Notes under the pieces: model-generated | The model's input: the letters and a program-made list of their open reading frames with translations, nothing else | What the model was told of the DNA's origin: nothing | The model's database searches: none | Translations under genes and position numbers: made by a program | Virus record (IMG/VR): IMGVR_UViG_2547132272_000018 | Origin: a virus | Lineage: Duplodnaviria; Heunggongvirae; Uroviricota; Caudoviricetes | DNA: 4,266 nucleotides | Reading direction: 5' to 3' (one strand) | Part shown: positions 1-4,266 of the stretch, piece after piece | How the letters are laid out: each line of letters opens with the position of its first letter | Position numbering within the stretch: the stretch's first letter is position 1

Positions 1-1
1 T

Positions 2-235
2 ACGCTACGTACTTCTCGGGGCGCTTACGTTTCTAACAGTGACACATCCCTGATCCGTTCGCTGTATCGCAATTTTACTCACCACTACATCAAGGCAAAA
101 CGCAGCATCGGCGTAGCAGCTGGTGAGAGTAAATCTGCAACAGAAATCATCGCTGTTTCTGGGGCGCGCTGCTGGGTGGGATTTGATCCTTCGCGTGGCG
201 TGGATAGTTCTGCCGTGTACGGAGTGCGTGCATGA
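2..235 (+). CDS. 5'-truncated hypothetical phage early protein, C-terminal 78 codons; stop overlaps the gene A start (ATGA)
   Basis: Frame 2 is open from the window edge to TGA 233..235, while the other two + frames hit stops within the first 51 nt. The stop overlaps ATG 232..234 of the next gene, a typical translational-coupling junction. No family recognised. Confidence 0.45.
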
Positions 236-2646
236 GCCATGCTGATATGAACAACTGCAGCGGCTTTAACGAGGCCGCCGCAGCATTCTCATGGAACAGC
301 CCGAAAAAGGCTATTAACCCTTATCTGGACCCGGCGGAAGTTGCGCCGGTTTCTGCGCTTTCAAACCTGATCACTCTGTACGCTGTCGATAACGAGCAGG
401 AACAACTGCGTCGCGAGGCACTGAGTGATCAGGTCTGGGAGCGTTATTTCTTTAATGAATCCCGTGATCCTGTCCACCGCGAAATGGAGCAGGATAAGCT
501 CATTAGCCGGGCAAAGATGGCGCATGAGCAGCAGCGTTTTAATCCAGACATGGTCATTCTGGCTGACGTCAACGCCCAGCCTTCCCATATCAGCAAGCCG
601 CTGATGCAACGTATTGAATATTTAAGCAGCTTGGGCAGGCCAAAGGCTTATTCCCGCTATTTGCGTGAGACGATTAAGCCATGTCTGGAACGACTGGAGC
701 ATGTACGCGACAGCCAGCTATCTGCATCTTTTCGTTTTATGGCAAGCCATGAAGGGCTGGACGGTCTGCTGATCCTGCCTGAAATGAGTCAGGATCAGGT
801 GAAACGCCTGTCTACCCTTGTCGCTGCGCATATGAGCATGTGTCTTGATGCCGCTTGTGGTGATTTGTACGCCTCCGATGATGTTAAGCCAGAAGAAATC
901 CGCAAGACATGGGAAAAGGTGGCTGCAGAAACCCTGCGACTGGATGTCATACCGCCTGCGTTTGAGCAACTCCGCCGGAAAAGAAACCGCCGCAAACCTG
1001 TGCCTTATGAACTCATTCCGGGTTCGCTGGCGCGTATGCTGTGCGCCGACTGGTGGTATCGGAAATTATGGAAGATGCGTTGCGAATGGCGAGAAGAGCA
1101 GTTGCGTGCTGTCTGCCTGGTCAGCAAAAAAGCATCTCCCTATGTCAGCTATGAAGCCGTGATGCATAAACGTGAGCAGCGCCGTAAGTCGCTGGAGTTT
1201 TTCCGTTTTCATGAACTGGTGAACGAAGACGGCGACACGCTGGATATGGAAGATGTGGTAAACGCCAGCAGCAGCAACCCTGCGCATCGCCGCAATGAGA
1301 TGATGGCCTGTGTTAAAGGTCTGGAGCTTATCGCGGAAATGCGCGGTGACTGCGCCGTTTTCTATACCATCACCTGTCCGTCACGTTTCCATTCCACGCT
1401 AAATAACGGCAGGCCCAACCCGACCTGGACAAATGCGACGGTAAGACAAAGCAGCGATTATCTGGTCGGCATGTTTGCTGCATTTCGTAAGGCGATGCAC
1501 AAAGCCGGATTGCGCTGGTATGGCGTGCGGGTGGCTGAGCCGCATCATGACGGTACAGTTCACTGGCACCTGTTGTGTTTCATGCGCAAAAAAGACCGCC
1601 GCGCCATTACTGCATTGTTGCGTAAATTTGCCATCCGTGAAGACCGCGAGGAGCTGGGTAATAACACAGGTCCACGCTTTAAATCTGAGCTGATAAACCC
1701 GCGCAAAGGAACACCGACAAGCTACATCGCGAAATACATCAGTAAGAACATTGACGGGCGTGGTCTGGCTGGCGAGATCAGCAAGGAAACGGGTAAATCC
1801 CTGCGTGATAACGCTGAATACGTTAATGCCTGGGCGTCTCTGCATCGTGTTCAGCAATTCCGCTTCTTTGGCATTCCGGGGCGTCAGGCTTACCGTGAAC
1901 TGCGATTGCTGGCTGGTCAGGCGGCAAGGCAACAGGGCGACAAAAAAGCAGGTGCGCCGGTACTGGATAACCCGCGCCTTGATGCCATCCTGGCTGCTGC
2001 TGATGCTGGTTGTTTTGCCACCTACATCATGAAGCAGGGCGGCGTACTGGTTTCCCGCAAATATCACCTGATCAGAACCGCTTATGAAATCAACGAAGAG
2101 CCGACCGCCTATGGCGATCACGGCATTCGTATTTATGGCATCTGGTCACCCATTGCAGAGGGCAAGATCTGCACTCATGCCGTGAAGTGGAAAATGGTTC
2201 GTAAGGCCGTTGACGTTCAGGAGGCGGCAGCCGACCAGGGCGCTTGCGCCCCTTGGACTCGTGGCAATAACTGTCCCCTTGCTGAAAATTTGAACCAACA
2301 AGGGAAAGACAAATCAGCTGATGGGGATACCAGGACGGACATTACCCGCATGGATGACAAGGAGTTGCACGATTACCTGCACAGTATGAGCAAAAAAGAG
2401 CGCCGGGAACTGGCTGCAAGGTTACGCCTGGTGAAACCGAAACGGCGTAAAGACTACAAACAGCGAATTACAGACCATCAGCGACAGCAGCTCGTCTACG
2501 AACTGAAGTCCAGAGGATTTGATGGCAGCGAGAAAGAGGTCGATTTACTCCTTCGCGGCGGCAGTATTCCGTCAGGAGCAGGCCTGCGTATCTTCTATCG
2601 GAACCAGCGTTTGCAGGAAGATGATAAGTGGCGAAACCTGTATTAA
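232..2646 (+). CDS. A: P2/186-family replication initiation endonuclease gpA (rolling-circle HUH nickase)
   Basis: 804-codon ORF with GGAG (221..224) 7 nt upstream of the ATG. Contains the HUH metal-binding motif [13 protein letters not shown] (H444-W-H446, nt 1561..1569) and the twin-tyrosine motif [13 protein letters not shown] (Y498 and Y502, nt 1723..1737), both nearly identical to motifs I recall from P2 gpA. The N-terminal FSWNSP region also resembles P2 gpA. Confidence 0.93.
2248..2267 (+). other. Candidate origin of replication (gpA nick site) inside the gene A coding sequence
   Basis: GCCCCTTGGACTCGTGGCAA matches 15 of 20 positions of the P2 ori nick region as I recall it (GCGCCTCGGAGTCCTGTCAA). 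It encodes APWTRGNNC, which aligns with APRSPVNNC in P2 gpA. P2-family phages place ori inside gene A. The reference sequence is from memory and unverified. Confidence 0.3.
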
Positions 2647-2715
2647 TTACGCGGGTTAACAATTCGTGCTCTTAATAATACCAGGCATATCAGGCTGATG
2701 AACGTAAAAAAACGT

Positions 2716-2756
2716 TTTACATCAGTAAGATTATTATATACTGTGAATATAAACAG
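2716..2756 (+). promoter_or_regulatory. Putative sigma70 promoter of the SOS module, overlapping the LexA box
   Basis: TTTACA at 2716..2721; candidate -10 hexamers TATACT (2737..2742) or TATAAA (2748..2753, inside the LexA box). Spacing is not ideal for either pairing, so exact elements are uncertain. Confidence 0.4.
2741..2756. promoter_or_regulatory. LexA operator (SOS box)
   Basis: CTGTGAATATAAACAG is a perfect CTGT-N8-ACAG palindrome with an AT-rich spacer, 44 bp upstream of the ATG at 2800 and overlapping the candidate -10. This matches the LexA-repressed tum promoter arrangement of phage 186. Confidence 0.7.
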
Positions 2757-2799
2757 TGGTTATGTATACAGTGTTGCTTGTGGTGTCATAGGAGGAAAG

Positions 2800-2988
2800 A
2801 TGCAGGACTATTTTTTGGAGTCTTTGAAGCTCCAGCGCATTGATTTTTTTCTTAAGCTTGTAGCGGCTAGTGAGTGTAGTGATGAAGAGAAGGGGCTGGC
2901 TCTGCAGTGGGTTTCTGAATTGACTGATGAACTCATGGCAAAAATCAGAAGCCACGAATACAACCGCTCAATGGATGTCATCAGCTGA
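2800..2988 (+). CDS. Small SOS-module protein of 62 aa, possibly the N-terminal antirepressor portion of a Tum-like protein
   Basis: ATG 2800 is the first start downstream of the LexA box and is preceded by AGGAGG (2790..2795). It is the inner start of listed ORF 2698..2988. The TGA 2986..2988 lies 10 nt before the DinI-like start. No family recognised from sequence. Confidence 0.5.
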   Translation: MQDYFLESLKLQRIDFFLKLVAASECSDEEKGLALQWVSELTDELMAKIRSHEYNRSMDVIS

Positions 2989-2998
2989 GGTGACTTTT

Positions 2999-3232
2999 AT
3001 GCGCATTGAAATAATGATCGATAAAGAGCAGAAGATTAGCCAGTCTACCCTGGACGCCCTTGAATCCGAGCTTTACCGCAATCTGCGCCCCCTGTATCCA
3101 AAAACGGTAATTCGTATCCGCAAAGGTAGCTCTAACGGTGTGGAACTGACCGGACTGCAACTGGACGAAGAAAGAAAACAAGTGATGAAAATTTTGCAGA
3201 AGGTGTGGGAAGACGACAGCTGGCTGCATTGA
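2999..3232 (+). CDS. dinI: DinI-family SOS-inducible protein (Tum C-terminal-domain-like)
   Basis: 77 aa starting MRIEIMIDK and ending ILQKVWEDDSWLH, matching E. coli DinI (MRIEVTIAK ... ILQETWESADDWF) in the N-terminal block, the DALxxEL block and the C-terminal acidic-Trp block. SD GAGGTGA (2987..2993) lies 5 nt before the ATG. It is the inner start of listed ORF 2927..3232. Confidence 0.85.
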   Translation: MRIEIMIDKEQKISQSTLDALESELYRNLRPLYPKTVIRIRKGSSNGVELTGLQLDEERKQVMKILQKVWEDDSWLH

Positions 3233-3286
3233 TTTTGTCAATAGACGCTTGTTTTTACTAATCAAAAAGGGTTACATATGAGTGAG

Positions 3287-3319
3287 AGGCGATGTCAATC
3301 AGATATCGCCTTGTTTTTT
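3287..3319 (+). terminator. Rho-independent terminator ending the SOS module
   Basis: Stem 3287..3296 pairs with 3302..3311 (AGGCGATGTC / GACATCGCCT-type, one G-U pair), 5-nt loop, then TGTTTTTT at 3312..3319. Confidence 0.6.
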
Positions 3320-3345
3320 GTCAAGAAAAGAATAATAGGCTAAAA

Positions 3346-4023
3346 ATGAAAATTAATAATGTAGCGTTACCAATATCTCTTGCTGTAATCCTAACTGGTT
3401 GCGTGCCACATGCTTCTAACCGAAATATCACTGCTATTGAAGTGGTGAAGCCAGCTATTGGGCAAAGTGCTACCGCCTACATGGGCGATCCCATTATCAC
3501 ATCTGCTACTGGATTTAAAACGGACGTACTAGAACTTGGTGCGGCTAATGGTGCATTGTCTTCTATCGCTGCTGGTACATATTGCAGTGAGGGGAATGGA
3601 ATTTACCGCAATTATCATAACCCTCAAGCTGTTGCGTTAAAAAATCTCTATGGGCAAATCGGTAACTATGTTGATTATGTTAGTTACGATGCTGCAAAAA
3701 ATGAGATATCACCGCCAAATGGCACTTCTTATACTGCATCAGAAATTTCTATCAAACGTGTTCCTGATGGGCTGTGTCGAGTGAGTAATTCATTGGTTAA
3801 GACTATCGAATACAATGGAAATGCAGGCGGTGTAATGAAGTTCACCTATCGTGAATTTGCAAACGATATGGCTCGTGCAGCATTTACAACAGATTTTTCT
3901 GTAGATTCTAAGGGAAGTGATGTTATCGCTTACAAAGGTGCCAAGTTCAAAGTGAACAAGGCTGATAACTCGTCTATTTCTTATACAATTATTTCTGGCT
4001 TTGACAAGGCTGTCACGTTCTAG
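3346..4023 (+). CDS. Putative lipoprotein of unknown function, 225 aa precursor; prophage cargo
   Basis: Begins MKINNVALPISLAVILTGC: a basic n-region, hydrophobic core and LTGC lipobox, with Val rather than Asp at +2 (suggesting outer-membrane sorting). Weak SD AGG at 3337..3339. Visibly more AT-rich than gene A. Two further Cys residues, Tyr/Asn/Gly-rich, C-terminal Phe. The listed ORF starts at ATG 3292, but that start lies inside the upstream terminator stem and would bury the signal peptide. Confidence 0.7.
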   Translation: MKINNVALPISLAVILTGCVPHASNRNITAIEVVKPAIGQSATAYMGDPIITSATGFKTDVLELGAANGALSSIAAGTYCSEGNGIYRNYHNPQAVALKNLYGQIGNYVDYVSYDAAKNEISPPNGTSYTASEISIKRVPDGLCRVSNSLVKTIEYNGNAGGVMKFTYREFANDMARAAFTTDFSVDSKGSDVIAYKGAKFKVNKADNSSISYTIISGFDKAVTF

Positions 4024-4127
4024 GTTTCACGCTTACTGAGTATGTTACGATTTTGCACATTCTGCATAAACGCGCATGTCTATGCTGCATGAGATCGCAT
4101 GATCGTTTGAGGATCTTTTGTGTTAAG

Positions 4128-4151
4128 GCCCGCCAGTTCTGGCGGGCTTTT
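4128..4151 (+). terminator. Rho-independent terminator after the lipoprotein gene
   Basis: GCCCGCCAG (4128..4136) and CTGGCGGGC (4139..4147) form a GC-rich inverted repeat followed by TTTT at 4148..4151. Confidence 0.65.
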
Positions 4152-4196
4152 GCGTAGATCATGCAGGTGCATGAAAACCACTACATAAAGCGGGCA

Positions 4197-4215
4197 GGCG
4201 TGGCGGGGATACGAG
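4197..4215. other. Candidate cos site (19-nt cohesive-end sequence of a P2/186-family phage)
   Basis: GGCGTGGCGGGGATACGAG: the first 13 nt match the 186 cohesive end as I recall it (GGCGTGGCGGGGAAAGCAT) and resemble the P2 one (GGCGAGGCGGGGAAAGCAC). The position downstream of gene A and its accessory genes is where cos lies in P2-family genomes. Reference sequences are from memory. Confidence 0.5.
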
Positions 4216-4266
4216 CGCGCGTATTTGGTCGTTACTTAGGGAAGGTGCGAATAAGCAGGTCATTTC

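Follow-up and report, generated by a model that had tools for sequence, protein, structure and literature searches.

The segment at 2238-2276 of the window (the whole stretch of DNA that was analysed, 4,266 nucleotides) very probably serves a Fels-2-like phage of the P2 family as its rolling-circle replication origin (ori), which sits within gene A, as judged by comparison with related phages. The first-pass annotation had placed a candidate ori inside this gene, and its reading is supported by homology to the nick sites of P2 and 186 and by the strongest DNA-level constraint anywhere in the gene. The ori as such is ordinary and expected for a P2-family prophage, and the stem-loop found just upstream of its core might be the sole part that is new. 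The features on which the argument rests are as follows.

232-2646, + strand: gene A, an open reading frame for a gpA-like rolling-circle initiator of 804 aa, an HUH endonuclease with two tyrosines; the putative ori lies inside it
1561-1569, + strand: HUH metal-binding motif, codons H444-W445-H446, in columns invariant against P2 and 186
1723-1737, + strand: catalytic tyrosine pair, codons Y498-I-A-K-Y502, with Y498, K501 and Y502 invariant against P2 and 186
2238-2251, + strand: inverted repeat GGGCGC-tt-GCGCCC, arms 2238-2243 and 2246-2251, loop 2244-2245
2252-2254, + strand: spacer CTT from the stem base to the core GGA, 3-5 nt in nearly all family members
2255-2256, + strand: predicted scissile bond TTG^GAC, between G2255 and G2256 (± 1 nt), in codon W675 (TGG, 2254-2256)
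2251-2276, + strand: putative ori core CCTTGGACTCGTGGCAATAACTGTCC, a class II variant, marked by very low third-position entropy and overlapping the previously flagged 2248-2267

A candidate origin inside gene A

The window comes from the early region of a P2-family phage that resembles Fels-2 and RE2010. Its identity to records of P2-like phages of Klebsiella and Salmonella, RE2010 included, is 97-98%, and to Fels-2 90%; in matching P2-like phage records (loci L086 and L104) the ori region equals that of the window from -40 to +27. The encoded gpA is full length, has a complete Pfam PF05840 (Phage_GPA) domain (E = 1.5e-126) and is 98.8% identical to the replication protein of Klebsiella phage KP12, and in a MAFFT alignment of three proteins it shows 31% identity to P2 gpA and 35% to 186 A. 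Both features of the initiator cognate to a P2-family ori, HUH and Y-x3-Y (Y498-x3-Y502), are present, and the active site of P2 A is formed by two tyrosines of motif C (PMC3986222). No solved structure in the PDB matched gpA in a sequence search, and a scan of viral contigs with the K139 Rep recovered near-identical loci only. phiCTX was dropped as a further P2-like comparison because it uses a primase rather than gpA.

The 20-mer at 2248-2267, GCCCCTTGGACTCGTGGCAA, had been noticed for its resemblance to the P2 nick region. It matches the P2 ori 20-mer GCGCCTCGGAGTCCTGTCAA, which is given as rep_origin in the fiAA91-ss annotation and spans the P2 nick (AF063097:29892), at 15 of 20 positions, the best match in the window when both strands are scanned. 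This score alone is marginal: when the window was simulated 500 times with a first-order Markov model, 3% of the runs reached it. Extending the comparison to a 27-mer ending in AATAACTGT gives 22 of 27 matches to the P2 ori, against 15 for the next best site in the window, and none of the 500 Markov simulations reached 22 (maximum 19). The resemblance is borne out, and the site lies at the position homologous to the annotated P2 and 186 nicks. The suggested peptide alignment also holds: APWTRGNNC of the window corresponds to AAPRSPVNNC in P2 and APSRSSVNNC in 186, with N679, N680 and C681 invariant. tblastn alignments of the window gpA to P2-like gpA genes extend to residue 681, and in the MAFFT alignment the codons of the flagged site, which follow the catalytic domain on its 3' side, correspond to those that hold the nick in P2 and 186.

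Using a codon alignment of 56 gpA genes (<90% identical), we found that third-codon-position entropy is 0.075 bits in both 7-codon intervals starting at 2251 and 2254, which together cover 2251-2274. This is the lowest value in the gene, where the median is 1.65 bits and the best interval outside the ori, at the HUH motif, reaches 0.87 bits. Third positions at 2251-2274 are therefore nearly invariant, indicating a constraint on the DNA beyond that on the protein alone. The core occurs once per gpA gene and in frame at 104 of 105 loci, the exception (L034) being truncated, and follows the family pattern CYTYGG-N12-AATAACTG. It falls into two classes, GGAGTYCTGTC (class I) and GGACTNGTGKY (class II), which may define initiator-origin specificity groups. 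The window carries the class II form GGACTCGTGGCAATAAC, which is identical in Reipivirus Kp4861-1 and P88, is also present in Fels-2 and RE2010, and has a related form in HP1, PHL101 and phiE12-2. Conservation of the nick-site sequence within gene A has been described for Peduovirinae (PMC8537503; PMC3986222). The RE2010 and Fels-2 records, the two that we examined, carry no annotated rep_origin; a full-text literature search for the ori sequence matched nothing but primers of no relation to it, and keyword searches on the ori returned general statements only.

The position of the nick needs adjustment. A nick between 2256 and 2257, as first proposed, is probably one base too far 3', and the P2, 186 and phiX174 annotations favour the bond between 2255 and 2256, making TTG^GAC the most likely cleavage site. 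In GenBank, the P2 rep_origin at 29892 is the first G of CGG, the 186 rep_origin at 28576 is the second G, and the phiX174 rep_origin at 4306 is the base 3' of the nick; because P2 and 186 are annotated one base apart at equivalent positions, the predicted bond is uncertain by ± 1 nt. Tandem duplications at three loci (L070, L017 and L071) begin exactly at +1 of the predicted nick, which also favours this bond; they may be natural traces left by rolling-circle rounds that terminated wrongly.

The stem-loop upstream of the core

The GC palindrome GGCGCTTGCGCC pointed out earlier at 2239-2250 is indeed there and proves one pair longer, GGGCGC-tt-GCGCCC at 2238-2251; the same repeat could alternatively fold as 5 bp with a 4-nt loop. 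Within the window alone, the stem is no better than chance: folding 2226-2280 as DNA gives -9.3 kcal/mol (z = -0.64 against dinucleotide shuffles). A fold of this single segment thus gives no support, and the support for the stem is comparative.

A MAFFT alignment of 56 ori regions was ungapped, and one register was unable to fit all loop and arm lengths; because it held no common register, RNAalifold was replaced by stem statistics anchored on the core and by two geometry classes. In 53 of 80 distinct origins a perfectly paired stem of 6 bp or longer ends 3-5 nt short of the core, compared with 0.70% of 167,059 control anchors (binomial 7e-94), and these stems comprise 22 distinct sequences. 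With at least 5 bp at the same position, the count rises to 63 of 80, compared with 2.3% of control anchors. Among the geometry classes, which were selected for these pair counts by stem presence, one of 18 sequences has 99.2% of cells paired and double changes in 7 of 7 pairs, a result equalled by none of 500 shuffles, and the second shows similar pairing and compensatory changes. Loops are variable, from 2 to 4 nt across the family, and HP1, K139, PHL101, phiE12-2, ACA1 and P88 have stems of unrelated sequence. Judged by these comparisons, the upstream palindrome is a family-wide conserved stem-loop and part of the putative ori element.

The core could instead be the whole origin, with the repeat a functionless by-product of GC-rich Gly/Ala/Pro codons, an explanation that we regard as unlikely. 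It would fit the fold of the window, no better than shuffles, and the lack of a convincing stem at this position in about eight lineages (L036, L046, L065, L070, L072, L076, L079 and L099), some of them with an apparently intact gpA. It would also fit the finding that, taken one by one, no more than 38% of the sequences score better than their synonymous-codon shuffles at the 5% level, the other 62% ranking above that level; the low share arises because the Gly-Ala...Ala-Pro codons partly encode the repeat. Codon composition does not, however, readily explain why 22 different stems all keep a set distance from the core, some of them AT-containing and encoding unrelated peptides (GGAATC/GATTCC, GGGGAGC/GCTCCCC, CGGTGC/GCACCG and GCGCAC/GTGCGC), nor the compensatory double changes in every one of the seven pairs, nor anchored stems about 100-fold above control anchors in the same genes. 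Of the 17 origins without a perfect stem under the strict criterion, the remaining 9 still have a stem, be it with one mismatch, with a longer spacer or upstream of a tandem duplication.

Proposed mechanism and remaining alternatives

By homology to P2 and phiX174, gpA (232-2646) would cut the sense (+) strand at TTG^GAC (2255/2256, ± 1 nt), and the 5' phosphate would be joined covalently to the protein via Y498 or Y502, leaving a free 3'-OH as primer for leading-strand synthesis. Once a round is complete, the second tyrosine would cleave the regenerated site, and the displaced strand would be religated. In this scheme the strand, the cleavage and the exact bond are all predicted. The element would have two parts, a single-stranded recognition core and the GC-rich stem-loop, with 3-5 nt between its base and the 5' side of the core. 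The stem-loop may be recognised by its shape, or may help the site to extrude or melt, both in supercoiled DNA and on the displaced strand, and would in this way position the scissile bond. P2 A cleaves short single-stranded oligonucleotides without a 5' arm, and the stem is thus probably dispensable for the cleavage chemistry itself.

We advance only tentatively, and with more doubt than confidence, the wider proposal that the stem-loop is an undescribed, essential and structure-recognised element of the whole gpA family, together with the core-class specificity groups and the duplication scars. If this is true, gpA-family origins (P2, 186, HP1, K139, Fels-2 and others) would have a relaxase-like 'hairpin then nick' architecture.

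Three other readings bear on the origin or its stem. The ori sequence could be genuine and yet belong to a defective prophage remnant that no longer uses it; only 4.3 kb is visible in the window, but gpA is full length with every catalytic residue present, and complete phage genomes match the region at 97-98% identity (among them RE2010 and Klebsiella phages whose records describe isolates or induced prophages), making a remnant quite improbable. It is highly unlikely that the stem-loop acts as RNA in the gene A mRNA, for example in pausing, stability or translational control, rather than as DNA. The hairpin does lie on the sense strand, and single stem mismatches are mostly G.T on that strand, compatible with G.U pairs (4-5 G.T against 1 weak A.C, in a very small sample), but a hairpin in single-stranded DNA would give an equal strand bias. 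Moreover, the stem keeps a close spacing of 3-5 nt to a core that is an established DNA nick site in P2, and no T-run or ribosome-related signal follows it in the window. That the similarity reflects only protein-level conservation of the gpA peptide APWTRGNNC, the true origin lying elsewhere, is extremely improbable: the segment is coding, three of its residues are invariant and the 20-mer match is marginal, but third positions have 0.075 bits compared with at least 0.87 in catalytic motifs with invariant amino acids, the amino acids just upstream change freely with no loss of base pairing, and in P2 the corresponding site carries the nick annotation.

Taking the segment as the ori, rep_origin can be marked in Felsduovirus and related genomes, and about 40 nt of gene A would act in cis, which calls for caution in recoding or deletion there. 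The stem-loop and the two core classes also yield testable hypotheses on the way in which HUH initiators of the gpA type locate and open their sites.

Comparison with known origins

A close characterised counterpart is the P2 ori (nick AF063097:29892). Both origins lie in the initiator's own gene, at homologous codons, and are served by an initiator with HUH and two tyrosines; they match at 22 of 27 positions over GCGCCTCGGAGTCCTGTCAATAACTGT, and P2 likewise has a GC stem-loop just 5' (GCGGC-atc-GCCGC). The five differences from P2 to the window are C>T at -2, one other 5' change and, immediately beyond the nick on its 3' side, G>C, C>G and T>G. The stems differ in sequence, in loop (2 nt in the window, 3 in P2) and in spacer (3 and 5 nt), and the window gpA is 43 aa longer than P2 gpA, with which it shares 31% identity.

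The 186 ori (U32222:28576) has the same position and architecture as that of the window, and its stem AGGGCGC-ttct-GCGCCCT nearly equals GGGCGC-tt-GCGCCC; its core is class I, GGAGTTCTGTCAATAAC, whereas that of the window is class II, GGACTCGTGGCAATAAC. Downstream of gene A, both phages have an SOS operon under LexA control, with tum in 186 and a DinI homologue in the window. The U32222 record places the 186 ori by similarity to P2, consistent with electron microscopy.

HP1, Mannheimia PHL101, Burkholderia phiE12-2, E. coli P88 and Klebsiella Kp4861-1 all have a core of the GGACT-N-GTG type, as does the window. Their stems stand 3 nt before the core, 7 nt in some, and are unrelated to that of the window (HP1 GCGCAC/GTGCGC, PHL101 GGGGAGC/GCTCCCC, P88 GGGCGGC/GCCGCCC); HP1 and PHL101 carry GTCAGTAAC in place of GGCAATAAC. 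These five class II origins are unannotated and were found in the present analysis.

The phiX174 gene A origin (nick G4305^A4306) also lies in the initiator's own gene, on the sense (viral) strand, and the phiX174 gene A initiator has been placed in the same Pfam family (PMC5714925). Both sites read CTTG^ with AATAAC downstream, at +6 in phiX174 and +11 in the window, a spacing difference of 5 nt. The phiX174-type origin spans 30 nt, CAACTTG^ATATTAATAAC, in the order recognition, spacer, binding; the phiX174 site has no GC stem directly abutting it, and the phiX174 genome is single-stranded DNA.

A nick-in-loop origin, as in pT181/pC194 plasmids and CRESS-DNA viruses, where the hairpin loop holds the nick, was rejected as a model, the core and predicted nick lying 4-6 nt 3' of the stem. 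Conjugative relaxases are HUH tyrosine nucleases that bind an inverted repeat as a hairpin; at their nic sites (TrwC/R388, TraI/F) this repeat lies a few nt 5' of the nick, and the bond is in the single-stranded 3' tail. They differ from gpA in protein family and biological process, and hairpin binding by gpA is hypothetical. The window shows the same geometry, with a spacing of 4-6 nt compared with about 8 nt in relaxases, and in its predicted layout the element resembles a relaxase nic site more closely than it does a nick-in-loop plasmid origin.

Gene content and the gpA initiator

Three P2-family phage records from Klebsiella and Salmonella (KP12, 4LV2017 and RE2010) match the 4266-bp window at 97-98% identity across 98% of its length, and Fels-2 is 90% identical to it. 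The window contains the following genes.

First in the window: 3' end of a Dam-like methylase gene (RE2010 annotation), overlapping the next start codon by ATGA
232-2646: gene A, a long ORF of 804 aa encoding a complete Phage_GPA protein (PF05840, E = 1.5e-126)
2800-2988: small ORF
2999-3232: DinI homologue (Pfam E = 4.6e-23)
3346-4023: lipoprotein-like ORF

When aligned with P2 gpA (31% identity) and 186 A (35%), the window gpA retains an invariant HUH motif (H444-W-H446) and tyrosine pair (Y498-x3-Y502), the latter being the active site of P2 A (PMC3986222). No PDB entry matches the gpA sequence, so recognition is not readable from structure.

At 229-235 the methylase stop and the start codon of gene A overlap (ATGA), as is also annotated in RE2010. 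Since A of 186 is recorded as needing translation of orf84 upstream of it, translational coupling of gene A to the methylase gene is possible in the window. A LexA-box-like sequence, CTGTGAATATAAACAG (CTGT-N8-ACAG), lies at 2741-2756 in AT-rich intergenic DNA upstream of the small ORF and the DinI homologue; the arrangement parallels that in 186, where the LexA-controlled p95/tum operon lies 3' of gene A. The ORF at 3346-4023, probably a cargo or lysogenic-conversion gene, has a lipoprotein-type signal (MKINNVALPISLAVILTGC), a Fels-2 counterpart (STM2726) and no Pfam match. The stem-loop 3' of it at ~4128-4151 (GCCCGCC-agttct-GGCGGGC, then TTTT) looks like its terminator and is missing from the terminator scan list because it has only 4 T. 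Another terminator-like hairpin (3286-3312, an 11-bp stem then GTTTTTTGTC) lies between the DinI homologue and this ORF, overlapping an alternative upstream start at 3292.

Conservation of the probable origin core within gene A

In GenBank the P2 nick is placed at AF063097:29892 and the origin of 186 at U32222:28576; for fiAA91-ss a 21-mer, GCGCCTCGGAGTCCTGTCAAT, is marked as origin. The first-pass annotation had likened 2248-2267 (GCCCCTTGGACTCGTGGCAA) to the P2 nick region, and this is indeed the window's best match to the P2 20-mer (15/20), a score that by itself is weak, being reached in 3% of simulated windows. Over a 27-mer through AATAACTGT the match is 22/27, against 15 for the next best in the window and a simulated maximum of 19 (500 runs). 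The encoded peptide also aligns, as had been proposed, with the P2 gpA segment at the homologous protein position (window APWTRGNNC, P2 AAPRSPVNNC, 186 APSRSSVNNC). It is textbook knowledge that P2-family phages have their origin at this motif within gene A.

We examined 80 gpA loci from one-genome-per-species bacterial contigs, together with phage records (P2, 186, fiAA91-ss, Wphi, K139, RE2010, Fels-2, phiE12-2, PHL101, two PM2-like tectiviricete phages, Aeromonas A051, Vibrio phages, ACA1, Kp4861-1, P88, SI7 and HP1). In 104/105 loci the 19-nt core is present as a single in-frame copy on the coding strand; in the sole exception, L034, the contig end falls before the origin position. It is also found in Kp4861-1, P88, SI7 and HP1, four phage loci beyond the 105. 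We aligned 56 gpA genes by codon, all <90% identical as proteins, and found that the third-position entropy minimum of the whole gene falls in the 7-codon windows starting at 2251 and 2254 (0.075 bits each), compared with a gene median of 1.65 bits and 0.87 bits for the best non-origin window, the HUH motif. These synonymous sites are frozen despite proteins only 30-40% identical, which is the signature of a DNA element rather than of a conserved peptide. This agrees with the reported conservation of the nick-site sequence within gene A among Peduovirinae (PMC8537503; PMC3986222).

Most genes, including those of P2, 186 and K139, have a class I core, GGAGTYCTGTCAATAAC; in the window, as in all Fels-2-like genes, the core is GGACTCGTGGCAATAAC. 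The window core is identical in Reipivirus Kp4861-1 (63% protein identity) and P88 (42%), and related forms occur in phiE12-2 (GGACTCGTGTC...), HP1 and PHL101 (GGACTTGTGTCAGTAAC) and ACA1; the window thus represents a second, widespread core class, a distinction that may reflect initiator specificity.

The PM2-like tectiviricete phages with gpA homologues, Corticovirus Cr39582 and Vibrio phage 10N.261.45.F7_PE001 (order Vinavirales), have a third core variant, GGAGCACTGAAAATAACTG, in the same place (L099:2051-2069 and L102:2141-2159). The L102 stem is kept with one G.T (GAGGCGC-gga-GCGTCTC), and no clear stem is seen in Cr39582. The gpA origin type is not universal among P2-like phages, since the early region of the Pseudomonas phage phiCTX (22000-35580) has a DNA primase gene (orf37) and no gpA homologue.

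We conclude that 2238-2276 is very likely the functional origin. Similar homology calls have been published for other P2-family members (PMC3986222, PMC8537503); because the Felsduovirus records examined (RE2010, Fels-2) lack a rep_origin annotation, the origin is new for this clade although its kind is known.

A covarying stem upstream of the core

The GC palindrome noted earlier at 2239..2250 is present and extends to GGGCGC-tt-GCGCCC (2238-2251). The DNA fold of 2226-2280 (-9.3 kcal/mol) is not better than dinucleotide shuffles (z = -0.64), and the palindrome from the window alone would not count as evidence. We scored perfect stems ending 3-5 nt 5' of the core GGA, both in 80 distinct origin regions and at 167,059 control anchors within the same genes.

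Perfect stems upstream of the core GGA
Stem; origin regions; control anchors; binomial P
At least 6 bp; 53/80; 0.70%; 7e-94
At least 5 bp; 63/80; 2.3%; 8e-87

Stems of at least 6 bp occur in 31/48 representatives (<90% identical). The 22 distinct stem sequences include GGGCGC/GCGCCC (window), GGGCGAC/GTCGCCC, GCGGC/GCCGC (P2), GCGCC/GGCGC, GGCGGC/GCCGCC (K139), GGAATC/GATTCC (a Vibrio phage), GGGGAGC/GCTCCCC (PHL101), CGGTGC/GCACCG (Gallibacterium), GCGACGCG/CGCGTCGC, GCGCAC/GTGCGC (HP1) and GGGCGGC/GCCGCCC (P88). Pairs were counted in ungapped alignments anchored at the core, for two classes whose members were selected for having a stem in the register concerned. The class of 18 sequences (spacer 3 nt, hairpin 18 nt) has 99.2% of cells paired versus 66.5% in shuffles, 7/7 pairs changed on both sides and a covariation score reached by 0/500 shuffles; the class with a 4-nt spacer and 15-nt hairpin (11 sequences) shows 100% pairing and 3/6 pairs doubly changed.

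The encoded peptide could partly account for such a stem: Gly-Ala...Ala-Pro codons favour GGCGC...GCGCC. Median stability is -7.8 kcal/mol against -4.4 kcal/mol for synonymous-codon shuffles, but just 38% of sequences rank, taken singly, among the most stable 5%. Stem-encoded peptides are very diverse (GACAP, GDPVAP, GIAAP, SASGAP, DANASP, SVRSTA, GELAPP and others), which argues that the peptide follows from the DNA pairing and not the pairing from the peptide. A convincing stem at this position is absent in about 8 lineages (L036, L046, L065, L070, L072, L076, L079, L099); in the other 9 origins failing the strict perfect-stem test, a stem is still present but carries one mismatch, stands at a longer spacer or precedes a tandem duplication. 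Where a good stem has one mismatched pair, this is usually a G.T on the sense strand (4 computed and L019 by eye, versus 1 weak A.C); these small numbers hint that the sense strand folds. On balance, we lean toward the stem-loop being a functional part of the origin.

Predicted position of the nick and proposed mechanism

The annotated coordinates differ by one base, P2 29892 being the first G of CGG and 186 28576 the second; the phiX174 rep_origin (4306) is the A after CAACTTG, immediately 3' of the known G^A bond. In the simplest reconciliation, which is probably correct, the bond lies between the two Gs, with P2 marking the 5' base and 186 the 3' base. The corresponding bond in the window is TTG^GAC, 2255/2256, within codon W675. 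Three independent tandem duplications exactly at the predicted nick (6, 6 and 8 nt, in three loci) can all start at the +1 base, the first base 3' of that nick.

Tandem duplications at the predicted nick
L070:3090-3116; CCTTG/GAGTTC/GAGTTC/TGTC; phase unique
L017:3471-3499; CCTTG/GACTCG/GACTCG/TGGC
L071:2940-2968; CTCG/GAGTTTTG/GAGTTTTG/TCAATAAC

Late cleavage and religation to the +1 end at termination would leave exactly such duplications, which may be scars of mis-terminated rolling-circle rounds and lend independent, circumstantial support to the G^G bond. Under this model a GG^A bond is incompatible with the L070 and L017 duplications. The bond at 2255/2256 lies one base 5' of the first-pass placement at 2256/2257. 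The searched texts, with primary papers outside the search, make no mention of the covarying hairpin, the two core classes or the duplication scars, and we do not claim novelty for them.

The window encodes an intact HUH/Y2 initiator and carries a DNA-constrained core at the annotated P2 nick position, with a covarying stem 3-5 nt upstream. By analogy with P2 and phiX174, gpA would nick the sense strand at 2255/2256, one tyrosine would bind the 5' end, the 3'-OH would prime rolling-circle synthesis and the second tyrosine would end the round. We suggest that the stem-loop may aid site presentation, through extrusion from supercoiled DNA or as a displaced-strand hairpin at termination. In phiX174, a 5-bp inverted repeat seen by eye only (GCACA-atgctacaa-TGTGC, 4276-4305; L105:77-106) ends 12 nt before the G^A nick and is not part of the classical 30-nt origin. 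The predicted window nick, 3' of the stem, is unlike plasmid and CRESS origins, where the nick is in the loop, and resembles relaxase nic sites, which are nicked in the single-stranded tail 3' of a stem.

Follow-up and report, generated by a model that had tools for sequence, protein, structure and literature searches.

Adjacent tum and dinI-like genes in what is very probably the SOS operon of a Fels-2-type prophage

We have examined the gene structure, homology, conservation and selection of a short regulatory module within a 4,266-nt stretch of DNA, hereafter the window. A long replication gene is followed there, on the same strand, by a promoter with an overlapping LexA operator, two small genes, a terminator-like hairpin and a cargo gene, and a cos site lies beyond them (Table 1). 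The module stands directly 3' of gene A and near the right end (cos), an order equally found in 186, PSP3, Fels-2 and the prophage of E. coli HS. The Salmonella phage Fels-2 is ~97% identical to the window (97% over 2600..3300), many Klebsiella, E. coli and Salmonella P2-like phages show 98% identity over 2600..3300, and the Fels-2 record annotates the same 62-aa and 77-aa ORFs 3' of gene A. In our reading, to which we assign a probability of about 0.93, the SOS operon of a prophage of Fels-2 type (Felsduovirus, P2/186 family) occupies the region 2716..3232, with a tum antirepressor gene and a separate dinI-like gene in their ordinary two-gene state. The module is the already known and characterised LexA-controlled Tum/DinI switch of Fels-2/186-type prophages, and the initial annotation, made from the letters of the window, was right in recognising a LexA-controlled Tum-like module, here in a 186-like prophage and downstream of replication gene A.

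Table 1. Features of the window, with position, strand and the grounds for each assignment
Feature	Position	Strand	Grounds
Replication endonuclease gene A, P2 gpA-like, 804 aa	232..2646	+	ORF list; 'P2 gpA-like protein' or 'replication endonuclease' in Fels-2 and E. coli HS
Promoter, equivalent of 186 p95	2706..2744	+	Layout match to annotated p95; conservation
Primary LexA operator (putative), CTGTGAATATAAACAG	2741..2756		Exact CTGT-N8-ACAG; overlaps -10 hexamer
Second, imperfect LexA-like box, GTGGTTATGTATACAG	2756..2771		One base common to primary box; 2 mismatches in left half
tum (tumA), 62 aa, ATG start	2800..2988	+	Shine-Dalgarno AGGAGG 2790..2795
dinI-like gene (tumB equivalent), 77 aa	2999..3232	+	Own Shine-Dalgarno GAGGTGA 2987..2993, overlapping tum stop codon
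Intrinsic terminator-like hairpin, 11-pair stem then T-run	3286..3320	+	Terminator scan; position equals t95a of 186
Cargo ORF, 225 aa, lipoprotein-type signal sequence (LTGC)	3346..4023	+	PHROG phrog_1353, function unknown, E = 3e-105
cos site, GGCGTGGCGGGGATACGAG	4197..4215		Aligns with annotated 19-nt cohesive end of 186 (GGCGTGGCGGGGAAAGCAT)

Downstream of the two small genes, the hairpin has its counterpart in t95a, which is annotated in 186 as a partial terminator 3' of tum. The cargo ORF that follows corresponds in its 225-aa form to the RefSeq annotation in E. coli HS and gave no match in Pfam, NCBIfam or PADLOC. It occupies the slot of 186 orf97 but is unrelated to Orf97; an origin as an orf97 homologue was considered for this ORF (243 or 225 aa) and discarded, as no similarity was found and the equal length of 243 aa of orf97 and of the longest reading is a coincidence. 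The 38 nt before cos align with the right end of 186, and the cos site marks the end of the virion chromosome.

In the promoter, a conserved A-tract (2706..2712) precedes the -35 hexamer TTTACA (2716..2721), which 17 nt separate from the -10 hexamer TACTGT (2739..2744). Its layout equals that of p95 as annotated in 186, with a -35 TTCACA and a -10 TACTGT inside the LexA site, and TTTACA and TACTGT are kept across the relatives with a variable spacer between them. A generic promoter scan did not pick up the promoter at 2706..2744, because TACTGT fits TATAAT at only 3 of 6 positions. The perfect LexA box reported earlier in front of the 62-aa ORF is indeed present, and it is the sole exact CTGT-N8-ACAG match in the window, where ~0.07 would be expected per 4.3 kb (4266/4^8). 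It forms the core of the 20-mer TACTGTGAATATAAACAGTG (2739..2758). Of 37 loci scanned, 27 have an exact box in this position, 186 and PSP3 among them, and TACTGT and ACAGT were invariant in a 10-sequence alignment with these two phages. We infer from the operator sequence that LexA would bind at 2741..2756. The consensus of the second box, GTGGATATATATACAG, is kept in most Fels-2-type relatives, with 1 mismatch only in L005, L019 and L020, and among the loci compared the box is absent in 186, PSP3 and the Pantoea/Erwinia branch. To judge from its letters, this second box may likewise be a LexA site.

The antirepressor gene is given in the ORF list only in a 96-aa version starting at ATG 2698, and many gene callers extend tum in the same manner to 96 aa, from an ATG located upstream of tum's own promoter. 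Read from its own start, the gene ends at a TGA stop (2986..2988), its product matches the PHROG family phrog_698 (E = 5.9e-38), and its pN/pS in its own frame is 0.15 across 31 relatives. Searches of Pfam, NCBIfam and PADLOC with the small ORF returned nothing significant, and no related solved structure was found for it. An AlphaFold model of the 62-aa protein is a two-helix hairpin (pLDDT 88), which had no match in BFVD at E <= 0.001, helical hairpins not being discriminating.

The function of the gene could be taken from published work on the prophage DuoHS of E. coli HS, in which ECHS_RS04495, whose product is identical to that of the window at 62 of 62 residues, was deleted as 'tum' (PMC12055606; 2025, Nat Microbiol). 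The delta-tum primers of that study fit window positions 2780..2802 and 2986..3008 exactly; the deletion joins the ATG directly to the TGA and does not touch the DinI gene. The delta-tum strain showed no mitomycin C induction, and induction by mitomycin C was found to need both tum and cleavable LexA (PMC12055606), the Tum protein being identical to the window's. A general SOS block would also produce the lexA(Ind-) phenotype that was published. Among the RefSeq and phage entries sampled, 'hypothetical protein' is the label given to the 62-aa gene, apart from a few phage entries that call it 'levan regulatory domain protein'; the published experiments justify the name tum, for an antirepressor on which SOS induction depends.

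The second ORF matches Pfam DinI (PF06183) over profile positions 1-63 of 63 (E = 4.6e-23; 81.8 bits vs a cut-off of 24.2) and is collinear with E. coli DinI (PDB 1GHH, E = 1.4e-6), its start MRIEI aligning with Met1 of the E. coli protein (MRIEV). It is 77% identical to PSP3 TumB and 43% identical to residues 71-145 of 186 Tum, and the earlier description of 186 Tum as a protein of about 146 aa with a DinI-like C-terminal half held good, its length being 146 aa. Against NCBIfam PRK10597, the equivalog of chromosomal E. coli DinI, the ORF scored 44.1 bits, below the cut-off of 111. It belongs with the DinI-like paralogues of phages (TumB type, phrog_189) and is not host dinI. By analogy with DinI, its product would bind RecA filaments and modulate the SOS response. 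The pN/pS of the gene is 0.12 in 19 relatives. We compared 36 loci, namely 33 from other genomes together with the window, Fels-2 and PSP3, with the starts of the DinI gene set by tblastn anchoring; tum is intact while the DinI gene is missing in 13 of them and truncated in 4. Loss or truncation in 17 of 36 loci suggests that the DinI-like gene is dispensable in this phage type.

The module was also compared with known systems. DuoHS of E. coli HS (ECHS_RS04495 and ECHS_RS04500; PMC12055606), besides its identical Tum, encodes a DinI-like protein identical to that of the window at 76 of 77 residues, and has the same 10-nt spacer, Shine-Dalgarno sequences, promoter, LexA box and place after gene A; it differs by a few nucleotide changes in the module and by another cargo region after cos, the alignment ending at window position 4221. 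In Fels-2 and PSP3, tum is described as split into two genes (PMC3121763), the Fels-2 pair being STM2728 and STM2726.1 (Bunny, Liu and Roth 2002, as cited in PMC3121763). The Fels-2 genes have the same sizes, spacer and frame offset as those of the window, whereas STM2728 differs from the window ORF at two residues (97% identity) and in Fels-2 the lipoprotein-like gene is separated from the portal gene by an extra 1.7-kb ORF. PSP3, in whose annotation the equivalent pair is named tumA and tumB, likewise has a LexA box, a small antirepressor gene of ~60 aa and a separate 77-aa DinI-like gene after gene A, but its tumA belongs to another sequence family (phrog_1993) without BLASTP similarity to the window tum, and tumA and tumB stand in the same frame with a TAG plus 3 nt between them. 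Phage 186 has in common with the window the layout of promoter and LexA operator, the place after gene A and a terminator 3' of the module, and its Tum, a LexA-controlled antirepressor of CI (PMC7708051, PMC3121763), has a DinI-like C-terminal half and an N-terminal part of ~44 residues that is probably a remote homologue of the small ORF. In 186 both halves are contained in one ORF, whereas the window has a TGA, a 10-nt gap and a change of frame; an internal Shine-Dalgarno and GTG in 186 tum still yield a separate 76-aa DinI-like product, and their retention suggests that the fused gene of 186 may be the derived form. The dinI-gfoA/gftA operons of the Gifsy phages (Lemire et al. 2011) are also under LexA control and combine a homologue of DinI and a small antirepressor that induction requires, but they start with dinI, belong to lambdoid phages and have antirepressors and repressors that bear no relation to those considered here (per PMC3121763).

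The relation of the small ORF to 186 Tum deserves closer attention, since the small ORF could be an antirepressor by position only, that is, an unrelated protein recruited to the same LexA-controlled slot by analogy and not by homology. Such a recruitment would agree with the blank BLASTP result, which gave no alignment with either 186 Tum or PSP3 TumA, with an insignificant hhalign comparison to PSP3 TumA, with the generic helical hairpin and its lack of significant structural neighbours, and with the lack of a Pfam or NCBIfam family. We nevertheless consider it unlikely. Residues 6-44 of 186 Tum match phrog_698, the profile of the window ORF itself, collinearly and with E = 5.9e-6; phrog_8554 is matched by both the window ORF and 186 Tum (1.1e-8 and 3.4e-12), and the window ORF reaches E = 0.002 against phrog_1993, the PSP3/186 family. 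With hhalign, residues 1-43 of the window protein align with residues 1-43 of 186 Tum at E = 5e-4 and a probability of only 30%, and a Cys and an A-L motif are common to both at equivalent positions. The cognate repressors are homologous too: the CI of the E. coli HS prophage (ECHS_RS04455) has 33% identity to the 186 repressor, as seen in that near-identical prophage only, the cI gene lying outside the window. At this identity, repressor and antirepressor have diverged together, the antirepressor halves of the window and 186 being ~21% identical. It is thus probable that the small ORF and the first ~44 residues of 186 Tum are remote homologues at the profile level. Similarity to the Tum N-terminus, on which the identification had been made to depend, is accordingly lacking at the BLASTP level and present at the level of PHROG profiles and hhalign.

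The two-gene organisation was weighed against a single gene broken in two. The ORFs lie, as first described, in different frames (2800 = 1 mod 3; 2999 = 2 mod 3), with 10 nt from the TGA stop to the ATG. Upstream, the DinI frame stays open as far as ATG 2927, ~65 nt into tum (ORF 2927..3232), and the statement that both frames are open across 2927..2988 and include an A5 run at 2940..2944 (GCAAAAATC) stands. Together with the single 146-aa Tum of 186 and its DinI-like C-terminal half, these features had led to the proposal that a sequencing error or a recent frameshift in 2927..2988, for instance in the A5 run, had split a 186-like Tum of ~140-146 aa, which an indel would restore. The proposal fails on comparison. 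In every relative examined tum is a separate ORF with its own stop codon, placed at codon 62 in 31 relatives, and the same stop, 10-nt spacer and ATG recur in Fels-2, in E. coli HS and in dozens of phages that were sequenced independently. Of 5426 complete E. coli genomes, 1083 (~20%) contain the module over 80% or more of the query, and two genes are annotated in 11 of 12 sampled E. coli rows, the remaining row covering only half of the query. Among the best 120 of 483 protein hits no homologue exceeded 109 aa, and a profile search of 1.84 billion cluster representatives with the small-ORF family gave no Tum-DinI fusion among 86 representatives. A 1205-aa hit in that search was a repeat protein matched spuriously; the other longer hits were N-terminal over-extensions or contig artefacts. 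The match of the DinI ORF start with Met1 of E. coli DinI, its own Shine-Dalgarno and the tum-null phenotype obtained by deletion of the small ORF alone (PMC12055606) argue in the same direction, and we regard a broken gene as extremely improbable.

The frame relation itself varies among relatives. The DinI gene follows tum in 22 of the 36 loci, at a gap of 3 or 8-12 nt, and the two frames are offset by 0 in 7 loci, by 1 in 7 and by 2 in 9. Conservation is also lacking for the A5 run, of which the variants are GCGAAAATC, GCGAAGATT and GCGCGTCTG, and the open overlap with its A5 run is peculiar to a few close relatives. Consistently separate ORFs with the same frame arrangement in related prophages had been named at the outset as grounds against the split-gene reading; every relative examined has tum as a separate ORF, and not even the frame arrangement is constant. 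Equally negligible is a programmed +1 ribosomal frameshift within the 62-nt overlap, for which a slip at GCA-AAA-A would in the window enter the open DinI frame and add a fused, 186-Tum-sized protein beside the two separate ones, much as 186 makes full-length fused Tum and nested shorter DinI-like products: it is contradicted by the three offsets and the variable A-run, by stops of the +1 (DinI) frame within the last ~60 nt of tum in 26 of 31 relatives, by a pN/pS of 0.87 in the DinI frame vs 0.20 in the tum frame over the last 20 codons of tum, hence no coding constraint there in the DinI frame, and by the junction hairpin. This hairpin (2977..2994), which covers the tum stop and the DinI Shine-Dalgarno, was also considered as a translational-coupling structure and rejected, its stability being like that of shuffled sequence (z = -1.16). 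Tum and the DinI-like ORF are two adjacent genes, and both an indel artefact and a programmed frameshift are rejected. Of the options first offered, the alternative of two coupled genes, with the DinI ORF served by its own Shine-Dalgarno, was the correct reading. In annotation, a stop codon and a shift of frame between the antirepressor portion and the DinI-like one should not be taken as the mark of a pseudogene or of a frameshift.

For the two-gene operon we propose the following course of events. In the lysogen, LexA would sit on the operator overlapping the -10 of the sigma-70 promoter (2716..2744) and keep the operon silent; upon DNA damage, activated RecA would promote self-cleavage of LexA and the promoter would fire, giving a single transcript from which two proteins would be translated separately. 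Tum, the predicted two-helix protein needed for prophage induction, would by analogy with 186 Tum bind the prophage CI repressor and block its DNA binding, thus releasing the lytic promoter. Direct binding of Tum to CI is shown for 186 only (Shearwin et al. 1998, as cited in PMC3121763 and PMC7708051), and we infer the same interaction, by analogy, for the Fels-2 phage type. The DinI-like protein, translated from its own Shine-Dalgarno and ATG 10 nt past the tum stop, would be expected on RecA filaments, modulating the SOS signal, and the switch itself would not need it. The hairpin terminator would end or attenuate the transcript.

The second LexA-like box might add a further level of control. 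Colicin promoters carry overlapping double SOS boxes, and the layout of the second box here is much like theirs. A double LexA box and a co-transcribed DinI-like protein could form a timing device for SOS induction, a tentative idea that we hold to be rather doubtful. Cooperative LexA binding could in such a device delay tum expression until SOS is deep and sustained, and the DinI-like protein could then adjust RecA activity. Against it stands the absence or truncation of the DinI gene in almost half of the loci compared (17/36). If the idea were true, the split architecture would be more than a fused gene in two pieces: it would provide a threshold for induction that can be tuned.

The LexA-controlled module of the window is already known and has been experimentally tested in a prophage encoding an identical protein. 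The study in which tum was deleted from the E. coli HS prophage DuoHS (PMC12055606) gives the delta-tum junction primers in its supplement; NHR24 maps to window positions 2780..2802, and the two halves of NHR28 map to 2788..2802 and 2986..3008 with zero mismatches. Given this exact mapping, the gene deleted in E. coli HS is exactly the small ORF, hereafter tum. The published deletion joins the ATG at 2800 to the TGA at 2986 and leaves the DinI gene unaffected. In E. coli HS, tum is ECHS_RS04495, a 189-nt gene annotated as 'hypothetical protein' and followed after 10 nt by ECHS_RS04500, a 'DinI-like family protein'; between this strain and the window, Tum is identical at 62/62 residues and the DinI-like protein at 76/77. 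The same two ORFs are recorded in Salmonella phage Fels-2 as STM2728 (62 aa) and STM2726.1 ('DinI family protein', similar to PSP3 TumB), and the PSP3 record describes tumA as 'similar to 5' end 186 tum; UV induction of prophage' and tumB as 'similar to dinI and 3' end of 186 tum'. Of 5426 complete E. coli genomes, 1083 have the module at a coverage of at least 80%, and two genes are annotated in 11 of 12 sampled E. coli rows, the remaining row covering just half of the query. The module is very common, and the sole useful outcome is an improved annotation of the 62-aa gene.

All the sequence features described in the initial annotation are present. The LexA box reported as perfect (box 1) is the only exact match to CTGT-N8-ACAG in the window, and the 62-aa ORF begins with an ATG preceded by AGGAGG. 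The ORF assigned to the DinI family gave a full-length match to Pfam DinI (E = 4.6e-23, 81.8 bits, cut-off 24.2) and aligns collinearly with E. coli DinI (PDB 1GHH) from Met1 onward. The two ORFs do lie in different frames, with 10 nt from the TGA stop to the ATG, the DinI frame stays open upstream as far as 2927, and GCAAAAATC places the A5 run at 2940..2944. The size and DinI-like C-terminal half given for phage 186 Tum were likewise borne out, the protein having 146 aa and sharing 43% identity with the window DinI ORF over residues 71-145.

Features of the window and their coordinates
Feature	Position	Remarks
Gene A, rolling-circle replication endonuclease	232..2646	ORF list
Short regulatory region		after gene A, before the 62-aa ORF
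-35 hexamer TTTACA	2716..2721	
-10 hexamer TACTGT	2739..2744	
LexA box 1, CTGTGAATATAAACAG	2741..2756	
Second LexA-like box, GTGGTTATGTATACAG	2756..2771	imperfect
AGGAGG	2790..2795	
Small ORF (tum)	2800..2988	62 aa
DinI-family ORF	2999..3232	77 aa
Hairpin terminator	3286..3312	followed by T-run; terminator scan
Lipoprotein-like ORF	3346..4023	225 aa; lipoprotein-type signal MKINNVALPISLAVILTGC
cos site, GGCGTGGCGGGGATACGAG	4197..4215	aligned with annotated cohesive end of phage 186

The mechanical ORF list and many database entries start the small gene farther upstream, with an ATG at 2698, and give it 96 aa. This ATG precedes the -35 hexamer of tum's own promoter, and therefore the 62-aa form, which is also the form deleted in the published experiment, is the real product. 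The promoter has the same layout as p95, the SOS promoter of 186, annotated with a -35, a 17-nt spacer and a -10 TACTGT that constitutes the left end of the LexA site. Relatives have kept the -35, the A-tract preceding it, TATACTGT and ACAGT, and vary in the promoter spacer and most of the leader. The second LexA-like box, missing from the initial annotation, overlaps box 1 by one base. Most Fels-2-type relatives have kept it (consensus GTGGATATATATACAG), with a single mismatch to CTGT-N8-ACAG in three loci, and among the loci scanned 186, PSP3 and the Pantoea/Erwinia branch lack it. It may be an auxiliary LexA site covering the transcript start.

The small ORF, 186 Tum and PSP3 TumA are short, fast-evolving sequences; BLASTP found nothing between the small ORF and either of the other two, nor did it link PSP3 TumA to 186 Tum. 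Profile searches against PHROG families do connect the small ORF with the Tum N-terminus. The window ORF matched phrog_698 (5.9e-38), phrog_8554 (1.1e-8) and phrog_1993 (0.002); residues 1-70 of 186 Tum matched the same three at 5.9e-6 (residues 6-44 on profile positions 6-44), 3.4e-12 and 1.5e-23, and PSP3 TumA gave no hit to phrog_698, 0.15 for phrog_8554 and 2.7e-32 for phrog_1993. Comparing a 21-sequence alignment of the window family with 186 Tum, hhalign placed positions 1-43 onto 1-43 (E 5e-4) with a probability of only 30%. In a simple alignment, the small ORF and 186 Tum share a cysteine (C26) and an A-L pair at matching positions, and AlphaFold models the small ORF as a hairpin of two helices, residues 2-23 and 28-61 (mean pLDDT 88), whose turn holds the conserved cysteine. 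CI of the E. coli HS prophage shares 33% identity with 186 CI along its entire length. The antirepressor domain is likely to be homologous to the Tum N-terminus and to have diverged in step with its repressor.

Scanning one genome per species yielded 33 loci with a relative of the small ORF (71-98% identity) in Escherichia, Citrobacter, Enterobacter, Klebsiella, Raoultella, Serratia, Pantoea, Erwinia, Tatumella and others; together with the window, Fels-2 and PSP3 they made a set of 36, in which DinI starts were anchored by tblastn. Tum has 62 aa in nearly all of them. Downstream DinI genes occur in 22 of the 36, at a distance of 3, 8, 9, 10, 11 or 12 nt from tum, and most of these spacers carry a G-rich Shine-Dalgarno sequence. 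Relative to tum, the DinI gene has a frame offset of 0 (7 loci), 1 (7 loci) or 2 (9 loci), which adds up to 23 rather than 22 as the tally also counts the window's own row. The DinI gene is missing downstream in 13 loci (L008, L010, L019, L022, L027-L034 and L036) and truncated to 8, 26, 28 or 60 aa in four (L007, L018, L021 and L035), with tum intact in all of these; the DinI-like partner appears dispensable and is often lost.

Among 31 intact tum sequences, variable sites at codon positions 1/2/3 numbered 28/18/57 and pN/pS was 0.15. The DinI ORF gave a pN/pS of 0.12 over 19 relatives. Over the last 20 codons of tum, pN/pS was 0.20 in its own frame vs 0.87 in the window's DinI frame. Homologues longer than 109 aa were lacking among the best 120 of 483, and those above 62 aa are consistent with upstream over-extension, the 96-aa form being one example. 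Among 1.84 billion cluster representatives, a profile search picked out 86 relatives of 22-133 aa, bar one spurious 1205-aa repeat protein, and none of the 86 carries a C-terminal DinI domain.

The different frames, the open overlap and the A5 run had raised the possibility of a Tum gene split by an indel. Offsets of 0, 1 and 2 all occur, the DinI frame is interrupted by a stop over tum's last 20 codons in 26 of the 31 relatives, and the A-run is not conserved among them. On the loci, substitution patterns, homologue searches and E. coli genomes taken together, a programmed frameshift, a recent pseudogenising indel and a sequencing error are all rejected. The LexA-controlled Tum/DinI module was rightly recognised, but its split is no anomaly, the two-gene state being normal and published, and the open overlap and A5 run are incidental traits of a few close relatives. 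A small GTCATC/GGTGAC hairpin (2977..2994), spanning the tum stop and the DinI Shine-Dalgarno, had suggested translational coupling, but it does not exceed shuffled sequence in stability (z = -1.16), and the spacer is not conserved in relatives.

As for fused Tum, Lemire et al. 2011 (PMC3121763) noted that the 186 protein resembles an antirepressor fused to DinI. Their paper refers to Bunny, Liu and Roth 2002 and to G. E. Christie (personal communication). The 186 record holds nested in-frame tum products, including a 76-aa 'truncated Tum' from a GTG preceded, inside the fused gene, by the strong Shine-Dalgarno AAGGAGGG (186 locus L002, 5270..5300). The DinI-like half thus has an annotated start of its own in 186 too. 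This GTG falls exactly where the window's separate DinI-like gene starts, and the 76-aa product aligns with the DinI ORF start. In PSP3, tumA and tumB share one frame with TAG plus 3 nt between them, whereas in the window the frames differ and the gap is 10 nt. The fused 186 gene, with its nested start, resembles a tumA-tumB pair after loss of the stop codon.

The window represents the right end of a prophage of the P2/186 family. Its region 2600..3300 is 96.6-98.1% identical to about 30 P2-like phages of Klebsiella, Escherichia and Salmonella, including Fels-2 (genus Felsduovirus, 97.1%). The 225-aa ORF matched phrog_1353 (function unknown) in the PHROG search and nothing in Pfam, NCBIfam or PADLOC; it occupies the same slot as orf97 of 186, whose expression blocks 186 infection, although the sequences are unrelated. 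The 38 nt preceding cos also align with the 186 ends. Similarity of E. coli HS to the window ends at about 4221, and a large extra ORF precedes the portal gene both in E. coli HS (ECHS_RS04510, 463 aa, between cos and the portal gene) and in Fels-2 (STM2723.1), so a variable cargo site seems to begin just past cos.

Follow-up and report, generated by a model that had tools for sequence, protein, structure and literature searches.

The lipoprotein gene at 3346-4023 has no recognisable promoter of its own downstream of the conserved hairpin that precedes it and, on balance, we think it probable that the gene is transcribed mainly by attenuated read-through from the SOS promoter of the operon upstream, perhaps supplemented by a weak promoter ahead of the hairpin. 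The window, that is, the whole stretch of 4,266 nucleotides analysed, is by its sequence a Fels-2-like prophage of the P2 family. Its genes are ordered gpA, a LexA-boxed promoter, a tumA-like antirepressor gene, dinI/tumB, the hairpin and the lipoprotein gene (Table 1); it is 98.5% identical to Fels-2 over 2640-4221, and 98.6% identical to the near-identical prophage DuoHS of E. coli HS, which is inducible by LexA and Tum (PMC12055606).

Table 1. Features of the window that bear on transcription of the lipoprotein gene
Feature	Position	Strand	Evidence
Promoter-like site TTTACA (2716-2721)-15-TATACT (2737-2742)	2716-2742	+	Best PWM match in 2650-2800, 9.2 bits
LexA (SOS) box CTGTGAATATAAACAG	2741-2756		Only CTGT-N8-ACAG in the window; 0.05 expected by chance
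62-aa ORF, TumA-like putative antirepressor, STM2728 homologue	2800-2988	+	phrog_698, E = 6e-38
DinI-family gene (TumB, STM2727 homologue)	2999-3232 (stop TGA 3230-3232)	+	Pfam DinI, E = 4.6e-23
Inserted cargo cassette (leader with hairpin, and lipoprotein gene)	3233 to about 4072	+	Comparison with 813R9; composition
Weak promoter-like element TTGTCA (3235-3240)-16-ACTAAT (3257-3262)	3235-3262	+	4.3 bits, below chance; overlaps dinI stop
Conserved non-coding blocks CTTGTTTT and TTACATAT	3248-3255 and 3272-3279	+	Flank the hypervariable patch 3257-3263
Terminator-type hairpin GAGGCGATGTC-AATCA-GATATCGCCTT	3286-3312	+	10-11 bp stem, loop AATCA; folding, covariation
T-tract GTTTTTTG	3313-3320	+	Directly 3' of the stem; T-run ends at 3319
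Shine-Dalgarno-like ATAGG	3335-3339	+	Follows an A-rich run, 6 nt ahead of the ATG
Lipoprotein gene, 225 aa, lipobox LTGC, STM2726 homologue, phrog_1353	3346-4023	+	Homologue alignment, PHROG
Backbone terminator GCCCGCCA-GTTC-TGGCGGGC, then TTTT	4128-4151	+	dG -16.1, score +16

The SOS operon and the inserted cassette

The LexA box overlaps the -10 hexamer of the best promoter-like match ahead of the antirepressor gene. In each of the six phage-context lineages of homologues (lineages are given as L005 and so on) such a box is found 580-605 nt ahead of the lipoprotein ATG, even in those with a decayed dinI (L011, L062) or none (L005). The Fels-2 record annotates the dinI homologue as similar to TumB of PSP3; the tum gene is split in both Fels-2 and PSP3, and its upstream half in PSP3 encodes an antirepressor (PMC3121763). 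Lineages L013-L015 keep the hairpin and an intact gene with no LexA box within 1.2 kb, so that transcription there must come from elsewhere, most plausibly from the promoter-like site upstream of the hairpin.

Directly after the dinI/tumB stop codon, at the gpA-gpQ cargo hotspot, the backbone gives way to a cassette with a G+C content of about 0.36-0.48 (mostly about 0.40), as compared with about 0.53 in gpA. Phage 813R9 aligns with the window up to the dinI stop and resumes from about 4074, without the cassette. The 113-nt leader was found only together with the lipoprotein gene, in 50 E. coli genomes and 28 phage records, and the cassette is confined to a subset of the E. coli genomes matching the region (50 of 1336); a scan of genome contigs gave one locus only, and the diversity of homologues was drawn from lipoprotein-encoding contigs and a metagenome scan. 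To judge from these comparisons, the hairpin and the lipoprotein gene are one inserted unit. The terminator at 4128-4151, however, is part of the backbone and not the cassette's own, because the same sequence stands downstream of dinI in the cassette-free 813R9. The first-pass annotation had read the hairpin as the end of the SOS transcript. A conserved terminator-type element does stand there, but it is part of the cassette and cannot simply be equated with the end of the backbone operon. In the cassette-free relative, that operon ends at another and stronger terminator, homologous to 4128-4151.

The hairpin and its conserved flanks

The stem comprises 11 pairs, five of them G-C and two G.U, with a 5-nt loop, and is followed by a U-tract, TGTTTTTTG, in which seven of nine positions are U and a G interrupts at position 2. 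Alone, the hairpin folds with a dG of -14.8 kcal/mol; the 76-nt hairpin region has a z of -3.08 against shuffles, 2 of 200 of which fold equally well. Three terminator-like sites occur in 2600-4266 where 1.3 +/- 1.2 are expected, a count that is not significant by itself, and it is conservation rather than the number of sites that puts the hairpin above chance. Six diverged lineages retain the structure, with changes that are compensatory or produce wobble pairs: in an alignment of seven sequences from these lineages, 97.4% of the pair cells are paired (27-53% in slid controls) and three pairs carry compensatory changes, while G.U and U.G pairs in the relatives imply an RNA read from the + strand only. 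A T5-T6 run follows in all lineages, as TTTTTC in Fels-2. Moreover, the hairpin and T-run are 82-88% identical between lineages in which synonymous sites are saturated (pS 0.71-0.79), and because this identity persists despite saturation, both are under selection. The hairpin is thus, on the strength of its conservation, a genuine terminator-type element.

A d'Aubenton-Carafa-style score, which is rough because it uses modern energy parameters, gives +0.8 (borderline) for this hairpin, -5.3 for that of Fels-2 and -1 to -48 for the relatives, against +16 for the backbone terminator and +26 and +30 for two strong reference terminators. These values suggest that the terminator at 3286-3319 is of borderline to moderate strength and would be leaky. 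The lower stem covaries, and the loop and upper stem are invariant in sequence; this apical part is conserved beyond what a plain terminator needs, which hints at an additional role, one that would lie outside the read-through model. Upstream, in alignment A3, which spans lineages saturated at synonymous sites, the columns of the blocks CTTGTTTT and TTACATAT do not vary or hardly vary.

Searches for a known or alternative RNA fold gave negative results. Searched against Rfam (E <= 10), 2600-4266 gave noise only, the sole regional match being MALAT1 (E = 9.3). Covariance model R1, run against phage genomes, recovered the known sites only; neither a further copy nor a partner element turned up. 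RNAalifold predicted the terminator plus weak A-U helices only and no conserved antiterminator. A leader attenuator or riboswitch was rejected, as neither mutually exclusive folds nor a known aptamer were detected with RNAalifold and Rfam.

Start codon, translation signals and conservation of the lipoprotein

All 21 homologues (21 of 21) align from the Met at 3346 and show a signal peptide and the lipobox L-x-G-C (here MKINNVALPISLAVILTG, followed by the C); G18 and C19 are invariant among them. PHROG 1353 aligns from residue 1, and RefSeq uses the ATG at 3346, which is the real start. The extended form of 243 aa annotated in Fels-2 (ATG 3292) was rejected: it would start within the stem, 2 nt after GAGG, and is interrupted by stops in L005 and L062. 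The annotation of STM2726, with its start inside the hairpin, is corrected accordingly. A motif [AT]ATAGG precedes the ATG by 5-8 nt in most lineages with the hairpin and also in the hairpin-less L007 and L016; the corresponding sequence in L062 is TTGGG. A 21-codon ORF (3278-3343) that ends 2 nt before the ATG was considered as a leader peptide, or as a means of translational coupling, and dismissed; its own ATG is lost in L005, L011, L013 and L062, that is, in four of six lineages.

Among Klebsiella and Salmonella phages the protein sequences are 98.7-100% identical, the gene is 98.6-99.4% identical at the DNA level in E. coli, and dN/dS is about 0.05-0.07. The gene is also intact in remnants in which tumA, dinI and the integrase gene have decayed. 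An AlphaFold2 model is all-beta (pLDDT 81) and found no structural relatives; the 225-aa protein has no Pfam or NCBIfam family, and PADLOC matched it to no known defence family.

Promoter candidates near the lipoprotein gene

Promoters were scored with a consensus sigma-70 scan and a PWM, and compared with shuffles of the same 150 nt, for which the median best score is 7.3 bits. No sigma-70 site above chance was found in 3200-3345 by either method, the consensus PWM being blind to -35-less, activator-dependent and alternative-sigma promoters and the stretch being A+T-rich; an informal inspection by eye gave no conserved match to the sigma-E, sigma-32 or sigma-54 consensus. The hairpin, the ATG at 3346, the TTGTCA/ACTAAT pair and AATAAT are all present where the first-pass annotation placed them, with 26 nt between the end of the T-run (3319) and the ATG, and its judgement that the possible promoter elements are weak is borne out: the pair falls below the shuffle median (Table 1), as does AATAAT (3331-3336), which, paired with TCGCCT over a 19-nt spacer, reaches 4.0 bits. 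The best local match, TTGTCA(3318)-18-AAAAAT(3342), scores 8.3 bits; transcription from it would begin past the ATG, with no in-frame start codon (ATG, GTG or TTG) left before the lipobox. No candidate after the hairpin is common to several lineages. A sigma-70 promoter in this interval was consequently rejected, nothing usable being present and the 8.3-bit site starting past the ATG, and the gene is without a recognisable promoter of its own after the hairpin. On the minus strand, the loop provides a perfect TTGACA. The distance from this hexamer to TATGTA, however, changes from 14 nt in most lineages to 16 nt in two, and no consistent minus-strand promoter results.

Upstream of the hairpin, the position homologous to 3235-3262 holds the top-scoring site in L059 (TTGTCA-16-AATACT, 8.5 bits), L005 (TTGATG-17-TATGGT, 9.9 bits) and L013 (TTGAGG-19-TAAAAT, 9.4 bits), and for this reason the element may add basal transcription through the hairpin. 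Homologues of 57-62% amino acid identity, found in other contexts, have no hairpin. In four of the six distant homologues from the metagenomes, a promoter-like site of 9.5-13 bits stands 38-62 nt ahead of the ATG; three of these sites have an extended -10. In L007 (80% amino acid identity), which retains a decayed tum-dinI remnant, there is no LexA box, the T-run is lost and a 9.2-bit site is present.

Transcription of the lipoprotein gene and alternative explanations

In mutagen-treated Salmonella TA100, which carries Fels-2, STM2726, STM2727 and STM2728 are all up-regulated (p < 0.05); the maximum among the three, 14.8-fold, is that of STM2727, and the least significant gene, which the paper does not name, changes 2.6-fold (PMC2225428). 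The latter value is presumably that of STM2726. No other Fels-2 operon is among the 54 responding operons (PMC2225428), and in the literature on locus tags STM2726 is mentioned in the MX microarray paper only. The first-pass annotation had proposed that the lipoprotein gene may be damage-inducible through read-through. This induction, the borderline terminator score, the LexA box in six lineages and the clearer promoters of most hairpin-less homologues all point to it indirectly, and we infer partial termination and read-through as the source of the mRNA. RNA polymerase would start at the LexA-repressed tum promoter (about 2716-2756), cross tumA and dinI and pass the leaky, Rho-independent terminator at a reduced rate, yielding a lipoprotein mRNA translated from a normal Shine-Dalgarno site. 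The element at 3235-3262 may add a little constitutive transcription, which likewise would have to cross the hairpin. The expected outcome is a low expression in the lysogen and a damped SOS induction of the lipoprotein.

A promoter within the cassette, upstream of the hairpin, would make the lipoprotein mRNA largely SOS-independent, and the hairpin a 5'-UTR attenuator or a stabiliser of the mRNA. The candidates are TTGTCA-16-ACTAAT (start near 3269) and the conserved TTGTTT-17/18-TTACATA (start near 3285). We regard this as possible, if rather unlikely. The best sites of L059, L005 and L013 fall at the homologous position, L013-L015 lack the LexA box yet retain hairpin and gene, the 16 variable bases that separate the invariant blocks CTTGTTTT and TTACATAT are a spacing typical of promoters, and the T1 stem-loop of ColE7 has been reported to stabilise cel mRNA (PMC2896534). 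However, the -10 of the first candidate (ACTAAT or TCTAAT in the window, Fels-2 and Klebsiella) is without the critical A at position 2 and its 4.3 bits compare poorly with the shuffles, TTGTTT/TTACAT scores 1.9 bits, the homologous position in L062 holds no candidate, and an attenuator finds no conserved antiterminator in the RNAalifold prediction. Moreover, such a promoter alone leaves the induction by mutagens unexplained. A transcript starting after the hairpin, at about 3343 from the -10-like AATAAT, was the other source offered in the first-pass annotation, and we find it very improbable. The hexamer fits the -10 consensus at five of six positions and is placed after the terminator, but a usable -35 and an extended -10 are both lacking, and its sequence varies between lineages (AAAAAT/AATAGG in L011, AAAATT in L062, AACTAT in L013). 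The leader would measure 2-4 nt, which is not a 5'-terminal AUG, and would discard the AGG motif of the Shine-Dalgarno sequence, conserved across lineages including hairpin-less ones. That the gene is essentially silent cargo, insulated by the terminator, is hardly credible either: a terminator directly upstream, the lack of a promoter and a low G+C typical of H-NS-silenced acquired DNA would fit, but the strong purifying selection, the near-identity of protein and DNA among phages and in E. coli, the intact gene in decayed remnants and the induction in the array speak against it.

The dinI 3' UTR and hairpin (about 3265-3320) could instead constitute a small regulatory RNA, made from its own promoter or processed from the SOS transcript, that interacts through the conserved UUACAUAU block or the apical loop; the closeness to the lipoprotein start would then be secondary. 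A conserved single-stranded block, a hairpin and a U-tail are the usual layout of Hfq- or ProQ-type and 3'-UTR-derived small RNAs, and here they occur in that order, in non-coding sequence far more conserved than synonymous sites and with an invariant loop and upper stem above a covarying lower stem. Nevertheless, we hold this to be quite improbable, as the element matches no Rfam family, has no second copy or partner detectable by the covariance model in the phage genomes searched, and is never seen without the lipoprotein gene. The constant association with the gene argues for a role in cis. A related proposal, speculative and in our view doubtful, is that the leader (about 3248-3320), constrained beyond the synonymous sites of the gene, is a sequence-specific cis-regulatory element or 3'-UTR-derived small RNA that gates the lipoprotein until SOS or phage induction.

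Comparison with known systems

Attenuated read-through into a lipoprotein gene has a precedent in the colicin operons of the ColE7/ColE2 type (cea-cei-cel), in which the T1 terminator before the lysis lipoprotein gene lowers its transcription (PMC2896534). Both systems combine a LexA-controlled promoter, an intrinsic terminator in the last intercistronic region and a lipoprotein gene immediately after it. In contrast to the bacteriocin release proteins of roughly 50 aa, to which it has no similarity, the lipoprotein studied here is 225 aa long with an all-beta model; the Shine-Dalgarno sequence lies 15-20 nt after the T-run and not, as in the colicin operons, inside the stem-loop; the leader has no CsrA-type GGA motifs; and the element resides in a prophage rather than a Col plasmid, with a read-through that we infer. 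The size and the lack of a family match led us to reject membership in the bacteriocin-release (lysis) lipoproteins, the layout being alike. The arrangement of SOS promoter, leaky terminator and lipoprotein gene is therefore already known from the colicin operons, and the prophage would add a phage example.

The tum operon of coliphage 186, split in PSP3 and Fels-2, has a LexA-boxed promoter behind the replication gene and provides an antirepressor and a DinI-like function (PMC3121763). The window has the same LexA-boxed promoter, antirepressor gene and dinI homologue; the terminator-lipoprotein cassette, present in a subset only, is an extra to the operon as described in those sources. Leader attenuators, riboswitches and 3'-UTR small RNAs share with the element a terminator hairpin with conserved flanks, located between a possible start and a coding sequence, but the conserved antiterminator fold, Rfam match or conserved leader peptide of leader attenuators and riboswitches is lacking here. 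Classical morons carry their own promoter and terminator. Like them and other P2 hotspot cargo, the cassette brings an extra gene of deviant composition, present in some relatives and absent from others such as 813R9; unlike them, it has no recognisable promoter, its terminator is upstream and the downstream terminator is that of the backbone, and we rejected its classification as an autonomous moron. The gpA-gpQ interval is a known cargo hotspot of P2 phages, where old, tin and anti-phage systems reside (PMC9122126).

Implications for cargo genes of P2-family prophages

Cargo between gpA and gpQ is usually taken to consist of self-contained units that are expressed from native promoters in the lysogen, and candidates have been cloned and tested as such (PMC9122126). 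The mechanism proposed here is familiar, and the stakes in practice are modest. If, however, the lipoprotein gene is read solely at the damped end of the operon, a clone carrying it "with its native promoter" would be silent and yield a false negative. Should the leader gate the gene in a sequence-specific manner, this would represent a new regulatory logic for the P2 hotspot, and the lipoprotein could serve the induction phase (receptor masking, release or envelope remodelling) rather than defence of the lysogen. In any event, if the lipoprotein is the damped tail of the LexA-controlled tum operon, its function should be sought during SOS and prophage induction and not in the resting lysogen.

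Terminator and start of the lipoprotein gene

Over its 4266 bases the window shares 98-99% identity with Fels-2 of Salmonella LT2, with a group of Klebsiella P2-like prophages and with prophages of E. coli ATCC 8739 and HS. The stem-loop GAGGCGATGTC-AATCA-GATATCGCCTT is followed by GTTTTTTG, has a folding energy of -14.8 kcal/mol in isolation and, with its surroundings (76 nt), gives z = -3.08 against shuffles. The T-run ends at 3319, and 26 nt remain to the lipoprotein ATG. The fold, the z-score and a promoter scan thus confirm the first-pass annotation, which had placed a terminator at this distance from the ATG with almost no room for a promoter; no recognisable promoter is present, and the promoter-like hexamers that it listed are all found where it put them.

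Features of the window
Feature	Position	Remarks
Replication gene gpA	232-2646	
A+T-rich control region	after gpA	single LexA box
LexA box CTGTGAATATAAACAG	2741-2756	CTGT-N8-ACAG; 0.05 expected by chance
Promoter-like site TTTACA-15-TATACT		best in control region; LexA box overlaps its -10
62-codon ORF (tumA-like)	2800-2988	phrog_698
DinI-family gene	2999-3232	Pfam DinI, E = 4.6e-23
Terminator hairpin	3286-3312	between dinI and lipoprotein gene
Lipoprotein gene, 225 codons	3346-4023	phrog_1353
G+C-rich hairpin and T4 run	4128-4151	

The start at 3346 is correct: 21 homologues align from its Met through the signal peptide and an invariant G-C lipobox, and the PHROG profile (match from residue 1) and RefSeq (same start) agree. 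These same three sources favour the 225-aa form over the GenBank start of the Fels-2 homologue, STM2726 (243 aa; ATG at 3292, inside the stem; window 3292-4023, Fels-2 record 2152-2883), and the frame upstream of 3346 carries stop codons in two relatives, L005 and L062. The dinI stop codon lies 53-54 nt before the stem, and therefore ribosomes terminating there should leave the folding of the hairpin undisturbed. A 21-codon ORF, MSERRCQSDIALFFVKKRIIG (3278-3343), crosses the hairpin, with an AAGGG motif 6 nt on its 5' side and its stop 2 nt before the lipoprotein ATG; its translation would melt the terminator. Its ATG is limited to the types of the window, Fels-2 and L059; L005, L011, L013 and L062 lack it. 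Another, weak terminator-like hairpin, GTCATCAGCTGAGGTGAC followed by TTTTAT (2977-2994), lies across the tumA-like stop codon and the region where dinI starts.

Conservation of the leader

Diverged copies of the cassette (the inserted leader with its hairpin and the lipoprotein gene) were collected by protein search, contig look-ups and a metagenome scan. The hairpin is found in the window/Fels-2 type and in five more lineages.

Relatives carrying diverged copies of the cassette or of its lipoprotein gene
Relative	Amino acid identity to window	Context
L059/L060 and 11 E. coli genomes	97%	behind intact dinI
L011/L012	88%	short contigs; tumA intact, dinI a 26-codon stub
L062/L063	88%	dinI region diverged as in L011
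L005 (Buttiauxella)	82%	P2-like phage; dinI ORF not called
L013-L015	80%	non-phage context; integrase fragment, only a 3' remnant of dinI
L007	80%	decayed tum-dinI remnant; no terminator
L016	69%	lambda-like context; no terminator

Across the hairpin lineages 97.4% of the pair cells are paired, with double changes at 3 pairs, and in slid controls just 27-53%. The stem is kept by C-G to U-A changes (L059, L062), by a G-C to U-A change (L005) and by several G.U and U.G changes (L005, L013, L062); these wobbles are compatible with + strand RNA only. All Klebsiella copies (such as that of phage 4LV2017) have one extra nucleotide in the 5' arm (GATGATC, homologous to 3294), which turns a G.U pair into a bulged G and an A-U pair. 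Hairpin and T-run are 82-88% identical despite saturation of the gene's synonymous sites (pS 0.71-0.79, window versus L005, L013 and L007); dN/dS of the gene is about 0.05-0.07 where computable. Little or no variation is seen in the blocks CTTGTTTT (3248-3255) and TTACATAT (3272-3279) or in the apical ATGTCAAT.AG, and the 7-nt patch between the two blocks (3257-3263) is hypervariable (ACTAATC, AATACTT, TCTAATC, GCTAATT or TATGGTT). RNAalifold pairs CUUGUUUU with AAAAAGGG in a weak A-U/G-U helix, the variable patch lying in the loop. Sequence conservation of the apical stem and loop and of the two upstream blocks goes well beyond the needs of termination; this would be compatible with a protein-binding site, with a role in processing or stabilisation, or with a dinI 3' UTR-derived small RNA. 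In the phage genomes searched, no second copy or partner of the element was recovered with its covariance model. Most hairpin lineages, and also L007 and L016, keep a Shine-Dalgarno-like [AT]ATAGG 5-8 nt ahead of the ATG; L062 has TTGGG at this position.

In several relatives dinI survives only as decayed fragments or as a 3' end beside an integrase fragment (L011 1446-1700; L013 1700-1830; L007 2007-2400), and in L007 tumA has decayed as well. The lipoprotein gene is intact in all of them, which suggests that it is kept as a host-beneficial remnant after decay of the phage.

Source of transcription

The name SOS transcript is justified for 2716-3232, because the 186-type tum gene is split in Fels-2 and PSP3, with the antirepressor encoded by its upstream half in PSP3 (PMC3121763), and because the DuoHS prophage of E. 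coli HS, almost identical to the window, is LexA- and Tum-inducible (PMC12055606). All six phage-context lineages have a CTGT-N8-ACAG box 580-605 nt 5' of the lipoprotein ATG, with dinI intact, decayed or missing; none is found upstream of the gene in L013, L007 and L016. A rough d'Aubenton-Carafa-style index, set against two strong reference terminators, gives +0.8 for the window, -5.3 for Fels-2 (run TTTTTC), -1 to -48 for relatives, +16 for the backbone terminator at 4128-4151 and +26 and +30 for the references, and points to incomplete termination, with some of the polymerases reading through. In Salmonella TA100, which carries Fels-2, the predicted operon STM2726-STM2727-STM2728 is among 54 that respond to the mutagen MX, all three genes changing in the same direction (p < 0.05, none missing); the largest change, 14.8-fold, is that of the DinI homologue STM2727, and the least significant gene, unnamed, changes 2.6-fold (PMC2225428). 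We infer that the latter is STM2726, the gene behind the terminator. The response is not general prophage induction, since no other Fels-2 operon is on the list (PMC2225428).

Promoters were sought with a self-written sigma-70 PWM (consensus frequencies, spacer weights, TG bonus); 500 shuffles of the same 150 nt gave a median best score of 7.3 bits. The top local site, TTGTCA(3318)-18-AAAAAT(3342), scores 8.3 bits and is also found by a consensus scan; it was rejected as the lipoprotein promoter, initiation falling after the ATG, with no in-frame ATG, GTG or TTG before the lipobox. No promoter-like site 3' of the hairpin is common to the lineages compared, and no consistent minus-strand promoter was found. 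Homologues of 57-62% identity lack the hairpin. Of the six among them that came from the metagenome scan (L064-L070), four score 9.5-13 bits at a promoter-like site 38-62 nt ahead of the ATG, three with an extended -10, and the other two reach about 8 bits; L007, its T-run lost, has a 9.2-bit site 45 nt upstream.

The interpretation in the first-pass annotation holds in part. Of its two routes, read-through from the SOS operon is supported by the LexA boxes, the weak terminator index, the lack of a shared promoter and the promoter-like sites of homologues without the hairpin, and is most likely how the lipoprotein is expressed. A near-leaderless mRNA is improbable, because AATAAT differs between lineages and lacks both a -35 and a TG partner (4.0 bits with the best available -35), and because a start from it would leave a 2-4 nt leader and lose the conserved AGG motif. 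A constitutive second input from the promoter-like site upstream, also forced through the hairpin, is plausible in some lineages at least, because the position homologous to TTGTCA-16-ACTAAT is the top-scoring site in L059 (TTGTCA-16-AATACT, 8.5 bits), L005 (TTGATG-17-TATGGT, 9.9 bits) and L013 (TTGAGG-19-TAAAAT, 9.4 bits), the last without a LexA box. In the window, however, this site is weak (4.3 bits) because its -10 lacks the critical A in second position; Klebsiella copies have TCTAAT there.

Cassette boundary and distribution

In E. coli phage vB_EcoM-813R9, which shares gpA, tumA and dinI with the window, homology ends exactly at the dinI stop codon and restarts at about window position 4074, and the SOS operon continues into a homologue of the backbone terminator. 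Of 5426 complete E. coli genomes, exactly 50 contain the intergenic region 3233-3345 (113 nt), and so do 28 phage records. The same numbers are obtained for E. coli genomes in which 80% or more of the tum-to-lipoprotein query is covered and for phage records carrying the lipoprotein at a minimum of 98.7% identity; the tum-dinI part is matched in 1336 E. coli genomes. The hairpin, read at first as the end of the SOS transcript, is thus part of the lipoprotein cassette, not of the phage backbone. The cassette is A+T-rich (G+C mostly about 0.40, versus about 0.53 in gpA) and sits in the gpA-gpQ interval, a documented hotspot for variable anti-phage cargo in P2-like phages (PMC9122126). Genes after the lipoprotein, or after dinI without the cassette, vary among relatives (L005 3662-4402; L014 1353-3017; 813R9 2403-3554) and include TIR/SEFIR, AIPR and Hypoth_Ymh proteins, as expected for this defence hotspot. 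A ~160-nt block containing the strong GC hairpin (4074-4230; 813R9 about 2190-2330) is common to the window phage and 813R9, with different flanking cargo, and perhaps serves the hotspot as a backbone junction or a terminator module; an Rfam match to the rnk leader in it was weak and not significant (E = 1.3).

Relation to known systems

The closest functional parallel is the ColE7/ColE2-type colicin operon, where cea and cei are transcribed from an SOS promoter and the cei-cel spacer holds a terminator, T1. Transcription of the gene for the lysis lipoprotein is reduced by T1, which reportedly also stabilises the mRNA of that gene (PMC2896534). Both have an SOS promoter, an intercistronic terminator and a promoter-less lipoprotein gene. 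The window cassette is nevertheless not a member of that family, because its lipoprotein (225 aa) has no family assignment or structural relatives, its Shine-Dalgarno site lies outside the stem-loop and its leader lacks GGA motifs. In contrast to a classical moron, it lacks two defining features, a promoter and a terminator of its own; no conserved antiterminator fold or Rfam match marks the leader as a recognised attenuator. The mechanism remains inferential. The cassette adds a new case to a regulatory layout that is already known: it would set behind dinI an intrinsic terminator of moderate efficiency, followed by a lipoprotein gene with its own ribosome-binding site but no promoter, the gene would be an attenuated distal member of the LexA-controlled tum operon, and the outcome would be very low expression in the lysogen and a damped induction by DNA damage.

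What the first reader, a model, noticed from the sequence alone, without database searches (positions are those of the whole stretch)
3346..4023. Orphan AT-rich lipoprotein gene in the gene A-to-cos accessory slot
P2 carries its exclusion genes tin and old between gene A and cos, and this locus is variable among P2-like prophages. Here the slot holds a single lipoprotein gene with its own terminator and much lower GC than gene A (hand counts of 60-nt samples: about 53% at the start of A, about 35% at the start of this gene). The product has a lipobox signal peptide, likely outer-membrane sorting, two extra cysteines and a C-terminal Phe, and I recognise no family. It could be a superinfection-exclusion or receptor-masking factor, or a lysogenic-conversion moron; the sequence cannot tell which. 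The DinI-like plus lipoprotein pairing loosely recalls Salmonella msgA-envF, but I cannot verify any sequence similarity.
Basis: partly seen in the sequence, partly recalled or inferred. Interest (0 to 1): 0.75.

Follow-up and report, generated by a model that had tools for sequence, protein, structure and literature searches.

The report
SOS-operon lipoprotein cargo gene beside cos
This is a real, horizontally acquired outer-membrane lipoprotein gene of unknown function that sits in a known anti-phage cargo slot of Fels-2/186-like prophages, so it is a good untested candidate for blocking entry of other phages, not a unique oddity.

Summary
The ORF at 3346-4023 is real. It encodes a 225-aa lipoprotein (lipobox LTGC, Cys19, no Asp at +2) with GC3 of 0.31, against 0.52-0.57 in the neighbouring genes.

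The gene is the last one before cos. It lies downstream of a LexA-boxed promoter, a 62-aa ORF and a Tum/DinI-like gene. An attenuator-like hairpin comes with the cassette.

Among 80 phages with near-identical DinI genes, this slot is empty in 32, holds the lipoprotein in 19, and in 28 holds other cargo, including DarTG and 3HP. Phage 186 carries an unrelated gene, orf97, at the same place, annotated as blocking 186 infection. Distant family members occupy the chaperone-to-tape-measure slot where HK97 carries its exclusion moron gp15. The Fels-2 operon is induced by a DNA-damaging mutagen.

Best reading (about 0.45): an SOS-co-induced envelope protein that blocks phage entry. This is unproven. 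It is a new member of a known kind, of moderate interest.

The parts
1..235 (+). 3' end of the DNA adenine methylase gene, overlapping the start of gene A
   Evidence: By coordinate transfer from the annotated E. coli STEC1587 prophage, which is 98% identical.
232..2646 (+). Gene A, the rolling-circle replication endonuclease (804 aa)
   Evidence: Pfam Phage_GPA E=1.5e-126. phrog_91 E=2e-290. GC 52.8%.
2716..2758 (+). p95-like SOS promoter: TTTACA, 17 nt, TACTGT, overlapping a LexA box TACTGTGAATATAAACAGTG (2739-2758)
   Evidence: A perfect CTGT-N8-ACAG at 2741-2756. The layout matches the annotated 186 p95 promoter and LexA site. The promoter hexamers were read from the sequence by analogy; the consensus scan did not pick them up.
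2800..2988 (+). 62-aa ORF, first gene of the SOS operon (Fels-2 STM2728)
   Evidence: phrog_698 E=6e-38. Annotated in Fels-2 and E. coli. No BLAST similarity to the N-terminal part of 186 Tum.
2999..3232 (+). DinI-like gene, equivalent to the C-terminal half of 186 Tum (TumB-like)
   Evidence: Pfam DinI E=4.6e-23. 43% identity to 186 Tum residues 71-145, E=1e-24.
3233..4071 (+). The roughly 840-bp cargo cassette that relatives either carry or lack. It replaces about 79 nt found in empty-slot phages.
   Evidence: Alignment with EcoM-813R9 and Kp4845-2. Gap sizes are 839-840 nt with the gene and 78-79 nt when empty. GC 39.5%.
3286..3312 (+). Hairpin plus T-run upstream of the lipoprotein gene: a likely attenuator, the positional analogue of 186 t95a
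   Evidence: Terminator scan, 11-pair stem followed by GTTTTTTG. Folding energy -16.6 kcal/mol. Absent from empty-slot phages. 186 t95a is annotated 'partial termination of p95 transcript'.
3346..4023 (+). Lipoprotein gene (225 aa; Fels-2 STM2726; phrog_1353)
   Evidence: High-confidence all-beta AF2 model, pLDDT 90.7. The conserved start is 3346, not the upstream ATG at 3292 (PGAP annotation).
3346..3402 (+). Signal peptide and lipobox, ending at the Cys19 codon
   Evidence: G18 and C19 are invariant. 137 of 165 full-length family members have a lipobox.
4125..4150 (+). GC-rich hairpin followed by TTTT: the shared terminator of the SOS operon, not specific to this gene
   Evidence: Folding energy -21.8 kcal/mol. 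Conserved in relatives with and without the lipoprotein gene.
4197..4215 (+). cos cohesive-end sequence GGCGTGGCGGGGATACGAG
   Evidence: The 186 cos is GGCGTGGCGGGGAAAGCAT at bases 1-19 of its record. Window 4184-4196 aligns with the last bases of the 186 genome.
4222..4266 (.). Start of the second variable cargo region, between cos and the portal gene Q
   Evidence: Homology among all compared relatives stops at 4221. The cos-to-Q distance varies from about 0.2 to 3.4 kb.

Best explanation
The gene encodes an outer-membrane-anchored, all-beta lipoprotein acquired horizontally as a cassette. The cassette sits at the end of the LexA-controlled tum-like operon of a Fels-2/186-like prophage.

Proposed mechanism:
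- Transcription comes by read-through from the SOS promoter at about 2716-2758, across the attenuator hairpin at 3286-3312. The protein would then be made at a low level in the lysogen and rise when DNA damage triggers induction.
- In the envelope it blocks productive entry of incoming phages, at adsorption or genome delivery. Targets would include the phage's own kin. This would make it a non-homologous replacement for 186 Orf97.

Shown: the gene, the lipobox, the foreign composition, presence/absence as a cassette, the shared slot with defence systems, the SOS-operon layout, and DNA-damage induction of the Fels-2 operon.

Inferred: read-through expression, outer-membrane location, and any anti-phage activity.
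For: 1. Position. Phage 186 has orf97 between tum and cos, with a partial terminator before it, and it is annotated as blocking 186 infection when expressed. The window has the same layout.
2. The slot is a cargo hotspot. Of 80 phages with a DinI gene at least 97% identical, 32 have it empty, 19 carry this gene, and 28 carry other cassettes. The other cassettes include DarT/DarG (E=2e-36 and 3e-80), 3HP Hp1/Hp2 (E=1e-239), PDC-S31, PDC-M18A and PDC-S49. Rousset et al. (PMC9122126) define the gpA-gpQ region as an anti-phage hotspot and list the E. coli orthologue WP_000700647 only as 'hypothetical'.
3. Distant family members lie between the tail chaperone genes and the tape-measure gene in several siphophage lineages. 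48 of 66 IMG/VR loci have a tape-measure homologue starting within 2.5 kb downstream. This is the slot of the HK97 gp15 exclusion moron (PMC3594210).
4. All three genes of the Fels-2 operon STM2726-STM2727-STM2728 rose 2.6- to 14.8-fold after the mutagen MX (PMC2225428).
5. No usable promoter of its own was found.
6. It is an envelope protein: lipobox, no Asp at +2, and two conserved cysteines.
Against: - No experiment on this protein exists in the searched literature.
- The family also has non-phage chromosomal copies among housekeeping genes in Kluyvera, and sits in unrelated contexts in marine and environmental bacteria. The ancestral role is therefore not phage-specific.
- P2/186-type phages are thought to use LPS as receptor (my own knowledge), and a lipoprotein cannot obviously mask LPS.
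- Hotspot cargo is not always defensive. Rousset et al. note partitioning systems and toxins there.
- The microarray paper does not say which fold change belongs to which gene, and general prophage induction could contribute to the signal.
Confidence: 0.45

Rival explanations
1. It is a lysogenic-conversion factor that changes host envelope properties for the bacterium's benefit, for example serum or complement resistance, adhesion, or tolerance of stress or antimicrobials. This would resemble lambda Bor or plasmid TraT, with no role in phage-phage conflict.
For: It is an outer-membrane-type lipoprotein carried by prophages of clinical Klebsiella, Salmonella and E. coli. The family has chromosomal non-phage members, which suggests a general envelope role. 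Hotspot cargo includes non-defence genes.
Against: No match to the Bor, TraT or any other Pfam family. SOS-coupled expression with no promoter of its own is a poor fit for a factor needed in the resting lysogen. It recurs in two slots known for exclusion genes.
Confidence: 0.2
2. It serves the phage's own lytic cycle after induction. One version is that it neutralises a receptor or envelope component so that released progeny are not wasted on debris or dying cells, as with T5 Llp. Another is that it conditions the envelope for lysis.
For: It is co-transcribed with the antirepressor module that commits the prophage to induction. It is induced by DNA damage.
Against: It is dispensable. 32 of 80 close relatives have an empty slot, and others carry unrelated cargo there. 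At 225 aa and folded it is too large for an o-spanin, and it lies outside any lysis cassette. Chromosomal homologues are unlinked to phages. This reading also overlaps mechanistically with the main explanation.
Confidence: 0.12
3. It is a periplasmic immunity or inhibitor protein against a cell-wall or envelope-targeting toxin or enzyme, such as a bacteriocin, a T6SS effector or a lysozyme-like enzyme. The phage would carry it as a benefit to the host.
For: The Cronobacter chromosomal copy lies about 1 kb from four LprI (lysozyme-inhibitor family) paralogues and a PG_binding_1 protein. Many periplasmic immunity proteins are small beta-rich lipoproteins (my own knowledge).
Against: This rests on a single context. 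No neighbour, toxin or effector, is conserved across 20 diverse loci. The neighbours that were scanned are heterogeneous.
Confidence: 0.1
4. It is a selectively neutral hitch-hiker with no phenotype in these hosts.
For: It is optional in the phage lineage and no function has been reported.
Against: The reading frame stays full length from 100% down to about 25% identity, with invariant motifs such as YNG, YRE and YKGA, and it gives a confident fold. It is 96-100% identical across three host genera and was seen on at least 1,000 contigs.
Confidence: 0.08

Closest known systems
Phage 186 Orf97, second gene of the p95 SOS operon
   Same: It occupies the same place in the genome: after tum, before cos, preceded by a partial terminator and under a LexA-boxed promoter. 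It is also an envelope-targeted product; Orf97 has an N-terminal hydrophobic segment. By coincidence its 243-codon ORF is the same length as the long reading of this gene from 3292.
   Different: No sequence similarity (E=4.5). Orf97 has a transmembrane-type N-terminus, whereas this protein has a lipobox. Exclusion is annotated for Orf97 and untested here.
Cargo of the P2-like cos-proximal (gpA-gpQ) anti-phage hotspot: P2 old/tin, DarTG, 3HP, retrons (Rousset et al. 2022, PMC9122126)
   Same: It lies in the same inter-gene interval. It shows presence/absence polymorphism between conserved flanks and has low GC. It shares the exact DinI-to-terminator slot with DarTG, 3HP and PADLOC candidate systems.
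   Different: It is a single envelope lipoprotein, not a cytoplasmic nuclease, NTPase or toxin system. It matches no PADLOC model. It lies on the A side of cos and is integrated into the SOS operon.
HK97 gp15 superinfection-exclusion moron
   Same: Distant members of this lipoprotein family sit in the same slot, between the tail chaperone and tape-measure genes, in several siphophage lineages (PMC3594210). Like gp15 with YebO, the family has non-phage chromosomal homologues.
   Different: gp15 is a small inner-membrane protein unrelated in sequence. The copy in this window is not next to a tape-measure gene.
Cor (phi80, N15, HK022) and T5 Llp receptor-blocking lipoproteins
   Same: They are phage-encoded envelope lipoproteins that exclude phages (Cor from PMC3594210; Llp from my own knowledge).
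   Different: No sequence or family match. Those proteins are small and target FhuA. This one is 225 aa with a fold of its own, in a phage type not known to use FhuA.
Salmonella msgA-envF
   Same: Only the superficial pairing of a DinI-like gene with a lipoprotein gene.
   Different: Here the DinI-like gene is the Tum C-terminal homologue of a prophage SOS operon. Similarity to EnvF could not be tested.

Membership tests
phrog_1353 and the wider uncharacterised lipoprotein family | Full-length profile match | tested here: met
   phrog_1353 E=3.1e-105 over residues 1-223 of 225. A profile of relatives recovers 2,434 clusters at 50% identity.
phrog_1353 and the wider uncharacterised lipoprotein family | N-terminal signal peptide with a lipobox Cys | tested here: met
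   LTGC with Cys19. 137 of 165 full-length members have a lipobox and none has Asp at +2.
186 Orf97 | Sequence homology to Orf97 | tested here: not met
   BLASTP E=4.5. tblastn against the phage collection does not return 186.
186 Orf97 | Located after tum and before cos, behind a partial terminator, in a LexA-controlled operon | tested here: met
186 Orf97 | Blocks infection when expressed | not testable with these tools
   Needs a plating or adsorption experiment.
Classical moron (HK97 definition, PMC3594210) | Present between genes that are adjacent in related phages, with deviant GC | tested here: met
Classical moron (HK97 definition, PMC3594210) | Own promoter and own terminator | tested here: not met
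   The only promoter-like site overlaps the start codon. The downstream terminator is shared with phages that lack the gene.
P2-like gpA-gpQ defence-hotspot cargo | Lies between gpA and gpQ next to cos, with variable occupancy | tested here: met
   The orthologue is listed in Table S5A of PMC9122126.
P2-like gpA-gpQ defence-hotspot cargo | Match to a known or candidate defence protein model | tested here: not met
   PADLOC returned no families.
P2-like gpA-gpQ defence-hotspot cargo | Confers phage resistance | not testable with these tools
   Needs an experiment.
Cor/Llp-type receptor-blocking lipoproteins; Bor; TraT | Sequence family match | tested here: not met
   No Pfam or NCBIfam family at E<=1, apart from one spurious hit of 13.9 bits against a cut-off of 366. 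I did not confirm which of these proteins have models in the libraries.
o-spanin (Rz1-like) | Small lipoprotein, embedded in or adjacent to an i-spanin gene within a lysis cassette | tested here: not met
   The product is 225 aa and folded. Its neighbours are the DinI-like gene and cos, and no lysis genes lie in the window.
msgA-envF pair | Sequence similarity of the lipoprotein to EnvF | not tested
   No EnvF sequence was available in the accessible collections. None of the named homologues is called EnvF.

The most novel reading that the evidence does not exclude
A large lipoprotein family, about 2,400 clusters at 50% identity, with no Pfam model and no match among solved folds, is a previously unrecognised class of envelope-level anti-phage protein. 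Phages would have captured it repeatedly from chromosomal genes and parked it in two canonical exclusion slots: next to the tape-measure gene in siphophages and at the end of the SOS antirepressor operon in 186/Fels-2-like myophages. In the latter case, exclusion would be timed to prophage induction.
Probability: 0.3. Interest if true: 0.65.

Novelty: new member of a known kind. Interest (0 to 1): 0.42.

Why it matters
If the protein does block phage entry, three things follow.

- It would add a widespread, structurally new lipoprotein family to the short list of envelope-level exclusion factors (Cor, Llp, SieA, gp15, Orf97).
- It would give a function to a gene carried by many clinical Klebsiella, Salmonella and E. 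coli prophages. That matters for predicting phage-therapy host range.
- It would show that the last position of the 186-type SOS operon is a swap site, where unrelated exclusion genes and cytoplasmic defence systems replace one another.

If it does not, it remains one of many unexplained cargo genes in an already described hotspot.

Tried and rejected
- Homology to 186 Orf97: rejected (E=4.5).
- Pfam, NCBIfam and PADLOC: nothing. The NCBIfam polysaccharide-lyase hit scores 13.9 bits against a cut-off of 366 and is spurious.
- PDB sequence profiles: only macrodomain hits at E about 1, and a TrwH hit confined to the signal peptide.
- Conserved-neighbour analysis over 20 diverse loci: no shared partner gene. 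Pfam and PHROG scans of neighbours were heterogeneous or uninformative.
- The genome-contig scan with the 66-sequence alignment failed for lack of a conserved stretch. It was repeated with a narrower alignment.
- Rfam on the window: only sub-threshold chance hits inside gene A.
- Own promoter: the single candidate overlaps the ATG, so it was rejected.
- The upstream ATG at 3292, which gives the 243-aa annotation used for Fels-2: rejected in favour of 3346, which is the conserved start and gives a normal signal peptide.
- Literature searches for STM2726, WP_000700647, EcHS_A0921, and for Fels-2 with lipoprotein: no functional study.
- The 62-aa ORF as the N-terminal half of Tum: no BLAST similarity.

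Full report
**1. What is in the window**

The window is the right end of a Fels-2/186-like (Peduoviridae) prophage.
- Gene A runs from 232 to 2646 (Pfam Phage_GPA E=1.5e-126). It is preceded by the 3' end of a dam-type methylase gene.
- After A there is a perfect LexA box, CTGTGAATATAAACAG, at 2741-2756. It sits inside a promoter laid out like the annotated p95 promoter of phage 186.
- Next come a 62-aa ORF at 2800-2988 (phrog_698) and a DinI-like gene at 2999-3232. The latter is 43% identical to the C-terminal half of the 186 antirepressor Tum.
- A hairpin plus T-run follows at 3286-3312, and then the ORF under review at 3346-4023.
- Downstream lie a strong hairpin followed by TTTT at 4125-4150 and GGCGTGGCGGGGATACGAG at 4197-4215. 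That sequence aligns with the 19-nt cohesive end of 186. The bases just before it align with the last bases of the 186 virion genome.

**2. Check of the observation**

Confirmed:
- The ORF translates to a 225-aa protein starting MKINNVALPISLAVILTGC.
- G18 and C19 (the lipobox), Cys80 and Cys144 are invariant in 22 relatives, and most end in Phe.
- Residue +2 is Val. None of the 137 lipobox-bearing family members examined has Asp at +2. By the Enterobacterales Lol sorting rule (my own knowledge) this predicts outer-membrane sorting.
Whole genes are 52.8% and 40.7%. GC3 is 0.31 here against 0.52-0.57 for A, the 62-aa ORF and the DinI-like gene. The gene is compositionally foreign.

Corrections:
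- It is not an orphan (section 3).
- The terminator at 4125-4150 is not its own. Relatives that lack the gene keep it.
- The scan found no usable promoter of its own. The single candidate has its -10 element over the start codon.

**3. Identity and distribution**

- The protein matches phrog_1353 (function unknown) at E=3e-105.
- It is 99% identical to Fels-2 STM2726. It is 96-100% identical in Klebsiella prophages (4LV2017 and many others), Salmonella RE2010 and E. coli prophages such as that of strain HS.
- The exact sequence was seen on at least 1,000 contigs.
- It is accessory. 1,343 of 5,426 complete E. coli genomes match the window, mostly over gene A, but only 50 carry this gene.
- Close relatives such as EcoM-813R9 and Kp4845-2 lack it precisely. 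A cassette at about 3233-4071 is replaced there by about 79 nt. Homology resumes at the shared terminator-cos segment.
- A profile of relatives finds 2,434 clusters at 50% identity, 1,256 of them at E<=1e-10. They are nearly all lipoproteins of 210-240 aa, with no Pfam domain and only 'hypothetical' or 'lipoprotein' as names.
- Hosts include Enterobacterales, Acinetobacter, Pseudoalteromonas, Shewanella, Woeseia, Nitrospirales, Geobacter, Planctomycetes and Treponema.

**4. Structure**

- AlphaFold2 with 22 sequences gave pLDDT 80. With 66 diverse sequences it gave pLDDT 90.7 and pTM 0.76.
- The model shows a signal-peptide helix, a short tether, and then an all-beta body of about 17 strands.
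- BFVD and PDB sequence profiles gave nothing. AFDB could not be searched.
- So the fold offers no functional clue.

**5. Context, the main evidence on function**

(a) *Phage 186.* 186 carries orf97 at the same place. It follows tum, is separated from it by t95a ('partial termination of p95 transcript'), and lies before cos. Its annotation reads 'expression from plasmid blocks 186 infection'. Orf97 is unrelated in sequence (E=4.5) and has a hydrophobic N-terminus rather than a lipobox. The window gene is thus a non-homologous occupant of the same functional position, with the same attenuator-like element in front of it.

(b) *The slot as a cargo site.* I fetched 80 IMG/VR loci whose DinI gene is at least 97% identical and measured the interval from the DinI stop to the terminator-cos segment. 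One further locus lacked the terminator-cos segment.

| Slot content | Loci |
|---|---|
| Empty, 78-79 nt | 32 |
| This gene, 839-840 nt | 19 |
| Other inserts, 0.7-2.9 kb | 28 |

The other inserts include:
- DarT and DarG (PADLOC E=2e-36 and 3e-80).
- The 3HP system Hp1/Hp2 (E=1e-239 and 3e-248).
- PDC-S31, PDC-M18A and PDC-S49 (a KAP NTPase).
- An HNH protein and a GNAT-like protein.
- Two small proteins of unknown function.

This slot lies inside the gpA-gpQ anti-phage hotspot described by Rousset et al. (PMC9122126). Their Table S5A lists the E. coli orthologue WP_000700647 merely as 'hypothetical'. A second variable region lies beyond cos, between cos and Q.

(c) *Distant relatives in siphophages.* In K. 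aerogenes, A. soli and A. baumannii (Vieuvirus) prophages, distant family members sit between the tail-chaperone genes and the tape-measure gene. In Moraxella Mcat28 the gene lies among tail genes. Of 66 IMG/VR loci with enough downstream sequence, 48 have a tape-measure homologue starting within 2.5 kb on the same strand. These fall into several groups that differ in both lipoprotein and tape-measure identity. This is exactly where HK97 carries gp15, the first described moron, which is a superinfection-exclusion protein (PMC3594210). The count is inflated by many near-identical Acinetobacter prophages.

(d) *Non-phage copies.* Other members are chromosomal and not phage-linked. The Kluyvera copy lies among housekeeping genes. 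The Cronobacter copy lies near four LprI paralogues. No neighbour is conserved across 20 diverse loci.

**6. Expression**

In a microarray study of S. Typhimurium TA100 (Fels-2 positive) treated with the DNA-damaging mutagen MX, operon 1652 is STM2726-STM2727-STM2728. All three genes were significant and rose. The fold change was 14.8 at the lowest p-value and 2.6 at the highest (PMC2225428). This fits SOS control with attenuation before the distal gene. However, the paper does not assign values to individual genes, and prophage induction could contribute.

**7. Most likely mechanism**

I commit to the following at about 0.45. The gene encodes an outer-membrane-anchored lipoprotein. It is transcribed by read-through from the LexA-controlled promoter, and it blocks entry of incoming phages, at adsorption or genome delivery. 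That would make it the functional counterpart of 186 Orf97.

- Shown: the gene, lipobox, foreign composition, cassette nature, hotspot membership, operon architecture, and DNA-damage induction in Fels-2.
- Inferred: read-through, localisation, and any exclusion activity.

The family occurs in phages of very different hosts and beside tape-measure genes. I therefore lean towards interference with the periplasmic stage of genome delivery rather than masking of one receptor. This lean is weak.

Rival explanations and their weights:

| Rival | Confidence |
|---|---|
| Host-benefit conversion factor | 0.20 |
| Role in the phage's own lytic cycle | 0.12 |
| Periplasmic immunity or inhibitor protein | 0.10 |
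| Neutral passenger | 0.08 |

**8. Comparison with known systems, and verdict**

- It works most like 186 Orf97, HK97 gp15, Cor and Llp. It is a member of none of them: sequence and fold tests failed.
- It does not meet the classical moron definition on promoter and terminator.
- It is a member of phrog_1353 and of the cargo set of the P2-like hotspot.
- The msgA-envF idea could not be tested.
- The gene is already catalogued but uncharacterised, in a hotspot already described. I rate it a new member of a known kind, with moderate interest (0.42).
- The value added here is a sharper hypothesis that can be tested directly. It rests on three points: the precise sub-slot shared with DarTG and 3HP, the parallels with Orf97 and gp15, and the SOS wiring.

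Noticed in passing
window 2716-2758: A p95-like promoter, TTTACA, 17 nt, TACTGT, overlaps a perfect 20-nt LexA box TACTGTGAATATAAACAGTG. It has the same geometry as the annotated 186 p95/LexA site, so the 62-aa ORF, the DinI-like gene and probably the lipoprotein gene form an SOS operon.
   Followed up: partly
window 2800-3232: The antirepressor module is split. The DinI-like ORF equals the C-terminal half of 186 Tum (43% identity). The preceding 62-aa ORF (phrog_698) shows no BLAST similarity to the Tum N-terminal half, so which product is the real antirepressor here is unclear.
   Followed up: partly
window 4072-4221: A 150-nt segment is 84-100% identical across the relatives compared. It contains the shared terminator, short repeats (GCATGAGATCGCATGATC and the palindromic TCATGCAGGTGCATGA) and the cos cohesive end. 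Homology stops 6 nt after the cohesive end, so recombination breakpoints sit tightly against cos.
   Followed up: partly
window 4222-4266; L001-L005 and L006-L063 downstream of the conserved segment: A second, separate cargo region lies between cos and the portal gene Q, of about 0.2 to 3.4 kb. It holds a retron-like reverse transcriptase, a STAS-like pair, a Hypoth_Ymh protein or a 565-aa protein in different phages. The 45 nt of it present in this window match none of the four relatives aligned.
   Followed up: partly
L091, L102, L138 and others (7 loci); L092, L093, L106 and others (7 loci): the DinI-to-cos slot: Two recurrent alternative occupants of the same slot have no Pfam or PADLOC match and are encoded on the opposite strand. 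One is a 141-aa protein with a signal peptide. The other is a 111-aa strongly acidic protein.
   Followed up: no
L166-L168, L174-L176, L084, L177-L256: Distant members of the lipoprotein family lie just upstream of the tape-measure gene in several siphophage lineages. In the K. aerogenes prophage the gene shares that island with Arc-like repressors, a Bro-N/P22 antirepressor-like gene and a pRha-like gene, so it is again linked to an antirepressor module.
   Followed up: partly
L172 (Cronobacter turicensis chromosome), around 6001-10740: A chromosomal family member lies about 1 kb from four tandem LprI (lysozyme-inhibitor family) paralogues and a PG_binding_1 protein. This hints at a link with peptidoglycan-directed enzymes.
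   Followed up: no
protein database cluster of window 3346-4020: The 90%-identity cluster that holds this lipoprotein is represented by a 308-aa branched-chain amino-acid transaminase and mixes the two protein types. This is a clustering artefact, and it explains why the first homology search did not list the gene's own cluster.
   Followed up: no
window 3292-3345: An in-frame upstream ATG at 3292 gives the 243-aa product annotated in Fels-2. It overlaps the attenuator hairpin and is not conserved in relatives. It gives exactly the same length as the unrelated 186 orf97, which is a coincidence.
   Followed up: yes

Follow-up and report, generated by a model that had tools for sequence, protein, structure and literature searches.

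Does the 19-nt sequence GGCGTGGCGGGGATACGAG, read at positions 4197-4215 of the stretch of 4,266 nt analysed here (the window), constitute an intact cos site, and does it mark the junction between the early arm and the packaging arm of the phage? Both had been proposed from the letters of the DNA. Taking all our observations together, we hold with high confidence that 4168-4222 is the cos of a P2/186-type temperate phage (Peduoviridae) integrated in an E. coli chromosome, located in the middle of the gpA-to-portal hotspot and with insertion sequence (IS) ends on both sides. In our comparisons the closest relatives were E. coli HS phage 1 and Fels-2. The features on which the argument rests are listed in Table 1.

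Table 1. Features of the window, and cargo found between cos and the portal gene in relatives
Feature	Position	Strand	Basis or content
IS66-family right terminal inverted repeat	1..28	n.a.	reverse complement GTAAGCGCCCCGAGAAG..., also given as GTAAGCGCCCCG...
dam (DNA adenine methylase), 3' part	29..235	+	100% identity to L017; annotation in relatives
P2 gpA-family replication endonuclease (A), 804 aa	232..2646	+	PF05840 Phage_GPA on identical protein; relatives' annotation
LexA-box-like site CTGTGAATATAAACAG	2741..2756	n.a.	upstream of orf62
orf62, conserved 62-aa ORF	2800..2988	+	phrog_698, E = 6e-38; annotated in all relatives
DinI-family protein	2999..3232	+	Pfam DinI, E = 4.6e-23
Phage lipoprotein, 225 aa from ATG at 3346	3346..4023	+	lipobox LTGC
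Terminator-like hairpin, Rho-independent (GGCCCGCCAG / CTGGCGGGC then TTTT)	4125..4151	+	fold, inverted repeat I1
Palindrome TCATGCA-gg-TGCATGA	4159..4174	n.a.	perfect 7-bp inverted repeat I2, right-end edge of core
P2-family cos core, 55 bp	4168..4222	n.a.	alignment with P2, 186 and P4
19-nt cohesive-end sequence GGCGTGGCGGGGATACGAG	4197..4215	+	identity to SEN8 and HS phage 1 cos; 186 and P2 similarity
TTAG target (4236-4239) and 27-nt ISKpn26 (IS5-family) end (4240-4266)	4236..4266	n.a.	IS copies
Cos-to-portal cargo, WWCOL-315			PIN-domain protein
Cos-to-portal cargo, Fels-2			565-aa protein
Cos-to-portal cargo, HS			463-aa protein
Cos-to-portal cargo, SEN8			two genes
Cos-to-portal cargo, Cartapus			DUF4145 protein
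Cos-to-portal cargo, L013, L014, L016			586-aa reverse transcriptase
Cos-to-portal cargo, S88, L015, L017			469-aa protein, PD-T7-1

The cohesive-end sequence and its 55-bp core

By comparing the 19-mer with the reference record of 186 (NC_001317), in which bases 1-19 carry the feature 'cos; cohesive end' (GGCGTGGCGGGGAAAGCAT), we found that 15/19 positions match and that bases 1-13 are all identical, as the sequence-only reading had stated, the mismatches falling at positions 14, 16, 17 and 19 of the 19-mer. The match to P2 (NC_001895), whose record annotates GGCGAGGCGGGGAAAGCAC as both cosL (1-19) and cosR (33575-33593), was 14/19. The exact 19-mer is annotated as cos in Salmonella phage SEN8, whose record begins with it and whose genome announcement prints 'cos site (ggcgtggcggggatacgag)' (PMC5427200). 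It was also reported by Zünd et al. 2021 as the cos 5'-GGCGTGGCGGGGATACGAG-3' at 926016-926034 in E. coli HS phage 1 (NC_009800), where it was mapped by read-start-site analysis and PhageTerm after mitomycin C induction (PMC8008629 Suppl. Table 4). The identification of the 19-mer as a cos site is therefore confirmed and, as a published site, it was already known twice over.

Then, we aligned the circularised junctions of 12 elements (the window, HS phage 1, Fels-2, WWCOL-315, S88, Cartapus, two Logan contigs, SEN8, P2, 186 and P4), and the functional unit extends beyond the 19-mer. It is a 55-bp core in which the 19-nt cohesive-end sequence is preceded by 29 bp on the right-end side and followed by 7 bp on the left-end side. 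In the window this core matches P2 at 41/55, 186 at 43/55 and P4 at 42/55 positions, and 37 of its columns are invariant across all 12 elements. Outside the core the similarity drops sharply on the 3' side, where the next 55 bp match P2, 186 and P4 at 15-17/55, that is at background level; on the 5' side the adjoining 55 bp match P2 at background (15/55) and 186 and P4 at 27-29/55 (about 50%). The block common to P2 and P4 measures exactly 55 bp in our analysis, and a shared P2/P4 core of 55 bp was reported by Ziermann & Calendar 1990, as their work is cited in PMC5694545. Moreover, the sequences of eight relatives part exactly 6-7 bp beyond the 19-mer, as those of P4 and P2 also do, which argues that the left-end side of the signal ends there and that the IS beginning at 4240 lies outside it.

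The core is identical (55/55) to that of S88-type prophages and differs at a single base from that of HS phage 1 (54/55), so that the description of the site as intact also stands. The one difference is at 4222, the last core base, which is T in the window and in the S88-type prophages and C in every element with functional evidence; this base is a point against the reading of the site as a working cos. At the opposite edge, the palindrome at 4159-4174 may be a candidate protein-binding element; a resembling TGCA..TGCA dyad is found in 186 and in P4 as well.

Could the likeness to 186 have arisen by chance, as a G+C-rich match with no packaging role? Such a reading could point to the fact that 13 contiguous bases are all that match 186, four of the last six positions being different. 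However, with at most one mismatch, GGCGWGGCGGGGA occurs a single time in the window, either strand counted, and in none (0/200) of the dinucleotide-preserving shuffles; the homology extends over 55 bp with its sharp 3' drop, and the exact 19-mer is the mapped cos of HS phage 1. Coincidence is thus refuted and keeps a vanishingly small probability. Nor do we give more than a negligible chance to the site being the cos of a P4-like satellite instead of a helper-type phage. P4 does have the same 55-bp core and diverges immediately after it, but the genes flanking the core in the window are of the P2/186 type (the gpA replication endonuclease, dam and a Tum-like DinI protein), the P4 genes alpha, sid, psu and delta are absent from the window, and the relatives run on into portal and terminase genes, so that this reading is refuted by gene content.

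Cargo slots on both sides of cos

The cos of a P2/186-type phage was further supported by its surroundings. The upstream context of a P2-family cos is present in the window, with the gpA gene preceding the site. The downstream context, that is the portal and terminase genes, is found in relatives that are 100% identical over 29-4239, the window itself ending in an IS: over this span Logan contig L017 shows 100% identity to the window, and L015 99.98%. Portal and terminase genes also follow cos in HS, Fels-2, S88, SEN8 and Cartapus, one or two cargo genes separating cos from the portal gene in each case. The relatives with an identical A protein carry the integrase and CI upstream, and the portal, large terminase, scaffold, capsid and small terminase genes downstream, their terminase genes giving Terminase_6N/6C and Phage_term_smal matches. 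In relatives int and CI are located about 6-8 kb upstream, with host genes (rcdA/TetR) beyond.

The sequence-only reading had taken the whole interval 2647-4196 as the accessory region between the replication gene and cos. We could confirm that cos lies 3' of gpA and of small accessory genes, whereas the interval is not uniformly accessory. Its first part, 2647-3232, is a conserved module containing the LexA-like box, orf62 and the DinI/Tum-like gene, and 4073-4222 is a conserved block of terminator and cos. Between them, the block 3231-4073 is missing from the S88 prophage, which has 83 bp instead, and in L013 an HNH-like gene stands in its place, homology resuming at 4073. The block 3231-4073 is thus a replaceable cassette occupying a first cargo slot upstream of cos.

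Its gene encodes a lipoprotein with a full-length match to phrog_1353 (E = 3e-105) and with no match among Pfam families or PADLOC defence models. The gene is also annotated in HS phage 1, Fels-2 and WWCOL-315, and in the first two it closely precedes cos. Because the integrase and CI genes lie upstream and the structural genes downstream in the relatives, whose prophage boundaries are far outside, the gene is phage-borne, as had been proposed, and since 3231-4073 behaves as a replaceable cassette it can be considered phage cargo. The open reading frame and 186 Orf97 both have 243 codons and the same position before cos; we tried and rejected homology between them (BLASTP E = 4.5, 19% identity over 68 aa). 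Expressed from a plasmid, 186 Orf97 blocks 186 infection.

The conserved module points to SOS control. The LexA-like box is the sole CTGT-N8-ACAG in the window, with 0.05 expected, and parallels the LexA site at 186 p95. LexA therefore probably controls the operon that comprises orf62, the DinI-like gene and the lipoprotein gene, as it does p95-tum-orf97 in 186, orf62 being the first gene of this putative SOS operon. The Fels-2 homologues STM2726-2728 were listed as one operon among mutagen-responsive ones, beside umuDC, ruvAB and dinF (PMC2225428), which fits SOS control without proving it. The DinI-like protein is 43% identical to residues 71-145 of 186 Tum, that is to its C-terminal half only. 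We considered orf62 as the missing N-terminal half of Tum and rejected it, as no similarity was found. If present, a Tum-like antirepressor function would be organised differently in this phage. The accessory operon is closed by the hairpin at 4125-4151 (-26.3 kcal/mol, z = -3.9 by folding), which a simple terminator scan missed and which is the positional analogue of 186 t95b, located between orf97 and cos. An Rfam scan of the window gave no match.

The claim that did not survive is that cos forms the direct junction with the packaging arm. In every relative examined variable cargo occupies a second slot, which separates cos from the portal gene (Table 1), so that the accessory hotspot straddles cos: cos is in the middle of the known gpA-to-portal hotspot and not at its edge. 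The 469-aa protein that fills this slot in the IS-free relatives identical to the window is anti-phage PD-T7-1 (PADLOC E = 3.5e-196; gene coordinates 14083-15492 in L015, 5998-7407 in L017 and 5165-6574 in L007), described as an anti-phage protein by Vassallo et al. 2022 (PMC9519451). We also noticed that relatives with the same A protein differ in this second slot, some carrying PD-T7-1 and others the 586-aa reverse transcriptase. The gpA-gpQ hotspot adjoining cos is published (PMC9122126; PMC9519451; PMC5694545), and a slot separating cosL from the Q homologue had been remarked earlier (PMC5694545). It was further suggested that cos ends promote cargo exchange (PMC9122126); variable DNA beginning exactly at the edge of the 55-bp core fits this suggestion.

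IS ends bounding the window

Both ends of the window turned out to be IS termini. Positions 1-28 match the dam gene of no relative and coincide exactly with the right end of a complete IS66 element (tnpA-tnpB-tnpC) in L020, where they stand directly after tnpC; the left end of that element is GTAAGCGCTCCG. The sequence is multi-copy in E. coli, and the IS66-family inverted repeat begins GTAAGCG. A divergent dam allele and a group II intron end were also considered for 1-28 and rejected, given the identity with this multi-copy IS66-family terminus. The IS66-family end cuts dam on its 5' side just upstream of the A gene, with which dam overlaps translationally, and the truncation may affect A expression.

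At the other end, 4240-4266 is GGAAGGTGCGAATAAGCAGGTCATTTC, and the ISKpn26 terminal repeat is GGAAGGTGCGAATAAGC... at a TTAG/CTAA target. At the insertion point the IS-free relatives run ...ACTTAG followed by CTTTTTTTT. IS copies that match the 35-mer 4232-4266 number in the thousands, and the match in strain HZ13 adjoins an ISKpn26 transposase gene splitting an insulinase gene, with TTAG at both ends. In the window the ISKpn26 end lies 17 bp past the cos core, which corresponds in the relatives to about 75 bp upstream of the PD-T7-1 start. Since all relatives already diverge at 4222, ISKpn26 most likely leaves cos function untouched.

The two IS ends raise the question whether the cos is a relic, left in a prophage fragment that is defective or has been rearranged, unlinked from terminase and head genes and never used. 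Such a relic would be bounded as the window is, by IS termini at both ends, one of them truncating dam just upstream of A. In addition, neither junction was present in any collection searched: the ISKpn26 junction had 0 matches in 5,426 complete E. coli genomes, species-representative genomes and metagenome contigs, the IS66 junction had 0 matches in the same 5,426 genomes and in species-representative genomes, and plasmid records gave no match across either junction. However, the same data are accounted for if each IS simply inserted into a prophage that is otherwise complete. Between the IS ends the DNA has 100% identity to complete prophages, which argues for a recent event and against decay; the TTAG at which ISKpn26 sits is a typical target and lies in non-coding DNA, and with an extra 1.2 kb the genome would still be about as large as those of Fels-2 (33.7 kb) and SEN8 (35.2 kb). 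Because the block is perfectly identical to complete prophages, we favour recent simple insertions and regard a relic as unlikely, though deserving some weight; the two IS ends call for caution before the copy in the window is called an intact inducible prophage. Far more doubtful, and offered as speculation, is the idea that the IS-bounded 4.2-kb block, with gpA, the putative SOS module, the lipoprotein gene and cos, left the rest of the prophage as a unit that resident P2/Fels-2-type helpers could package in the manner of P4, or, in a milder form, that ISKpn26 alters PD-T7-1 expression. In P2 and 186 the replication origin lies at the homologous position within gpA.

Most of the window is also matched by several small records deposited as plasmids, namely NZ_CP019275.1 (37 kb), NZ_CP019246.1 (45 kb) and NZ_CP019279.1, which may instead be circular forms of this phage type after excision.

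Predicted packaging and place within the P2/186/P4 cos family

With a cos of the P2/186 type as the preferred reading, packaging can be modelled on these phages. Upon induction the phage genome would circularise, and the terminase, composed of homologues of P2 gpM and gpP, would recognise the 55-bp core of the replicated circular genome. Two nicks 19 bp apart are predicted, at 4196/4197 on the top strand and at 4215/4216 on the bottom strand. Both their positions and the resulting 5' overhangs are taken from the annotation of 186, whose record states 'top strand cut at 5' end and bottom strand cut at 3' end'. One genome length would then be packaged, giving virion DNA with 19-nt 5' cohesive ends that would re-anneal on infection. 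In the lysogen, cos would remain uncut and internal, since integration uses attP elsewhere, next to int. Cutting of cos in the copy carried by the window is thus a prediction, the published mapping concerning the identical 19-mer in HS phage 1. A GCGCGC/CGCGCG palindrome is found at 4215-4221, at the predicted bottom-strand nick.

The site is predicted to work like, and is a member of, the cos group of HS phage 1, SEN8 and Fels-2, and more broadly belongs to the P2/186/P4 cos family. Within the narrower group the 19-mer is the same and the 55-bp core matches at 53-54/55, and HS phage 1 and Fels-2 share with the window the upstream terminator and the lipoprotein gene. The layout of the HS prophage is that of the window, with the replication endonuclease, the 62-aa ORF, the DinI-like gene, a 225-aa hypothetical protein and the 19-mer in turn, and the printed HS phage sequence is identical through the terminator and cos flank of the window (PMC8008629 supplement). 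The window differs from these three phages by the T, in place of C, after CGCGCG, by other cargo downstream of cos and by its ISKpn26 end.

The right end of 186 resembles the window in having a LexA box (p95), a DinI/Tum-like gene, a 243-codon ORF, a terminator (t95b) and cos. In contrast, 186 carries Orf97 before cos where the window has an unrelated lipoprotein, its portal gene directly follows cos, and it has a full Tum where the window has a DinI-like C-terminal half and a separate 62-aa ORF. P2 and P4 have the conserved 55-bp block in common with the window (41-42/55) and, as in P4, the similarity stops 7 bp past the 19-mer; P2 differs by its 14/19 cohesive end, by old and tin upstream of cos and by having no gene between cos and Q. 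Finally, the window is like the P2 gpA-gpQ defence hotspot (Rousset et al. 2022; Vassallo et al. 2022) in having variable cargo directly beside cos, whereas it spans the upstream slot only and its lipoprotein cargo matches no PADLOC defence model.

The finding is correct yet ordinary, and opens no new question. Its value is mainly for annotation: it establishes where the virion chromosome ends in a type of prophage that is very common in E. coli, 1,863 of the 5,426 complete E. coli genomes having a match to the cos-flanking stretch 4150-4239.
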